The notes under the pieces: model-generated
Database searches by the model: none
What the model was told of the DNA's origin: nothing
What the model saw: the letters and a program-made list of their open reading frames with translations, nothing else
Made by a program: the position numbers and the translations under genes
NCBI GenBank assembly: GCA_042584405.1
Contig: JBHOSR010000001.1
Span: forward strand, 12,363-76,362
DNA length: 64,000 bases
Reading direction: 5' to 3'
Source: Bacteroidota bacterium
GTDB lineage: Bacteria > Bacteroidota > Bacteroidia > Bacteroidales > UBA12077
Part shown: piece by piece, positions 1 to 64,000 of the stretch
Layout of the letters: each line of letters begins with the position of its first letter
Position numbering within the stretch: the stretch's first letter is position 1

Positions 1-688
1 GTGGTGCAGCTAAACCTGCTAAAGTAAAACTAACAATTTCGAAACGTTGCCAATGTTTTGCAGAACCTGTCCATCCAAAACTCAAGAATTTATAAATCGT
101 TTTTTTGAATTTTGTTTTCATCTTGTCGCGAATGGTTCCTAAATCAGGAATTAATCCAACATACCAGAAAATTAAGGATACCAAAAAGTAAGTTGTGATT
201 GCAAACACATCCCACAACAATGGTGAGTTAAAATTCACCCACACATCTCTTGTATTTGGGTATGGGAAAATGAAAAATCCAAGTAAAAATCTACCCATGT
301 GAATAAGTGGGAAAAGTCCTGCACAGATAACTGCAAAAATGGTCATTGCTTCGGCAGAACGGTTAATACTTGTACGCCATTTTTGACGAAATAATAACAA
401 AATTGCTGATATAAAAGTTCCAGCATGACCAATACCTACCCACCATACAAAGTTGGTAATACTCCATCCCCAACCAATGGTTTTATTTACTCCCCAGAGC
501 CCAATACCTTTCCATATAGTAAGTACAATTGCAATGATTCCAATTAATGCGGCAGAACCTGCAATCATGATTCCTACAAACCAGAGTATGCCAGGTTTAG
601 CAATTATCGGATTAAAAACATCATCGGTGATATTTTTTAAGCTTTTATTGCCACGAATTAATGGTTCACGAGTTGAAATTTCAGACAC
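1..688 (-). CDS. actC: Alternative complex III membrane subunit ActC (NrfD/PsrC-like), truncated by the window edge
   Basis: Not in the ORF track. GTG start at 688 with an in-frame TAA just upstream (692-694); the frame stays open to position 1. My translation reads VSEISTREPLIRGNKSLKNITDD...GVNKTIGWGWSITNFVWWVGIGHAGTFISAILLLFRQKWR..., a polytopic NrfD-type protein. It starts 21 nt after the actB stop. Confidence 0.8.
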   Translation of the reverse strand, partial: MSEISTREPLIRGNKSLKNITDDVFNPIIAKPGILWFVGIMIAGSAALIGIIAIVLTIWKGIGLWGVNKTIGWGWSITNFVWWVGIGHAGTFISAILLLFRQKWRTSINRSAEAMTIFAVICAGLFPLIHMGRFLLGFFIFPYPNTRDVWVNFNSPLLWDVFAITTYFLVSLIFWYVGLIPDLGTIRDKMKTKFKKTIYKFLSFGWTGSAKHWQRFEIVSFTLAGLAAP

Positions 689-709
689 CTTTTATTATTT
701 TAATGATTA

Positions 710-3613
710 TTATTTCCTTTTATTTCTTACTTTAGTTAGATATCCAACTGATGGTAAAGTATGTAATTCTTCTAACAAATGATATCTGCGTTGTTCTTTA
801 AATAACTTGTAAACTTTGCTGTTTTTATCATTTAAATCTCCGAATACAATTGCATTAGCCGGACAGGTTTGCTGACAAGCAGGTTTAATTTCACCATCTT
901 GCAACGCTCGATTCTCCAATTTAGCATTCAATTTCTTTTCTTGAATTCGCTGTATACAGAAAGAGCATTTTTCAATTACACCTTTTGCACGAACTGTAAC
1001 ATCAGGATTTAAAACCATTCGTGGTAAATCTAATGTCATGCCGTGTGGGTCGTATAAATTACCTTCTAATGCATCCGATTTGTTATAATCTAACCAGTTA
1101 AAACGGCGAACTTTGTAAGGACAATTATTGTTGCAATAACGTGTTCCAATACAACGGTTATAGGCCATTTGGTTTATCCCTTCGGAGCTATGATTTGTTG
1201 CTCCAACAGGACAAACATTTTCGCAAGGTGCGTTATCGCAATGTTGACACATCACAGGCTGACGAACTACTTCAGGATTTTCTGGGTCTCCGGCATAATA
1301 TCTGTCAATTCTCATCCAATGCATTTCGTGAGCACGCGAAACTTCTGTTTTTCCAACAATCGGTACGTTATTTTCGATACTACAAGCCGCAACGCATGTG
1401 TTACATCCCGTACAAGCATTTAAATCAATTGCCATTGCCCAATGATGACCTTCATATTCAAACTCCTTATATAAGGTTTGATGATGCTTCTCAACTTCTT
1501 TATGTCGCTCGTTACCAGACTCAGGGTTCTCTTTGTATTTTTCCAAAGTTGTTTCACGAACAATATCACGACCTTCCATAGAATCATGCGATTGTGTGGT
1601 AGCAAGCTCGTGAGTTTCTACAGTTTTTTCAATTGAGATATTACTTAATGAATAAACTCTATAATCGTTTGTAATTATTAATTGATAAACGTCAGTCCCA
1701 ATATCTTTTCCAGATTTTCCAGCAACTGTTCTACCATAGCCTAATGAAATCGAAATTGTATTTTTAGCTTGTCCAGGTTGAACTAAAATAGGAATTTTTA
1801 GACTGGCATTAATTTTAATAACATCACCTGTTTTTAGATTTTTCTCTTTAGCAAATGATACCGAAACGGCAGCATAATTATCCCAGGTAACTTTAGAAAC
1901 AGGGTCTGGCAATTCTTGTAACCAAGGATTGTTGGCATATTTACCCGTACTAATATTTACACTTTCGTAGATTTGAAGTTCTAAATCTGATTTTACAGTT
2001 TCAGCTAGTTTTATTGAATTTAAATTATGGTTGAATTTCGGTTCAGAAGAATTTACTTCTAATTCAACAACACCATTTTGTAATGATTTAGTCCAGAAAT
2101 CTCCAAAATCAAATACTTGATTTGTTTTTGCATAGACTTCTTCCTTCCAGATGTCTTTTAAGATTTCAATAAATTCCTGATTATTTCCAGCCCATTTTAA
2201 CAAAGACTCTTGTTCTTGTCTGGTATCAAAAATTGAATGAATGCACGGTTGAGCTAAACTATAAATTCCTTCTTTTGGATTTAAATCGTTCCAAGATTCC
2301 AAGTAATTACTTGCTGGGCAAACATATTTAACTAATTCAGAAGTTTCATCAGGAATGGTAGAAAGAGAAATACTTAAATCTAAATTTTTTAACGCAGTTG
2401 TTAGCTTACCAGCTGCCGGATAATCGTAAACAGGATTACAATCGTAAAAGATTACTCCATTATATGAATCCAAATTATTGATGAATTCTGCCATTTCTTT
2501 ATCATCACCTTGCTTAGTTAAAAGTGCCTGATTAAAGGAAATTGTTTTTCCATAATTTCCTAAAAGCTGATTGATACCATTTACAATTAGCTGAGTTTCT
2601 TTATTGTTTGTTCCACAAACAACTAATGATTTACCTTTATTATTTAGAAGTTCATCACCTAACTTAGAAATGTCAGTCTCACATTTGAAAGCAGAGATTT
2701 CTTTTTCACCAACTTTTCTTGCTAAATAATTAAATATATTGGCAATTATATTTTGTTCTTCAGATGGATTAATAATAATTCTTTCATCAGCATTACTTCC
2801 GGTAAGTGACATTCCACTTTCAATTTGAATGTGTCTCGACATTTCTCTTTTATCTTCACTTACTATTCTGTTTTGAACATACTGTTTAGTATATTCAATA
2901 GGTGACAACCATGTACCTAAGAAATCTGCATTAATTCCAACTATTACTTGGGCACTATCGAATTTGTAATTTGGAATTGTTCTTTTTCCAAATGAATCTT
3001 TATTAGCATCTAACAAAGTTGAAACTGAAATGGCATCATATGATACATGCTCTACCATTGGGTATTCCTTAATAAAATCAGCAATTACTTTTTTTGTTGA
3101 TAAACTAATTATACTTGGAGATACTATTGCAATTTTGCCATTTTTTTCTTCAATTGCTCTAATTTGCTCAATAATCTGAGTATCTACTTCGTTCCATTCA
3201 GAATTTACACCATTTATTTTAGGTTTTCTGTAGCGAGTATCATCATATAAACTTAATATGGAAGATTGTGTAATACTATTAGTTGCCCCATTTGAAATTG
3301 ATGACAAATCATTTCCTTCAATCTTTATAGGTCGACCATCAAGAACTTTAACTAAAATGCTATTAAACTTATCACCATCGAAAAAAGATGAAGCATAATA
3401 ATTAGCCATACTTGGAGTGATTTCTTCAGGCTTAATTAAATATGGAATGGCTTTATGTGCTGCATTCTCACATCTTGAGAGAACAAATGTAGAAGCCAAT
3501 CCAAATCCAAACATTTTAAGAAAATCCCTTCTGTTGGTTGGAGTTTTCTTTTCGTGCTTATCGTCTTTATCCTGGATGGAAATCCCATCTAAGCTTTTCC
3601 AATATTTAGTCAT
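710..3613 (-). CDS. actB: Alternative complex III subunit ActB (molybdopterin-oxidoreductase-like domain fused to a 4Fe-4S ferredoxin-type domain)
   Basis: 967 aa. Twin-arginine signal RRDFLKMFGFGLAS. C-terminal Cys clusters CTGCNTCVAACSIENN, CQHCDNAPCENVCPVGA, CIGTRYCNNNCPYKVRRF and CQQTCPANA. Flanked by a multihaem cytochrome c gene and an NrfD-like gene. Confidence 0.9.
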   Translation of the reverse strand: MTKYWKSLDGISIQDKDDKHEKKTPTNRRDFLKMFGFGLASTFVLSRCENAAHKAIPYLIKPEEITPSMANYYASSFFDGDKFNSILVKVLDGRPIKIEGNDLSSISNGATNSITQSSILSLYDDTRYRKPKINGVNSEWNEVDTQIIEQIRAIEEKNGKIAIVSPSIISLSTKKVIADFIKEYPMVEHVSYDAISVSTLLDANKDSFGKRTIPNYKFDSAQVIVGINADFLGTWLSPIEYTKQYVQNRIVSEDKREMSRHIQIESGMSLTGSNADERIIINPSEEQNIIANIFNYLARKVGEKEISAFKCETDISKLGDELLNNKGKSLVVCGTNNKETQLIVNGINQLLGNYGKTISFNQALLTKQGDDKEMAEFINNLDSYNGVIFYDCNPVYDYPAAGKLTTALKNLDLSISLSTIPDETSELVKYVCPASNYLESWNDLNPKEGIYSLAQPCIHSIFDTRQEQESLLKWAGNNQEFIEILKDIWKEEVYAKTNQVFDFGDFWTKSLQNGVVELEVNSSEPKFNHNLNSIKLAETVKSDLELQIYESVNISTGKYANNPWLQELPDPVSKVTWDNYAAVSVSFAKEKNLKTGDVIKINASLKIPILVQPGQAKNTISISLGYGRTVAGKSGKDIGTDVYQLIITNDYRVYSLSNISIEKTVETHELATTQSHDSMEGRDIVRETTLEKYKENPESGNERHKEVEKHHQTLYKEFEYEGHHWAMAIDLNACTGCNTCVAACSIENNVPIVGKTEVSRAHEMHWMRIDRYYAGDPENPEVVRQPVMCQHCDNAPCENVCPVGATNHSSEGINQMAYNRCIGTRYCNNNCPYKVRRFNWLDYNKSDALEGNLYDPHGMTLDLPRMVLNPDVTVRAKGVIEKCSFCIQRIQEKKLNAKLENRALQDGEIKPACQQTCPANAIVFGDLNDKNSKVYKLFKEQRRYHLLEELHTLPSVGYLTKVRNKRK

Positions 3614-3637
3614 ATATGAAACTTATTTACTTCGATA

Positions 3638-4789
3638 TTAATAATGACATTTCATACAGTTTTCGCCACCCAATTCAGCAACTGTAAGTGAATCAATCTG
3701 ATTATTCTTAAACTTTTCGTGATATTCTTCAAATGTTTCACTGTAATAATCATTTCCTAAGAAATCAACCTTTTTTGTTCTATGGCAATCTAAACACCAT
3801 CCCATTGAAAGTTCAGCATACTGTGATGCTAAGTGGTTATCTTTTATTGGTCCATGGCATTCGGCACATTCAAGTTTAGCAACTTCAACATGTTGCGAAT
3901 GATTAAAATAAACATGGTCAGGAAGTTTATGAATACGAAACCATTTAGGTGCAGTTCCGTTTTCAACATTTGTAAGTATTTTTTTAATTTCAAATCTTCC
4001 TGAATTTGTTCCTTCGCGAACTAACTCATGACAGTTTAAACAAACATTTGTAGATGGAATTCCTGCTGATTTAGCAGTTTCTGCTGTATGATGACAATAA
4101 ATACAATCTATTTTATTATCTGTTGCATGAACCTTATGTGAGAATTTGATAGGCTGCAAGGGAGCATAATCTTTCGTTCTTCCTAAGCCAATTGCGCTAT
4201 GTACTGTAATTTTTAAAATAAAGGTGAGGGCAATTAACATTACCAATCCATGTGCAAGTTTGAACTTAATAATTTTAGTAATACTTAAATCAATGAATGC
4301 AGCAAGAAATAATACAACAAGAAAAATAAGAAATGCTAAATTAGTGGCAAGTATTTTAGATTCTTCTAATCCATTTGTTCTATAGGTATCAATATAATGT
4401 CTAATAAGTAAAACTTGCTCTGCATTCAGATGAATATTTTCATGTACTTCCGAAATTCTTTTTGTAACAGGATTAAGTAAAGTATTTGCAAAAGTGACAC
4501 TATCCATTTGCTGTGTCGAAAATGCCAATTCTAGAGCAGATGGATTCCAGTTAAAAGTATCAACCACAGCAGTATTATGACAAGAAGCACAGTTAACTGT
4601 ATTGTCTCCTGTTTTTATTAATCCGAAAAATAGTCTTTCTCCTAATTTTAAATCATCAGAATCATGCGATATATGATCTTCTTGTTCAGCATCTTTTAAA
4701 TTCTCAGCAAAGGAGTAATTTGTAGAAAATATGATTAATAATTTAAAAAGAAAAAGCAGTTTGACGTAATTAAGTAGATCCCTTTTCAT
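3638..4789 (-). CDS. actA: Alternative complex III multihaem cytochrome c subunit ActA (six CXXCH motifs)
   Basis: 383 aa. CXXCH motifs: CASCH, CIYCH, CLNCH, CAECH, CLDCH, CMKCH. N-terminal signal-like segment plus an internal hydrophobic stretch (LAFLIFLVVLFLAAFIDL...LVMLIALTFILKI). Lies 24 nt upstream of actB. Confidence 0.85.
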   Translation of the reverse strand: MKRDLLNYVKLLFLFKLLIIFSTNYSFAENLKDAEQEDHISHDSDDLKLGERLFFGLIKTGDNTVNCASCHNTAVVDTFNWNPSALELAFSTQQMDSVTFANTLLNPVTKRISEVHENIHLNAEQVLLIRHYIDTYRTNGLEESKILATNLAFLIFLVVLFLAAFIDLSITKIIKFKLAHGLVMLIALTFILKITVHSAIGLGRTKDYAPLQPIKFSHKVHATDNKIDCIYCHHTAETAKSAGIPSTNVCLNCHELVREGTNSGRFEIKKILTNVENGTAPKWFRIHKLPDHVYFNHSQHVEVAKLECAECHGPIKDNHLASQYAELSMGWCLDCHRTKKVDFLGNDYYSETFEEYHEKFKNNQIDSLTVAELGGENCMKCHY

Positions 4790-5108
4790 ATTTTAGGTTG
4801 ATTGCAATTTGTTATCAATTTCGTAATAAAAATTTTATTTAGCTAATATTTGATGATTATTAAGGTTTAAACTTATTTAAATTAAATATTTAATAATTAG
4901 CTAATAATATGGTTGAATTTCATGTTTTATCACACAATTTATTGTTGATTAGACAGATAAAAATAATAATTTATTTGAGCAATTCAATACTTGAATGGCT
5001 ATTTTTAGAATATTTTTTTTACTTTTATGTCTTTTGAATATTTTTATTCATAAATTTAGTCAAGTAATTCGTAATATTTAATCTATTAATATATAATTAA
5101 ACAAGATT

Positions 5109-6686
5109 ATGAGTAATTCTAACCTTCCCAATTACTTAGAATACAAAGGAAAATACAAAGGAATTTTTGCGTGGATTTTTTCAACAGATCATAAAAGAAT
5201 TGGATTGCTCTATTTATATTCCATAATGACTTTCTTTATTGTAGGTGCAATTTTAGGCTTATTAATGAAGTTTGAATTGATTGCTCCTGGTAAGACAATT
5301 ATGGAGGCAAAGTCATATAATGCAGTATTTACTTTGCACGGAATAACAATGATTTTTTTAATTGTTGTACCGGGTATTCCTGCAATATTTGGAAACTTCT
5401 TTCTTCCAATATTAATTGGAGCAAAAGATGTTTTTTATCCTAGATTAAATTTAATGTCATGGTGGTTATATGTAATAGGAGCAGCAATAGCAATTTCATC
5501 TCAATTTATGGGAGACGGATCACCTGATACAGGTTGGACTTTCTATGCTCCTTATAGTTTCAAAACACAATCTAATGTATTACCTGCATTAATTGGTGCA
5601 TTTGTATTAGGATTTTCTTCAATACTTACAGGATTGAATTTTATTGTAACTATGCACCGTATGAGGGCACCAGGGATGAAATGGTTGAAAATGCCATTAT
5701 TCCCTTGGACACTTTATGGAACAGCCTGGATTCAGTTGTTAGCTACTCCAGTTGTAGGAATAACACTTTTAATGGTAGTAGCGGAGAGAGTTTTAAATAT
5801 TGGATTTTTTGATCCGGCGCTTGGGGGTGATCCAGTTTTATATCAACATTTATTTTGGATTTATTCGCATCCGGCTGTATATATAATGATATTGCCAGCA
5901 ATGGGTGTTATTTCTGAGGTAATTCCAACTTTTGCTAAAAAGAAGATTTTTGGATATAATGCTGTCGTAATATCAACATTACTTATAGCATTTGTTGGCT
6001 ATTTTGTTTGGGGACACCATATGTTTACAGCTGGTATGAGCGGAACTTCGTTGTTTGCATTTTCATTTTTAACTTTTCTAGTTGCAATTCCGAGTGCAAT
6101 AAAAATATTCAATTGGCTTGCAACATTATATAAGGGATCAATAGTTTTAAAAACACCAATGTATTGGGCAGTATCCTTTTTATTTGTTTTTATGATTGGA
6201 GGATTAACAGGAATGGTTTTAGGAGCACTAGCTACTAATGTTCATTTGCACGATACTGCTTTTGTTGTAGGTCATTTCCATTTTATAGTATTTGGAGGAG
6301 TAGGTTTCGCATTCTTTGCTGGAATACATTATTGGTTTCCTAAAATTTATGGTAAAATGTATGATGAATGGTGGGCTAATGCAGGGTGGATTATTTTCTT
6401 TTTTGGGTTCTTACTTCTTTATTCACCAATGCTTTATTTAGGAATTGCTGGAATGCCAAGAAGGTATTACGATTATGTTCCAGAGTTTCATTTTGCAAAC
6501 ATCCTATCTTCCTTTGGAGCATTTATTATGATTGCGGGAATTACAGTTGTAATTTTTAATTTGTTTAGATCAGCTAAAAAAGGGAAAAAAGCAGAACAGA
6601 ATCCTTGGGGAGGTGAAACACTTGAATGGACTATTTCCAGCCCTCCTATTGTTGAGAATTTTGAAGAAATACCTGAAATAAAATAA
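5109..6686 (+). CDS. ctaD: Cytochrome c oxidase subunit I (haem-copper oxidase catalytic subunit)
   Basis: 525 aa, 12-TM type. Motifs STDHKRIGLLYL, WFFGHP-like HLFWIYSHPAVYIMILP, GHHMFTAGM, VVGHFHFIVFGG. Confidence 0.95.
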   Translation: MSNSNLPNYLEYKGKYKGIFAWIFSTDHKRIGLLYLYSIMTFFIVGAILGLLMKFELIAPGKTIMEAKSYNAVFTLHGITMIFLIVVPGIPAIFGNFFLPILIGAKDVFYPRLNLMSWWLYVIGAAIAISSQFMGDGSPDTGWTFYAPYSFKTQSNVLPALIGAFVLGFSSILTGLNFIVTMHRMRAPGMKWLKMPLFPWTLYGTAWIQLLATPVVGITLLMVVAERVLNIGFFDPALGGDPVLYQHLFWIYSHPAVYIMILPAMGVISEVIPTFAKKKIFGYNAVVISTLLIAFVGYFVWGHHMFTAGMSGTSLFAFSFLTFLVAIPSAIKIFNWLATLYKGSIVLKTPMYWAVSFLFVFMIGGLTGMVLGALATNVHLHDTAFVVGHFHFIVFGGVGFAFFAGIHYWFPKIYGKMYDEWWANAGWIIFFFGFLLLYSPMLYLGIAGMPRRYYDYVPEFHFANILSSFGAFIMIAGITVVIFNLFRSAKKGKKAEQNPWGGETLEWTISSPPIVENFEEIPEIK

Positions 6687-6695
6687 ATTCAAAAT

Positions 6696-7307
6696 ATGAG
6701 CGAACACGAAATACATGATCACTATGATCACGAAGGCTCTAAAATGGGAATGTGGTTATTCATTTTTACTGAGCTATTATTCTTTGGCGGACTATTTCTT
6801 GTTTATGCAGTATATAGATACAAGCACGGACAAGCGTTTAGTTTAGCTGGCGAAGAACTTAGCGTAAAAATTGGAGCAATCAACACGATTATTTTATTAA
6901 TAAGTAGTGCTACAATTGCTATGTCCATATCTTCGGTTCAAATGAAAAAGCCAAAGCTAACAATGGCCCTTTTAGCTACCACGTTAGTTCTTGCGGTAAT
7001 TTTCTTGGTTAACAAGTATTTTGAGTGGGGTGCCAAAATTGGACATGGAATTTATCCAGGATCAGAAGTTTTGCAAGAACGAGGTAATGGTGAAACTTTA
7101 TTTTTTGGCTTGTATTATTTTATGACAGGTCTGCACGCCTTGCATATAATTGTAGGAATTGTATTAATAGCTATTATGATATTTAAAGTAAAAAATGATA
7201 AAATTAATGTAGAGCGATTTGTTCAGTTAGAAAATACTGGATTATATTGGCACTTAGTTGATATTATTTGGATATTCTTGTTTCCTTTATTTTATTTAAT
7301 TGCTTAG
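6696..7307 (+). CDS. ctaE: Cytochrome c oxidase subunit III
   Basis: 203 aa hydrophobic protein. Motifs GLYYFMTGLHALHIIVG and YWHLVDIIWIFLFPLFY are typical of subunit III. Starts 9 nt after subunit I. Confidence 0.88.
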   Translation: MSEHEIHDHYDHEGSKMGMWLFIFTELLFFGGLFLVYAVYRYKHGQAFSLAGEELSVKIGAINTIILLISSATIAMSISSVQMKKPKLTMALLATTLVLAVIFLVNKYFEWGAKIGHGIYPGSEVLQERGNGETLFFGLYYFMTGLHALHIIVGIVLIAIMIFKVKNDKINVERFVQLENTGLYWHLVDIIWIFLFPLFYLIA

Positions 7308-7310
7308 ATT

Positions 7311-7595
7311 ATGGAAAAATCAGGAGAACATAAAATAGTAAGCTTTAAAATGTATTTGGGGATTCTTGTATCGCTAATAGCATTAACAATGTTATCAATT
7401 TATGTAACAAAAATTGATTTAGGAAATGTTAGTATCATCGTTGCATTATCAATAGCTGGTGTTAAATCATTACTTGTATTTTCGGTTTTCATGCATTTGT
7501 TTTTTGATAAAAAAATGTATTCATTAATGGTAATAGGAGTTTTACTGGTATTGACATTGGTTTTAATTATTACATTCTTGGATTACGGTTATTAA
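7311..7595 (+). CDS. Prokaryotic cytochrome c oxidase subunit IV family protein
   Basis: 94 aa with three predicted TM helices. Sits directly between subunit III and subunit II with a 3-nt gap. Confidence 0.7.
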   Translation: MEKSGEHKIVSFKMYLGILVSLIALTMLSIYVTKIDLGNVSIIVALSIAGVKSLLVFSVFMHLFFDKKMYSLMVIGVLLVLTLVLIITFLDYGY

Positions 7596-7613
7596 TAGAT
7601 TTAAATTTTAGCA

Positions 7614-8555
7614 ATGTATTCTAATCTATCAAATTTTTCAGAAGGAGTCGACACTGCATTTGTGGTTATATTCTCGATAATTACTTTTTTTCTAGTAGCT
7701 TTAACTGCTGTTCTAATTTATTTTTTAATTCGATATAGAGAAAAGAAAAATCCAGTTCCAACTCAGATTGAAGGTAATGTTTGGCTGGAGATTATTTGGA
7801 CAGTAATTCCAATAGGATTGGTTATAGGAATGTTTTATTATGGTTGGATGGCTTGGATTCCAATGTTATCAGATGCTCCTGAAGATGCTATTGAGATAAA
7901 AACTACAGCTCAAATGTGGTCGTGGAGATTTGAATACGAGAATGGCAAAAAAATGGATACTTTAATTGTACCATTGGGGAAACCGGTTGAATTATTGGTA
8001 ACATCACCAGATGTACTGCACAGTTTATATATTCCTGCATTTAGAATAAAACAAGATATTGTACCCGGTAGAGTAACAAAAATGTGGTTTGAAGCTACAA
8101 CAGAAGGATCGTATGATTTATTTTGCGCTGAATATTGCGGATTGCAGCATTCATTTATGACAACTGAAGTTAAAGTTTTAAGACAGGAAGCGTACGATGA
8201 GTGGTATATTGATACAAGCGCTGCTGTTAAAATAGCATCAACTCCTGGTGCTTTGGGATTACAAATATTAAGAGATAACGGATGCGTTGCATGTCATTCA
8301 CTGGATGGCTCTAAATTGGTAGGTCCGACTTATAAAGGAATTTTTGGACATGAGGTTGAAGTAGTAACTAAAGGTACAGAGAGAACATTAGTTGTTGATG
8401 CAGAATACATTAAAAAATCAATTTACAGTCCTGATGAAGATTTGGTAAAGGGATTTAGTAAAGGATTAATGAGATCTTACCAAAATGAACTTTCGGAAGA
8501 AGAAGTAGAACAAATAATAGTTTTCTTAGAAACACTTTCAGATAAAGAACATTAA
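7614..8555 (+). CDS. ctaC: Cytochrome c oxidase subunit II with a fused C-terminal cytochrome c domain (caa3-type)
   Basis: 313 aa. Two N-terminal TM helices. CuA site VLHSLYIP...FCAEYCGLQHSFM. C-terminal haem c motif CVACHS. Confidence 0.9.
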   Translation: MYSNLSNFSEGVDTAFVVIFSIITFFLVALTAVLIYFLIRYREKKNPVPTQIEGNVWLEIIWTVIPIGLVIGMFYYGWMAWIPMLSDAPEDAIEIKTTAQMWSWRFEYENGKKMDTLIVPLGKPVELLVTSPDVLHSLYIPAFRIKQDIVPGRVTKMWFEATTEGSYDLFCAEYCGLQHSFMTTEVKVLRQEAYDEWYIDTSAAVKIASTPGALGLQILRDNGCVACHSLDGSKLVGPTYKGIFGHEVEVVTKGTERTLVVDAEYIKKSIYSPDEDLVKGFSKGLMRSYQNELSEEEVEQIIVFLETLSDKEH

Positions 8556-9436
8556 AGAAGAAAATCAATAATCAATAAAGACATAACAACAATCATGAAA
8601 GCATTTATTTCGATAAATGCTTTTTTGTAGTTAAAGCCTTCTCTTTCCTCAAAGATTATTTTGTAAAAGGAAATGTCAATCCAAATATTTACTCCTACTA
8701 AAATTACAGCTATATATGCGGAATGAATTATTCCAAAAAATGGCAGTAATAATGAAGTAAAGGAAGTTGCAATAATCCATGCGAATATGATTCTTTTTAT
8801 TTGAGAATCGGAAAACAATTTATGTAATACTCCAAGTCCTGCTTTTTCGTAGTCTTTGGCATACTTTATATGGAGCAACCAAAAATGCGGTATTTGCCAC
8901 ATATAAATAAAAAAAGAAATAAATATTATAACAGGATTTAATAAGCTCACATTTGCAGCGCTCCAACCAATAAGAAGTGGAGTTACTCCAGTAAGTGAAC
9001 CCGGAACTACAGCGAATGCTGTTTTCTTTTTTAAATAAGTGTAAAAACCGTTATACCATAGAAGATTAAGTAGCCCAAGCAATGCAGGTATTTTTCCGCT
9101 TTTGAAATATAGTATTAAGAATCCTACAGTACATAAAAGTATGGCAAGAATTAGTCCTGTAGATACTGATATTTTGCCAGATGGAATAGGTCGGTTTTTA
9201 GTTCTTGACATTAAAGAATCAGTAATTCTTTCTTGATATTGATTTAATGCTGAAGCACCTCCTGCGAGTAAAAAGACTCCCAAAATCAAATATATTATTT
9301 CTAGTTCTAGACTAAATTTAGCTACAATATTACCAGTAGCAGCTGAAAAGGAAACAGCCAAAGAAACTCCCAAACGCATGAGTTTTGGGAGTGATGTAAA
9401 AATATTTAAAATGTCATGCTGAGCTTGTCGAAGCAT
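8552..9436 (-). CDS. ctaB: Protohaem IX farnesyltransferase (haem O synthase)
   Basis: 294 aa UbiA-family polytopic protein. Motifs NQYQERITDSLMSRTKNRPIPSGKIS and WQIPHFWLL. Its stop overlaps the ctaC stop (shared TTAA at 8552-8555). Confidence 0.88.
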   Translation of the reverse strand: MLRQAQHDILNIFTSLPKLMRLGVSLAVSFSAATGNIVAKFSLELEIIYLILGVFLLAGGASALNQYQERITDSLMSRTKNRPIPSGKISVSTGLILAILLCTVGFLILYFKSGKIPALLGLLNLLWYNGFYTYLKKKTAFAVVPGSLTGVTPLLIGWSAANVSLLNPVIIFISFFIYMWQIPHFWLLHIKYAKDYEKAGLGVLHKLFSDSQIKRIIFAWIIATSFTSLLLPFFGIIHSAYIAVILVGVNIWIDISFYKIIFEEREGFNYKKAFIEINAFMIVVMSLLIIDFLL

Positions 9437-9454
9437 CTTGTTATTATTACACTT

Positions 9455-10240
9455 CTAATTTACTTTCTTTATTGATCTTCGTCTACTAACTATTAATCCA
9501 ACAAATACTAAAACAGCAATAAACATTATTATAGTTCCTGCAACACGCGTAACACTTAAAGTATAACCTTGTCCTTTAGGATCATAATTAAAACAATACT
9601 GTAAAACTTTATTAATAGTTGGTTTTGCAAGTCCTTGTTGAGCTTCGATTATTGCCATTTTTAAATCGAACGGTAAAAAATCGAGACCATATAAATATCG
9701 AGTTATTTTACCTTCCGGACTTAACAGAATAATTCCTGATGGATGCGCAAAATCAAGCCCGGTGGCTTTATATTTAAAGCCAACAGCTTCAGTAATTGCA
9801 TCAATATTTTCTTGGTCACCAGTTAAATACATCCAATGGTCAGCTTTTTTCTTTACAATGTTTTGTATAAAATTCTTCTTTTTCTTTTGAGCTTTTTCAG
9901 GAGTGTCGCTCACATCAAAACTGATAGTTAAGATTTGATAATCCTTCCCTAATTCCATATCCGTTTTTTCTACAACTCGAGAAATGCTCTCCTGTAATGG
10001 GTTGCAAACTCCAGGACAATTAAAATATACGAACGATAAAACTGTAGGTTTGTCAATTAGCTCTCTCAGGGTAACAGTTTTATTAACTTCGCTATTGAAT
10101 ACTAAATCCAAAGGTATTGTATCTTCCAGGTGTTCTAACCAACCAATTTCAAGAATATCTTGATTTATAGCCTCTTGACTGTTTAACTTAAGAGTTGCCA
10201 ATGTCAGAAACACAACAAAAACTGTGGTAATTTTTCTCAT
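9455..10240 (-). CDS. SCO1/SenC family copper chaperone (thioredoxin fold)
   Basis: 261 aa. Signal peptide, CxxxC motif FNCPGVCNP, conserved downstream His (FAHPSG). Extra C-terminal segment YCFNYDPKGQGY followed by a TM helix. Confidence 0.85.
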   Translation of the reverse strand: MRKITTVFVVFLTLATLKLNSQEAINQDILEIGWLEHLEDTIPLDLVFNSEVNKTVTLRELIDKPTVLSFVYFNCPGVCNPLQESISRVVEKTDMELGKDYQILTISFDVSDTPEKAQKKKKNFIQNIVKKKADHWMYLTGDQENIDAITEAVGFKYKATGLDFAHPSGIILLSPEGKITRYLYGLDFLPFDLKMAIIEAQQGLAKPTINKVLQYCFNYDPKGQGYTLSVTRVAGTIIMFIAVLVFVGLIVSRRRSIKKVN

Positions 10241-10251
10241 TTCTTATAATT

Positions 10252-10638
10252 TTATAAAATTCCTGGTTCGTTTTCTTCTTTTTGATATATTCCTGCAATC
10301 ATCAGGGCTCCGCCCATTAGTGCCATATCTTTTAGTAAGGAAACTAAAGCAAGTAATTTTTTTGCAGGATCAAATAACTGAGGAATGTGAATGCTAACAA
10401 TAAAAATAAATAATAATATAGCTAGTAATAAACATGAAAGTTTGATATACTTTTTAAAAATAATACTAATACTAGCAGCAATTAATGCAATTCCTGTAAG
10501 AATAATAGTAAAACTTGTTCCAGGAATAAATGAGTTTAACATTCCCGTAAAAAAATCGACCATAAGGAAATGATTTAATCCAAAAACTGCGAATGGCAGA
10601 GCAAATAGAATTCTTCCAATAGTTGTAAGATTTTTCAT
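10252..10638 (-). CDS. DoxX family membrane protein
   Basis: 128 aa, four hydrophobic helices. N-terminus IGRILFALPFAVFGLNHF is typical of DoxX. Confidence 0.65.
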   Translation of the reverse strand: MKNLTTIGRILFALPFAVFGLNHFLMVDFFTGMLNSFIPGTSFTIILTGIALIAASISIIFKKYIKLSCLLLAILLFIFIVSIHIPQLFDPAKKLLALVSLLKDMALMGGALMIAGIYQKEENEPGIL

Positions 10639-10671
10639 ATTAATATATTTAATTTTTGCTTAAGATTTAAT

Positions 10672-11022
10672 CTATTCGCTTAAAATGCTATGTTCTTTCG
10701 CTTCATATCCCAATTCATTGATAGCTTCTTTAACTTTTAACAGATCAATTTTTGTAGAATCCAATTCTAATACAGCTATACCTTTTTCGTGATCTGCTTT
10801 TGAGGCATAAACTCCATCAAATTTATCAATTGCTTCTTGAATCGCGTTTTCACAGCCAGCACATGACATTCCAGAAATTTTGATTTCAACTTTTGCATTA
10901 GCAACAAATTCTTGTGTTGCTTCTTCTAATGCTGGTTCAGTTTCTTGAGCAGTTTCTGTGGGAGTATTCTGGCATGCAAATGCAATCAGAAGAATTGGAA
11001 TAAATAAAAATTTAAGTTTCAT
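10672..11022 (-). CDS. Heavy-metal-associated (HMA) domain lipoprotein, probable periplasmic copper chaperone
   Basis: GMSCAGCENAI (MxCxxC) in a ferredoxin-like HMA fold. I moved the start to the internal Met (MKLKFLFIPILLIAFAC), which gives a lipoprotein signal. The track ORF extends to 11082. Confidence 0.8.
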   Translation of the reverse strand: MKLKFLFIPILLIAFACQNTPTETAQETEPALEEATQEFVANAKVEIKISGMSCAGCENAIQEAIDKFDGVYASKADHEKGIAVLELDSTKIDLLKVKEAINELGYEAKEHSILSE

Positions 11023-11148
11023 AAAACAGTTTATTAAGATTTTAAGTACTAGATCGACAACTAAATGTAAATAAAAATACAATATAAATCAAAGAAAGTT
11101 CAATGGAATGCTTCTTAATTTATGTATACTACTATTAATAAAATGGGT

Positions 11149-12216
11149 TTATTTTGAATTAACCTTTTTTGAAAAACTTTTCCAAAATTCCAAATGAAAT
11201 TCATAGCTGTTATGGTCTATTAGTATTTGTTTTCCTGATAGAAGTGAATCTGATTCTGATTTTCTATACTTTATTTCAGGATCATGTAAATATGTTCCTT
11301 CCGGGTGAAATTGTATTCCAAGTACATTTGGGTATTTTTTGTGCACAATGGCTTCAATAATTTTATCGTCTGTTGAGGTGGAAATAACTTCAATGTTTTT
11401 TCCTAATTTCTCTATTGCCTGGTGATGATTACTATAAACAAGTGGAGTAATATTTTTATTATAATCACCAACCAACGCTTTTTGATTTGAAATATTTATT
11501 TGATGAAAACTCCCAGAAAATAGAGTTGAATCAATTGATAAATTGTTGTTGTAATTTCTGTGTTTTGTGTTGTTATCGGAAGCTAAAACTTCTTCTACAA
11601 AATTCAAGCTGTAAATTTCACTAGGAATATCTTGAATCATCGTTCCGCCGGTTGCTATGTTCATGGTTTGCATTCCTAAACAGATAGCATAAACTATAAA
11701 ATCAGGATTTTCTTCTAACAATGGCATAAATTCTGGATTTTGAGAACCACCCAACAAATGAAATAAAAAAGAGGCTTCGAAGTAATGACGATATGGATCT
11801 GTCATTCGTGTTAATAAACTTGTTTGTTCGCTGTAAATAGCCGGAGGTAAATCTGGGCCACCTAAAAAGAGAATTCCTTTGCTATTTTTAAATAATTCGG
11901 AGTATACTTCAGTGCATTCATTCATTTTATAAAGTTGATCAGCGTCGATATTATTGGTGATTTCTCTTAAAGTAATATTTGGATAGTTATTTTTAGCTAA
12001 AAATGATTCAGATTTTGTATAATCGTAAACCTCATCTTTATGATAAACTCCCGTAATACTTAAATTGCCAATATCCACAATATTGCTATCAATCAAATAA
12101 GTAAAAAGTTTAAGATTATATTCGGTTGGATGGACTAGAATTAGACTGTTTTCTTGAGACTGTGCAAAGTTTAGGCTGATAAAAACTATGGTAAAAAAAC
12201 TTAATATTATTTTCAT
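11149..12216 (-). CDS. Class I glutamine amidotransferase-like / peptidase C26 (gamma-glutamyl hydrolase family) with a signal peptide
   Basis: 355 aa. Catalytic triad context AICLGMQ, SNHHQAI, GIQFHPE. N-terminus MKIILSFFTIVFISLNFAQSQ looks like a secretion signal. Confidence 0.75.
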   Translation of the reverse strand: MKIILSFFTIVFISLNFAQSQENSLILVHPTEYNLKLFTYLIDSNIVDIGNLSITGVYHKDEVYDYTKSESFLAKNNYPNITLREITNNIDADQLYKMNECTEVYSELFKNSKGILFLGGPDLPPAIYSEQTSLLTRMTDPYRHYFEASFLFHLLGGSQNPEFMPLLEENPDFIVYAICLGMQTMNIATGGTMIQDIPSEIYSLNFVEEVLASDNNTKHRNYNNNLSIDSTLFSGSFHQINISNQKALVGDYNKNITPLVYSNHHQAIEKLGKNIEVISTSTDDKIIEAIVHKKYPNVLGIQFHPEGTYLHDPEIKYRKSESDSLLSGKQILIDHNSYEFHLEFWKSFSKKVNSK

Positions 12217-12251
12217 GATTTTATAATTAAAGAACTGTTAAAAATAAAAAA

Positions 12252-12277
12252 TCCCTGATCAGTAAAAAAATCAGGGA
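12252..12277 (-). terminator. Rho-independent terminator downstream of the PD40-repeat gene
   Basis: TCCCTGAT / ATCAGGGA 8-bp stem. On the minus strand it is followed by a T-rich tract (the A-run at 12241-12251 on plus). Confidence 0.7.
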
Positions 12278-12301
12278 ATGAATTTCAAGGTATGTAAAGT
12301 A

Positions 12302-13279
12302 TTAAAATTTAATTTTTGGAATTCCTACATAGTATAAATCATAACCTCCAAGACCTCCGGGTCTGTTCGAAGAAAAGAACATTAAATCGGTAAGGTAATT
12401 AAAAGCATACATAATAACGGGTCGGTATTCATCATACTCACTATTAATTTCCTCTCCAAAATTTATTGGTTCAGTCCAATTTCCATCAACTAACTCCGAA
12501 TAATATAAATCATAACCACCATATCCTCCATCGCGATCGGAAGTAAAAACCATAATGTTGCCTATTATATAAGGACATTTATCATTAGAAGAACTATTTA
12601 AAATGTCACAAGCATTCCAAATCGGCAAATCTTCTGTTTCAAGCCAATTTATTAACGACGAACCAGTTATTTCAACATAGTATAAATCGTAAAATCCAGC
12701 TAAATCTGAACAAAAATACATTTTATCAATTGTACGATTAATTGTTGGATAAGCTTCATTATAAATTGTGTTTATTTTGCTTAGTGGTTCCGGAGTATAC
12801 CAATCTGTCTCGTATGTGTAATATTGTATTGTGTAAATATCTAAATTGCCCGATGAATCTGTTGCATAAAAAAGTATATCATAAAGGTAATCGTTATTAT
12901 ACATTAAATAAGGACCAAGTTCATTTGAGAGTGTTGTTAGTTTTTCGATAGCTGAATCATAAAATGGAGGCGTATAATCAGTGGCATTAAAATATGCTAT
13001 GTTTGTTTCTGGAGAATAGTAAAATTCAACATAGAAATTTTCAATATTAAAATCATTTCCTAAAGAAGCTCTATTAGATGAAAATAAATAAGGAAATTGA
13101 TTATATAATTCATATGGTAGAGCAGAATTATAATCATCATATTCTGAATTCATGTCCTCGAAATTCACAGGGGTTAAAGGAAATTGGCCCTTTTCCAGTT
13201 CTTCATTAAGTGGACATCCAGAAAAAAGTATAAATGTTAGAATGAAAAGTAGTAACTGGTAAAAACTGATAGATTTCAT
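12302..13279 (-). CDS. Lipoprotein with TolB-like PD40 beta-propeller repeats
   Basis: 325 aa. Lipobox LFSGC. Repeated FTSDRDGGYGGYDLYY / FSSNRPGGLGGYDLYY motifs are characteristic of PD40 repeats. Confidence 0.55.
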   Translation of the reverse strand: MKSISFYQLLLFILTFILFSGCPLNEELEKGQFPLTPVNFEDMNSEYDDYNSALPYELYNQFPYLFSSNRASLGNDFNIENFYVEFYYSPETNIAYFNATDYTPPFYDSAIEKLTTLSNELGPYLMYNNDYLYDILFYATDSSGNLDIYTIQYYTYETDWYTPEPLSKINTIYNEAYPTINRTIDKMYFCSDLAGFYDLYYVEITGSSLINWLETEDLPIWNACDILNSSSNDKCPYIIGNIMVFTSDRDGGYGGYDLYYSELVDGNWTEPINFGEEINSEYDEYRPVIMYAFNYLTDLMFFSSNRPGGLGGYDLYYVGIPKIKF

Positions 13280-13392
13280 AACATATGCAATTAGTATATA
13301 AAAGTAAGATGTAATAATAACCAGTAAAGTTGCTTTTTTATATCCTGATTTTTCAGAGATTTCAATAATTTCAAACTTCTTTTTAAATATTA

Positions 13393-13914
13393 TTAACTAT
13401 TGCCTGTTCTATGTATTGAATAAATAAAACAATCCTGAATTTGGTTATTTTTTATCACCGACTTTTTTAGACAAACTTCTTCGGTAAAACCACATTTTTG
13501 AAGAATTCGAATTGAGGCAATATTTGATTCAAAAACATTAGCAAATAATCGATTTATTTCAAATGTTTCAAAAGCATATTTCACCATTGCTTTTACAGCT
13601 TTAGTTGAAATTCCCTTGTTCCAATATTTCTCTCCCAACCAGTAACCAATTTCTGCATTTCTTCTAAAAACATCAGTTTGTACAATAATACCAATCCCAC
13701 CAACAGCAGTACCTTTATATATTATAGCAAAGTTAGTTAGGGGTTTATCTTGATTAGCAATTGCAATCCATTGTTTTGCTGCCATTTCAGTGTAGGGATG
13801 CGGAAATTCGTCTCTTAAATTATTCCAGATCTTTTTATTATTGGCATTTTTAGCTAAAGATTTAATATCTTTTTTTTGCCAATTACGAAGTATTATATCA
13901 CCTAAATTGATCAT
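13393..13914 (-). CDS. GNAT family N-acetyltransferase (RimJ/RimL-like)
   Basis: 173 aa. Acetyl-CoA binding region YWNKGISTKAVKAMVKYAFE and NIASIRILQKCGF. Confidence 0.8.
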   Translation of the reverse strand: MINLGDIILRNWQKKDIKSLAKNANNKKIWNNLRDEFPHPYTEMAAKQWIAIANQDKPLTNFAIIYKGTAVGGIGIIVQTDVFRRNAEIGYWLGEKYWNKGISTKAVKAMVKYAFETFEINRLFANVFESNIASIRILQKCGFTEEVCLKKSVIKNNQIQDCFIYSIHRTGNS

Positions 13915-14112
13915 AGACTGTAGCTTAGATTCCTAAAGGTAACTATTAATTCTTAAGATTTTTACTTATTAAATTAAAAATATATTTATAAATACGTTCA
14001 ATTAATGATTTTTCAAAGCTAAGCTGATAAACTTCAATCTTTATAATAAAATTTTATTATATTGTTCACGATTGTTTTGATCTTTAAACCTTCTAATTTT
14101 AAACTAAGCCAA

Positions 14113-15024
14113 ATGAAAGAAAGATTCATACTAATAATAAGCTTCATATTTTTTTTACCGGCAGTATATTTTAAAAAGCAATTAGAAATTCATGTGAATT
14201 ATACATCAAAACAAATTTCAAAGATCAGTTACTATCAGCAAAATTCTGATTTAAAAAATCAAATGGTGTTTGTAAAAGGTGGTACTTTTAGCATGGGTAG
14301 CGAAAATGGTGATGATGACACAAAGCCAGTTCATAGCGTTTCATTGGATGATTTTTATATAAGTAAATATGAAGTAACTGTTTCACAATTTGAAATGTTT
14401 ATTAATGAGACGGGGTATAATACTGATCCCGAAGTAGATGGTTATTCTTATATTATTAATAAAAAGGAGATTTGGGAGAAAAGGAAAAAAATAAATTGGC
14501 GACACAACGTTAAAGGCGAAATGAGGACTGCCGATACATATAATCATCCTGTAATACATGTAAGTTGGAGGGATGTTAATGCTTATTGCAGGTGGATAAG
14601 TAAAAAAACGGGGATTAAGTATAGGTTACCTACAGAGGCTGAATGGGAGTATACTGCACGTGGAGGTAATAAAAGCAAAGGATATGATTATGCCGGGAGC
14701 AACAATATTAGTGATGTAGCTTGGTATCGAGATAATTCAGGCGATGAGACTCATCCGGTAGGTCAAAAACAGCCCAATGAATTGGGGATATACGATATGA
14801 CAGGTAATGTATGGGAGTGGTGTTCTGATTGGTATGACAAGTCATATTATAAGAAAAGCCCACAAATAAATCCGCAAGGTCCAGAATATGGTTCTTATCA
14901 CATTTTAAAAGGAGGCAGTTTGGGCAGCGGTATTGAAAATAGCAAGAATATTATTCGCAGTCAAGGAAAACCGGCCTCGCGTGGCGGCCACACAGGTTTT
15001 CGCATTGCATGTACGTCAATGTAA
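14113..15024 (+). CDS. Formylglycine-generating enzyme (SUMF1/EgtB/PvdO) family protein
   Basis: Motifs HPVIHVSWRDVNAYCRW, YRLPTEAEWEYTARGG, GNVWEWCSDWY, RGGHTGFR. I moved the start to the internal Met (MKERFILIISF), which gives a signal/anchor. The track ORF starts at 14062. Confidence 0.8.
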   Translation: MKERFILIISFIFFLPAVYFKKQLEIHVNYTSKQISKISYYQQNSDLKNQMVFVKGGTFSMGSENGDDDTKPVHSVSLDDFYISKYEVTVSQFEMFINETGYNTDPEVDGYSYIINKKEIWEKRKKINWRHNVKGEMRTADTYNHPVIHVSWRDVNAYCRWISKKTGIKYRLPTEAEWEYTARGGNKSKGYDYAGSNNISDVAWYRDNSGDETHPVGQKQPNELGIYDMTGNVWEWCSDWYDKSYYKKSPQINPQGPEYGSYHILKGGSLGSGIENSKNIIRSQGKPASRGGHTGFRIACTSM

Positions 15025-15100
15025 ACTAAAAAATATTTTTTATTTGTTAAGGTTTGTTAATCAATACCGATAAGTTGTATATTTCCATAATTTAGCTTTT

Positions 15101-16378
15101 ATGAAAAAGCCTGCCATTCGATTAGTAGTTTTTTTAGGTGTAATTTCAATTATTGGAATAATTGCATTGCAAGTATATTTTTTTCAGATAAGCTTTAATA
15201 ACGAAGATCGAAAACTGAATCAAAAAATTCAAGTAGCACTTTGGGATGTAGTGGAACAAATCTACCAATTAAACAATATCAAATATGTTGGTATTAATCC
15301 TGTTGCCCAAATAACGCCCGATTATTTTGTTGTTAATGTAAATGATTTTATCGATGCCGATGTGCTTGAGCACTATCTCATAAAAACTTTCGAAAAACAA
15401 AATATTAAACTCGATTTTGAATATGGAATATACGACTGTCAATCAGATAAGATGTTATACGGCAAATACATCGATCTAAGCGATAAAAATAACAAACCAT
15501 CTAATATAGAACTGCCTAAACATGATGAATTCATTTATTATTTTGGCATACATTTTCCCTGGCGTAAACAATATATTTTAGGAAATATAAATAGCATATA
15601 TATCTTATCAGGAATACTAATCTTTGTTGTTATATTTTTAGGTTATGCTTTAATCGTTATTTTACAACAAAAAAGATTCTCAGAGTTACAAAAAGATGTT
15701 GTCAATAATCTCACCCACGAATTTAAAACACCATTATCTTCCATAGTCTTATCTACGGATGTATTAAACGAAAAAGATATAATTAATGAACCTAACAGGA
15801 TTAAACAATATTCACAAATTATAAAGGACCAGGCAAATACCTTGTTGCAACATATTGAAAAGGTTCTTGGAATGAGTGAGCTTGAAAATATTGGTCGATT
15901 AAATAAAGTAAATGTCAATTTTCACGAATACTTATGTAACTTACTCGATAATGCAATGTGGCGCGTAAATGAACAACAAGGACACTTTACTTTAGACTTA
16001 AAAGCCAAGGAATATATGATTTGTGCAGATAAATTTCATTTAACAAATCTAATTGTTAATTTAATCGATAATTCGATAAAGTATTCAGACTCAAAGCCAG
16101 AAATTTCAATTTCAACTCAATCGGATAAAAAAAATCTCCATTTGTATATAAAGGATAACGGAATAGGAATAGATAAGAAATATCATAAGAAGATTTTTAA
16201 AAAGTTTTTTAGAATACCAACGGGTAACATTCATAATGTTAAAGGTTTTGGATTAGGTTTAACTTATGTTAAAGATATTGTAAGAAGACACCGGTGGAAA
16301 CTTAATATTGAAAGTGAAGTTAAGAAAGGTAGTATTTTTTCGATTGTTGTTCCTTTAAATAACCCCAGCTGTGATTAA
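15101..16378 (+). CDS. Two-component sensor histidine kinase
   Basis: 425 aa, two TM helices. H-box LTHEFKTPLSS, N-box LIDNSIKYS, G-boxes DNGIGI and GFGLGL. Confidence 0.88.
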   Translation: MKKPAIRLVVFLGVISIIGIIALQVYFFQISFNNEDRKLNQKIQVALWDVVEQIYQLNNIKYVGINPVAQITPDYFVVNVNDFIDADVLEHYLIKTFEKQNIKLDFEYGIYDCQSDKMLYGKYIDLSDKNNKPSNIELPKHDEFIYYFGIHFPWRKQYILGNINSIYILSGILIFVVIFLGYALIVILQQKRFSELQKDVVNNLTHEFKTPLSSIVLSTDVLNEKDIINEPNRIKQYSQIIKDQANTLLQHIEKVLGMSELENIGRLNKVNVNFHEYLCNLLDNAMWRVNEQQGHFTLDLKAKEYMICADKFHLTNLIVNLIDNSIKYSDSKPEISISTQSDKKNLHLYIKDNGIGIDKKYHKKIFKKFFRIPTGNIHNVKGFGLGLTYVKDIVRRHRWKLNIESEVKKGSIFSIVVPLNNPSCD

Positions 16379-17066
16379 TAAACCTAAGATATTATACGTT
16401 GAAGATGATGAAACATTGAGCTTTATTACCTCCGATAATCTTATAAGAAAGGGCTTTGAAGTAATTAGTACGACTGATGGGGTAAGTGCATTTGAGCTTT
16501 TTTCAAACGACACATTCGATGTTTGCCTTTTCGATGTTATGCTTCCTAAAATGGACGGATTCGATTTGGCACATAAAGTAAGATCGGTTAATAAAGAAAT
16601 TCCGATTTTATTTATTACCGCAAAAACACTTCCGGAGGATAGGATAAAAGGACTATTGTTAGGTGCAGATGATTATATTGTTAAACCTTATAATATTGAA
16701 GAGCTTGCACTTAGAATAAAGGTTTTTTTGAAACGCAAGAAAATTGTTGATCCAAAAGCAGAAGAAAAGAAAATGAAAATTGGAAATGCTATTTTCGATA
16801 GCGAAAATTTAAAATTATTGCTAGGTAATAAAGAAAATAGTTTAACATATCGTGAAGCTGAACTTTTAAAGTTTTTGATTGAGAATAAAAATACAATTAT
16901 TACGCGTGAAAGAATTCTTAATGTCTTGTGGGGTGAGAACGATTATTTTGCAGGTAGGAGTTTAGATGTTTTTATAACCCGATTAAGAAAGTATTTTAAA
17001 TCAGTACCGGGTATAACAATTGAAAATAAGCATGGTATAGGTTTTATTTTTAAAATAAAAGAGTGA
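16371..17066 (+). CDS. OmpR/PhoB-type response regulator
   Basis: 231 aa. Receiver domain (YVEDDE, DVMLPKMDG, AK) plus a winged-helix output (LTYREAELLKFL, VFITRLRKYF). GTG start overlaps the kinase stop by 8 nt. Confidence 0.88.
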   Translation: MINKPKILYVEDDETLSFITSDNLIRKGFEVISTTDGVSAFELFSNDTFDVCLFDVMLPKMDGFDLAHKVRSVNKEIPILFITAKTLPEDRIKGLLLGADDYIVKPYNIEELALRIKVFLKRKKIVDPKAEEKKMKIGNAIFDSENLKLLLGNKENSLTYREAELLKFLIENKNTIITRERILNVLWGENDYFAGRSLDVFITRLRKYFKSVPGITIENKHGIGFIFKIKE

Positions 17067-17105
17067 TAAGATTTACATTACTTTTGCAAATCAAGTTCGT
17101 AATTT

Positions 17106-17903
17106 ATGATACAGAAGATTTCAAGTTTACAAAACCCAAAAATCAAGAGTATTGTTAAGCTTCAGCAAAAAACATCTGAACGCAAAAAACAAAATCTGAT
17201 TGTAATAGAGGGTTTACGTGAAGTTAGCCTGGCCATCGAATCAGGAATAAAAATAGAAACGGTATTTGTATGTCCTGAAATTGTATCTCCCGACATTGTT
17301 TTTTCAGAGTTAAATATTGAAAATGAATATATTGAGATAAGCACGGAAGTATATAATAAATTAGCATATAGAGGATCAACTGAAGGTATTATTGTATTAG
17401 CTAAACCAAAGTTTTTAAAATTAGAGGATTTAATAGTAAGAGAAAATCCATTAATAATTATTCTTGAGTCCGTTGAAAAACCTGGTAATTTAGGTGCTAT
17501 TCTAAGAACAGCTGATGCTGCAAAAGTTGATGCAGTTATAATTTGCGATCCCTTAACCGACATTTACAATCCTAATGCTATTCGTTCAAGCGTTGGTTGT
17601 ATCTTTACAAATCAAGTTATAGCTTGTTCTTCCGATGAGGCAATTTTATGGTTAAAAGAAAATAATGTTAGATCGTTTGCAGCAGCATTAACAGCAGACA
17701 ATAATTACCATGAAACTAATTTTACAGGATCAAGCGCAATTGTAATGGGAACAGAAGCAGAAGGACTAACAGAAAAATGGTTAAATGCTGCTGATGAACA
17801 AATAATTATTCCAATGAGTGGAGAAATAGATTCCTTGAATGTTTCAACATCAACTGCAATAATTATTTTTGAGGCAATGCGTCAACGGAATTTTAAAATG
17901 TAA
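17106..17903 (+). CDS. TrmH/SpoU family RNA 2'-O-methyltransferase
   Basis: 265 aa. SpoU motifs EKPGNLGAILRTADA, MGTEAEGL, SLNVSTSTAIIIFE. Confidence 0.85.
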   Translation: MIQKISSLQNPKIKSIVKLQQKTSERKKQNLIVIEGLREVSLAIESGIKIETVFVCPEIVSPDIVFSELNIENEYIEISTEVYNKLAYRGSTEGIIVLAKPKFLKLEDLIVRENPLIIILESVEKPGNLGAILRTADAAKVDAVIICDPLTDIYNPNAIRSSVGCIFTNQVIACSSDEAILWLKENNVRSFAAALTADNNYHETNFTGSSAIVMGTEAEGLTEKWLNAADEQIIIPMSGEIDSLNVSTSTAIIIFEAMRQRNFKM

Positions 17904-17905
17904 AA

Positions 17906-17932
17906 AAGCTCCGATTTACATCGAAGCTTTTT
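17906..17932. terminator. Bidirectional hairpin terminator between trmH-like gene and tRNA-His
   Basis: AAGCTCCGAT / ATCGAAGCTT stem with one mismatch. T-run on the plus strand and A-run upstream, so it reads as hairpin plus U-tract on both strands. Confidence 0.65.
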
Positions 17933-17933
17933 G

Positions 17934-18008
17934 GGTGGGAGACCGGTCTCGAACCGGCGACCTCTGGAACCACAATCCAGCGCTCTAACCAACTGAGCTA
18001 CAACCACC
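17934..18008 (-). tRNA. tRNA-His (anticodon GUG) with encoded G-1
   Basis: Reverse complement: G-GTGGTTG-TA-GCTC-AGTTGGTTA-GAGC-G-CTGGA-TTGTGGT-TCCAG-AGGTC-GCCGG-TTCGAGA-CCGGT-CTCCCAC-C. Cloverleaf folds with anticodon GTG, and G-1 pairs with C73. CCA is not encoded. The acceptor stem has two adjacent mismatches (see findings). Confidence 0.85.
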
Positions 18009-18021
18009 ATTTTTCGGATTG

Positions 18022-18029
18022 CAAATATA
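18022..18029 (-). promoter_or_regulatory. Bacteroidota-type -7 promoter box (TAnnTTTG) for tRNA-His
   Basis: The minus strand reads TATATTTG, 14 nt upstream of the tRNA 5' end. Confidence 0.5.
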
Positions 18030-18148
18030 AAGAAGAATTTTCATATTTTACAATATTGAGTCGAAATATTTTTTATTAAACATATTAATATTCTTAATAT
18101 TTAGATCCTAAATAATGTTAATTTGTTTTTTATTTAAATCGTAAAATG

Positions 18149-18156
18149 TATTTTTG
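18149..18156 (+). promoter_or_regulatory. Bacteroidota-type -7 promoter box (TAnnTTTG)
   Basis: TATTTTTG, 24 nt upstream of the 18180 start codon. Confidence 0.45.
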
Positions 18157-18179
18157 CGCTTAAATTCAAAAATTTACAG

Positions 18180-19526
18180 GTGTTAGGGGCTAAAAGATAC
18201 GTAAATAACGTTACCGGCTTACAGGCGATAAATATATTAAGATTTCTTACATTCCTTATTATTTCTATAGTATTCACTAAAATTGGTTTATCAAAAGAAG
18301 AGATAGGGCTGTTTGAAGTTTCAATTTTTATTGCAAGTGCTGCTAGCTTTTTTTGGGTTAGTGGTTTAATCCAGTCATTCCTACCCTTATTTAAAAGCAA
18401 TAAAACCTTTGGCGATAAAGAACAAATTGCAGGAACAAAGTCTCCTGAGGTCTTTAATATGTACGTTATTTTAGTGTTCTTTAGTATCCTTGTATTTTTA
18501 ATCGGCTTAGCCATAAAAGGAAACTTCTCTGTATTTGGTTATAAAGGAAACGTCCCATTATTAAATATTACCCTTTGGTATCTTTTATTAAGTAGCCCAG
18601 CTAATTTGGTAGAGTATATTTACATGGTTCAAGACAAAAACGGGAATACATTAAGTTATGGTTACATTACATCTACTCTACAATTGATTGCTGCTATATT
18701 ACCTGTATTATTAGGTTATGACGTTATTTGGTCATTAAGAAGTCTTGTTGTGGTATCAATAATAAAGAACATCTGGCTTGTAACACTTTTATATAATTAT
18801 GCTGAAATAAAATATTCATTTCCATTTATTAAAGAAGTTTTAGCATACTCAGGCCCAATTATATTAAGCGTTTTAGTAAGCGGATCAGCACAATATGTTG
18901 ATGGAATGGTTGTAACTACTCATTATTCTGCCGACGGATTTGCTATATTTCGATACGGAGCTAAAGAACTGCCTTTTGTATTAATGATGGCAGCAGGATT
19001 AAGTTCTGCAATGCTGGTAGAATTTTCAAAAAAAGAAAAGATTAAAGAAACCTTGGCACAAATAAAGAAGAAATCATTGCGAATTATGCACTCAATGTAT
19101 CCTTTATCAATTTTTCTACTTTTATTTGCGAAACCTATTTATAAAGGAATGTTTTCTCCTGAGTTTACTAGAAGTGCCGATGTATTTGTTATTTATCTTT
19201 TAGCAATTGTAAGCCGAATCTTATTTCCTCATACCATAATTATTGGTCTAAAAAAAGGAAAAGTTCTATTTTGGGCATCAATTTTCGAACTAATAGCAAA
19301 TATATTATTAAGTCTTTATTTAGTTGACGAATATGGTGTTGTGGGTGTAGCACTAGCAACTATAATTGTATATTTTATTTCTAAAGTTGCATTAATTGGA
19401 TATAATTACTTAAAACTTGGAATCAGCCCTTTAGAATACATTCCAATAAAATGGTATGCTTTTTACAGTATAGCATTAGGTACAGTGTTTGTTTTATTAG
19501 ACCGCGGAATATTAGTCATTAAGTAA
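18180..19526 (+). CDS. Polysaccharide biosynthesis / oligosaccharide flippase (Wzx, MOP superfamily) membrane protein
   Basis: 448 aa, about 12 hydrophobic helices with a flippase-like layout. GTG start. Confidence 0.6.
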   Translation: MLGAKRYVNNVTGLQAINILRFLTFLIISIVFTKIGLSKEEIGLFEVSIFIASAASFFWVSGLIQSFLPLFKSNKTFGDKEQIAGTKSPEVFNMYVILVFFSILVFLIGLAIKGNFSVFGYKGNVPLLNITLWYLLLSSPANLVEYIYMVQDKNGNTLSYGYITSTLQLIAAILPVLLGYDVIWSLRSLVVVSIIKNIWLVTLLYNYAEIKYSFPFIKEVLAYSGPIILSVLVSGSAQYVDGMVVTTHYSADGFAIFRYGAKELPFVLMMAAGLSSAMLVEFSKKEKIKETLAQIKKKSLRIMHSMYPLSIFLLLFAKPIYKGMFSPEFTRSADVFVIYLLAIVSRILFPHTIIIGLKKGKVLFWASIFELIANILLSLYLVDEYGVVGVALATIIVYFISKVALIGYNYLKLGISPLEYIPIKWYAFYSIALGTVFVLLDRGILVIK

Positions 19527-19631
19527 TTTGACAAAATTTCAGTCAAGAAGATCAATTTTGACAGGTTTTTCATTTTAAATCATATGGGTATGCAATTTGA
19601 TAACTTTATATTAAACGTAAAAATATAAATT

Positions 19632-20399
19632 ATGAATATAGGTAGATCATCAAATCCGGTTCTTTCAAAATCGGCATTTAACCCCCAGACCTATGCAGCT
19701 TCCTATTCGGAGGTAATGACAATGAATGGTACTATAAATAAGTCCATAGCAATGCTTTTATTAGTTATTGTTGGTGCAATGTATACCTGGAAAATGTTTT
19801 TTGGAGCTACTACTATAGAAGCAGGTTCAGCACTGGTTTCACAATGGATATTTATAGGTGGAATTGGAGGATTTGTTTTCTCCTTAATAACTATTTTTAA
19901 AAAGAGTTGGGCATTTATAACTGCTCCAATCTATGCTATACTGGAAGGTCTATTTTTAGGAGCAATATCTGCATTTTTTGAAGCCCGCTACCCAGGTCTG
20001 GTATTACAAGCAGTTGCTTTAACATTCGGAACTTTATTCGTAATGTTGTTAGGGTATAGATCAGGAATAATAAAAGTTACACAAAAATTTAGAGCTGGTA
20101 TTATTGCTGCAACAGGTGCTGTGTTTTTAGTTTATTTTATATCAATAATTTTTTCGTTTTTCGGAGCTAGTAATTTAATTATTCACAGTAATGGTATATT
20201 AGGTATTGGAATAAGTTTGGTTATAGTAGTTATTGCAGCACTTAACCTGGTTTTAGATTTTGATTTTATTGCGAAAGGTTCAGAAGCTGGATTACCAAAA
20301 TATATGGAATGGTATGCCGCATTTGGTTTAATGCTAACACTTATTTGGTTATATATTGAAATTCTGAGACTGCTTTCAAAAATTGCAAGTAGGAATTAA
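19632..20399 (+). CDS. Bax inhibitor-1 / YccA family membrane protein
   Basis: 255 aa, 7 TM helices. N-terminal SSNPVL... and a C-terminal charged tail typical of BI-1/YccA. Confidence 0.7.
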   Translation: MNIGRSSNPVLSKSAFNPQTYAASYSEVMTMNGTINKSIAMLLLVIVGAMYTWKMFFGATTIEAGSALVSQWIFIGGIGGFVFSLITIFKKSWAFITAPIYAILEGLFLGAISAFFEARYPGLVLQAVALTFGTLFVMLLGYRSGIIKVTQKFRAGIIAATGAVFLVYFISIIFSFFGASNLIIHSNGILGIGISLVIVVIAALNLVLDFDFIAKGSEAGLPKYMEWYAAFGLMLTLIWLYIEILRLLSKIASRN

Positions 20400-20422
20400 G
20401 TATTTGTAGATACTAAACAATT

Positions 20423-20452
20423 AAGGTGTCTTTAACTTCAGACACCTTTTTT
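20423..20452. terminator. Hairpin terminator between convergent genes
   Basis: AAGGTGTCT / AGACACCTT perfect 9-bp stem with an 8-nt loop, followed by TTTTTT. Confidence 0.75.
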
Positions 20453-20453
20453 A

Positions 20454-21566
20454 TTATTTGGGTCTTCTCGGACAATAAGGTAAATCTAATTCATGCGTTT
20501 CATTTGCATATTTTGCTTCTACACAATCTGCAGGATCACAGCACGTATGACAAACGCGTTTAAATGATCTTATTCCGATAAGTTTGATGTGTGAAGAAAG
20601 AAAGTCATCTTTTACTGGTTCTATATTAAGTAGATCGGTTGAAAGATATTTTTTATTATCGTCAGAAAATATAGTTGCAACAACTGCGTCGTTGCCTAAT
20701 TCATTCTGAATTTTTATAGCACCAAGAAGATTTGCACCAGAAGATATCCCAACACCAATACCATGCTGTGCTAGCTTTTGAGCCATAATTATAGCATCTC
20801 CATCATCAACTTGTACGATTGAATCTAATCTATTTAAATCAACAATTGAAGGAATAAATTCATCAGAAATGCCTTGGATTCTATGTATTCCTATTTTATA
20901 TCCGGTACTTAATGTAGGGGAGTTAGCCGGTTCTAAAGGATGAACTTTTATTGAAGGATCCTGTTCTTTTAGAAATTTGCCAACTCCCATAACTGTACCT
21001 CCCGTACCAACTCCAGCTATGAATGCATCTGGTTTCAAATATCTATATTTAAGTTGCCACCACAATTCAGGACCTGTTGTTAAATAATGTGCTTCTGTGT
21101 TATCGTTATTTGAAAATTGATGTGAACGAAATCCTCTTTCAAGTGATTCCGCAAGTTTATCTGCTAGCTTAATACTTCCTATAAAACCTCCTTCTTCTTT
21201 ACTAACTAATTCTATATTTGAACCAAAACTTTTAATTAAGTTAATTCTTTCTTGACTCATCCAATTAGGCATAAAAATAGTAACAGGATGCCCTAATGCT
21301 CTTCCAATTCCTGCTATAGCAATCCCAGTGTTACCACTTGTTGCTTCAATAATAGTATCTCCCGGTTTTAATTTTCCTTCAGTAATGGCTTTACTTAGAA
21401 TATGAAATGCCATCCTATCCTTAATACTTCCAGTCATATTAAGATATTCAGCTTTAGCATATATTTTTTTGTTTTGTCCTTTGTATTCTAATTCAATTTC
21501 TAGTAAAGGAGTATTTCCTATTAAACTGGAAAGTCCATAAATTCTTTGAGAGTAAGTCACATTCAT
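20454..21566 (-). CDS. PLP-dependent cysteine synthase (CysK/CysM fold) with a Cys-rich C-terminal extension
   Basis: 370 aa. PLP lysine context [25 protein letters not shown]. Extra roughly 55-aa tail ...[36 protein letters not shown]. Confidence 0.8.
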
Positions 21567-21804
21567 AACATCGAATTTTAGCTAAATAGTTTTTGGTATT
21601 AAGAGTTATAAATTTTGAAATCAAAGGTAATTAAACGCTTTAAAAAAACATAAAAAGATGTTAAAATCCTTAACTCTCTTATTTTGAATGCCTAGATAAA
21701 TAAGAGTTTTAGAAATATTACAAAATCTATATATAAAAGGATGTAGATGGGTAGAAGTAACTAGAGATATTTTATTAAATTTGCCTGATTTTAAAATTAG
21801 AAAA

Positions 21805-23277
21805 ATGGAGTCCTTAGAAAAACATTTTGAAAAATTCAGAAGAAATATAGTTGGAATTAATCATGTCTATTCTTCACCGTTTGGAGAGCAAAAAATAATT
21901 TATGCTGATTGGATTGCTAGCGGCAGGTTATATAAACCAATTGAGCAAAAAATATTGGAAGATTTTGGACCATTTGTAGCAAATACACATACCGAAACTA
22001 GTGAAACAGGAACATTGATGACACATAGTTACCTTCACGCTCAAAAACAGATTAAAAAGCATGTTAATGCTGGACCAAATGATGTTTTAATGCAAGCTGG
22101 TTTCGGGATGACAGCTGTGGTTAATAAACTTCAAAGAATACTAGGATTAAAGCAAAGTAATAAGTGGATTGATAATAAATCTTTAAAGGATGATGATAAA
22201 CCAGTTGTTTTTATAACCCACATGGAACATCATTCTAATCAAACTTCATGGTATGAAACTATTTGTGATGTTGTTATTGTTGATCCTGATGAAAACTTAT
22301 TGGTAGATCCAGAAAAACTTTGCGAACAATTAGAAAAATACAAGAATAGAAAGCTAAAAATAGGATCATTTTCAGCAGCATCAAATGTAACAGGAGTAAA
22401 ACCACCATATCATAAATTAGCTAAGCTAATGCACGAATACGGAGGATTGTGTTTTATTGATTTTGCTGCATCAGCTCCGTATGTAGAAATTAATATGCAC
22501 CCTGACGATCCATTGGAAAAATTAGATGCAATTTACTTTTCACCACATAAGTTTTTGGGAGGACCAGGAACAGCGGGAATTTTAATTTTTGATTCGAGTC
22601 TATATAATTGCGATGTTCCTGATAGTCCAGGAGGAGGGACGGTAGATTGGACAAACCGCTGGGGAGAATATAAATATATTGATGATATTGAATTAAGAGA
22701 AGACGGAGGAACTCCAGGATTTTTGCAAGCTATTAAAACTGCTCTTACGTTCGAACTTAAAGATAAAATGGGAATCGAAAATATTGAGAGTCGAGAAAAA
22801 GAATTAATACCTCGCGCATTTAATGGATTAAAAGCTATACCTGGAGTAAAAATCCTGGCCGATAATGTTATTGATCGAATAGGAGCACTATCGTTTTATA
22901 TCGAAAACGTCCATTACAATCTGATTGTTAAACTATTAAGCGATAAATATGGAATACAAGTAAGAGGCGGTTGTGCATGCGCTGGTACATATGGGCATTA
23001 TCTTTTGGATGTTAGTTATGATTACTCGCATAAAATTACTGAACTTATTAATCATGGAGATCTTTCACAAAAACCAGGTTGGATTCGGTGGTCAATTCAT
23101 CCAACAACCTTAGATTCTGAAATTGATTATTTCGTGCATGCAGTTGAAGAAATATCAAAAAATCATAAGAAATGGTCTTCAGATTATCTATATAATAAAA
23201 AATCGAACGAGTTTTTACATCGCGAGATGCAAGGTAAATCAAACTATGATCTAAACAAATGGTTCTTGCTTGAATAA
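21805..23277 (+). CDS. Aminotransferase class V-fold PLP enzyme (cysteine desulfurase / selenocysteine lyase-like)
   Basis: PLP-Lys context YFSPHKFLGGPG. Conserved VRGGCACAG near the C-terminus. First ATG chosen as start; the track ORF begins at a TTG at 21781. Confidence 0.7.
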   Translation: MESLEKHFEKFRRNIVGINHVYSSPFGEQKIIYADWIASGRLYKPIEQKILEDFGPFVANTHTETSETGTLMTHSYLHAQKQIKKHVNAGPNDVLMQAGFGMTAVVNKLQRILGLKQSNKWIDNKSLKDDDKPVVFITHMEHHSNQTSWYETICDVVIVDPDENLLVDPEKLCEQLEKYKNRKLKIGSFSAASNVTGVKPPYHKLAKLMHEYGGLCFIDFAASAPYVEINMHPDDPLEKLDAIYFSPHKFLGGPGTAGILIFDSSLYNCDVPDSPGGGTVDWTNRWGEYKYIDDIELREDGGTPGFLQAIKTALTFELKDKMGIENIESREKELIPRAFNGLKAIPGVKILADNVIDRIGALSFYIENVHYNLIVKLLSDKYGIQVRGGCACAGTYGHYLLDVSYDYSHKITELINHGDLSQKPGWIRWSIHPTTLDSEIDYFVHAVEEISKNHKKWSSDYLYNKKSNEFLHREMQGKSNYDLNKWFLLE

Positions 23278-23324
23278 ATGATTAAAAAATAGTCATTTAA
23301 TTTTGTATTTATGATAACAATATT

Positions 23325-23332
23325 TAATTTTG
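23325..23332 (+). promoter_or_regulatory. Bacteroidota-type -7 promoter box (TAnnTTTG) upstream of rpmE
   Basis: TAATTTTG, 59 nt upstream of the ATG. An identical ATTTAATTTTG copy lies at 23295-23305. Confidence 0.45.
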
Positions 23333-23390
23333 CAAGCCATTAAGTTTTTACTTAGAAGAAAAAGTATAGCAAAATATAAAGGAGTTAAAG

Positions 23391-23654
23391 ATGAAAAAGG
23401 AAATACATCCGGAAAATTATCGTTTAGTGGTTTTTAAAGATATGTCGAATGGTGAGATGTTTTTAACAAAATCAACTGCACCAACAAAAGAGACTATTAA
23501 ATATGATGATGGAAACGAATACCCATTAATAAAGGTTGAGATTTCAAATACTTCTCATCCATTTTATACAGGTAAGATGAAGCTTGTTGATACAGCTGGA
23601 CGTGTTGATAAATACATGAGTAAGTATAAAAAACATGTTGATAAGAAAAAATAG
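23391..23654 (+). CDS. rpmE: 50S ribosomal protein L31, type B (no zinc-binding cysteines)
   Basis: 87 aa. [15 protein letters not shown]... HPFYTGK. No CxxC motif. Confidence 0.92.
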
Positions 23655-23676
23655 TTAAAACTCTATATTAAATATG

Positions 23677-23706
23677 AAAAGCTCCGAAATTCGGAGCTTT
23701 TTTTAT
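23677..23706 (+). terminator. Rho-independent terminator of rpmE
   Basis: AAAAGCTCCGA-AAT-TCGGAGCTTTT perfect stem followed by a T-run. Confidence 0.85.
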
Positions 23707-23740
23707 GTAAATTTGTCAATATCAATTAAGCTTGATTATT

Positions 23741-24928
23741 ATGAATTACATTTTATTTGATGATAAATCATGGGACAATCTTCTTCCATTAACTTTTACA
23801 AGACCTGTTTGTGAAATTCGCTCTGGGATTTTAACTATAAAAGAAAAATGGGAAAAAGTACTAAATGTAAAAATGTCATACCTTACAAAAGGGTATTTAC
23901 ATGAAAAATATAAGTTAGTAACTGAAGATGAAAACATTTTAATAAATGGTTCAGTTATTCCCAATCCTAATTTAATAAACACTATTCAGGATCTTAATAC
24001 TGATGAGGTTCTTGTTAAAAACAACAAGGTTTTAGCCATCAAACTGGTTGAACATTCTGTTACTATCTTCAATTATTTAGATTTAAGTAAATATAAAACC
24101 AGAGAATATGATGATAAAATCTTAGAGATTAGCAGACCGTGGGATATTTTTAGATTAAATGATGAAAACATAAGATTAGATTTTGAATTACTAATAAAAA
24201 ATCGGAAATCAGAAAAAATAAGTGAAACAAATAATCTATTAGGACAAGAGAATATTTTTGTCGAAGAAGGAGCAAAAATTGAGTTTGCTACATTAAATGC
24301 GACTACAGGACCCATTTATATTGGTAAAAATTCTGAAATTATGGAAAATAGTGTAGTACGGGGTCCGTTTGCATTATGTGATCATTCTGTATTAAAAATA
24401 GCAGCTAAAATTTATGGTCCTACTACAATTGGACCTTATTCTAAAGTTGGTGGTGAAATAAATAATTCTGTAATTTTCGGGTACTCAAATAAAGCTCATG
24501 ACGGGTTTCTAGGTAATTCTGTAATAGGTGAGTGGTGTAATTTAGGTGCTGATACTAATAATTCTAATTTAAAAAATAATTACGCTGAAGTGCGGGTTTG
24601 GAATTATGAATCTGAGAGATTTATAAAAACTGGTTTGCAGTTTTGTGGCTTAATCATGGGGGATCATTCCAAATGTGCAATCAATACAATGTTTAATACA
24701 GGAACAGTTGTTGGGGTAAATGCAAATATTTTTGGCGACGGATTCCCAAGAAATTTTATTCCTTCGTTTTCATGGGGAGGAGCAAGTGGTTTTACAGTAT
24801 ACGGTATTAATAAAGCTTTTGAGGTTGCTGAGAAAGTGATGGAACGTAGGGACCATCCATTAGATGAGATAGAAAAAAAGATATTGAAAGAAGTTTTTGA
24901 AAGAACATCAAAATATAGATTATTTTAA
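23741..24928 (+). CDS. Putative sugar nucleotidyltransferase with left-handed beta-helix acyltransferase domain (alternative GlmU-like)
   Basis: N-terminus MNYILFDDKSWDNLLPLTFTRPVCEIR. C-terminal hexapeptide-repeat region (GPTTIGPYSKVGGEINNSVIFGYSNKAHDGFLGNSVIGEWCNLGA). Start moved to the ATG at 23741. Confidence 0.65.
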   Translation: MNYILFDDKSWDNLLPLTFTRPVCEIRSGILTIKEKWEKVLNVKMSYLTKGYLHEKYKLVTEDENILINGSVIPNPNLINTIQDLNTDEVLVKNNKVLAIKLVEHSVTIFNYLDLSKYKTREYDDKILEISRPWDIFRLNDENIRLDFELLIKNRKSEKISETNNLLGQENIFVEEGAKIEFATLNATTGPIYIGKNSEIMENSVVRGPFALCDHSVLKIAAKIYGPTTIGPYSKVGGEINNSVIFGYSNKAHDGFLGNSVIGEWCNLGADTNNSNLKNNYAEVRVWNYESERFIKTGLQFCGLIMGDHSKCAINTMFNTGTVVGVNANIFGDGFPRNFIPSFSWGGASGFTVYGINKAFEVAEKVMERRDHPLDEIEKKILKEVFERTSKYRLF

Positions 24929-25051
24929 ACTTCCATTGTTCAGATTTGTTTTTCAAGCAGAATCTGAATTTGGCATAATGATTGCCAATTAGAATATCCG
25001 GCATTTTTAAATACGTGGCTGACATAATGTCGTTGATGGTTAATTTAAATA

Positions 25052-27529
25052 ATGATAAAAATTATTATGAGTGATAAAATAAAAGAGAATAAATATAAAA
25101 ACATATTTTTTAGCGCAGACATAGAAAGTGATGGAGAGTTTATACCCTTAATTTCAGATGATGAAGATGATGTTGACCTTAAAAAATCTGAATTGCCAAA
25201 ACAATTGGCAATATTACCTTTAAGAAATACAGTTTTATTTCCAGGTGTAATTCTGCCAATTACGGTCGGAAGAGAAAAATCAATAAGTTTGGTAAATGAT
25301 ATTTATAAAAAGGATAAAATAATTGGTACTGTTGCACAGCTTAATCCTCAGGTAAACGAACCAGAAGAAGCTGACATGTATAGATTAGGCACTGTTGCTC
25401 AAATATTGAAGGTTTTAGAAATGCCTGATGGAAGTACTTCCGTTATTATCCAGGGAAGGCAGAGATTCGAAATGAATCAAATGGTTCAAGCAGATCCTTA
25501 CCATAAGGCAACTGTTACTTTATTAAAAGACAAGAAACCAAACGATAAAACCCGCGAGTTTGAAGCTATTGTAGGTTCACTTAAAGATTTGTCCTTAAGA
25601 ATTATAAAATTATCAAGCAATATTCCCCCAGAGGCTTCTTTTGCCGTTAAAAATATCGAGAATACTAAATTTCTAGTAAATTTTATTTGCTCAAATAGTG
25701 ATATTGACATTTCTGATAAGCAGAAGCTTCTCGAAATGGACAATTTAAAAGAAAGATCTATACGCTTATTAGAACATCTTACCAAGCAAATTCAAATGCT
25801 TGAGTTAAAAAACGATATTCAATCGAAAGTAAGAACAGATCTAGATCGTCAGCAAAGGGAATATTTGTTGCATCAACAAATGAAAACTATTCAGGATGAA
25901 TTAGGTGGAAATCCGATTGATCAGGAAATTGAAGATTTAAAGAAAAGAGCAAAACTTAAAAAATGGAGTAAGGAGGTTGCTGAAACTTTTGGAAAAGAAG
26001 TAGATAAATTAAACAGATTAAATCCTGCAACAGGCGAATATTCTGTTCAGTTAAATTACCTTCAAACACTTCTTGATTTACCATGGAATGAGTTTACCAA
26101 AGATAATTTTGATCTAAAAAGAGCTCAAAAAATTCTGGATGAGGATCATTTTGGTTTAGAAAAAGTTAAGGACAGGATTCTAGAATATCTAGCAGTACTT
26201 AAATTAAAAGGCGATTTAAAATCTCCTATTTTATGTTTGTATGGACCTCCGGGAGTTGGTAAAACATCTTTAGGGAAATCTATTGCTAAAGCACTTGACA
26301 GAAAGTATGTAAGAATGTCCTTAGGAGGATTGCATGATGAGGCTGAAATTCGAGGTCACAGAAAAACATATATTGGTGCAATGCCTGGAAGAATAATGCA
26401 GAATGTTAAAAAAGCAAAATCAGCAAATCCGGTTTTTATATTAGACGAAATTGATAAAGTGGGGAAAGACTTTCATGGAGATCCTGCTTCAGCACTTTTA
26501 GAGGTATTAGATCCAGAACAAAATAATGCTTTTCATGACAATTATTTGGAATTAGAATTTGATCTTTCAAATGTAATGTTCATTGCTACTGCCAATACTT
26601 TATCAACAATAAATCCGGCCTTACGCGACAGAATGGAATTGATTGATGTTACTGGTTATATTGTTGAGGAGAAAATTGAAATTGCAAAACGTCATTTAAT
26701 ACCAAAACAATTGGATGCACATGGTGTTGAAATGAAAAAGGTTTTATTTAGTAAAAAGGTTTTAGAATATATAATTGAAAATCACACTCGTGAATCTGGT
26801 GTTAGGACCATGGATAAAACTATTGCAAAAATCACTCGGAATCTTGCTAGAAAAATAGCACTTGAAGAAGAATTTAATAAATCATTATCTGTAAATGACA
26901 TTAAAGAAATTTTAGGGCCTCCGGAATTCTCTAAAGATAAATATCAGGGTAATGAATTTGCTGGAGTGGTTACTGGCCTGGCCTGGACAGCTGTTGGAGG
27001 TGAAATACTTTTTGTAGAAAGTAGCTTAAGTAAAGGAAAAGGAAAACTTACCTTAACCGGAAACTTGGGAGAAGTAATGAAAGAATCAGCTATAATTGCA
27101 CTTGAATATATTAAATCGCATGCCCAGGATTTACAAATAAGCGACGAAGCGTTTGAAAACTGGAATATCCATGTTCATGTTCCGGAAGGGGCAATTCCAA
27201 AAGATGGACCTTCAGCTGGAGTAACTATGGCAACATCGCTTGCTTCCATTTTTACTCAGCGTAAAGTGCGACAAAAGATTGCAATGACAGGCGAAATAAC
27301 ACTACGTGGTAAAGTGTTACCTGTTGGCGGAATTAAGGAAAAAATACTTGCTGCTAAACGAGCTAATATAACCGATATTATAATATCTGAGGATAATAAA
27401 AAAGATATTAGTAAGATAAAAGACATTTATTTAAAGGGTTTAAATTTCCACTATGTGAAAGAAATAATGGAGGTTTTAGAAATTGCCCTTTTAAAAGAAA
27501 AAGTCAAGAAATCTATAAAGGTCTCATAA
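25052..27529 (+). CDS. lon: ATP-dependent Lon protease (endopeptidase La)
   Basis: 825 aa. Walker [10 protein letters not shown], Walker B FILDEIDK, catalytic Ser context DGPSAGVTM. Alternative start at 25067. Confidence 0.95.
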
Positions 27530-27544
27530 AGATATTGAGTCTTT

Positions 27545-27577
27545 AAAAATCCGATCAATTAGATCGGATTTTTTTTT
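27545..27577 (+). terminator. Rho-independent terminator of lon
   Basis: AAAAATCCGATC-AATTA-GATCGGATTTTT stem followed by a long T-run. Confidence 0.85.
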
Positions 27578-27634
27578 CATAAGCAACCATTTTATCATCT
27601 GAAACATCTTCGAAATATAAACTTGATAAACAAT

Positions 27635-28063
27635 ATGAAAAAATACTTAATCTCAACAATTAATAAATTGATATTAGCGGTTTTAGCTTTTTTGGGATTT
27701 TCTTGTGATCCGGATGTGCCAGCAGTTGAATATGGAATGCCCCATGCTGATTTTAAAGCTTATGGTTCTATAATTGATGAAACAACTTTGCAGAAATTAT
27801 CGAATATCCAAGTTGTAATGGATGGTGATACTGTTTATAGTAACGCAAATGGAGAATACGAAATTCAAGTAACACGATTTCCTCAAACTCAAATATACAC
27901 TGTTGGATTTAAAGATGTAGATGGCGCCTTAAATGGATCTTACCTAGCCACTGATACCATTATAGATTTTTCAGATGTAAACTACACAGATGGCGATGGC
28001 ACATGGTATTCAGGCGAAAAATCAAAAGAAATAAATATAGAATTAAGTCCTGATGATAACTAA
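27635..28063 (+). CDS. Small putative lipoprotein partnered with a radical SAM/SPASM enzyme
   Basis: Signal peptide plus lipobox LAFLGFSCD. Beta-rich mature domain (GSIIDETTLQKLSNIQVVMDGDTVYSNANGEYEI). Its stop overlaps the ATG of the next gene (TAATG). The track ORF starts at a TTG at 27623. Confidence 0.7.
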   Translation: MKKYLISTINKLILAVLAFLGFSCDPDVPAVEYGMPHADFKAYGSIIDETTLQKLSNIQVVMDGDTVYSNANGEYEIQVTRFPQTQIYTVGFKDVDGALNGSYLATDTIIDFSDVNYTDGDGTWYSGEKSKEINIELSPDDN

Positions 28064-29142
28064 TGACAGATAAAATTCCGCTTAAGAAAAAAATAGCGTT
28101 GGAGCTATATCGTAAGTATAAAAAAAACACAACTAAACTCCACAAACTTTCTTATTTATTCTGGGAATGCACACTTAGATGCAATCTAAATTGTCGTCAT
28201 TGTGGGAGTGACTGTAAAACCAATCCAGAACAAAAAGATATGGCAGCAGAAGATTTTCTGAAAGCAATTGATCAAATAAAGCCTCATGTTAATCCTAACG
28301 AATTAATTATTGCAATTACAGGTGGTGAACCATTACTGCGAAGCGATTTAGAGATGGTTGGAAAAGAATTACACAATCGAGGTTTTCCATGGGGAATTGT
28401 AACAAATGGATACCTTCTTTCCAAGGACCGCTTGGTTTCATTATTAAAATCAGGACTAAGATCAATTACTATAAGTTTAGATGGACAAAAAGAATCGCAT
28501 AATTGGTTACGAGGTAATAATCAAAGTTATATTAAAGCATTAAATGCAATTGGTTTGGTTTCATCAGTTAAGGATTTAGTGTTTGATGTTGTATCTTGTG
28601 TTAATCAGAAAAATATTGATGATCTTCCAATACTAAAAGACTTGCTTGTTAATTTAGGAGTAAAAAATTGGCGATTATTTACAATATCTCCGATCGGAAG
28701 AGCAAAAGAAGATGATTTATTGCATCTTAATCCAGATCAATTTAAGGAGTTGTTTGAATATATAAAAACAATCAGAAAAGAAGGCGAAATTAAGGCAAGT
28801 TATGGTTGTGAAGGCTTTCTAGGAAGCTATGAAAGCGAGGTTCGCGATAATTTTTTCTTTTGCAGAGCAGGAGTAAATATAGCCTCCGTTTTAGTTGATG
28901 GTTCCATTTCTGCTTGCCCAAACTTACGTAGTAATTTTGTTCAAGGGAATATTTACGAAGATGATTTTATGGATATTTGGAACATAAAATTCAGTGAGAT
29001 GCGAAATAGAAAGTGGACATATAAAGGAGTTTGCGCAGATTGTAATCATTACAAATATTGTAACGGAAATGGCCTTCATTTATACACCGAAGATAAAGAA
29101 TTGACGTTTTGCCATTTAGAGAAACTCTTACATTCAAATTAA
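28063..29142 (+). CDS. Radical SAM enzyme with C-terminal SPASM-type auxiliary cluster domain
   Basis: 359 aa. CNLNCRHC (CxxxCxxC), GGEPLL, and C-terminal Cys motifs FFCRAG...ISACPN...CADCNHYKYCNGNG. Confidence 0.85.
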   Translation: MTDKIPLKKKIALELYRKYKKNTTKLHKLSYLFWECTLRCNLNCRHCGSDCKTNPEQKDMAAEDFLKAIDQIKPHVNPNELIIAITGGEPLLRSDLEMVGKELHNRGFPWGIVTNGYLLSKDRLVSLLKSGLRSITISLDGQKESHNWLRGNNQSYIKALNAIGLVSSVKDLVFDVVSCVNQKNIDDLPILKDLLVNLGVKNWRLFTISPIGRAKEDDLLHLNPDQFKELFEYIKTIRKEGEIKASYGCEGFLGSYESEVRDNFFFCRAGVNIASVLVDGSISACPNLRSNFVQGNIYEDDFMDIWNIKFSEMRNRKWTYKGVCADCNHYKYCNGNGLHLYTEDKELTFCHLEKLLHSN

Positions 29143-29234
29143 TATTAGACATTATTGACTTTCTCTATAATTTCCTTAAATTTGGTAGGAACTTTATCTT
29201 GCAATTATTAACTTTAATATAAATTAAAAAATAG

Positions 29235-29771
29235 ATGAAAATGGGAGCTGGTTTATTTTGGGGATTATTACTAATTCTTATTGGTATTGGAATTGTAATT
29301 CGAGTTGTTTTTAACATCAATATCCCCGTCGTAAAATTTGTAATTGCATTCTTCTTTATTTTTATTGGAATTAAATTGCTAGTTGGGAATTTTAACTTTT
29401 GGGATAATCGTGGTGATGAAAATACAACCATATTTAGTGAAAGTAGAATAGATGGGCTAAGTGAGGATTTTAAAGAATACAATATAGTTTTTGGTAGTTC
29501 AGTTATTGATCTTAGAGATGTTGATTTAACTAACGGATCAAAAGAGATTAAAATCAATACTATATTTGGCGCTACAATTGTAAAAATCGATGAAAAAACT
29601 CCGGTAAGAATAAAAGCTGATGCAGCATTTGCTTCTGCTAAATTACCAAATGGCGATACTGCTGCTTTTGGTACTGGAAAATATGAAAGTGAAACTTTTT
29701 CTAAAGATTCAAATTATATTTATATTAAATGTGATGTTGTGTTTGGTGGCTTCGAAGTTAGAACGTATTAA
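29235..29771 (+). CDS. LiaF-like (DUF2154 / toast-rack type) membrane protein
   Basis: 178 aa. Two N-terminal TM helices. C-terminal repeats VFGSSVIDLRDVDL...IFGATIVKIDEKTPVRIKADAAFASAKL...DVVFGGFEV resemble the LiaF C-terminal domain. Confidence 0.55.
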   Translation: MKMGAGLFWGLLLILIGIGIVIRVVFNINIPVVKFVIAFFFIFIGIKLLVGNFNFWDNRGDENTTIFSESRIDGLSEDFKEYNIVFGSSVIDLRDVDLTNGSKEIKINTIFGATIVKIDEKTPVRIKADAAFASAKLPNGDTAAFGTGKYESETFSKDSNYIYIKCDVVFGGFEVRTY

Positions 29772-29797
29772 AAATACAAGAAATAATGAAATAAAAG

Positions 29798-29823
29798 TAG
29801 GTTCACAGAATTCTGTGAACCTA
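29798..29823. terminator. Bidirectional terminator (perfect palindrome) between convergent genes
   Basis: TAGGTTCACAGAATTCTGTGAACCTA, a 26-nt perfect palindrome. TTTTT follows on the plus strand and an A-rich tract precedes it. Confidence 0.8.
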
Positions 29824-29875
29824 TTTTTCATGAAGAAAATTTTAATTTTCTTGTTTGGCTTTATGTATTGAGTAA

Positions 29876-30424
29876 TTACTTTTTTATATAATCAAATGCT
29901 TTTGATATTGATTCTTTTACTTTACTAAAATTTTCTTCGACTCCACTTTTTATTTTTTGCCAATTTTCATCTTGTGATTCTTTTAATTCAACCAACTTAT
30001 CTTCAAGAACCTTTTTTTGTTTTTTAATATTTTCTATCTGATCTTTAAGTTTTAGCTTTAATTCTTCATTAGCGTTTTTAGCTTTAATTTCCAATTCATC
30101 AATTTTATTAGAAAAATCATCTATCCATATTTCTGCTTTATCAGAAAAACTTTGCTTATCAGCATTAACGATTTCAATAAATTCTTCAAATTCAGAAACA
30201 ATTACTTCCCACTGATCTTTGCTAGCATTTTTTAAGTCATCAAATTTTTTATCTAGTATTTCCCTTTGACTCTTCAGCGATTTAATTTTACGGTCCAGGT
30301 CCTCTAACCCACTTCTGGCACTGAGCTTTGCTTCAAGTGCTTTAGCTTCGAGTTCATATATCTTAGCTTTTAATTGTTTAATAATTATTTCCGCCCTACT
30401 TTCATATTCTTTTCTTTCTTTCAT
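29876..30424 (-). CDS. Hypothetical coiled-coil protein (K/E-rich)
   Basis: 182 aa, heptad-like K/E/L composition. No enzymatic motif recognised. Confidence 0.5.
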   Translation of the reverse strand: MKERKEYESRAEIIIKQLKAKIYELEAKALEAKLSARSGLEDLDRKIKSLKSQREILDKKFDDLKNASKDQWEVIVSEFEEFIEIVNADKQSFSDKAEIWIDDFSNKIDELEIKAKNANEELKLKLKDQIENIKKQKKVLEDKLVELKESQDENWQKIKSGVEENFSKVKESISKAFDYIKK

Positions 30425-30580
30425 AATTCATTTCATTTTATTGATTTGATATTTAGAGTTATAAGATACAGAAATTTGTGACCAAAATCAAGAGAAAAGT
30501 TTGTAGTAATAAATCGATTTTTAAAGAATTTTTTTAGAATAGAAATAGGGAAAGTATCTGAATTATTCGAACAAATGTCT

Positions 30581-30588
30581 TAAGTTTG
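30581..30588 (+). promoter_or_regulatory. Bacteroidota-type -7 promoter box (TAnnTTTG) upstream of coaD
   Basis: TAAGTTTG, 25 nt upstream of the coaD ATG. Confidence 0.45.
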
Positions 30589-30612
30589 TTATATAAACTT
30601 AAAAACCTAATC

Positions 30613-31077
30613 ATGGAAAAGGTTGCTGTATTCCCTGGATCTTTCGATCCTTTTACTGTTGGACACGAATCTGTTGTTAATAGAGCACAAGTTTTATTCG
30701 ATAAAATATATATCGCTGTAGGATTTAATCCCAAAAAGGATGCATTATTTTCTTTAGAGGATAGAAAGGATTTTATTAACCAGGTATTTAATAGTAATAA
30801 TAAAATTGAAGTGGTTCATTTCGAAGGATTAACAATTAATTTTTGTAAGAAAGTAGGAGCTGGGTATATTCTCAGGGGATTAAGAACTGCTGCTGATTTT
30901 GAATACGAAAGAGCAATTGCACAAGTTAATAAAGCGATGTATGAAAATATTGAAACAGTATTCTTTTTAACAATGCCAGAACATACCCCGATTAATTCTT
31001 CAATTGTAAGGGATATAGTTCGACACGGGGGAGATATAAGTAAGTTTATACCTTCAAAAATGAAAATTAAAAAATAA
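30613..31077 (+). CDS. coaD: Phosphopantetheine adenylyltransferase
   Basis: MEKVAVFPGSFDPFTVGH (the nucleotidyltransferase T/HxGH motif) and SSIVRDI. The track ORF starts at an upstream TTG (30586). Confidence 0.9.
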   Translation: MEKVAVFPGSFDPFTVGHESVVNRAQVLFDKIYIAVGFNPKKDALFSLEDRKDFINQVFNSNNKIEVVHFEGLTINFCKKVGAGYILRGLRTAADFEYERAIAQVNKAMYENIETVFFLTMPEHTPINSSIVRDIVRHGGDISKFIPSKMKIKK

Positions 31078-31087
31078 ACAAAATGTA

Positions 31088-32494
31088 ATGCTAAAAAGTA
31101 AATTACTACTATTCCTTCTAGTATTTCCAATTACAATATTTTCTCAGGAAGTTATATTAAAAGGCACAGTCCCTGATTATGCAGGTAAAACATTTACATT
31201 TTGTACATTTTCTAATCAAATTACACACTCTAAAAAAGAACTATGTTATACTAGAGTTGATGAAATCGGAAGTTTCAAGTGTTCCTTCAAAACAGAAAAA
31301 ACCATTTATGTATTTATAAATTTAGGAGTGTATGAAGCATTTCTGTTTGTAGAACCTGGAAAGGAATATGATCTTTTATTACCTGAAATAAAAGAAAAAA
31401 CTATTGCAGATGAACTGAATCCATATTTCAAACCTATTCAGTATCATATTGGCATTACTAATTCTTCCGAAACAGAATTAAATTATCAGCTTGCTTATTT
31501 CAATTCAGTTTATTCTCAAATGATTGAGGATAATTCAATTTTAATTTTTAACAAATCAAGAGATTTAGACGTAAATGGTTCAATTCAAAAGACAGATTCC
31601 TTGTTTTCTAGCATTGATAATAGATTCTTTAAGGATTTTAAGAAATATAAACATGCATCTTTTCGACATTTATCTTACCAGGAAAAAATGAAGAGTATCT
31701 CCAATACGTATTATCTTAATAATGAGGTATTATATCATAATCCAGCATATATGGATTTATTCAACCAGGTTTATGATGAATATTTTTTATTTTTTGGAAG
31801 AACAGAAACCGGGAAACAGATTTATACTGATATCGAGAAATTGAAAAGTATATCAGCTCTGAAGAAAACCTTAGGACAGGATTCAATTTTAACAAACAAC
31901 ACCTTAAAAGAATTAGTAATTCTAAAATGTTTGCACGACGAATTTTATAACGATAAATTCTCGCGCTCAGCTATGTTGACAATTTTAGATTCGCTTGCTC
32001 TTCAAACAGAAATAAATGAACATAAACTAATTTCAGCTAATATTAGGGAAAAAGTTACAAAACTTATGATAGGTTATAGTCCTCCAAGTTTTGAATTGTA
32101 TGATATTGATAGTAATATAATATCCCTGGATTTATATGACGGGAAGTATGTTTATTTAGGATTCTGCACAACAATAAGCTATGGTTGTATTAAGGAATTT
32201 GGGATGCTTCAAAAACTTTACGAAAATCACAAAGATCATTTCGAAATAATAATGATATGTATGGATGAGAGTTTTTCCCAAATGAAGAGATTCGTTGAAT
32301 TGAAAGGATATTCTTTCAAATTTTTGTATTTTGGTAACCAGTCTGAAGTTTTTAAGGACTATGATATCCGCGCTTTTCCAACATATTACTTTATTGATAA
32401 AAATGGAAAACTTTCAATTTCTCCAGCCCCATCACCCGATCAAAATGCAGAATTTGTCATTTTCCAGAAAATGAGAGCTAATAAAGACATCTAG
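31088..32494 (+). CDS. Secreted protein with C-terminal thioredoxin-fold (TlpA/ResA-like) domain
   Basis: 468 aa with a signal peptide. C-terminal GKYVYLGFCTTISYGC...AFPTYYFIDKNGKL resembles TlpA, but the WCxxC motif is replaced. Confidence 0.55.
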   Translation: MLKSKLLLFLLVFPITIFSQEVILKGTVPDYAGKTFTFCTFSNQITHSKKELCYTRVDEIGSFKCSFKTEKTIYVFINLGVYEAFLFVEPGKEYDLLLPEIKEKTIADELNPYFKPIQYHIGITNSSETELNYQLAYFNSVYSQMIEDNSILIFNKSRDLDVNGSIQKTDSLFSSIDNRFFKDFKKYKHASFRHLSYQEKMKSISNTYYLNNEVLYHNPAYMDLFNQVYDEYFLFFGRTETGKQIYTDIEKLKSISALKKTLGQDSILTNNTLKELVILKCLHDEFYNDKFSRSAMLTILDSLALQTEINEHKLISANIREKVTKLMIGYSPPSFELYDIDSNIISLDLYDGKYVYLGFCTTISYGCIKEFGMLQKLYENHKDHFEIIMICMDESFSQMKRFVELKGYSFKFLYFGNQSEVFKDYDIRAFPTYYFIDKNGKLSISPAPSPDQNAEFVIFQKMRANKDI

Positions 32495-32502
32495 ATTCAA
32501 TC

Positions 32503-33117
32503 CTATTTTACCCCATTTTTATTAAACACCTCAATAATTGAAGGAAAGGTATTTAAAAAAACTTCATTTAGACTTTTAGTATTAAACCATCTTACCTCAG
32601 TTATTTCTTCTTCGGTTTGTGGTTTTGGTTCCTCATTACCTTTGTACAACATTACGTACCAGTAAGTTCTTTTTAGAATATCTTTGTTTTTTAGTTTATA
32701 GGTATGATATGTAATTTCAAGAAGTTTTTGAATTTCAAGATCTCCTAATCCGCATTCTTCTTCTACTTCACGCAATGCAGCAAGCTCAGGAACCTCGTTT
32801 CTTTCTAATTTCCCTTTAGGCAGATCCCATTTTCCTCGCCGAAAAATTAACAAGTAATTTTCATTGTCTGTTTTAACCAATCCTCCTGCAGCTTCTATCA
32901 GTTTATAAAGTTTTTTAAATTTATTAAAAGCAAAATCAATATCCCTATGAACAACGTACAGCTCTATTAACTCTTGATTATTTAAAAAAATATTAATTGC
33001 AGATTTTAGCTGTTTTTTGTTTTTAAAATAATGAATTTTATTGTCATTTTGCTCGATATAATTTAGATCATTATCGATAAAAAAAACTGTTCGATCGTTG
33101 TAAAAAACTTTATACAT
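32503..33117 (-). CDS. NUDIX hydrolase
   Basis: 204 aa. Nudix box GKLERNEVPELAALREVEEECG. Confidence 0.8.
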   Translation of the reverse strand: MYKVFYNDRTVFFIDNDLNYIEQNDNKIHYFKNKKQLKSAINIFLNNQELIELYVVHRDIDFAFNKFKKLYKLIEAAGGLVKTDNENYLLIFRRGKWDLPKGKLERNEVPELAALREVEEECGLGDLEIQKLLEITYHTYKLKNKDILKRTYWYVMLYKGNEEPKPQTEEEITEVRWFNTKSLNEVFLNTFPSIIEVFNKNGVK

Positions 33118-33124
33118 TTGCGGT

Positions 33125-33757
33125 ATGGAAAATTTAGAAAAAAAGATTGCAAAATCTCTATTGCAAATTAAGGCAATTAAGTTGCAACCTGCAAATCATT
33201 TTACATGGGCTTCGGGTTGGAAATCTCCAATCTATTGTGATAATAGAAAGACTTTATCATATCCTGAAATAAGAAATGAAATTCGCGATGGATTCGTACA
33301 AGTTATAAAAGAAAAATATGATACTCCAGATGCAATTGCGGGCGTTGCTACAGGAGCTATTGCCATTGGAGTTTTGGTTGCGGAAGCAATGAATTTGCCA
33401 TTTGTATATGTAAGGCCAAAACCAAAGGAACACGGTTTAGGAAATATGATAGAAGGTGAAATAACTGAAGGGAAAAAGGTAGTTGTAATAGAGGATTTAA
33501 TTTCAACCGGAAAAAGTAGTTTGAAGGCTATAGAAGCACTTCGTGATGCAAAGGTTAAGGTTCTTGGAATGGTTGCAATTTTTACATACGGGTTTCAAAT
33601 TTCAGAAAAAAATTTCGAACAAGCTAAAATAACCTTAAGCACATTAAGTAACTATGAGGTGCTAATTAATAGTGCATTAGAATCAAATTATATAAAAGAA
33701 TCAGATTTGGAAACCCTTAAAAATTGGAGAATAAATCCTGAAAAATGGGGGAATTAG
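33125..33757 (+). CDS. pyrE: Orotate phosphoribosyltransferase
   Basis: 210 aa. PRPP-binding motif KVVVIEDLISTGKSS. The N-terminal region is typical of PyrE. Confidence 0.9.
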   Translation: MENLEKKIAKSLLQIKAIKLQPANHFTWASGWKSPIYCDNRKTLSYPEIRNEIRDGFVQVIKEKYDTPDAIAGVATGAIAIGVLVAEAMNLPFVYVRPKPKEHGLGNMIEGEITEGKKVVVIEDLISTGKSSLKAIEALRDAKVKVLGMVAIFTYGFQISEKNFEQAKITLSTLSNYEVLINSALESNYIKESDLETLKNWRINPEKWGN

Positions 33758-33781
33758 TTAAGCATTAAATTAAGAAACTAA

Positions 33782-34210
33782 ATGAATAAATATACCAGTA
33801 AAATAGGAAAGATAAATAAGTCTGATGAATTGATTTATAATTTTTTAACCGACTTTAATAACTTAAAATCAGTGATTCCGCAAGATAAGGTGAAAGATTT
33901 CGAAGCAACAGAGGATTCTTGTAAATTCACGATAGATGGAGTTGGACAGGCTGGATTAAAAATTATTGTAAAAGAGCCAAATAAGCTTATAAAAATTACA
34001 AGCGATGGAAAATCACCATTTAGTTTCTTTTTCTGGATTCAATTAAAACCAGTCGAAAACTCTGAAAATATTACAGCCATTCGCTTAACAATTGATGCTG
34101 ACCTAAATCCAATGATGAAAATGATGGTTGGTAAACATCTCCAAAAAGGACTTGATGCAATTGCAGATCAAATAGTTGTATTCTTTAACGAAAAGGTGAA
34201 AGAAGAGTAA
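33782..34210 (+). CDS. SRPBCC (START/polyketide-cyclase-like) family hypothetical protein
   Basis: 142 aa with a size and secondary-structure pattern typical of SRPBCC proteins. Weak motif support only. Confidence 0.4.
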   Translation: MNKYTSKIGKINKSDELIYNFLTDFNNLKSVIPQDKVKDFEATEDSCKFTIDGVGQAGLKIIVKEPNKLIKITSDGKSPFSFFFWIQLKPVENSENITAIRLTIDADLNPMMKMMVGKHLQKGLDAIADQIVVFFNEKVKEE

Positions 34211-34211
34211 T

Positions 34212-34952
34212 TTAAATTACAAATTCAACTTCTTTAAAATCAAATTCTTTTTGTTCGTGATTTTCAGTGAGCAGTTGTAAATACCCAAATTCATTTATTC
34301 CTATAATCTTGGCTTTAAAAGATTCGTTTTTAATTTTATACGTAAAAAATTCATTATATCGGTATAAGCACTTTAGATATTCGAAGTTAATTTCGTCATA
34401 TTTTCCAGCTTTTAATTTTTCATAAAAAAACCAAATGTTATTTCTGAGTTTGATAATTTCTTGATTTAATGAATATGTTTTGTGAGTAATTTGTTTAATT
34501 GAAATAGGGTTTGGAGCATCGCTTAAAAAGTTTGTTTGATTAACATTAAGGCCAATACCAACAATGCTCTGATTTATATTTGGGCCTTTAATTACATTTT
34601 CTATTAAAATCCCTGCTAGTTTTCTATCCTGATAATAAATATCGTTGGGCCATTTTATCTTAATGTCGTTTGTCTTAGCAAGAACATAATTAGCAATACC
34701 TAATGAAACTACTTTTGATATAAGGAAGTTTTGATCAATTGGTAAAAAAGTGGGGTAAAGTACAAGACTAATTAGTAGATTTTTACCTTTTTCACTTTCC
34801 CATGAATTACTTCCATGCCCTTTCCCAGAAGTTTGAAACAAAGAAGTTATCATTGATCCTTCCGAATAATCAGCTTCTTTTAAAAGTTTAGCAAAAAAAT
34901 TATTGGTAGAATCAACAGAATTGAAAGTAACTACTTTTTGCCATTCTTCCAT
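34212..34952 (-). CDS. birA: Biotin--[acetyl-CoA-carboxylase] ligase (no N-terminal repressor domain)
   Basis: 246 aa. Motifs QTSGKGHGSNSWES (GRGRxGRxW-like) and KWPNDIYY, GILIE. Confidence 0.85.
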   Translation of the reverse strand: MEEWQKVVTFNSVDSTNNFFAKLLKEADYSEGSMITSLFQTSGKGHGSNSWESEKGKNLLISLVLYPTFLPIDQNFLISKVVSLGIANYVLAKTNDIKIKWPNDIYYQDRKLAGILIENVIKGPNINQSIVGIGLNVNQTNFLSDAPNPISIKQITHKTYSLNQEIIKLRNNIWFFYEKLKAGKYDEINFEYLKCLYRYNEFFTYKIKNESFKAKIIGINEFGYLQLLTENHEQKEFDFKEVEFVI

Positions 34953-35185
34953 TTCTTTTTTATGTAAAGTTATTTCTTATTCTGACAAAAAATTAAAAAA
35001 TCATGACAATTTAATTGAAAAAGACTGAATAACTCCAAAAAGGATGACAATTTTACCGGCTAAACAATTCGATAAATCCAGCTGTTTAAAAGGAATGGTT
35101 TTTGTTCTAAGGAGTCTTTCGGTTCAATAATATTTAAACATTAAGCAGAAGATAAACAAGTTTTAAAAATAAAGGTTAATTTCAT

Positions 35186-35193
35186 TACCTTTG
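35186..35193 (+). promoter_or_regulatory. Bacteroidota-type -7 promoter box (TAnnTTTG) upstream of rsfS-ftsH
   Basis: TACCTTTG, 18 nt upstream of the rsfS ATG. Confidence 0.5.
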
Positions 35194-35210
35194 CACAAAA
35201 ATTAGATTGA

Positions 35211-35597
35211 ATGATTAAACAAAAAAGTGAGAAGCAAACAAATACAAAACAAATAGTTAGCGCAGCAATCGAAGGAATTTTAAAGAAAAAGGGGAAGGAT
35301 GCCGTAAGTTTAGATTTAACAGAAATAGAAAATTCAGTAAGTAAATATTTTATAATATGTCACGGTGACTCAAATACTCAGGTTGAAGCTTTAGCAGATT
35401 CGGTTATAGAAACGGTAAGAGAAGAAACAGGAGAAAAAGCATGGCATAAAGAAGGACTAAATAATGCTACATGGGTTCTACTTGATTACAGTGATGTAGT
35501 AATTCACATATTTCAAAAAGAATATAGAGATTTCTATAAGCTTGAAGAACTTTGGGCTGACGCGAAAGTTACAAAGCATGAGGACATAAATAAATAA
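35211..35597 (+). CDS. rsfS: Ribosome silencing factor RsfS
   Basis: 128 aa. Motifs FIICHGDSNTQVEALADSV, WVLLDYSDVVIHIF, YKLEELW. Confidence 0.88.
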   Translation: MIKQKSEKQTNTKQIVSAAIEGILKKKGKDAVSLDLTEIENSVSKYFIICHGDSNTQVEALADSVIETVREETGEKAWHKEGLNNATWVLLDYSDVVIHIFQKEYRDFYKLEELWADAKVTKHEDINK

Positions 35598-35612
35598 AGG
35601 AGAATTCTAGTA

Positions 35613-37712
35613 ATGAATGAAGATAAACAATATTATAAAAATCCAAAGAATCTTAACGATAAAGATCCCAACAAACCAAAGCCAAAATTTAATGTTTATT
35701 GGATTTATGGTTTAATTGCTGTTGTATTTATTGGATTACAATTTTTAAGTTTTACGCCAAAACCATCTGAAATTTCAATGCAGGAATTTGAGCGTGATAT
35801 GTTTAAAAATGGAGATGTTGAAAAAATTGTAGTTGTAAATAAAGAAAAAGCAAATATTTATATCAAAGAAGATCGATTGAGCGATCCTAAATATAAAGAT
35901 TTACTTGTTAAAAGTCCGTTTTCACGTACTTCAAAAGATGGCCCTCATTTTTATTTTAACATTGGATCAATGGAATATTTTGAGCGGTGGATAAGTGAAG
36001 CTCAAGAAACGTACCTGAAAGGAGAGTATATAGAAATCAGTTATAAAACCCAGCCTAATTATATGCGCGATATTGTTGGGTGGTTACTTCCTATTTTTAT
36101 CATTCTGGCAATCTGGATATTTATATTTAGAAGAATGTCACGTGGCGGTGGAGGAGCCGGTGGAGGTAATATATTTAGTGTAGGAAAGTCTAAAGCTCAA
36201 CTTTTTGATAAAGAAAGTAATATAAAGGTTGATTTTAAGGATGTTGCAGGATTAGAAGAAGCTAAAGTAGAAGTTCTTGAAATTGTCGATTTTCTTAAAA
36301 CTCCTAAAAAATATACTGATTTGGGTGGTAAAATTCCAAAAGGAGTTCTTTTAGTTGGCCCTCCAGGAACGGGAAAAACATTAATGGCAAAAGCTGTTGC
36401 TGGCGAAGCAAATGTTCCATTCTTTTCAATGTCGGGTTCCGATTTTGTTGAAATGTTTGTTGGTGTAGGAGCATCACGTGTTCGCGATTTATTTAAACAA
36501 GCAAAAGAAAAAGCTCCCTGTATTATATTTATTGATGAAGTTGATGCTATTGGTCGTGCACGTGGTCGAAATCCAAATTTTGGAGCAAATGACGAACGTG
36601 AAAATACGTTAAATCAGTTGTTAACTGAGATGGATGGTTTTGGTAACAACGTTGGAGTTATTATAATGGCAGCTACCAATCGTGCTGACATTCTCGATAA
36701 AGCATTAATGAGAGCCGGACGATTTGACCGTCAGATACATTTAGAATTACCTGATATTAATGAACGAAAAGATATCTTCAATGTTCATCTTAAACCAATT
36801 AAACTGGAAAAGCACCTCGATATAGATTTCTTGGCAAAACAAACTCCTGGTTTTTCTGGAGCCGATATTGCCAATGTTTGTAATGAGTCTGCATTAATTG
36901 CGGCACGTAAAGATAAAAAGGTCGTTGAACGTCAAGATTTTCTTGATGCTGTAGATCGTATTGTCGGTGGAATGGAACGTAAAACTAAAATTATTACAAA
37001 AGAAGAGAAACGTACTATTGCATATCATGAAGCAGGGCATGCAACAGTAAGTTGGTTGCTTGAACATGCTCACCCATTGGTAAAAGTTACTATAATACCT
37101 CGTGGTCGTGCACTTGGTGCTGCTTGGTATTTACCCGAAGAAAGACAAATTACAACTCGTGATCAATTATTAGATGAAATGTGTGCTGCACTTGGAGGTC
37201 GAGTTGCCGAAGAATTAATGTTTGGCAAAATATCTACCGGTGCAATGAATGATTTAGAAAAAATAACCAAGCAAGCATATGCAATGATTGCATACTTCGG
37301 CATGAGTGAGAAAGTAGGACACGTAAGTTTTTACGATTCTTCAGGTCAGTACGATATGGGATTTACTAAACCCTATAGCGAAAAAACAGCGGAACTTATC
37401 GATAATGAAGTTAAGAATTTAATCGAAGAAGCTTATAAAAGGTCTATAGAGATATTAAAAAAACATAAAGATGGGCTTACTAAATTAGCGGGCATTCTTT
37501 TAGAAAAAGAAGTAATCTTTACTGAAGATCTGGAAAGAATATTTGGCAAACGTCCTTGGAAAACACATCATGAAAAGGAAGATGAAGTTAAAAAGGAACT
37601 AGAGGAGAAGAGAAAAAAGGAAAATCAAATTAAAGAAGCTGAAAAAAGCTTAAAAGAAAATTCAGTTAAGAATGATACAACTGAAAATTTGGACAAAAAG
37701 AAAGAAAAGTAA
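35613..37712 (+). CDS. ftsH: ATP-dependent zinc metalloprotease FtsH
   Basis: 699 aa. Walker A GPPGTGKT, Walker [12 protein letters not shown] region, zinc motif HEAGHA. Confidence 0.97.
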
Positions 37713-37732
37713 TAACTGTAAATTTTTTAAGA

Positions 37733-38545
37733 TTGAGTAATTTAGTTCAACGCACTATAACAGGAATTATATTTTTAGTAATTGTTATTGGAGCAATAGT
37801 TATTGGGCAATTAGGTTTTTTCATATTGTTTGAGTTAATAATTATTGGAGCTATGTATGAATTCTATACATTAGTAGAAAAGAAAAGATTTAATCCTCAG
37901 AAAATTTACGGAATAGTAATTGGTGCAATTGTTTTTGCCACTAATTATTTTTTTATAAATAATTTTATTGGACCAGAAATATTTTTTGCAATAATACCAA
38001 TCATAATAAGTGTTTTTATTATTGAACTGTATCGAAAATCGGAATATGCTTTTGTTGATATTGGGTTCACATTGTTAGGTGTGTTATATATAGCTATACC
38101 ATTTTCCTTGGCAAACTATATTGTATTCTCAGACGATGTAAAATATAGTTCTCATTTACTCCTTGGATTCTTACTACTAACATGGTCATTTGACACTTTG
38201 GCTTACGTTTTTGGTGTTTCATTAGGAAAGCATAGGTTATTTGAAAGAATTTCTCCTAAAAAATCATGGGAAGGTTTTATTGGCGGAGCAATTTCCAGTA
38301 TTGGTATAGCATACCTAATTTCAATGTTTTATACAGAATTAAGTTTTCTTCATTGGGCAATATTATCAGTTATTATATCTGTATTCGGAACATATGGCGA
38401 TTTAGTAGAATCATCATTTAAAAGAAATATTGACGAAAAAGATTCTGGCAGTTTATTGCCAGGACATGGTGGTGTTTTAGATCGTTTCGATGCAGTATTT
38501 TTTACCTTGCCACTATTTTATTTATATTTACAATTCGTACAGTAA
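37733..38545 (+). CDS. cdsA: Phosphatidate cytidylyltransferase
   Basis: 270 aa polytopic protein. C-terminal signature SSFKRNIDEKDSGSLLPGHGGVLDRFD. TTG start. Confidence 0.88.
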   Translation: MSNLVQRTITGIIFLVIVIGAIVIGQLGFFILFELIIIGAMYEFYTLVEKKRFNPQKIYGIVIGAIVFATNYFFINNFIGPEIFFAIIPIIISVFIIELYRKSEYAFVDIGFTLLGVLYIAIPFSLANYIVFSDDVKYSSHLLLGFLLLTWSFDTLAYVFGVSLGKHRLFERISPKKSWEGFIGGAISSIGIAYLISMFYTELSFLHWAILSVIISVFGTYGDLVESSFKRNIDEKDSGSLLPGHGGVLDRFDAVFFTLPLFYLYLQFVQ

Positions 38546-38565
38546 ATATTTTATTTTCATAAACC

Positions 38566-39222
38566 ATGACATTACATAAAGAAGGCCGAGCTATAGTTGC
38601 TTTGTTTTTTATCGTACTTGCAGCAATAAATGGATTAGTATATTTTTTTATTACAAGCTTTCCTGTAGTAACTTGGATCCTTGGAGTTACATCATTTTTA
38701 TTTTTTTTATTTATCATTCGATTTTTCCGCAAACCTACAAGAATAATAAATATCGATGAAGACATAGTCTATGCTCCTGCTGATGGCACAGTACTGGTCA
38801 TTGAAGAAACCGAAGAAACTGAGTATTTCAAAGATAAAAGAATACAGGTTTCAATATTTATGTCAGTATGGAATGTACATATAAATTGGTTTCCGATAAG
38901 TGGTACTATTAAATATTTTAAATATCATCCCGGGAAATTTCTAATAGCGAGAGTCCCAAAATCTTCAACAGAAAATGAACGTACAACAGTTGTTTTAGAA
39001 GATAAGAATAAACGCCAGATTTTAATAAGACAGATAGCAGGTATCGTTGCGCGACGTATTATTTGTTATGCAAAAGAGGGCAATGAAGTAACCCAAAATT
39101 CAGAAATGGGTTTTATACGATTTGGATCAAGAGTAGATGTCATTTTACCACCTAATGCTGAATTAAAGGTTGAATTAGGACAAAAAACTACAGGATCACA
39201 ATCAGTTATAGCTAAACTATAA
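38566..39222 (+). CDS. psd: Phosphatidylserine decarboxylase proenzyme (short form)
   Basis: 218 aa. Self-cleavage site context FIRFGSRVDV (G-S). Confidence 0.85.
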   Translation: MTLHKEGRAIVALFFIVLAAINGLVYFFITSFPVVTWILGVTSFLFFLFIIRFFRKPTRIINIDEDIVYAPADGTVLVIEETEETEYFKDKRIQVSIFMSVWNVHINWFPISGTIKYFKYHPGKFLIARVPKSSTENERTTVVLEDKNKRQILIRQIAGIVARRIICYAKEGNEVTQNSEMGFIRFGSRVDVILPPNAELKVELGQKTTGSQSVIAKL

Positions 39223-39269
39223 TTTTGCAAGGTATCTTTTTACTATCCTTTTGTTTTTTAGATTAATAT

Positions 39270-40190
39270 CTACATAAAGAATATAGCTACCCCACCAATT
39301 GCTATAATAGATCCAATAACTTCTTTTAAGGTAATTCTTTCTTTAAAAAATATTAATGCTGGAGGAATTATTAATACTGGTACTATTGCCATTATTGTAG
39401 ATGCAACGCCTGTGGTGGTGTGCTTTACGGAAAGCAGCGAAAATGAAACTCCTAAAAATGGACCAAAAAATGCTCCAATACTTAATCGTGTCATTGCTTT
39501 ACGATTTTTCATAGCTTCAATAACTTTTTTCCATCTTTTCATAAAAACAAAAAGCATTGCAAAGCCAATAAAGCCAGTAATTACTCGAATCTGAGTAGCC
39601 GCGAAAGGATCAAAATCCTGCATGCCAAATTTACTTAGTACAAGCCCGGCCCCTTGTCCGACAGCACCTCCAAAAGCCAGCAGAATGCCAATTATAGGAT
39701 AGGATAGTTTAATCTTATTATTACCTTTAATTTCCGAATTTTTATCTTTAGGTTTTCTGTCTAATACAACTAACATAATTCCCAAAATAGTTAAAACCAT
39801 TCCAAACAGATTTTGAGCTGTTAAAACTTCTCCAAGAATAATCCATCCAAAAAATGCTGTTATTGGAGGTGTTAATGACATTATTAGCATTGATATACGT
39901 GAACCAATGACAACGTATGCCTCAAAAAGCAATAGGTCTCCAATAACGAATCCAACAAAACCTGAAAGAGATAACCACATCCAACTATGAGCTGATGCAT
40001 CGAATGGAATAAAAGAGCCTCTTGTGATTTTACTGTAAATACCAATAAATATAAAGGCCATAAAAAGCCTTATTAGGTTTGTAGATAAAGAACCGACTTT
40101 TTTACCAGCCGATTCAAATGCAATGGCTGTAATTGTCCAGAATACTGCTGTTAGTAATGCAGCATATTCGCCTATATGCGATTGAAACAT
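39270..40190 (-). CDS. EamA/DMT superfamily transporter
   Basis: 306 aa, 10 TM helices in two EamA-like repeats. Confidence 0.75.
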   Translation of the reverse strand: MFQSHIGEYAALLTAVFWTITAIAFESAGKKVGSLSTNLIRLFMAFIFIGIYSKITRGSFIPFDASAHSWMWLSLSGFVGFVIGDLLLFEAYVVIGSRISMLIMSLTPPITAFFGWIILGEVLTAQNLFGMVLTILGIMLVVLDRKPKDKNSEIKGNNKIKLSYPIIGILLAFGGAVGQGAGLVLSKFGMQDFDPFAATQIRVITGFIGFAMLFVFMKRWKKVIEAMKNRKAMTRLSIGAFFGPFLGVSFSLLSVKHTTTGVASTIMAIVPVLIIPPALIFFKERITLKEVIGSIIAIGGVAIFFM

Positions 40191-40317
40191 GTTTTAAATA
40201 TTCTTAGTCAGGTTATTTTTGAGTAAAATTTTATTATCGCCGAAAAAAACTTATTTTAGTTCAGTTTTTATAATGCAAACAATGCATTAGATTCTATTTA
40301 CCGAATAAAGTTTAATC

Positions 40318-41421
40318 ATGAACAGGAATTTGCACTATTTCCTTATTACTTTAGGTGTTATTTTCATTGGATTTATACTATGGTATTTTAAGTCTATTGT
40401 AGCATATATTCTAATTTCTTCTGTGTTTACTTTGATTGGTCGACCTTTAGTAGGATTCTTAAGCAAATTACATTATAAAAACATAAAAATCCCAAATGCA
40501 ATTTCTGCATTATTAACGGTTTTTGTTATCTGGGTTTTAATTTTAGTATTTTTTAGAGTGTTTATACCACTTGTTGCCAATCAAGCAAGCGAAATATCAA
40601 CTATTGATGCTGAGGTGGTTATGGATAATTTACAAGAACCAATTCAGAAAATTGAAGCTTTTTTGGTTAAGTATAATCTAAATTCAAATGCAGACCAATC
40701 AATGGATCAGTACTTAACTGAGAAATTTATGTCTTTATTAAACATTACTATGGTATCAAATTTATTTGGTTCATTAGCCGGAATATTGGGAAACATATTT
40801 ATAGCCGCATTTTCTATATCATTCATTACTTTTTTCTTTTTAAAAGATAGAGGTTTATTAAGCGATGGTATACTACTATTTGTTCCTGATAAGTTTGTTG
40901 AAAAAACCGAACATATTCTTCAATCAATAAAAAAGTTATTAACACGATATTTTATTGGAATTATAGTACAAATTAGTGGAATTATTACATTGGTATCCAT
41001 TGGATTAATAATTGTTGGGATTGATTTTTCTGATGCATTAGTAATTGGCCTGGTTGTTGGGCTTTTTAATATTATTCCTTATTTAGGACCGGTTATAGGA
41101 GCAATTCTAGGGCTGGTGCTTGGCTTGGCTACAAATCTTGATTTACCATTTTATTCTGAATTATTACCACTATTAGGTTTTATGTCAATTGTTTTTGTTA
41201 TTGTTCAGGTTATTGATAATGTTGTCTTTCAGCCATTTATATATTCAAGCAGTGTTAATGCCCATCCACTTGAGATTTTTTTAGTTATAATGTGCGCAGG
41301 TAGTTTATTTGGAATAACAGGAATGATATTGGCTATACCGACTTATACAATTTTAAGAGTTATTGCTAAAGAATTTTTTAATAATTTGAAGGTCGTTAAA
41401 AAATTAACTGAGAAAATTTGA
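40318..41421 (+). CDS. AI-2E (PerM/YdiK) family transporter
   Basis: 367 aa. Motifs NIIPYLGPVIGAILG and HPLEIFLVIM are typical of the AI-2E family. Confidence 0.75.
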   Translation: MNRNLHYFLITLGVIFIGFILWYFKSIVAYILISSVFTLIGRPLVGFLSKLHYKNIKIPNAISALLTVFVIWVLILVFFRVFIPLVANQASEISTIDAEVVMDNLQEPIQKIEAFLVKYNLNSNADQSMDQYLTEKFMSLLNITMVSNLFGSLAGILGNIFIAAFSISFITFFFLKDRGLLSDGILLFVPDKFVEKTEHILQSIKKLLTRYFIGIIVQISGIITLVSIGLIIVGIDFSDALVIGLVVGLFNIIPYLGPVIGAILGLVLGLATNLDLPFYSELLPLLGFMSIVFVIVQVIDNVVFQPFIYSSSVNAHPLEIFLVIMCAGSLFGITGMILAIPTYTILRVIAKEFFNNLKVVKKLTEKI

Positions 41422-41468
41422 GATAATAAAGGGGTATTTTATATATTTACGTGACTAAATGTTAATTA

Positions 41469-42116
41469 ATGAATAGACTTAAAGCAGTTATTTTACTTTC
41501 CGCAATATTCCTAGCACAAAATCTATTTGCACAGGTAGATACGATAACATTTCGATTTTTACCAGACATAGCAAATACCTTTAAGTTAAGATGTCAAGCT
41601 CAAAAGGTTAACTTCAGTGGAACCGATACTATTTTAATGCCTTTTGAATTATCAGATACTGTTAATGGAGCATATACTTTTGATTGGGGTGGGACTATTG
41701 AACCTCAAAGTACTGATGATATACCTTTAGCAAGTTATGAATTTACAAGTCCTGGAATTAATGTTTTTAGCATATCGATATATGAAGATGCTACCGGTAA
41801 AACATATACAGACAGTAAAACTTTTGAAATAAGAGATATAATAAGAGTTCCGAATGTTTTTACACCCAATGATGACGGTATTAATGACCTTTTTATTGTT
41901 AGAGCTAATGGTATTGATGTTCTTGAAATTTCAATTTATAGTAGAACTGGGACCATAGTGTATTCAGAAAGAGCTCCAATTATTGTTTGGAACGGAAGAA
42001 ATTCTTCTGGTTCAGTTTTAAGCGCTGGAATTTATTATTATGTTCTTAAGTCAGAAAAAGCTGGTGTTCCTGCTCAAAATGGGTTCTTTTATATCTTTGA
42101 TCCAGCTAAAAAATAA
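41469..42116 (+). CDS. Secreted protein with T9SS type-B (gliding-motility-associated, CHU_C) C-terminal sorting domain
   Basis: 215 aa with a signal peptide. VPNVFTPNDDGINDLF...WNGRNSSG...GIYYY is the type-B CTD signature. Confidence 0.75.
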   Translation: MNRLKAVILLSAIFLAQNLFAQVDTITFRFLPDIANTFKLRCQAQKVNFSGTDTILMPFELSDTVNGAYTFDWGGTIEPQSTDDIPLASYEFTSPGINVFSISIYEDATGKTYTDSKTFEIRDIIRVPNVFTPNDDGINDLFIVRANGIDVLEISIYSRTGTIVYSERAPIIVWNGRNSSGSVLSAGIYYYVLKSEKAGVPAQNGFFYIFDPAKK

Positions 42117-42247
42117 TTATTACTTTAAAAGGTAATTTAAAGTAACACTGCGCAACAAATTGCACCTCTTTGGTTTTATGTGTTTTTTTATTTAGAAATG
42201 AGCATTTCAAAGGAATATATACCATATTACCTTTTTCTTATTTTTCA

Positions 42248-42255
42248 TATCTTTG
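42248..42255 (+). promoter_or_regulatory. Bacteroidota-type -7 promoter box (TAnnTTTG) for the cyd operon
   Basis: TATCTTTG, 19 nt upstream of the ATG at 42274. It overlaps the TTG start proposed by the ORF track, which argues for the ATG. Confidence 0.5.
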
Positions 42256-42273
42256 AGTGACAAGAATAAGCAT

Positions 42274-42510
42274 ATGAAAAGGGAAAATATCTTCAAAAGA
42301 ATATTTCTGTTTTATTATAACGGATTCAAAAATATGACTGTTGGTAAACGGTTATGGGCTATTATCATTATAAAATTATTCATCATGTTTGCAATTCTTA
42401 AATTGTTCTTTTTTAGAAATTTTTTAAACGAAAAGTTTGATAATGATAATGATAAATCAGAATATGTAATAGAACAACTAACAACTCCAAAATACTTAAA
42501 TGATGATTGA
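42274..42510 (+). CDS. Small membrane protein of the cyd operon (DUF4492-like)
   Basis: 78 aa from the ATG, with one TM helix (LWAIIIIKLFIMFAILKLFFF). Overlaps the cydA start by 11 nt. Confidence 0.6.
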   Translation: MKRENIFKRIFLFYYNGFKNMTVGKRLWAIIIIKLFIMFAILKLFFFRNFLNEKFDNDNDKSEYVIEQLTTPKYLNDD

Positions 42511-44068
42511 ACATATTGATTCAGCACTGGTCGATTGGTCGAGAGCCCAGTTTGCATTAACGGCAATGTATCATTGGCTATTTGTCCCTTTAACGTTAGG
42601 GATAACATTTATCATAGCCTTTATGGAAACATTGTATGTAAAAACAGGTGATCCTGAATGGAAAAAAATCACCAAATTCTGGATGACACTATTTGGAATA
42701 AACTTTGCCATCGGTGTTGCAACCGGAATAATTCTCGAATTTGAATTTGGTACCAACTGGTCTAATTATTCGTGGTTTGTTGGTGATATTTTTGGCGCAC
42801 CATTAGCTATTGAAGGAATTATGGCATTTTTTATGGAGTCGACATTTATAGCGATTATGTTTTTTGGCTGGAACAAGGTTAGTAAGAAATTTCATTTACT
42901 CTCAACCTGGCTTGTAGCAATAGGTTCTAATTTATCGGCACTGTGGATTTTAGTTGCAAATGGATGGATGCAATCACCTGTAGGGATGCATTTTAATCTC
43001 GATACAGCTCGAAATGAAATGCTAAACTTCTGGGAAGTGTTATTCTCACCAGTTGCAATTAACAAATTCTTACATACGATAACTTCTGCATATGTATTAG
43101 CTTCAATTTTTGTAATTGGAGTTAGTGCTTGGTTTTTATTAAAAGGTAGAGAACAATTAATGGCTAAGCGAAGCATAATTATTGCTTCGATCTTCGGTTT
43201 ATTAAGTAGTTTCTTTCTTGTTTATACTGGAGATGGATCAGCTTACCAAGTTACTCAAACACAACCAATGAAATTAGCTGCAATGGAAGGGCTGTATGAA
43301 GGAACTGAAGGAGCAGGACTTATTCTGATAGGGATGCCAACTCCAGGTAAAGAAATTAATGACAACAAAGACGATTATATTTTTAAGTTTGAAATTCCTA
43401 AACTGTTATCATTTTTAGGCTATGGCGATACTGAAGCTTTTGTCCCAGGCATAAAGGATATTGTTGAAGGAGGATATGAGTACACTGATAAGAATGGTGA
43501 AACACAAATTTCGTTATCAGCAGAAGAAAAAATTGAAAAGGGAAAGCTAGCAATTGCAGCACTTACTGTTTATAAGGAAGCCAAAGAATCGAACGATATA
43601 TCTAGGAAGGAAGAATCACTTAAAATATTTAGAGAAAACTTCAAATATTTTGGTTATGGATTTTTGAATGATCCTAAGAGTATCATACCTAATGTTCCAT
43701 TGACTTTTTATAGTTTTCATATAATGGTAGGATTAGGATTTTATTTTATTATACTATTTGTTGCCGTTATCATTTTATTATTTCAAGATAAACTGGTAGA
43801 GAAAAAATGGCTTCTACGATTAACGATTTTTACAATTCCTTTAGCCTATATTGCATCTCTGTCGGGTTGGATTGTTGCAGAAGTTGGCCGTCAGCCATGG
43901 ACAATACAAGATCTGTTACCTACAGTAGCTTCAGTTTCACAGATTGATGCCAGTGCTGTACAAATAACCTTTTGGTTATTCTTAGTAATTTTTACTGCAT
44001 TGCTTATTGCAGAACTGAAAATTATGATAAAGCAAATTAAAATAGGACCTAAAGAAGGAGGGCATTAA
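42500..44068 (+). CDS. cydA: Cytochrome bd ubiquinol oxidase subunit I
   Basis: 522 aa. Motifs WSRAQFALTAMYHWLFVPLTLG, GWIVAEVGRQPW and a Q-loop region. Confidence 0.95.
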   Translation: MMIEHIDSALVDWSRAQFALTAMYHWLFVPLTLGITFIIAFMETLYVKTGDPEWKKITKFWMTLFGINFAIGVATGIILEFEFGTNWSNYSWFVGDIFGAPLAIEGIMAFFMESTFIAIMFFGWNKVSKKFHLLSTWLVAIGSNLSALWILVANGWMQSPVGMHFNLDTARNEMLNFWEVLFSPVAINKFLHTITSAYVLASIFVIGVSAWFLLKGREQLMAKRSIIIASIFGLLSSFFLVYTGDGSAYQVTQTQPMKLAAMEGLYEGTEGAGLILIGMPTPGKEINDNKDDYIFKFEIPKLLSFLGYGDTEAFVPGIKDIVEGGYEYTDKNGETQISLSAEEKIEKGKLAIAALTVYKEAKESNDISRKEESLKIFRENFKYFGYGFLNDPKSIIPNVPLTFYSFHIMVGLGFYFIILFVAVIILLFQDKLVEKKWLLRLTIFTIPLAYIASLSGWIVAEVGRQPWTIQDLLPTVASVSQIDASAVQITFWLFLVIFTALLIAELKIMIKQIKIGPKEGGH

Positions 44069-44069
44069 A

Positions 44070-45200
44070 ATGTTTGAAAGTTTATCGCATTTAGTACTGC
44101 AGCAATATTGGTGGATAATTATTTCGCTTTTAGGAGCAATCCTTGTATTTCTTCTTTTTGTTCAAGGAGGACAGACACTAATTTATTCTTTGGGTAAAAC
44201 AGATATGGAACGTCGACTTTTAGTAAATTCCTTAGGTCGTAAATGGGAATTTACGTTCACAACACTAGTTACGTTTGGAGGAGCATTTTTTGCTTCATTT
44301 CCTTTATTTTATTCAACTAGTTTTAGTGGGGCATATTGGGTTTGGATGTTAATTCTTTTTGCATTTATTATACAGGCTGTTTCTTATGAATTTAGATCGA
44401 AACCAGATAATTTTCTGGGAGCTAAAACCTATGAAGTGTTTTTATTTATTAATGGAGCTTTAGGAACAATTTTACTTGGTACGGCCGTAGCTACTTTTTT
44501 TACAGGTTCTGAATTCTCAGTTAATGAAATGAATTTTTCGAAGTGGGAAGGTGCTGCAAGAGGTTTAGAACTAGCTTTAAATCCACACAATCTGTCATTA
44601 GGATTAGCTGTATTTTTTTTAGCCAGAGTACTTGGTATTCTTTATTTTATGAATAATGTAAATGAAGTAAATATTTTAAGAAGATCTAAAATACAGTTAG
44701 TTTATAATGCAATTCCTTTTGTAATATTCTTCTTAGTATTTGTAATCTGGCTTATGTTTATTGATGGTTTTGCTTATGATTCAGTAAGTAAAAAGGTTTC
44801 ATACGAATCATATAAGTATTTACATAACTTACTGCAAATACCATTAATACTTATAATATTCTTATTAGGTGTTGTTTTAGTATTATTTGGAATTGGAAAG
44901 TCGATTTTAAAAACAAGTACAAATGGAATTTGGTTTTCTGGGGCTGGAACTATATTGACTGTTTTAGCATTGTTTCTAATCGCAGGATTTAATAATACAG
45001 CATTCTATCCATCAACATTTGATTTACAGAGCTCTTTAACAATTGAAAATGCATCATCGAGTAAATATACTTTAACAGCGATGAGTTATGTTTCGTTATT
45101 GGTTCCATTTGTTGCAGCTTATATTTGGTATGCATGGAAAGCAATAAATAATAAAAAAATTGATGCAGAAGAAATGAACGAAGACATTCACATTTATTAA
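44070..45200 (+). CDS. cydB: Cytochrome bd ubiquinol oxidase subunit II
   Basis: 376 aa polytopic protein. Starts 1 nt after the cydA stop. Confidence 0.92.
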   Translation: MFESLSHLVLQQYWWIIISLLGAILVFLLFVQGGQTLIYSLGKTDMERRLLVNSLGRKWEFTFTTLVTFGGAFFASFPLFYSTSFSGAYWVWMLILFAFIIQAVSYEFRSKPDNFLGAKTYEVFLFINGALGTILLGTAVATFFTGSEFSVNEMNFSKWEGAARGLELALNPHNLSLGLAVFFLARVLGILYFMNNVNEVNILRRSKIQLVYNAIPFVIFFLVFVIWLMFIDGFAYDSVSKKVSYESYKYLHNLLQIPLILIIFLLGVVLVLFGIGKSILKTSTNGIWFSGAGTILTVLALFLIAGFNNTAFYPSTFDLQSSLTIENASSSKYTLTAMSYVSLLVPFVAAYIWYAWKAINNKKIDAEEMNEDIHIY

Positions 45201-45212
45201 AAGTTATTTATA

Positions 45213-45314
45213 ATGTATATAACAGAAATAATTTGGTTATTAATTTGGCCCATTCTTATATGGGTAAGTTATAAACTTGCTGCATTTGCAATAAAGAAGT
45301 ACGAAGAAAATTAA
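45213..45314 (+). CDS. Candidate small (33 aa) single-TM accessory subunit of cytochrome bd oxidase (CydX/CydS-like position)
   Basis: Not in the ORF track. The ATG lies 12 nt after the cydB stop. My translation: MYITEIIWLLIWPILIWVSYKLAAFAIKKYEEN, a Trp-rich hydrophobic helix with a charged tail. Confidence 0.5.
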   Translation: MYITEIIWLLIWPILIWVSYKLAAFAIKKYEEN

Positions 45315-45414
45315 AATTGTACTTAACATTTAAGGACCTAAAACGAAAATCTAAACTATATATGGTAGATATTTATATTTTTAAAATATCTATATTTATT
45401 ACCTATTTTAAGGA

Positions 45415-46524
45415 ATGGCAAAGCTCAAAAGCATATCAACAATAAGTAAATGGTTTGATGGATTAAAGGAACCATTGATAATTGCAGGTCCTTGCAGTGC
45501 GGAGTCTGAAGCTCAGATAATGCAAACTGCCAAAGAAATTGCAGCATTAAAGAAGGTGAAGGTTTTTCGTTCGGGAATTTGGAAACCACGTACTCGTCCG
45601 GGAAATTTTGAAGGTGTGGGAGAAGATGGTTTACGATGGTTACAACAAGTTAAAACGGAAACAGGGCTATTAACGGCTATAGAAGTTGCAAACGCAGAGC
45701 ATGCTGATTTAGCCATTAAATATGATATTGATATACTTTGGATTGGTGCAAGAACAACTTCTAATCCATTTTCAGTTCAAGAACTTGCTGATCATTTAAA
45801 AGGGTACAATAAGCCTGTCTTGGTTAAAAATCCGATTAATCCTGATGTTAACCTTTGGGTTGGAGCATTAGAACGTTTTCATAAAGCCGGAATAAATAAG
45901 CTAGCAGCAGTTCATAGAGGATTTTATCCTTTTGAAGCGACTTCACTTCGCAACATTCCTAAATGGGAAGTGGCTATTGAATTAAAAAGCATTTGCCATG
46001 ATTTACCAATACTATGTGATCCTAGCCATATTGCAGGTAACAGGGAATATATTCCTGAAATAGCTCAAAAAGCGCTGGACCTGAACATGGATGGTTTAAT
46101 GATAGAAACACATTATAATCCGTCTGTGGCATTGAGCGATATGAATCAACAATTAACTCCATCTCAACTCAAAACTCTCATAAACGATTTAATATATAGA
46201 AGAACAACAACTAAAGATGCCGATTTCACAAGCATGTTGGAAACATTGCGCAGTCAGATCGATTCAATAGATCAACAAATGCTTGAGCTCCTTTCTCAAC
46301 GAATGAATGTTGTTGAAGAAATTGGAAAATATAAAAGCAAAAATGATGTTACAATTTTGCAATTGAGACGTTGGGAGAAAATAGTATCAACAAGATTAAA
46401 GTTAGGTAAGAGTTTAGGATTAACTGAGGATTTTATAAAAAAATTACTCCAACTCGTTCATAAGGAATCAATCCAAAGACAAACTGAAGTAATGAGCAAA
46501 CTTGGTTCTTCAACAAAAAAATAA
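45415..46524 (+). CDS. Bifunctional 3-deoxy-7-phosphoheptulonate (DAHP) synthase / chorismate mutase type II
   Basis: 369 aa. KDO8P/DAHP-synthase Ib-type N-terminal part (IAGPCSAES, CDPSH). C-terminal chorismate mutase helices (LRSQIDSIDQQMLELLSQRMNVVEEIGKYK). Confidence 0.85.
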   Translation: MAKLKSISTISKWFDGLKEPLIIAGPCSAESEAQIMQTAKEIAALKKVKVFRSGIWKPRTRPGNFEGVGEDGLRWLQQVKTETGLLTAIEVANAEHADLAIKYDIDILWIGARTTSNPFSVQELADHLKGYNKPVLVKNPINPDVNLWVGALERFHKAGINKLAAVHRGFYPFEATSLRNIPKWEVAIELKSICHDLPILCDPSHIAGNREYIPEIAQKALDLNMDGLMIETHYNPSVALSDMNQQLTPSQLKTLINDLIYRRTTTKDADFTSMLETLRSQIDSIDQQMLELLSQRMNVVEEIGKYKSKNDVTILQLRRWEKIVSTRLKLGKSLGLTEDFIKKLLQLVHKESIQRQTEVMSKLGSSTKK

Positions 46525-46731
46525 CAGTAAATATAAAGTACTTAGTATTATCTAATGTAACGAGCGCCTAAGTTCTTATAAATCAAGTTTTTGACTAATG
46601 ACGGTTAGAGTTTAGGATCGGTTCAATGAGATGAAAAAAAGGGTTTTATATTTCAGAAATTGATACTTAAGATCGAATAATCATCAACTTTAAGTATTTT
46701 ATATACTTTAAATTTAAGGCTCTTAATAAAG

Positions 46732-46986
46732 TTATTTTACTTCTTTTAAGGTATAATCAAATCCTTCCATAATAGGATTCGATAATATTTTGTTACAAGC
46801 TTCATTAACTCTTTCCATGGCAATTTCTTTGCTTCCTGCTTCAATTTCTAAGGTAATATGTTTACCTATTCGAACATTTGAAACTTCTGTAAAACCGATA
46901 TTTTTCATGCTATGAGTTACAGCTTTTCCTTGAGGATCTAATAAAGCTTTTAAAGGCATCACGTTAATTTCTGCAATAAATTTCAT
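46732..46986 (-). CDS. purS: Phosphoribosylformylglycinamidine synthase subunit PurS
   Basis: 84 aa. VMPLKALLDPQGKAVTHSMKNIGF is typical of PurS. Confidence 0.88.
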   Translation of the reverse strand: MKFIAEINVMPLKALLDPQGKAVTHSMKNIGFTEVSNVRIGKHITLEIEAGSKEIAMERVNEACNKILSNPIMEGFDYTLKEVK

Positions 46987-46998
46987 GTTATTTTTAAG

Positions 46999-47748
46999 TT
47001 AATCAAAGTTTATAATCCAGTTGTTAATGGCTGATAATAAAATATATAAAATAATAATAAGCGGAATAGCTATTGTATGCAATAATATTAATAATATCGC
47101 AGATAACACAATAAATATATAGCGAATTTTATTACCCTTCAATCCTAAATTTTTGAATTTTAACGAAAACATAGGAAATTCGGCAACAAGTAATAACGAA
47201 AATAAAACGATTAAAATTGATAATGCATAATTGTTATTTAATAATGCAAGCAACAGGTCATTTGTAGTTAAAATACTAACTAAATATAGTGACACAAAAA
47301 ACAAAGCATTAGCCGGTACAGCTAAACCAATAAAGCTGTCTGACTGTCTTTCATCAACATTGAATTTTGCTAATCTCACACCTGATAAAATTGCAATAAA
47401 AAAAGGAATCAAGAGAAATATGATTTCAATGAAACCTAAATTTTCAATTGGTGGTAAATGCACAGTTTTAAATAAGGAAATTTTCATCATATGAAAAATA
47501 ATGACTGAAGGAGCGACTCCGAAACTTACTACGTCAGCTAGTGAATCAAGTTCCTTTCCTACAACTGAATAAGCATTTAATAATCGTGCAGTCATACCAT
47601 CCATAAAATCAAAGAAAGCAGCAAGGAAAATCATGTAAACCGCAAAAAGAATATATCCTTCAAAAGTCAACGCAATTGAAATGCATCCGGATAATAAGTT
47701 TAATGAGGTTATGGTATTGGGAATGTGTTTTTTTATTGTAATTGGCAT
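46999..47748 (-). CDS. pssA: CDP-diacylglycerol--serine O-phosphatidyltransferase
   Basis: 249 aa. CDP-alcohol phosphatidyltransferase motif DFMDGMTARLLNAYSVVGKELDSLADVV. Confidence 0.85.
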   Translation of the reverse strand: MPITIKKHIPNTITSLNLLSGCISIALTFEGYILFAVYMIFLAAFFDFMDGMTARLLNAYSVVGKELDSLADVVSFGVAPSVIIFHMMKISLFKTVHLPPIENLGFIEIIFLLIPFFIAILSGVRLAKFNVDERQSDSFIGLAVPANALFFVSLYLVSILTTNDLLLALLNNNYALSILIVLFSLLLVAEFPMFSLKFKNLGLKGNKIRYIFIVLSAILLILLHTIAIPLIIILYILLSAINNWIINFD

Positions 47749-47880
47749 ATTATATTTCCTTGTTGAATAACAATATTTTTAACAAAAATAAGTTAAAAAA
47801 TATAGTTTGATAAATATTTTATTAATTACTAAGTTTATCATCTGAAAATAATCTTGAAATTCCTGATTTATATTGAATTA

Positions 47881-48954
47881 ATGAGGCGAAGGATATTAAT
47901 ACCAGTTTTATTTCTCTTAACTCACTTTGCTTATAGCCAAACCGCAAAGTATAGTAATGAATTTTTATCGATTGGTGTTGGGGCAAGATCGTTAAGTATG
48001 TCGAATGCTATGGTAGCTAATACAAATGATGTTACTTCTGGTTATTGGAATCCTGCTGGTTTAACTTCTTTACAAACTGATTTTGATGCAGGAATAATGC
48101 ATGCAGAGTATTTTGCTGATATCGCCAAGTATGATTACGTAGGTGGAGCAATGGCTCTCGATACAAATAGCTATTTAGGAGCAACAATAATCAGATTTGG
48201 AGTTGATGATATACCAAACACAACAGATTTAATTGATGGTGATGGTAATATTGATTATGACAGAATTTCCCGATTTTCAGCTGCTGATTATGCTTTTTTA
48301 TTAAGTTATGCACGAAATACAAAGGTCCCGAACTTATCGTATGGAGCTAACGTAAAAATTATATATCGTAATATTGGAGAGTTTGCTCATGCCTGGGGAT
48401 TTGGGTTAGATTTGGGATTTCAGTATAAATTAAACGATTGGAAGTTTGGTGTTTTGGCAAGGGATATTACTTCAACTTTCAATGCATGGACTTTTAACGA
48501 AGATGAACTCATAATTGAAGTACAAGACTCAGTTTATAATTTTGCTCCAGATAATTCCTTGGAAATAACATTACCAAGGGTATTACTGGGAGTTTCAAGA
48601 GACTTTCCAATTTATAATAAATTTAAAGGATTAGCCGAAATTGATTTGGATTTTACTTTCGATGGACAGCGTCATGTGCTTATTGAAGGAGATCCTGTAA
48701 GTATTGATCCTCATCTAGGAATAGAGATTAATTATAATCGATTGGCTTTTATAAGATTTGGTGTTGGTAACTTTCAACGCATTAAAGAGTTTGAAAATAA
48801 AGAATCTATGACCTTTCAACCCAATTTTGGAATAGGAATCCAATTTAAAGGAGTTAGTATTGATTATGCTTTAACGGATATTGGAGATCAGTCAATAGCA
48901 TTATATTCAAATATCTTTTCTATAAAATATTCATTTGATAGAAAATCTAATTAA
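47881..48954 (+). CDS. PorV/PorQ-family outer-membrane beta-barrel protein (T9SS-associated family)
   Basis: Signal peptide. N-terminal EFLSIGVGARSLSMSNAMVA...GYWNPAGL pattern and a C-terminal aromatic terminus region. Start moved to the ATG at 47881. Confidence 0.55.
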   Translation: MRRRILIPVLFLLTHFAYSQTAKYSNEFLSIGVGARSLSMSNAMVANTNDVTSGYWNPAGLTSLQTDFDAGIMHAEYFADIAKYDYVGGAMALDTNSYLGATIIRFGVDDIPNTTDLIDGDGNIDYDRISRFSAADYAFLLSYARNTKVPNLSYGANVKIIYRNIGEFAHAWGFGLDLGFQYKLNDWKFGVLARDITSTFNAWTFNEDELIIEVQDSVYNFAPDNSLEITLPRVLLGVSRDFPIYNKFKGLAEIDLDFTFDGQRHVLIEGDPVSIDPHLGIEINYNRLAFIRFGVGNFQRIKEFENKESMTFQPNFGIGIQFKGVSIDYALTDIGDQSIALYSNIFSIKYSFDRKSN

Positions 48955-49005
48955 AATTTCTTTGCTAAAAAATCTGTACTTTTGTTCAAATCTAAATAAT
49001 CTAAT

Positions 49006-49434
49006 ATGATCATTGCTGTAGATTTTGACGGAACAATTGTAGATCATGAATACCCTGAAATAGGGAAACCCAAATTATTTGCATTTGAAACTTTGAAAGC
49101 ACTGCAGGAGAAAGGTCACCAGTTAATTTTGTGGACTTATAGGTCTGGAAAAGAACTGGAAGAAGCAGTCGAGTTTTGCAAAAAAAATGGAATAGAGTTT
49201 TATGCTATAAATAAAAATTATCCTGAAGAGGTTTATGACGAATCAATAAGTCGAAAGATCATGGCTGATGTTTATATAGATGATAGAAATATTGGAGGAT
49301 TTTTTGGATGGAGTGATATATGGAAAGCATTAAATCCTGATCTATTCAGCGATGATGTTAGAAAGCAAATACAAAAAATTACAGCTTCAAATAGGTCTTT
49401 TTTACAAAACATTAAACGATTTCTAGGAATATAA
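49006..49434 (+). CDS. Small HAD-superfamily hydrolase-like protein
   Basis: 142 aa. Motif I IAVDFDGTI, and DD near the C-terminal third (YIDDRN). Confidence 0.55.
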   Translation: MIIAVDFDGTIVDHEYPEIGKPKLFAFETLKALQEKGHQLILWTYRSGKELEEAVEFCKKNGIEFYAINKNYPEEVYDESISRKIMADVYIDDRNIGGFFGWSDIWKALNPDLFSDDVRKQIQKITASNRSFLQNIKRFLGI

Positions 49435-49444
49435 TTTTATCAAA

Positions 49445-50554
49445 ATGAAAATATTAAAATTATCATCTTACTGTTCAATACTTATTTTACTTTTTTCGCA
49501 GATTTCTTGCACAAATCAAAATACAACAAAAGATAATAAAGAAACCAAGGCAAAAACAGATAATGTTACTAAAAGAGTTTCGATTATTTCAATTGACTCA
49601 CCAAAATCGGGAGAAATGTTCACCATTGGTGATAAAATAGATATTGACATCACATTAAAGGAATCGGAAATTAAAGTAGATTCCCTAATTGTTGAATCAG
49701 ATGGAAATAAGACAGTCCTTGCGTTTAATGATTTGCAATTCAGATGGGAATCAGGAGATTTAAATACTGGCTCGAATCAATTGAAAGCTTTTGCATACTC
49801 AGAGGGTAAAAAGATAGATAGTTATTATTTAAAATTAAGATTTAAATCAGATATTAAACCTGAATTATATGAATGTAAAATTGTAAAAACTTATCCTCAT
49901 GATAAAAGAGCATACACGCAAGGTTTATTTTATGATAATGGAGTAATGTATGAAGGAACTGGTCAGTTTGGAGAATCCAAACTAAGAAAAGTAGGATTTG
50001 AAACGGGTAAATTAATTTCAGAGTTGAGTTTAGAAGCAAATTATTTTGGTGAAGGTATTACTGCATTTAAGGATAAAATAATTCAACTAACATGGAGATC
50101 AAATACAGGTTTTGTTTATGATAAGAAAAGTTTCAAGTTAATAACAACTCTTAAGTATTCAACAGAAGGTTGGGGAATTACAACTGATGGTGAAAAGTTA
50201 ATAATGAGCGATGGAACCCATACTATACATTTTTTAAATCCAGAATATTTTAACGAGATTGGTAAAATTGAAGTTTATGATCAAAATGGACCAGTTGACA
50301 GTATTAATGAGTTAGAATATATTGATGGATTGGTCTTCGCCAATATTTATCAAACTGAAGAAATTATTGCATTTGATCCAAAAACAGGAAAGGTTTTAAA
50401 AAGAATAGATTGCCGAAAAATTGTACCTAATGGATATCAAGGTGAGCAAGACAATGTGTTAAATGGAATTGCTTACGATAAGGAAAACGATAGGTATTTT
50501 ATAACTGGCAAGCGATGGCCAAACTTGTTTGAAGTTAAGTTTGTTAAGAAATAA
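49445..50554 (+). CDS. Glutaminyl-peptide cyclotransferase (beta-propeller type) with N-terminal Ig-like domain
   Basis: 369 aa with lipoprotein-like signal (SQISC). Motifs YPHDKRAYTQGLFYDNGVMYEGTGQFGESKLRKV and NELEYIDG...ANIYQT. Confidence 0.8.
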   Translation: MKILKLSSYCSILILLFSQISCTNQNTTKDNKETKAKTDNVTKRVSIISIDSPKSGEMFTIGDKIDIDITLKESEIKVDSLIVESDGNKTVLAFNDLQFRWESGDLNTGSNQLKAFAYSEGKKIDSYYLKLRFKSDIKPELYECKIVKTYPHDKRAYTQGLFYDNGVMYEGTGQFGESKLRKVGFETGKLISELSLEANYFGEGITAFKDKIIQLTWRSNTGFVYDKKSFKLITTLKYSTEGWGITTDGEKLIMSDGTHTIHFLNPEYFNEIGKIEVYDQNGPVDSINELEYIDGLVFANIYQTEEIIAFDPKTGKVLKRIDCRKIVPNGYQGEQDNVLNGIAYDKENDRYFITGKRWPNLFEVKFVKK

Positions 50555-50586
50555 GAGATTACTTATAACAAAACCTTTATTTAGCG

Positions 50587-52044
50587 TTATTTTCTTTCAA
50601 ACTTATAAACGTAAAATATCTCATAAAAGAAAAACTCATCAGCTTTTGTATAGGTTACGTTAAGCGTATTTTTAATATTGTTGTTCGGATTGGCAAAGTC
50701 AGCAGCAGCATCCAGAAAAATTACATTATTAAACTTGTTTAAAATATCTTCCGGAATTTGTTGAATGCCATATACAGCATAAATATTTTCTGATATCAAT
50801 TTATTCTCCATATTCTGATATGGGAATTTGTTGTTAACCAATTTAAAATAATCAGTATTATAATAATAGGTGAAATTTGGCATAAAATGATATGTTGAAA
50901 TAATTACTAAGGTTTTTTCATCTTTTAGTTCTTTTACTTTAGCTACTGTTTCTTTAACATGTCTTTGGTTATCGACATTTGGATTAAAAGTTACTATAAA
51001 CATTAAAATAACAACTGCATCAAAAATATATCTGTACTTAAATTTCGGGAACAAATAATCGATACCTATTGCTAATAGAGGATAAAAAGCCACTGATAAG
51101 TAAATTAAGTACCTGTCGTGAAACATTGGAACTTTAAAGGATACTAAAAACATTAAAAGAAAAGGAAGCGCAAACCATGTTAAAATCCAGATGTTCGGTT
51201 TAAATTCATTAATTTTTTTATAATCTTTATTAATAAAGAATTTTACCAATGAAGCAACTAAAAGTAAAATGCAAATTAATGTTGTTACTGGTTTGTTTGA
51301 AAACTTCCAAAGCATAAAATAAAGACTACCTAGATTTTTTGGAGCTTCAAGCCAAGTTCCTTTTGTAGAAGAAAGAAAAAATTGTTCAAAAAAGGTTCTC
51401 CACATGGGTATATATGCTAATGCTAATATTATAATTCCAAATACATAAAGTTTTAATAAATGCTTTCGATTTGATTTAAATAATAGAATAATGAAAAATT
51501 GAATGAAAATTACCCAGAATCCAAAATAGTGAGAATAGATAAGCAAGACATTGCTTAATATCGTTATTATTAGACACTTAAACCTTTTTTTGTCTTCTTG
51601 TAATTTAAAAAAAGCATACATTGAAATAGAAGTTAACAGGGCGAACAGGGAATAAACTCTGCATTCATGCGCAAAAAACAAATGATAATTTGAAAAAGTG
51701 AATAATAAACTTCCAACAATTGCTATTCTAAGACTAAAAAAAGATATTCCGATTTTATAAATGAAATAAACGGTAATTACACTAAATATTAATGGTAAAA
51801 ATCTGACCGAGGCTGGGCTTATTCCAAATAGTTGAATCCAATAATGCAAGATTATTTCGAAAAGAGGAGGATTATTGCCTTTTAATAATTGGTCTATAAT
51901 TGAAGATATATCTAATTGTGCATGAAAAATACTAAAAGGTTCATCTCCGGCAATAGATTGTGCATCGATATATAAAAACTTTAGAATAAAATTTAGAATT
52001 ACTAAAAGTATTGGAATAAGTATTAAAAGATTTTTTCTATTCAT
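50587..52044 (-). CDS. GT-C fold glycosyltransferase (family 39 / ArnT-PMT-like) membrane protein
   Basis: 485 aa polytopic protein. First-loop acidic motif IAGDEPFS. Soluble C-terminal domain. Confidence 0.65.
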   Translation of the reverse strand: MNRKNLLILIPILLVILNFILKFLYIDAQSIAGDEPFSIFHAQLDISSIIDQLLKGNNPPLFEIILHYWIQLFGISPASVRFLPLIFSVITVYFIYKIGISFFSLRIAIVGSLLFTFSNYHLFFAHECRVYSLFALLTSISMYAFFKLQEDKKRFKCLIITILSNVLLIYSHYFGFWVIFIQFFIILLFKSNRKHLLKLYVFGIIILALAYIPMWRTFFEQFFLSSTKGTWLEAPKNLGSLYFMLWKFSNKPVTTLICILLLVASLVKFFINKDYKKINEFKPNIWILTWFALPFLLMFLVSFKVPMFHDRYLIYLSVAFYPLLAIGIDYLFPKFKYRYIFDAVVILMFIVTFNPNVDNQRHVKETVAKVKELKDEKTLVIISTYHFMPNFTYYYNTDYFKLVNNKFPYQNMENKLISENIYAVYGIQQIPEDILNKFNNVIFLDAAADFANPNNNIKNTLNVTYTKADEFFFYEIFYVYKFERK

Positions 52045-52131
52045 AAATATTTAATTTAACTTTCTGTTATGACAAAATAACAATTATTTTTCGTTTAATT
52101 TATAAAACTAATTTATTTCAAATTTAAATAA

Positions 52132-52512
52132 ATGGTACGAATTATCATTGCAGTAATGCTTATAGGTCATGGATTAGCTCATGTCTCGGGATTTTTAATT
52201 TCATGGACAAAAACTGAAGAAGGTTTTAAAATTACAAAACCATGGATCTTTTCACAAAATGTTCTCATAAAAAGTAGAATAGGAAAAGTATTTGGTATTT
52301 TTTGGGCTCTTGCGTTATTGTGTTTTGTTGGAGCTGGATTAAGTATCTTTTTCCATTTTTATGATTGGAAAATATTAGCTACAATCGGAGTAGTATTTTC
52401 CTTAATTTCAATAATACCATGGTGGAGTACAGTTCCTCTTGGAGCTAAAATTGGATTGGTTTTTGATTTGATTGTATTTGCTTATCTTGTATATTTTAAC
52501 CCAATGGTTTAA
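52132..52512 (+). CDS. Hypothetical membrane protein (4 TM)
   Basis: 126 aa hydrophobic protein. No motif recognised. Confidence 0.45.
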   Translation: MVRIIIAVMLIGHGLAHVSGFLISWTKTEEGFKITKPWIFSQNVLIKSRIGKVFGIFWALALLCFVGAGLSIFFHFYDWKILATIGVVFSLISIIPWWSTVPLGAKIGLVFDLIVFAYLVYFNPMV

Positions 52513-52520
52513 ACAAAAAA

Positions 52521-52539
52521 CTCCAGTGAATTACTGGAG
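52521..52539. terminator. Hairpin terminator between convergent genes
   Basis: CTCCAGT-GAATT-ACTGGAG perfect 7-bp stem. The A-run upstream gives a U-tract for the minus-strand transcript. Confidence 0.65.
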
Positions 52540-52565
52540 CTTCTGGATATTATTAATTTTAAAAA

Positions 52566-53876
52566 TTATTCCAAATTAAAGTTAGTATCGTAAGCTTTAA
52601 ATTTTATTTTACACTTTGCGTTTTCACTTGTAGCACCTTCAAACGAATGCTTACTACTTTCTTTAATATTTAAATTTCTGACTTTTATTCTGTCTTTTGG
52701 AAAATCAACATCACCATAAGTTGTTTCAAATTCTAAACTAAATTCTAAAGCTGGATCAAGAGGTAAATTTACAGAGCCATATTTAAAATCAGCATAGAAA
52801 CTTTCAAAGCTTGGTTTAACTGCATTAATATCCAGATCTAATTCGTAAGCACTAGGTAAGTTAATCGATTTTGTAATGGACTGAAAGCTAATCTCATCAT
52901 ATTTTGATTCTAAGCATGATAGCTCGCCCACAACAGCAGCGTGAATTTCCGTTTCATATAAAGATTTGCATTTAATAGAATTAATATTTTCACCTTTAAA
53001 TGTCGAATACTTCGATGTATATTCAAGTGTATTAACATTTCTAACTTCAATATCCGATTCATAAACATCCATTTTAATAAACTCTACATTACTTTCTATA
53101 TTAAAATTTGAATATTTAGCCTGACCTTTTAATCCTTGAATTAAATTCTGAATTTCAAATTCATCTTCATAGGATCCTACGGCAATCATTCCAGCATTTT
53201 CTATGCTAAACTCTGAATATTTCGTGTTTATGCTAAAAGAAGTAATATCTTTTATTTCTATTTCACAATCATATACATCGAATTTTGCAGTTTCACCCTT
53301 GCCTATTTCAGCTGAGCTATATTTCATATCAAAATCACCTTTATTAAAACTAGCAAGGGTAAGATCAACTTCGTATAGATCAAAATCTAGTTTACCTGTT
53401 AATGAAGCTATATCAATATTATTGTATTTACTCTTTAAATTGAAAGCTATACTTTCAGGAATCCATAAGGTATAAGATGCTTTATATTTATCAACACGAA
53501 TAGTTTTTCCATTTACTAAAGTAATTTTTGAAAATGGTCCAATGATTATAGTGTTTTTTGCTAAATCGGTCTTAATGGTTAATGAATTTGCCGACTCAGA
53601 TATCTCTGGGTTTATAAACACATCGATAAGTTTTTGTTGGTCATCAGGTTTTCCACCACTAATCATAATTTCACCTAGCAGTTTAACCTCATCTTTATCC
53701 CAGGTATTTATTTTTAAATCGGTTTCATAACAAGAAAATGTAAATTCTCCTGTTTTACTTAATTTAAATGTCTTCTCAAATTTCTCTTGAATTTCATCAG
53801 CAATACTTGAACTTATTGTTGAAAAAAGGAAGAGTGTTATAAGTGCTATTTTAGATATTTGTTTTAGTGTTTTCAT
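52566..53876 (-). CDS. Secreted repeat protein, DUF4097/putative-adhesin-like, downstream of ECF sigma/anti-sigma
   Basis: About 436 aa with a signal peptide (MKTLKQISKIALITLFLFSTISSSIA). Repetitive beta-strand-like segments. Alternative start at 53900. Confidence 0.5.
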   Translation of the reverse strand: MKTLKQISKIALITLFLFSTISSSIADEIQEKFEKTFKLSKTGEFTFSCYETDLKINTWDKDEVKLLGEIMISGGKPDDQQKLIDVFINPEISESANSLTIKTDLAKNTIIIGPFSKITLVNGKTIRVDKYKASYTLWIPESIAFNLKSKYNNIDIASLTGKLDFDLYEVDLTLASFNKGDFDMKYSSAEIGKGETAKFDVYDCEIEIKDITSFSINTKYSEFSIENAGMIAVGSYEDEFEIQNLIQGLKGQAKYSNFNIESNVEFIKMDVYESDIEVRNVNTLEYTSKYSTFKGENINSIKCKSLYETEIHAAVVGELSCLESKYDEISFQSITKSINLPSAYELDLDINAVKPSFESFYADFKYGSVNLPLDPALEFSLEFETTYGDVDFPKDRIKVRNLNIKESSKHSFEGATSENAKCKIKFKAYDTNFNLE

Positions 53877-54375
53877 ATTTATTTTCTTTTTCAATTTCAT
53901 TTAACATACGGTTTAACATTCTAATTTTTTTCTGATATAGATCCATTAATGAATTTAACAACTTTGGGTTTGGGCCATACTTATCAAGATCTGCAGAATA
54001 TTTACTAATTAGCGTATCGATATATTCTAAATCTTTGAAACTTGTTGCTAGAAGATCTTCATCATAATTTGCTTTTTGTAAAACTTGATAATAGGTTTTA
54101 ATTTGATGTTGGAATTGGGCTTCCTGTTTAGCAAGGTTTGGGTCAATCTTTGCTAAAATTAATTGTTGATTATTACGAAGAGACGTAACTTGATAGGTTA
54201 TGAATGATAAACCGACAACTAAAATTATTGCTGCAGCAATTTTTAGAGTTAGAAAGCGCTTTTGTTTTCCTTTTCTATTTATAGAATGCGATATTCCAGT
54301 CCATAAATAATCCTCATCAGGCTTTTCAACATCAAGCTGATTTCTGTTTTTTCGGATATATTCTTCAATATTCAT
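53851..54375 (-). CDS. Anti-sigma factor (single-pass membrane protein)
   Basis: 174 aa with a central TM helix (LTLKIAAAIILVVGLSFITY). Overlaps the ECF sigma gene by 11 nt. Confidence 0.6.
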   Translation of the reverse strand: MNIEEYIRKNRNQLDVEKPDEDYLWTGISHSINRKGKQKRFLTLKIAAAIILVVGLSFITYQVTSLRNNQQLILAKIDPNLAKQEAQFQHQIKTYYQVLQKANYDEDLLATSFKDLEYIDTLISKYSADLDKYGPNPKLLNSLMDLYQKKIRMLNRMLNEIEKENKYENTKTNI

Positions 54376-54919
54376 AACGAATCTCCTTTTTTAATTTCTC
54401 TTTTAACATATTTTTAGCACGCAGATATTGTGATTTTGATGTTGACTCAGTAATATTCAATATTTCTGCTATTTCTTTGTGCCTATAACCTTCTAATAAA
54501 TAAAGGTTGAGAACTACTCTTGCTTTTTCGGGAAGAGTTTTTATAGTTTCATGAATCACCAGTGGATCAATTTCCGGGAATTTACTTTCTTCTTTTTCTT
54601 CGCTTGCGATTTGTAAACTTTCAACCTCTAAAAAATCTTGTTTGTTTTTTCTTAAAAAAGTAAGCGACTGATTAATTACAATTCTCTTAAGCCAAGATCC
54701 AAATGATGATTCCCCACGAAATGAATCCAAGTTGTTAAATGCTTTAACAAATGATTCTTGTATAATATCTTCAGCATCGTGCTGGTTCGAAACCATTCTA
54801 ACACAGGTATTATACATAGCTTGTACATATAGTTTATACAGTCTGTACATTGACTGCTGATCACCTTTACGTGCAGCTTCAATTAATTTTGCATGTATTT
54901 CTACATTCTTCTTGCCCAA
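54365..54919 (-). CDS. ECF-type RNA polymerase sigma-70 factor
   Basis: 184 aa. Region 2 (DAEDIIQESFVKAF, WLKRIVIN) and region 4 (EGYRHKEIAEILNITESTSKSQYLRAKNML). Confidence 0.88.
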   Translation of the reverse strand: MGKKNVEIHAKLIEAARKGDQQSMYRLYKLYVQAMYNTCVRMVSNQHDAEDIIQESFVKAFNNLDSFRGESSFGSWLKRIVINQSLTFLRKNKQDFLEVESLQIASEEKEESKFPEIDPLVIHETIKTLPEKARVVLNLYLLEGYRHKEIAEILNITESTSKSQYLRAKNMLKEKLKKEIRYEY

Positions 54920-54971
54920 AACCTTTTCTTTTTTATAAAGACTAAATGAAATTTAAAAAGATGGAAAACAA

Positions 54972-55715
54972 TTACATATTTTTTATTCTAACTTCAATAT
55001 TTTCCTCATTTTTTAGTAATTCAACAAGTATTGAAGTGTTGGTATTTCCATAATGATATGGATATAATATCTTTGGTTTAAATGCTTTTGCAGCATCTGC
55101 AACCATTTCGGGTGTCATGGTATATGGTAAATTCATAGGAAGGAAAGCAATTTGAATATCTTGTAAAGCTTTTATTTCAGGTATGTTTTCAGTATCTCCT
55201 GCTATAAGTACATGTATATCTTCAAATTTTATTATATAGCCATTTCCTTCACCTTCAGGATGAAATAGGTCTCCATTATCTCTTTTGTGTTCAATATTAT
55301 AAGCTGGAATAGCTTCAATTTCGAGCTGATTTATATCTAATTCATCACTATTTTTCATAACAATAACATCGGAGAGATTTTCACTCATCTCTTTGCATTT
55401 TTGAGTGAAAATTATTTTGGTATGTTCTTTTTTAAGGAGTTCAATAGCGTTCAAATCAAAATGATCGCCATGATGATGAGTAATTAATATTAGATCAGCA
55501 TCAGGATAATTTTCATAATCTCCCATTCTTAAAACCGGATCAATGTGAATAACCTTACCATCAAATTCAAAGAAAATAGAAGCATGTTTAACAAAATGAA
55601 CAAGTAAATCACCATGATTATTGGTTTTAAAAGTATCTGTTTGTAAATCTTGTGAGTATGACATAGTTGTAATAATTAAAAATGTTAAAGTGAGAAGAGT
55701 TACTTTTTTCATCAT
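54972..55715 (-). CDS. MBL-fold metallo-hydrolase with signal peptide
   Basis: 247 aa. HHHGDH motif and a later AGDTE motif. Confidence 0.75.
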   Translation of the reverse strand: MMKKVTLLTLTFLIITTMSYSQDLQTDTFKTNNHGDLLVHFVKHASIFFEFDGKVIHIDPVLRMGDYENYPDADLILITHHHGDHFDLNAIELLKKEHTKIIFTQKCKEMSENLSDVIVMKNSDELDINQLEIEAIPAYNIEHKRDNGDLFHPEGEGNGYIIKFEDIHVLIAGDTENIPEIKALQDIQIAFLPMNLPYTMTPEMVADAAKAFKPKILYPYHYGNTNTSILVELLKNEENIEVRIKNM

Positions 55716-55827
55716 GTTTATATTTTAATTCGACAATTAAAAGTACTGATTATTAAAAAGAGAATCAATAAATTCTATAAATGAAAACATCCGATGTAAT
55801 AAAACCTCGAATGTGTATTTAAAGTAT

Positions 55828-55886
55828 AACGCACATTCCTGTGCGTTGAAAAATTATAATAAATCATCGGGCAGGAATGCCCGATG
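55828..55886 (-). terminator. Two tandem GC-rich hairpins downstream of the 869-aa gene and upstream of the MBL gene
   Basis: AACGCACA-TTCC-TGTGCGTT (55828-55847) and CATCGGGCA-GGAA-TGCCCGATG (55865-55886). Both stems are perfect. The second is followed by a T-rich tract on the minus strand. Confidence 0.6.
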
Positions 55887-55899
55887 TACATTATAAATT

Positions 55900-58509
55900 C
55901 TAATTAGCTATTCTAAATGAAAGTTTTACTAAGAAAACATTATAAGGATGTATATTGAAGAGTGCATTTAAATCATCCATCATTGAAAAGTTTCCTTGTG
56001 CAACACTTCCTGTTTTACCTTGTGTCCAAACAAGATATAATAGAGATCCTGGCCTATATTCCCAACGTGCTACTAAATTTGATCTAAACTGACGGAAGTT
56101 AAAGTCATAGTTATCATCTAAATAAGATTGATAATCACTTTCAACTGACCATGACATATCTCTTGAAAATCTGTCTTCAAATTTATCAGCCCGTGGATCG
56201 ATAATATATTTAGGATCGGAATAATCGCCTGAACTTATAAATGGAGAACCATAATATTGAATAGTTAAATCAGGAGTAATTGTATAATCAATTCTTAATG
56301 TAAAATCTGTTGTAATTCTATTGATTTTTGCAAAAACATAGCGATCTTGTCCATTATATGTCTCAGATTCAACATACTGTAGTTCACTTTCAGAAACAGA
56401 ATAATTTGGTGAAAACGTAATCCTTAATGCATCAAATGGACGGTAAATAATATCTGTTCCGTACCATGAGTTCTTCGAAGAATTTTCTAAGCCCCAGTTT
56501 GTACCCGTATTTCCAAAGAATTGCAATTTCTTTCTTCTGTCAGTACCAAAATTAAACCAATAGTTGAAACTTCCCGGTGTTTTAATTGATGGGCCACCAC
56601 GCAATAGTGAATTGGAAATGTTTGAACCATCATAATTAGTTCCTCCACCGAATGACCAATGGTTTTTAAATTGCATCCATGTATTTACATTACCCCCATA
56701 AAAATTATTATTACCACCAAAATCCCAACCGGTCCATTGGTTAAAATTCAACTGCATTTCTCGAAAAATACTGAATGGTTCTGTCCATCTGTAACCTGCC
56801 CAAAAAACCTGGAATATAACATCAGAACGACCTAAAAATCCGACATCATTGGTTTCAAACTCAGGTGATCGCCATGTTGTCCAAAATACCCAACGTAATT
56901 TACTACTTCCTCGTTTACCAAATTGTAATATTCCTGCATGACCTGTCATATTAGTACGGGTGGAATCAAATGTTTTATAATCATGATCTGGTCTTTGAAA
57001 ATAACGTCTTGAAGATTCTTGTTGAGCAATCATTGCAGTGCTATCACCACGAATATGACTCATAGCGTAATTTAATGTTAAATAATATTTCTTTTCTTTC
57101 CAGTACTGGGTAAAGTCAATACCTCCAGAATATGCATCTTTGTTTAGATAGTCGAGATGATCATCTTTAATAAAACGATTAGTTGCAGTAAACATACCTC
57201 CAACAATAGTATTGTTATCGTTTAAATCTTTTTGAACTCGAGTTACAAAGTAGTTGGTCATAGGTTCAACAACTTCTGTGCTTTTATCTCCTTGCCGAGA
57301 AACGTCTGCTTCTTCTTCTGCAGTTACTGTTTCAATTACTCCAACAGATAATCCATTTTTTGTTTTACCAGTCAATTTTAAAGCGCTAATTATTGTGGTA
57401 TTATCAGGAACATCTGCATATTCATCTAAATCACTATCTACATCAGGATAATATTGAGGAGACCGTCCAATTCGTCTGGAGTAAAATAAATTATCGAGTG
57501 CAAATGAGTTTCCTCCACCAGAGATTTGAAAATTTGTTATGTTTCTACCTTCTATAAAAAATGGTCTTTTTTCCTGAAAATATGTTTCAAAGGCTGTCAA
57601 GTTTACATCTGATGGATCAGCTTCAACTTGCCCAAAATCAGGATTAATGGTAAAATCCAAGGTGAAATCATTTGTGATACCAATTTTACCATCTAATCCT
57701 ATTCCAAAACCGGGTTCAAAACCTTCTGAAAATGGATTGTCTTCGTCTTTTGTATATGATTCAGTTTTAGCTAAAACATAAGGATACACTTCAATTTGAC
57801 GCTTTGGTGTTATATTTTTTATTCCTCGTAATTCACCAAAATGGCGAACCCAACCTGATTTATCTTGCGAAAAATATGCCCAGTGCGATCTTTCTTCATT
57901 TCTAAAAAACAAACGGTTTACCTGAATACCCCAGATTTGTTCTTCTTTATGATTGCTAAAACGTAATTGTGTAAAAGGAATTTTCATTTCAGCAATCCAA
58001 CCTTCTGCATCAATACTTGTCTTTAAATACCAAATAGGATCCCATGTTGAATCCCAACGATCACCATCATTGTTAATCATTTCGTCACCTTTAACTCCTG
58101 AAACTGATCCAGTAAATGAAAATGCAGTTCGATCATCATTGTAACTATCAATATTAACTTCTACCCAATCACCATCAAATCCATCACGTCGAGACATGCG
58201 TTTTACAATTTTATCGGGTTCAGTATCGAATGCTCGAATTAAAATGTATAAGTTGTTATCGTCATATAAAACTTTAAATGCTGTTTTTTGAGAAGGAGCT
58301 TCTCCATCATTTGGAGATCGTTGTATAAAACCATCAGACCATTCAACAATATCCCAAGTATCTTTATCAATTAAACCATCAATTGTAGGCGGTCCGTTTT
58401 CAATTCTTTTAGTATTATAAACCTTTTTTTCACTTATATTTTCTTGTGCTACTGCTTTAATATTCAGGGAAATAAAAAGGATTATAATAAATAAACACTT
58501 ATATTTCAT
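55900..58509 (-). CDS. Large outer-membrane-type protein: N-terminal CBM9-like domain plus DUF5916-like beta-barrel
   Basis: 869 aa with a signal peptide. N-terminal PPTIDGLIDKDTWD...FKVLYDDNNLYILIRAFD. Long Gly/aromatic-rich beta-strand region ending in a hydrophobic C-terminal strand. Confidence 0.55.
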   Translation of the reverse strand: MKYKCLFIIILFISLNIKAVAQENISEKKVYNTKRIENGPPTIDGLIDKDTWDIVEWSDGFIQRSPNDGEAPSQKTAFKVLYDDNNLYILIRAFDTEPDKIVKRMSRRDGFDGDWVEVNIDSYNDDRTAFSFTGSVSGVKGDEMINNDGDRWDSTWDPIWYLKTSIDAEGWIAEMKIPFTQLRFSNHKEEQIWGIQVNRLFFRNEERSHWAYFSQDKSGWVRHFGELRGIKNITPKRQIEVYPYVLAKTESYTKDEDNPFSEGFEPGFGIGLDGKIGITNDFTLDFTINPDFGQVEADPSDVNLTAFETYFQEKRPFFIEGRNITNFQISGGGNSFALDNLFYSRRIGRSPQYYPDVDSDLDEYADVPDNTTIISALKLTGKTKNGLSVGVIETVTAEEEADVSRQGDKSTEVVEPMTNYFVTRVQKDLNDNNTIVGGMFTATNRFIKDDHLDYLNKDAYSGGIDFTQYWKEKKYYLTLNYAMSHIRGDSTAMIAQQESSRRYFQRPDHDYKTFDSTRTNMTGHAGILQFGKRGSSKLRWVFWTTWRSPEFETNDVGFLGRSDVIFQVFWAGYRWTEPFSIFREMQLNFNQWTGWDFGGNNNFYGGNVNTWMQFKNHWSFGGGTNYDGSNISNSLLRGGPSIKTPGSFNYWFNFGTDRRKKLQFFGNTGTNWGLENSSKNSWYGTDIIYRPFDALRITFSPNYSVSESELQYVESETYNGQDRYVFAKINRITTDFTLRIDYTITPDLTIQYYGSPFISSGDYSDPKYIIDPRADKFEDRFSRDMSWSVESDYQSYLDDNYDFNFRQFRSNLVARWEYRPGSLLYLVWTQGKTGSVAQGNFSMMDDLNALFNIHPYNVFLVKLSFRIAN

Positions 58510-58755
58510 GATATAAAAATGATTAGTTTGAAAATTCGTAATAAAGACGAAGAGAATTTTAAAATGCTGTACACATTCTTTAAATTATTCACTAGAGGTT
58601 GGTTTGAGTTATATAGTAGCAATAAACAAAAGAAATGCCATGCACTGCAAATGGCTGAAAATGTGATTGATAATAAATTTGTAAGAGTATAGAATATTTT
58701 AAGAAATGTTCAATTATGGACTAAGGTGTTCGATATAGTACGTTATAGGAACAAC

Positions 58756-60156
58756 TTAAAATAGGTTCCTTCCTATTTTATAGGCATTTCGTAATTTTAA
58801 ATAAATAAAGTTACCAATTTTACCTTTAAATAACTTTTGTAGAAGCTTTGCCAGATTTCTCCCAAAATCAAGAACAAAACTTTTTTCATCTTTACTCAAT
58901 GCATTGTAGAAACCATTTTCAATAGCTAGATCAATAGCTTTTAATCTTTGTTCGTAAGTAAAGTCTGGTGTCTCAAAAACAATTCTCGGATTTACATTAT
59001 GAAACGTATAGCATTCCTCATCAGTTAACATTTTACCACTGGATTGCACAAATTCGAAAAGCAATGAATCTTTATAGGGAAGAGCGGTATAAAATTCAGC
59101 GCCGGTTAGATTTGATGTTTTGGCAAATTCTATAGATTCTTTTACCGATTCTAATGTGTCGCCTGGATTTCCTATCATGAACTGTCCCATAACGTCGATA
59201 CTCGCTCTACGAAGAATCTGAATTCCATTATAAATTTTTTCCTTCGTACTTTTTTTGTTCATCTTTTTAAGCACCTCGTTATTTGCAGATTCTATTCCGA
59301 TACTCACGTTATAACAACCTGATTCTTTCATCTTATGAGCAATTTTGTCGGTAATTAAATCAACTCTTATTGATGTACTCCAAATAATATCAAGTTTTTC
59401 TTCTATAATTAAATTGCAAAGTTCGATTATACGTTTTGCATCAATATTAAAACTATCATCATTAAAAACAATTGATTTTCTTTTATGATCTTTAACTAGA
59501 AGTTTAATTTCACTAAGTATATTTTGAGGTGAACGTTTTCTCCATTTATTGGTCCAGAGTGAATGCGAATTACAAAATACGCAATTGAACGGACAACCAC
59601 GACTAGTGGTAAGTCTATGTTGTGGATATCTGTTCATTTTAAACAAATCATAAAGTGGAAAAGGAATCTCATCAATTTCAGAAATTAATTGACGAGGAGG
59701 ATTTACAATTACATTCCTTTCTTGATTTTTATAAATAATTCCATCAATATCTTTTAATTCTTTGTTCCCGTTTAAATGATCAATTAATTCAGAAAAGGTA
59801 ATTTCCCCTTCGCCATACACTCCATAATCGAAAGGAAAATCGATTAATGCTTCTTCTTTTACAGTTGAAATATGTGATCCTCCCAAACAAATAGGAGTAT
59901 CAGGGTATTTATTTTTTATTTGTTGGGCAATATCGACAGCTTCCAAGAAAACCTGACTTGACGCAGTTATTCCAATAAAGTCAAAAGAAGTTTCAAGAAA
60001 TTTTTTAATTTCTTTTGATTTAGCAACCCGGGTATCAATTAACTCAAAGTTAAGTTCTGAGTGTTTCTGTTTAGCATAGGAAGCCAAATATCCTAAGCCA
60101 ATGTGAACAGCTGGATGTTTTAATTCTTTATTTGGATTTACTAAACCAATTTTCAT
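58756..60156 (-). CDS. B12-binding-domain (class B) radical SAM protein
   Basis: 466 aa. N-terminal Rossmann-like B12-binding region (IGITASSQ...ICLGGSH). Radical SAM motif SRGCPFNCVFCNS. Confidence 0.8.
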   Translation of the reverse strand: MKIGLVNPNKELKHPAVHIGLGYLASYAKQKHSELNFELIDTRVAKSKEIKKFLETSFDFIGITASSQVFLEAVDIAQQIKNKYPDTPICLGGSHISTVKEEALIDFPFDYGVYGEGEITFSELIDHLNGNKELKDIDGIIYKNQERNVIVNPPRQLISEIDEIPFPLYDLFKMNRYPQHRLTTSRGCPFNCVFCNSHSLWTNKWRKRSPQNILSEIKLLVKDHKRKSIVFNDDSFNIDAKRIIELCNLIIEEKLDIIWSTSIRVDLITDKIAHKMKESGCYNVSIGIESANNEVLKKMNKKSTKEKIYNGIQILRRASIDVMGQFMIGNPGDTLESVKESIEFAKTSNLTGAEFYTALPYKDSLLFEFVQSSGKMLTDEECYTFHNVNPRIVFETPDFTYEQRLKAIDLAIENGFYNALSKDEKSFVLDFGRNLAKLLQKLFKGKIGNFIYLKLRNAYKIGRNLF

Positions 60157-60206
60157 GGTGAAACATTAAAGATCAAAAGATACAAGTTTTGAAACCAGCA
60201 CCAAAT

Positions 60207-61436
60207 TTACAAATAATCTATTGATGACTGTTTTGTTTTGGTGAAAGGTGCTACAGCACGTTCATAAATACCTTGCACATATGCAATAGCCATACCATAA
60301 TTAGTAACTGGAATTCCGGCATCAATTGCAGGTTTTATTCTGTTAATAAGTTGTTTACGAGTTATTACACAACCTCCACACTGAACCACTAAGGCATATT
60401 CTTTAATATCGCGTGGTAATTTATCTAGTCCTGCAACCACATCGTATTCAAGTTTTTTCCCTGTGAAATTAGAAATCCAACGAGGAATCTTTACACGACC
60501 AATATCATCACATGATACATGATGAGTGCATGATTCCAAACTTAAAATTCGATCGCCATCTTTTAGTTCAGATATTTTAGGTGTTCCTTTTAAAAAATGT
60601 TCAAATTCACCTTTAAATCGGGCCAATACAATACTAAAACTAGTTAAAGGAATATTTCTTGGTATAGAGGCATCGGCTTTAGTAAAAATCTGACTATCGG
60701 TTATTGCTAGTGCCGGAGTAATTTTGGTTTTGCGTAAAAATGCATCAACTTCACGTTCTTTAAGCACAATTGCAACTGCATCATTGTCTAAAATATCTCG
60801 AATAGCTTGTACTTGCGGCAAGATCATTCTTCCTGCTGGAGCTTCAATATCAATAGGTGTAATTAATAAAACAATATCACCGTACGATAATAAATCGCCT
60901 ACTAAAGAAGGTGTTTTATAAGCAGATTCGGGAATTGTGGTTTTAATTAATCGAATAAGTTTTTCGATATTTTCTGCTTTTATAGTATCAAATTCTATAA
61001 TATTTGTATTGGTTTGTGAAACAATTAAAGCTCGAGTGTTCTCATTTAATGGGACTAAATCAGATTTATTGTGAATAACAAAAAATGGAGTATCGGTGTT
61101 CTTAAATTCTTCGATTAATTCTTTCTCAAAATTACCAAAAGTATTGTGTGTTATAACCAATAAAGCAAGGTCGACTGTTTTTATGGAAGCAATTGTTTTT
61201 TCAATTCTTTTTGTTCCTAAATCTCCTTCATCATCAATTCCAGCAGTATCGATTAAAATTACAGGACCAAAACCAGTAATTTCAAATGATTTTTTAACCG
61301 GATCAGTTGTAGTTCCTGCAAAATCTGAAACAATGGCAATGTCTTGTCCCGCAAGTCGGTTTATTAAAGAACTTTTTCCGTTATTTCTGCGTCCGTAAAT
61401 GCCTATATGTGGCTTTGAGTCTTTTCCTTTGGTCAT
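60207..61436 (-). CDS. hydF: HydF-type GTPase ([FeFe]-hydrogenase maturation GTPase family)
   Basis: 409 aa. G1 GRRNNGKSS, G3 DTAGIDD, G4 NKSD. C-terminal cluster region ESCTHH...DIGRVKIPRW...VQCGGC...TNYG. Confidence 0.75.
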   Translation of the reverse strand: MTKGKDSKPHIGIYGRRNNGKSSLINRLAGQDIAIVSDFAGTTTDPVKKSFEITGFGPVILIDTAGIDDEGDLGTKRIEKTIASIKTVDLALLVITHNTFGNFEKELIEEFKNTDTPFFVIHNKSDLVPLNENTRALIVSQTNTNIIEFDTIKAENIEKLIRLIKTTIPESAYKTPSLVGDLLSYGDIVLLITPIDIEAPAGRMILPQVQAIRDILDNDAVAIVLKEREVDAFLRKTKITPALAITDSQIFTKADASIPRNIPLTSFSIVLARFKGEFEHFLKGTPKISELKDGDRILSLESCTHHVSCDDIGRVKIPRWISNFTGKKLEYDVVAGLDKLPRDIKEYALVVQCGGCVITRKQLINRIKPAIDAGIPVTNYGMAIAYVQGIYERAVAPFTKTKQSSIDYL

Positions 61437-61616
61437 ACTAAATTTATTATTGAGGGTAAATATAAATCACAATTATTAATTAAAATTGTTTTAGATATAA
61501 TTAATTACTAAAATGTAAGTTATAAAATCATTGGATATGATTAATCTTTATAAATGATTATGTTTTTACAACTCTCGTATCTTTATTTATCTTTGAATGG
61601 TATATTTGTTTGATTT

Positions 61617-63224
61617 ATGAAAATATTTAATATCAAGTTCAATCATGGTAAATTATATTATTTAGGACTAATTCTTACGGCCATTTGTTTGCCACTTTCA
61701 AAGTTTGCCTTAAGTGTTTCAATGATTGTATTAATTTCAAACTGGTTGCTTGAACTTGATTTTAAAAGAAAATGGGAAGAGATTAAAGCAAACAAATCAA
61801 TTTTAATTTTTACCGGAATTTTTATAGTTCATCTTATATGGCTTATCCATACCAGTAATTTTAAATATGCATTTCATGATTTAGGGAATAAAGCAATTTT
61901 AATACTATATCCAATAATTATTGGTACTTCTAAAAAATTATCAATTAGAGAACTTAAAAGAATATTGATTTGGTTCTCAATTTCTGTTGTTGTTTCAACA
62001 ATAATTAGCACTTTAATTTTAGTTGGAATAATTGAGTATTCAATTCAAAGCATTAGAAATATTTCGTTATTTATGTCACATATTCGACTAAGTTTATTAG
62101 TTAATATTAGTATATTTTCCTTAGGATATATATTATTTTCCGGAAGGTTTGAAAACAAAAATCTGGAAATTATAATATATGCTATTTTTATTGTTTGGCT
62201 AATCATTTTCCTTTTTTTGCTTAAATCATTCACCGGTCTGGGTGTTTTTATAATCACCTTTTTTTTAGTATTAGGATTTGTTTCTTTTAAGATTAAGAAT
62301 CTTATTCCAAGGTTATTTCTGCAATTGGGATTGATTACTATTTTCTTATTAATTGCTTCATTTTTGACTCATTCTATTTCTAAGTTTTATACAAAAGAAT
62401 ATATTGATTTTGAAAGATTGGATAAATATACTGAGTCAGGAAACGAATATGAAGTTCCTAAAGTAAATGAAGTTCTTGAGAATGGAAATCATGTTTGGGT
62501 TTATGTTTGTCCAAAAGAACTTAAGCAAGAATGGAGTAAGTTAAGCTCAATTCCTTATGAAGGTTTAGATAAGAAAGAACAAGAAATTCAATATACCATA
62601 TTAAGGTATTTAGCTTCAAAAGGATACAGAAAGGATTCTGCTGGTTTATCAAAACTTTCACAAAACGACATAAAAAACATTGAAAATGGGATAGCTAATT
62701 ATATTTTTGAAGATAAATATGCACTATACCCCAAAATTTATGAAGTTTTGTGGCAGATTGACAGATACAGGAAAGGCTATCCGGTTTTAGGAAGTTCAGT
62801 AACTTTAAGGCTTGTGTTTTTCAAAACAGCCATAGATATTATCGATAACAATTTTTGGTTTGGTGTCGGTACCGGTGATGTACAGGATGCTTTTGATATG
62901 CAATATGAATTAAATAAAAGTCAACTACCCGATCAAAACAGGTTAAGGGCACATAACCAGTACATTACCTTTTTTCTTACTTTCGGTTTTGTTGGATTTA
63001 TACTTTTGTTTTTTTCAATGCTTTATCCGGTATTTAAACTCAAAGGCTACAAAAATTACTTATTTGTAGTTGTTTTAGTAATCGCTTTATTGTCATTTAT
63101 TAATGAAGATACTCTCGAAACACAAATTGGGATTACATTTTTCACGTTTTTTTACTCACTTTTTCTATTTGGTAGTAAAATAGGTTTTGAAAGCGAAAAA
63201 GATTGTAAGCAAAAAATTAAATAA
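61617..63224 (+). CDS. O-antigen ligase / polymerase (Wzy_C) family membrane protein
   Basis: 535 aa polytopic protein with a large loop. RAHNQYITFFLTFGFVGF is typical of the O-antigen ligase domain. Confidence 0.6.
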   Translation: MKIFNIKFNHGKLYYLGLILTAICLPLSKFALSVSMIVLISNWLLELDFKRKWEEIKANKSILIFTGIFIVHLIWLIHTSNFKYAFHDLGNKAILILYPIIIGTSKKLSIRELKRILIWFSISVVVSTIISTLILVGIIEYSIQSIRNISLFMSHIRLSLLVNISIFSLGYILFSGRFENKNLEIIIYAIFIVWLIIFLFLLKSFTGLGVFIITFFLVLGFVSFKIKNLIPRLFLQLGLITIFLLIASFLTHSISKFYTKEYIDFERLDKYTESGNEYEVPKVNEVLENGNHVWVYVCPKELKQEWSKLSSIPYEGLDKKEQEIQYTILRYLASKGYRKDSAGLSKLSQNDIKNIENGIANYIFEDKYALYPKIYEVLWQIDRYRKGYPVLGSSVTLRLVFFKTAIDIIDNNFWFGVGTGDVQDAFDMQYELNKSQLPDQNRLRAHNQYITFFLTFGFVGFILLFFSMLYPVFKLKGYKNYLFVVVLVIALLSFINEDTLETQIGITFFTFFYSLFLFGSKIGFESEKDCKQKIK

Positions 63225-63227
63225 TAG

Positions 63228-64000
63228 ATGAAAAAGTTAGTATTCGAACAAAAGCATGTTTTTTTACTAATAACCCTATTCATATATGCATTGATCTTTA
63301 GTTTGATATCAATTGTTAATCATTATCAGCTTAGAACTTATGCCCTTGATTTAGGAGTTTATAATCATGCTTTATATTCTTTTGCAAATTTTAAATCAGC
63401 TGTTTTTACTTTAGGAATTGATGGGAGAGAAATGCCATTTCTTGGAACTCATTTTTCTCCAATTATGTTTTTTTATGTGCCCTTTTACTATCCATTTGGT
63501 TCATATACTTTACTAATTATTCAAATCTTAGCCATTCTTTCTGGAGGAGTGGTAGTTTATAGATATGCATTAGAGAAATTTATAGATAATGCTTGGATAC
63601 CCAAACTCATTTTAATTCAGTTTTTCAGTATTTGGGGAATTTATTCCGCACTATCATTTGATTTTCATAACAACGTTATTGCAGCAATGTTGGTGTTGTG
63701 GTTTGTTTATTTTCTTGAAAAAAGAAAATATTGGGTAGGTTTAATCTTTTGGGTACTCGTTTTAATTTCCCAGGAAAATATGGCTATTTGGATGATTTTT
63801 ATTCTTATTGGTTTAATTATTAAAAATAGAATTAAATCAAAGAAATTTTTAAAGATTGAAATTCTATTGTTAGCTTTTACAATTATATATTCGATTCTAG
63901 TTATTGGATATATTATGCCTGCAATTCAGGGTGCTGAAAACAACTTGCAAATAGTAAGGTATTCTCATCTTGGATCTAACTTTGGAGAAATATTAGTAAC
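63228..64000 (+). CDS. DUF2079-like polytopic membrane protein (predicted glycosyltransferase-like), truncated by the window edge
   Basis: Not in the ORF track. ATG at 63228, 3 nt after the previous stop, and open to the window end. My translation: MKKLVFEQKHVFLLITLFIYALIFSLISIVNHYQLRTYALDLGVYNHALYSF... Confidence 0.6.
   Translation, partial: MKKLVFEQKHVFLLITLFIYALIFSLISIVNHYQLRTYALDLGVYNHALYSFANFKSAVFTLGIDGREMPFLGTHFSPIMFFYVPFYYPFGSYTLLIIQILAILSGGVVVYRYALEKFIDNAWIPKLILIQFFSIWGIYSALSFDFHNNVIAAMLVLWFVYFLEKRKYWVGLIFWVLVLISQENMAIWMIFILIGLIIKNRIKSKKFLKIEILLLAFTIIYSILVIGYIMPAIQGAENNLQIVRYSHLGSNFGEILV

What the first reader, a model, noticed from the sequence alone, without database searches (positions are those of the whole stretch)
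27623..29142. Translationally coupled lipoprotein + radical SAM/SPASM pair with no known chemistry
Seen in sequence:
- A 142-146 aa ORF has a clear lipobox (LAFLGFSC|D) and a small beta-rich mature domain ending in an acidic D/G-rich tail (NYTDGDGTWYSGEK...SPDDN).
- It ends in TAATG, so its stop overlaps the start codon of a 359-aa radical SAM protein.
- The radical SAM protein carries CNLNCRHC plus a C-terminal SPASM-like Cys array (CADCNHYKYC).

Established: SPASM-domain radical SAM enzymes (anSME, PqqE, AlbA and others) usually modify a peptide or protein encoded next door.

From memory, unverified: a model-only 'rSAM/lipoprotein system' pairing exists in HMM libraries, but I know of no described substrate, product or phenotype.

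Inference: the lipoprotein is the substrate or obligate partner of the enzyme. That would be post-translational modification of an exported lipoprotein before export. This is the best candidate in the window for an uncharacterised system.
Basis: partly seen in the sequence, partly recalled or inferred. Interest (0 to 1): 0.7.

Follow-up and report, generated by a model that had tools for sequence, protein, structure and literature searches.

The report
Catalogued, uncharacterised radical-SAM plus lipoprotein gene pair
This is a real, tightly coupled two-gene unit: a small exported lipoprotein and a radical-SAM enzyme that most likely modifies it before export. Annotation databases already list the pair, but nobody has worked out what the enzyme does.

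Summary
A 142-aa lipoprotein gene (27635-28063) overlaps by TAATG a 359-aa radical SAM/SPASM gene (28063-29142).

Both proteins pass the curated cut-offs of an existing model-only pair, TIGR04134 'radical SAM-associated putative lipoprotein' and TIGR04133. NCBI already names these exact sequences that way. I found no paper on substrate, product or phenotype.

New evidence:
- The pairing is close to obligatory in both directions: 49/49 loci found through the enzyme, 53/54 found through the lipoprotein.
- No third gene is conserved nearby.
- Thirteen metagenome loci carry 3-4 tandem lipoprotein paralogues in front of one enzyme.
- 97% of family members carry an E-Y-G-x-P-x-A-x-F/Y motif a few residues after the lipobox cysteine.
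- The enzyme has anSME-like architecture and no N-terminal peptide-recognition (RRE) domain.
- It never has the fourth cysteine of CX2CX5CX3C (0 of 206), which predicts a three-cysteine Aux I cluster as in CteB.

Best reading: an anSME-like, motif-directed modification of the unfolded pre-lipoprotein in the cytoplasm, before Sec export and lipidation. The chemistry is unknown. The family is already catalogued; the function is an open, directly testable question.

The parts
27545..27582 (+). Intrinsic-terminator-like hairpin plus T-run that ends the upstream lon gene. It marks the 5' boundary of the cassette's own transcription unit.
   Evidence: 12-bp stem, 5-nt loop, T-run. Lon was identified by Pfam.
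27618..27625 (+). Candidate Bacteroidota-type -7 promoter box, TAAACTTG (consensus TAnnTTTG, one mismatch). Weak evidence.
   Evidence: It lies 10 nt upstream of the ATG at 27635 and overlaps the alternative TTG start. Inference only.
27635..28063 (+). Gene for the 142-aa radical-SAM-associated putative lipoprotein (TIGR04134), stop codon included.
   Evidence: 92.7 bits, cut-off 39.8; a 100% identical NCBI protein already carries this name.
27635..27706 (+). Signal peptide with lipobox, residues 1-24 (MKKYLISTINKLILAVLAFLGFS-C24). Asp follows at +2 and +4, which resembles a Bacteroidota surface-export signal.
   Evidence: tgt at 27704-27706; predicted helix 2-20.: -1 is S/G/A in 95% of 282 homologues, and 72% have an acidic residue at +2..+5.
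27728..27754 (+). Family signature motif E-Y-G-M-P-H-A-D-F (residues 32-40), the proposed recognition or modification site.
   Evidence: the motif is present in 307/317 family members, and 32 have 2-3 copies; it precedes each domain in the two-domain fusions P0165 and P0251, and is degenerate in one domain of P0222 and P0273; it is the only such motif in all six frames of the window.
27743..28045 (+). Mature beta-sandwich domain (residues 37-137) of the transthyretin / CarboxypepD-regulatory type. It contains the D-V-D-G-x-x-N-G and G-D-G-x-W-Y-x-G-E motifs.
   Evidence: AF2 mean pLDDT 83.7, above 90 in the sandwich core. Foldseek hits to carboxypeptidase D domain II and transthyretin-like domains, E about 1e-4; sub-threshold CarbopepD_reg_2.
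28061..28065 (+). TAATG stop/start overlap, implying translational coupling.
   Evidence: a 1- or 4-nt overlap in 31 of 49 related loci; 44 of 49 overlap or are separated by 22 nt or less.
28063..29142 (+). Gene for the 359-aa TIGR04133-family radical SAM/SPASM protein, stop codon included.
   Evidence: (562 bits, cut-off 425).
28180..28203 (+). CX3CX2C motif for the radical SAM [4Fe-4S] cluster (C40, C44, C47). An extra invariant C51 follows.
   Evidence: 206/206 conserved.
28807..29112 (+). SPASM region (C249 ... C350): C249, C267-x12-G-x4-C285, C324-x2-C327-x5-C333-x-G-N-G337-x-H339, C350. The fourth Cys of CX2CX5CX3C is replaced by Gly.
   Evidence: position 337 is G/A/S in 206/206, never C; it aligns with the CKGGC of anSME and the CEGGC of SuiB.

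Best explanation
The locus is a self-contained, separately transcribed two-gene cassette of the catalogued but uncharacterised TIGR04134/TIGR04133 'rSAM/lipoprotein' system.

Proposed mechanism:
1. The two genes are co-translated. This is shown by the stop/start overlap and its conservation.
2. The cytoplasmic three-cluster radical SAM/SPASM enzyme acts on the still unfolded pre-lipoprotein. It has no RRE leader-recognition domain and the same overall build as anSME. It would recognise a short linear element, the conserved N-terminal segment ending in E-Y-G-x-P-x-A-x-F/Y, 6-10 residues after the lipobox Cys. This step is inferred.
3. The 5'-deoxyadenosyl radical abstracts a hydrogen in or next to that motif. 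An Aux I cluster with only three Cys ligands takes part in substrate binding or oxidation. The product would be a small covalent change compatible with Sec export, such as a cross-link, oxidation or epimerisation. This step is inferred and the chemistry is unknown.
4. The modified protein is exported by Sec, lipidated at Cys24 and cleaved by signal peptidase II. In Bacteroidota it is probably displayed on the cell surface. This is inferred from the lipobox and the acidic +2..+5 residues.

The closest working analogy is anSME, which matures sulfatases before export. The pair is not a member of that family.
For: Identity of the pair:
- Both proteins exceed the curated NCBIfam cut-offs.
- The identical public proteins are already named this way.

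Functional coupling:
- A lipoprotein gene lies directly upstream on the same strand in 49/49 loci found through the enzyme.
- The enzyme lies beside the lipoprotein in 53/54 informative loci found through the lipoprotein.
- Stop/start overlap is the rule.
- The pair persists in Treponema, where the enzyme still passes the TIGR04133 cut-off.
- No third gene is shared by more than 5 of 50 loci.
- A terminator separates the pair from lon.

Substrate-like behaviour of the lipoprotein:
- One enzyme serves 2-4 tandem paralogues in many loci.
- In the arrays inspected, the paralogues have near-identical N-termini and divergent domains.
- The E-Y-G-x-P-x-A-x-F/Y motif is present in 97% of 317 members and duplicated in 32.
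- It precedes each domain in two of the multidomain fusions examined.
- It is the only such motif in the window.
- The lipoprotein evolves much faster than the enzyme: 36% against 59% mean identity.

Enzyme anatomy:
- AF2 model, pLDDT 87.
- Foldseek top hits are the peptide or protein maturases SuiB, SkfB and anSME. anSME matches end to end, with TM about 0.7 normalised either way.
- Alignments show that SuiB, SkfB and CteB carry about 70-100 extra N-terminal residues that this enzyme lacks.
- The SPASM Cys pattern lacks the Aux I ligand in 206/206 members.
- Published structures show that a three-Cys Aux I can bind substrate (PMC6231123, PMC10452713).

Topology: an oxygen-sensitive cytoplasmic Fe-S enzyme and an exported lipoprotein can interact directly only before export. 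This follows from established knowledge.
Against: - No experiment exists, and no modification has been observed.
- The mature protein has no Cys in 69% of members. It also lacks the Cys/Ser-x-Pro-x-Arg, Lys-Trp or similar target patterns of characterised SPASM enzymes.
- The E-Y-G-x-P motif could simply be the structural N-cap of the beta-sandwich, since it travels with the domain in fusions.
- The best non-self NCBIfam hits include tetrapyrrole enzymes (AhbD, NirJ) as well as peptide maturases. All are far below cut-off.
- Conservation of the signal peptide (41% mean pairwise identity) is only marginally above that of the mature domain (38%).
- Near-identical signal peptides within arrays could reflect recent duplication rather than recognition.
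- An invariant His339, Cys51 or Cys179 might supply the missing Aux I ligand.
Confidence: 0.5

Rival explanations
1. The conserved 'lipobox' cysteine is itself the reaction partner. The three-Cys Aux I would bind its thiolate, as CteB and PapB-type enzymes bind substrate Cys. The enzyme would then form a thioether between Cys24 and a carbon in the E-Y-G motif 6-10 residues away. Such a Cys could not be diacylglyceryl-modified, so the N-terminal hydrophobic segment would act as a leader or membrane anchor rather than a cleaved lipoprotein signal.
For: - The fourth Cys of CX2CX5CX3C is absent in 206/206 enzymes.
- A three-Cys Aux I with an open site is the hallmark of C-S bond-forming SPASM maturases.
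- The lipobox Cys is the only Cys in 69% of substrates, and its distance to the Tyr is narrowly distributed, mostly 6-10 residues.
- Extra Cys residues recur directly before E-Y-G in about 9% of members, and Treponema versions read Q-A-C-Y-G.
Against: - The N-termini are textbook signal peptidase II signals in two phyla: a K/R-rich n-region, a hydrophobic helix, and S/G/A at -1 in 95%.
- Acidic residues follow the Cys, as in Bacteroidota surface lipoproteins.
- The Cys-to-Tyr spacing still varies from 2 to 27 residues.
- The enzyme has no RRE, unlike the sacti- and ranthipeptide synthases matched here (SkfB, CteB), which carry about 70-100 extra N-terminal residues.
- It scores 75.7 bits against a cut-off of 340 for PapB.
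- An invariant His339 two residues after Gly337 could be the fourth ligand.
Confidence: 0.12
2. The lipoprotein is not the substrate. The enzyme would make or alter a small molecule, for example a tetrapyrrole-like or other cofactor, or would modify an unlinked protein. The lipoprotein would bind, carry or use that product outside the cytoplasm.
For: - The best non-self NCBIfam hits include AhbD (133 bits), NirJ2, AhbC and NirJ, which act on tetrapyrroles. BlsE, a nucleoside decarboxylase, is among the top PDB matches.
- The lipoprotein is a folded beta-sandwich domain of about 100 residues, not a short peptide.
- Transthyretin-like folds often bind ligands. This point rests on general knowledge, not on a test here.
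Against: - All those hits are far below cut-off (133 against 500) and mostly cover only the common radical SAM core.
- No transporter, other biosynthetic gene or any third gene is conserved near the pair.
- One enzyme is preceded by up to four divergent lipoprotein paralogues.
- Translational coupling is conserved.
- The pair is nearly obligatory in both directions.
Confidence: 0.2
3. The adjacency is only regulatory or historical, with no shared biochemical function.
For: None beyond the lack of experimental data. One orphan lipoprotein gene has no enzyme within 3 kb (L063).
Against: - 49/49 and 53/54 co-occurrence across two phyla in otherwise unrelated genomic contexts.
- Conserved stop/start overlap.
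Confidence: 0.03

Closest known systems
TIGR04133 / TIGR04134 'rSAM/lipoprotein system' (TIGRFAMs/NCBIfam hypothetical-equivalog models; JGI name 'radical SAM enzyme (rSAM/lipoprotein system)')
   Same: Both window proteins exceed the curated cut-offs. The identical sequences are already so named at NCBI. The defining adjacency is present.
   Different: Nothing differs; this is an ordinary member. The family itself has no described substrate site, product or phenotype in the literature searched.
Anaerobic sulfatase-maturating enzyme (anSME; PDB 4K36-4K39)
   Same: - Same size and architecture: radical SAM core plus a full SPASM domain, with no RRE.
- End-to-end structural match, TM about 0.7, and an end-to-end profile alignment, 38-348 against 13-341.
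- anSME also acts on a whole protein destined for export, through a short linear motif, before export (established knowledge).
- The lipoprotein motif G-[TS]-P-[SH]-A loosely echoes the sulfatase C/S-x-P-x-R.
   Different: - Only remote sequence similarity (E 4e-10 with a profile), and the anSME model is not among the top 25 NCBIfam hits.
- The fourth Cys of CX2CX5CX3C, an Aux I ligand in anSME, is Gly here.
- The residue after the second SPASM Cys is Pro where anSME has Asp. From memory, that Asp is the proposed catalytic base.
- The partner has Gly where sulfatases have the target Cys/Ser, and it has no Arg.
- No sulfatase lies nearby.
Sacti-/ranthipeptide thioether synthases with a three-Cys Aux I (CteB, PapB; also AlbA)
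   Same: The SPASM domain has only seven Cys for two auxiliary clusters. That predicts an Aux I with an open or non-Cys site, the feature that binds substrate Cys in CteB. CteB is among the sequence-level PDB hits.
   Different: - No N-terminal RRE domain.
- PapB model 75.7 bits against 340, StsB 74 against 625.
- The substrate is a 140-aa signal-peptide protein with usually a single Cys, not a Cys-rich short peptide.
SuiB (streptide Lys-Trp cross-linking) and SkfB
   Same: Best Foldseek hits (E 3.5e-16 and 4e-15) and the best PDB sequence hit (SkfB).
   Different: - Both carry an RRE and act on short leader-containing peptides.
- SuiB has a fully ligated Aux I that includes the Cys missing here.
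- SkfB has a Twitch domain, not a SPASM domain.
QhpD/QhpC (radical SAM thioether cross-linking of the small subunit of quinohemoprotein amine dehydrogenase before export). Comparison from memory, not tested.
   Same: A SPASM enzyme that modifies a protein-sized substrate in the cytoplasm, which is then exported.
   Different: The Qhp system has further conserved genes (dehydrogenase subunits, exporter/peptidase) and a multi-Cys substrate. Neither is present here.

Membership tests
TIGR04133 (rSAM_w_lipo) | Full-length HMM score at or above the curated cut-off (425 bits) | tested here: met
   562 bits, residues 7-355 on profile positions 1-349 of 350.
TIGR04133 (rSAM_w_lipo) | Radical SAM CX3CX2C motif plus a C-terminal SPASM domain | tested here: met
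   C40/C44/C47. Pfam Radical_SAM 66 bits and SPASM 39.5 bits.
TIGR04133 (rSAM_w_lipo) | Encoded next to a TIGR04134 lipoprotein | tested here: met
   TAATG overlap in the window. The same arrangement holds in 49/49 related loci.
TIGR04134 (lipo_with_rSAM) | HMM score at or above the curated cut-off (39.8 bits) | tested here: met
   92.7 bits.
TIGR04134 (lipo_with_rSAM) | N-terminal lipoprotein-type signal peptide with a lipobox Cys | tested here: met
   MKK..., hydrophobic helix 2-20, FS-C24. Family-wide, -1 is S/G/A in 95%. Actual lipidation cannot be tested here.
Bacterial lipoprotein (Lgt/LspA substrate) | Diacylglyceryl modification of the Cys and cleavage by signal peptidase II | not testable with these tools
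   Sequence features only.
anSME (anaerobic sulfatase-maturating enzyme) | Family-level sequence membership | tested here: not met
   No anSME model among the best 25 NCBIfam hits, all of which other than TIGR04133 are far below cut-off. The PDB profile match is only E 4e-10.
anSME (anaerobic sulfatase-maturating enzyme) | Eight Cys that fully ligate Aux I and Aux II, including the fourth Cys of CX2CX5CX3C | tested here: not met
   That position is Gly337, and G/A/S in 206/206 family members.
anSME (anaerobic sulfatase-maturating enzyme) | Substrate carrying (C/S)-x-(P/A)-x-R in a sulfatase | tested here: not met
   The partner has Y-G-x-P-x-A, with no Cys/Ser at the target position and no Arg. 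It has no sulfatase domain.
RiPP maturases with an RRE (SuiB, CteB, SkfB, PqqE+PqqD type) | N-terminal RiPP recognition element (PqqD-like domain) | tested here: not met
   Only 39 residues precede the first Cys (C40) of CX3CX2C. Alignments start at residue 83-118 of CteB, SkfB and SuiB. AF2 shows a single helix, residues 7-23.
Ranthipeptide/sactipeptide synthases (PapB, StsB, CteB) | HMM membership | tested here: not met
   PapB 75.7 against 340; StsB 74.1 against 625.
Ranthipeptide/sactipeptide synthases (PapB, StsB, CteB) | Aux I with three Cys ligands and an open site for substrate Cys | tested here: inconclusive
   The sequence predicts three Cys (C249, C267, C285). Invariant H339, C51 or C179 could substitute. 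Spectroscopy or a structure is needed.
AhbD / NirJ tetrapyrrole radical SAM enzymes | HMM membership | tested here: not met
   AhbD 133 against 500; NirJ2 124 against 500; NirJ 111 against 515.
Prokaryotic viperin (defence) | HMM membership; no SPASM domain | tested here: not met
   NCBIfam 75 against 180. The PADLOC pVip hit of 76 bits covers the radical SAM core only. A SPASM domain is present.

The most novel reading that the evidence does not exclude
The TIGR04133 enzymes may install a previously undescribed, motif-directed radical modification on a folded-domain lipoprotein family rather than on a short peptide. Candidate chemistries are a C-S, C-C or C-O cross-link, an oxidation or an epimerisation at the E-Y-G-x-P-x-A-x-F/Y element. 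The enzyme would do this without an RRE, using a three-Cys Aux I. In gut and rumen Bacteroidales one enzyme would mature arrays of up to four divergent surface lipoproteins. In the most radical version the invariant 'lipobox' Cys is itself the cross-link partner.
Probability: 0.35. Interest if true: 0.75.

Novelty: already known. Interest (0 to 1): 0.5.

Why it matters
Radical SAM/SPASM enzymes are a main source of new post-translational chemistry, and most characterised ones act on short peptides. anSME is the standard example that acts on a whole protein; from memory, QhpD is another.

This pair is abundant. At 50% identity there are at least 1007 lipoprotein clusters with E <= 1e-10, and about 7900 proteins matched the enzyme at E <= 1e-10, a set that may include other SPASM families. 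It occurs in anaerobic Bacteroidales, including gut and rumen samples, and in Treponema.

It is also minimal: two genes with no accessory factors. That makes it one of the easiest orphan radical SAM systems to reconstitute.

Identifying the modification would define a new step in the biogenesis of a widespread family of probably surface-exposed lipoproteins. It would also test whether an RRE-less SPASM enzyme with a three-Cys Aux I recognises a protein through a short motif. For annotating this window, however, nothing new needs to be claimed. The genes are ordinary members of an already named family.

Tried and rejected
- Literature. I searched for the TIGR accessions and model names, and for combinations of radical SAM, SPASM, lipoprotein, Bacteroid*, maturase and lipobox. 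The only hit for 'TIGR04134' is a typo for the T9SS type-B C-terminal-domain model. The graspetide paper was irrelevant. Haft & Basu 2011 and the anSME structure paper are not held, so the anSME residue numbers and the Asp catalytic base rest on memory plus the alignment.
- ChlB/ChlA, a 2025 PDB entry among the Foldseek hits: no paper found.
- PDB sequence search with the lipoprotein: nothing meaningful.
- Foldseek with the lipoprotein gives only a generic transthyretin / CarboxypepD-regulatory / CnaB-like beta-sandwich (E about 1e-4, TM 0.4-0.5). It gives no functional lead.
- PADLOC: only generic radical SAM core similarity to viperins. The defence-system reading is rejected.
- Third conserved gene (transporter, protease, second enzyme): none found. 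Lon, the LiaF-like gene, CoaD and the others are local housekeeping synteny shared only with the nearest relatives.
- Signal peptide more conserved than the mature domain, as evidence for a leader role: the difference is too small to use (0.41 against 0.38).
- Rfam and tRNA scans found nothing in the locus.
- A complex (multimer) prediction and distance measurements around Aux I in the AF2 model could not be done with the tools offered.
Full report
**1. What is in the sequence**

Two ORFs lie on the + strand.
- The first runs from 27623 (TTG, 146 aa) or 27635 (ATG, 142 aa) to 28063. It begins MKKYLISTINKLILAVLAFLGFSCDPD...
- The second runs 28063-29142 (359 aa). It contains CNLNCRHC (28180-28203) and, near the C-terminus, CADCNHYKYC.
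- The TAA stop of the first gene shares its last A with the ATG of the second (TAATG, 28061-28065).
- Upstream, the lon gene (25052-27529; Pfam) ends in a 12-bp hairpin plus T-run at 27545-27582. The pair therefore has its own transcription start.
- A one-mismatch Bacteroidota -7 box, TAAACTTG, at 27618-27625 and alignment with homologues favour the ATG at 27635.

**2. Family assignment**

- NCBIfam places the small protein in TIGR04134 'radical SAM-associated putative lipoprotein' (92.7 bits, cut-off 39.8).
- It places the enzyme in TIGR04133 'radical SAM/SPASM protein' (562 bits, cut-off 425). Both models are of type hypothetical equivalog.
- Every other listed model is far below its cut-off: TIGR04053 140/395, AhbD 133/500, NirJ2 124/500, mycofactocin MftC 102/265, PapB 76/340, PqqE 71/381, viperin 75/180. 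No anSME model is among the best 25.
- Pfam sees Radical_SAM and SPASM in the enzyme, and a sub-threshold CarboxypepD_reg-like hit in the lipoprotein.
- The identical sequences exist at NCBI under exactly these names, from a 'Bacteroidota bacterium' contig of 91 kb. JGI uses 'rSAM/lipoprotein system'.

**3. Literature**

Full-text searches found nothing on the pair.
- Terms searched: the accession numbers, the model names, and combinations of radical SAM, SPASM, lipoprotein, lipobox, maturase and Bacteroid*.
- The single hit for 'TIGR04134' is a misprint for the type-B T9SS C-terminal-domain model.
- Haft & Basu 2011, where the SPASM partner families were introduced, is not in the held library.

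Within what I could search, the chemistry is unknown.

**4. Is the pairing real?**

*From the enzyme side.* A scan of one genome per species returned 50 loci. They come from Bacteroidales, Prolixibacteraceae and Marinilabiliaceae, Paludibacteraceae, Prevotella and Bacteroidaceae MAGs, one 'Chlorobiota' MAG and five Treponema MAGs.
- An HMM of the lipoprotein finds a hit directly upstream on the same strand in all 49 loci that contain upstream DNA.
- In 31 of the 49 the genes overlap by 1 or 4 nt.
- In 44 of 49 they overlap or are separated by 22 nt or less.

*From the lipoprotein side.* A metagenome scan returned 62 loci.
- Of the 54 that are informative, 53 carry a TIGR04133-like gene beside the lipoprotein gene or genes.
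- The exception, L063, has a bona fide TIGR04134 protein (119 bits) with no enzyme within 3 kb.
- The Treponema enzyme still passes the TIGR04133 cut-off (454 bits). Its neighbour falls just below the TIGR04134 cut-off (34.3 bits).

*Neighbourhood.* Clustering all neighbouring ORFs shows that no third gene is shared by more than 5 of 50 loci. In the window the neighbours are housekeeping genes: Lon, a sugar nucleotidyltransferase, a LiaF-like membrane protein, CoaD, a thioredoxin-fold protein and a Nudix protein. The module is therefore a self-sufficient two-gene cassette dropped into unrelated contexts.

**5. Features that make the lipoprotein look like a substrate**

(a) *Copy number.*
- The closest relative (GCA_042579485.1, syntenic with the window) has two tandem lipoprotein genes before one enzyme.
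- Five genome loci have two copies.
- Thirteen metagenome loci, at least one labelled human gut, have three or four.

(b) *Paralogue arrays.* Within the arrays inspected, the signal peptides are almost identical (MKKLNRKLIRGTNWALAGLLSLLGFSxC). The first roughly 25 mature residues are conserved, while the rest of the domain diverges. Some paralogues even lose the D-x-D-G-x-x-N-G motif.

(c) *A family signature motif.*
- Across 317 family sequences the signature is x-E-Y-G-[TSVMAC]-P-[SHNYT]-A-x-[FY]. It is present in 307 of them.
- Most of the rest are near-misses, and two are truncated fragments that lack the N-terminus.
- Thirty-two proteins have two or three copies in tandem, for example DEYGAPMPEYGAPSAEF.
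- In two-domain fusions such as P0165 and P0251 the motif precedes each domain. In P0222 and P0273 it is degenerate before one domain.
- The motif occurs only once in all six reading frames of the 64-kb window.

(d) *Evolutionary rate.* The lipoprotein evolves much faster than the enzyme. Mean identity to the window proteins is 36% against 59%.

(e) *Signal-peptide features.*
- The residue at -1 is S/G/A in 95% of 282 sequences.
- 72% have at least one Asp or Glu at +2..+5. This resembles the Bacteroidota lipoprotein surface-export signal (comparison from memory).
- The distance from the Cys to the Tyr is mostly 6-10 residues.
- 69% have no other Cys.

The family is large. There are 2358 clusters at 50% identity with E <= 1e-3 and 1007 with E <= 1e-10. 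Nearly all members are 140-165 aa.

**6. Structures**

- The AF2 model of the lipoprotein has mean pLDDT 83.7. It shows an N-terminal helix (the signal peptide), a low-confidence linker that includes E-Y-G-M-P, and a confident beta-sandwich over residues 37-137.
- Foldseek gives only generic transthyretin / carboxypeptidase-D-regulatory / CnaB-type sandwiches (E about 1e-4).
- The AF2 model of the enzyme has pLDDT 87.3 and pTM 0.87. It shows a partial TIM barrel plus a SPASM domain.
- Its best PDB matches are SuiB, SkfB, BlsE, anSME, PqqE and ChlB.
- anSME matches end to end, with TM about 0.7 normalised either way.
- Sequence alignments start at residue 83-118 of CteB, SkfB and SuiB, but at residue 13 of anSME.
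- The enzyme therefore lacks the RRE leader-binding domain of RiPP maturases and shares the compact build of anSME.

**7. Cluster ligands**

In 206 family members the following residues are conserved.

| Role | Residues | Conservation |
|---|---|---|
| Radical SAM cluster | C40, C44, C47 | invariant |
| SPASM cysteines | C249, C267, C285, C324, C327, C333, C350 | invariant, apart from one sequence at C267 |
| Extra residues | C51, H339 | invariant |
| Extra residue | C179 | 205 of 206 |
| Fourth Cys position of CX2CX5CX3C | Gly 199, Ala 5, Ser 2 | never Cys |

- The Gly position aligns with the last Cys of anSME's CKGGC and SuiB's CEGGC.
- By analogy with AhbD, where Aux I is assigned to C223, C256, C274 and C324, and with anSME and SuiB, which have a four-Cys Aux I, this Cys ligates Aux I. 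CteB has a three-Cys Aux I whose open site binds a substrate Cys, and this is linked to C-S bond formation (PMC6231123 and PMC10452713).
- The family is therefore predicted to have a three-Cys Aux I, unless H339, C51 or C179 substitutes. This is a sequence-based inference.
- The residue after C285 is Pro where anSME has Asp. From memory, that Asp is the proposed catalytic base.

**8. Most likely mechanism**

*Shown:*
- two co-translated genes;
- near-obligate pairing in two phyla;
- no accessory genes;
- a three-cluster-type SPASM enzyme without an RRE;
- a signal peptidase II-type signal;
- a conserved short motif just after the lipobox.

*Inferred:* the enzyme acts in the cytoplasm on the nascent, unfolded pre-lipoprotein. 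It recognises the conserved N-terminal segment rather than a leader bound by an RRE. It introduces a small covalent change in or next to E-Y-G-x-P-x-A-x-F/Y. The protein is then exported by Sec, lipidated and, in Bacteroidota, probably surface-exposed.

*Topology argument:* an oxygen-labile cytoplasmic enzyme and an exported lipoprotein can meet only before export. No exporter for a small-molecule product is conserved.

The working analogy is anSME acting on sulfatases. The partial resemblance of G-[TS]-P-[SH]-A to the sulfatase C/S-x-P-x-R box is noted only as speculation. I put this model at about 0.5.

**9. Rivals**

- *Thioether to the 'lipobox' Cys (0.12).* The three-Cys Aux I, the single conserved Cys, the narrow Cys-Tyr spacing and the recurrent extra Cys before E-Y-G (9%; C-Y-G in Treponema) make it conceivable that the Cys is the thioether donor. 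That would be incompatible with lipidation. The textbook lipoprotein signals in two phyla argue against it.
- *Small-molecule or unlinked-protein substrate, with the lipoprotein as user (0.2).* This is supported only by sub-threshold AhbD, NirJ and BlsE similarity and by the folded nature of the partner. The paralogue arrays, the translational coupling and the lack of any other conserved gene argue against it.
- *Mere adjacency (0.03).*

**10. Comparison and novelty**

- *Membership:* TIGR04133 and TIGR04134 are both met.
- *Not a member of:* anSME, the sacti-/ranthipeptide synthases, PqqE, MftC, AhbD/NirJ or viperin. In each case the HMM scores are far below cut-off, and for anSME and the RRE-containing maturases defining features are tested and not met.
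- *What it works like:* most like anSME in build and protein-level, pre-export logic. Its auxiliary-cluster ligand set is reminiscent of CteB and PapB.

As an object the pair is already known: it is catalogued and named in this very genome's public annotation. As biology it is uncharacterised.

Points I did not find stated in the literature available to me:
- bidirectional pairing statistics;
- two-gene self-sufficiency;
- arrays of up to four paralogues;
- the E-Y-G-x-P-x-A-x-F/Y signature;
- the lack of an RRE;
- the universally missing Aux I Cys.

**11. Verdict**

Novelty class: already known. Interest is about 0.5. The locus is unsurprising to a specialist, but it is a clean, minimal, abundant orphan radical SAM system whose chemistry could be solved with a two-gene co-expression and mass spectrometry.

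Noticed in passing
L051 5457-7517 (GCA_042579485.1, contig JBHOUB010000009.1): The closest relative is fully syntenic with the window: aminotransferase, L31, nucleotidyltransferase, Lon, the cassette, then the LiaF-like gene. It carries two tandem lipoprotein genes (143 and 146 aa) before the enzyme, where the window has one.
   Followed up: partly
L065 2977-6024; similar arrays in L067, L069, L074, L080, L094 (four copies) and L056, L072, L073, L078, L079, L081, L085 (three copies): Metagenome contigs, at least one labelled human gut (L103 is a related single-copy locus), carry arrays of 3-4 head-to-tail TIGR04134 paralogues before a single TIGR04133 gene. In the arrays inspected (L065, L067, L056) the signal peptides are nearly identical and the beta-sandwich domains divergent. 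Some paralogues have lost the D-x-D-G-x-x-N-G motif.
   Followed up: partly
L063 2959-3498: This is the only informative locus where a genuine TIGR04134 lipoprotein (119 bits) has no radical SAM gene within 3 kb on either side. Its neighbours are other lipoprotein-like ORFs. The enzyme may be elsewhere in that genome, or the gene may be an orphan paralogue.
   Followed up: partly
L101 439-3429; L086 2905-3741; L104 2827-3864; proteins P0165, P0222, P0251, P0273, P0274: Two- and three-domain fusion versions of the lipoprotein exist. In L101 a second, single-domain lipoprotein gene lies downstream of the enzyme instead of upstream.
   Followed up: partly
L049 5503-6522; L068 4301-5665; L102 3419-4511; L113 3732-5066: In these loci the lipoprotein and/or radical SAM reading frames are split into several ORFs. 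These may be pseudogenes or frameshift errors in the assemblies; I did not resolve which.
   Followed up: no
window 29235-29771 (+): A 178-aa membrane protein with a borderline LiaF-like C-terminal domain (28.7 bits, cut-off 29) lies immediately downstream of the cassette. It is shared only with the nearest relatives (3 loci), so it is probably not part of the system.
   Followed up: partly
window 28213-28215 (Cys51), 28597-28599 (Cys179), 29077-29079 (His339) in the radical SAM gene: Two Cys residues outside the canonical cluster motifs (C51 invariant, C179 in 205 of 206) and one invariant His two residues after the missing Aux I Cys. They are candidates for a substitute cluster ligand or, for C179 in the barrel, an H-atom donor as in radical SAM epimerases (that comparison is from memory).
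   Followed up: no
window 17933-18007 (-): A tRNA-His (GTG) gene, the only Rfam or ARAGORN hit in the 64-kb window.
   Followed up: no
window 29876-30424 (-): A 182-aa Lys/Glu-rich protein of coiled-coil appearance (judged from the sequence) with no Pfam match. It is shared with only one related locus.
   Followed up: no
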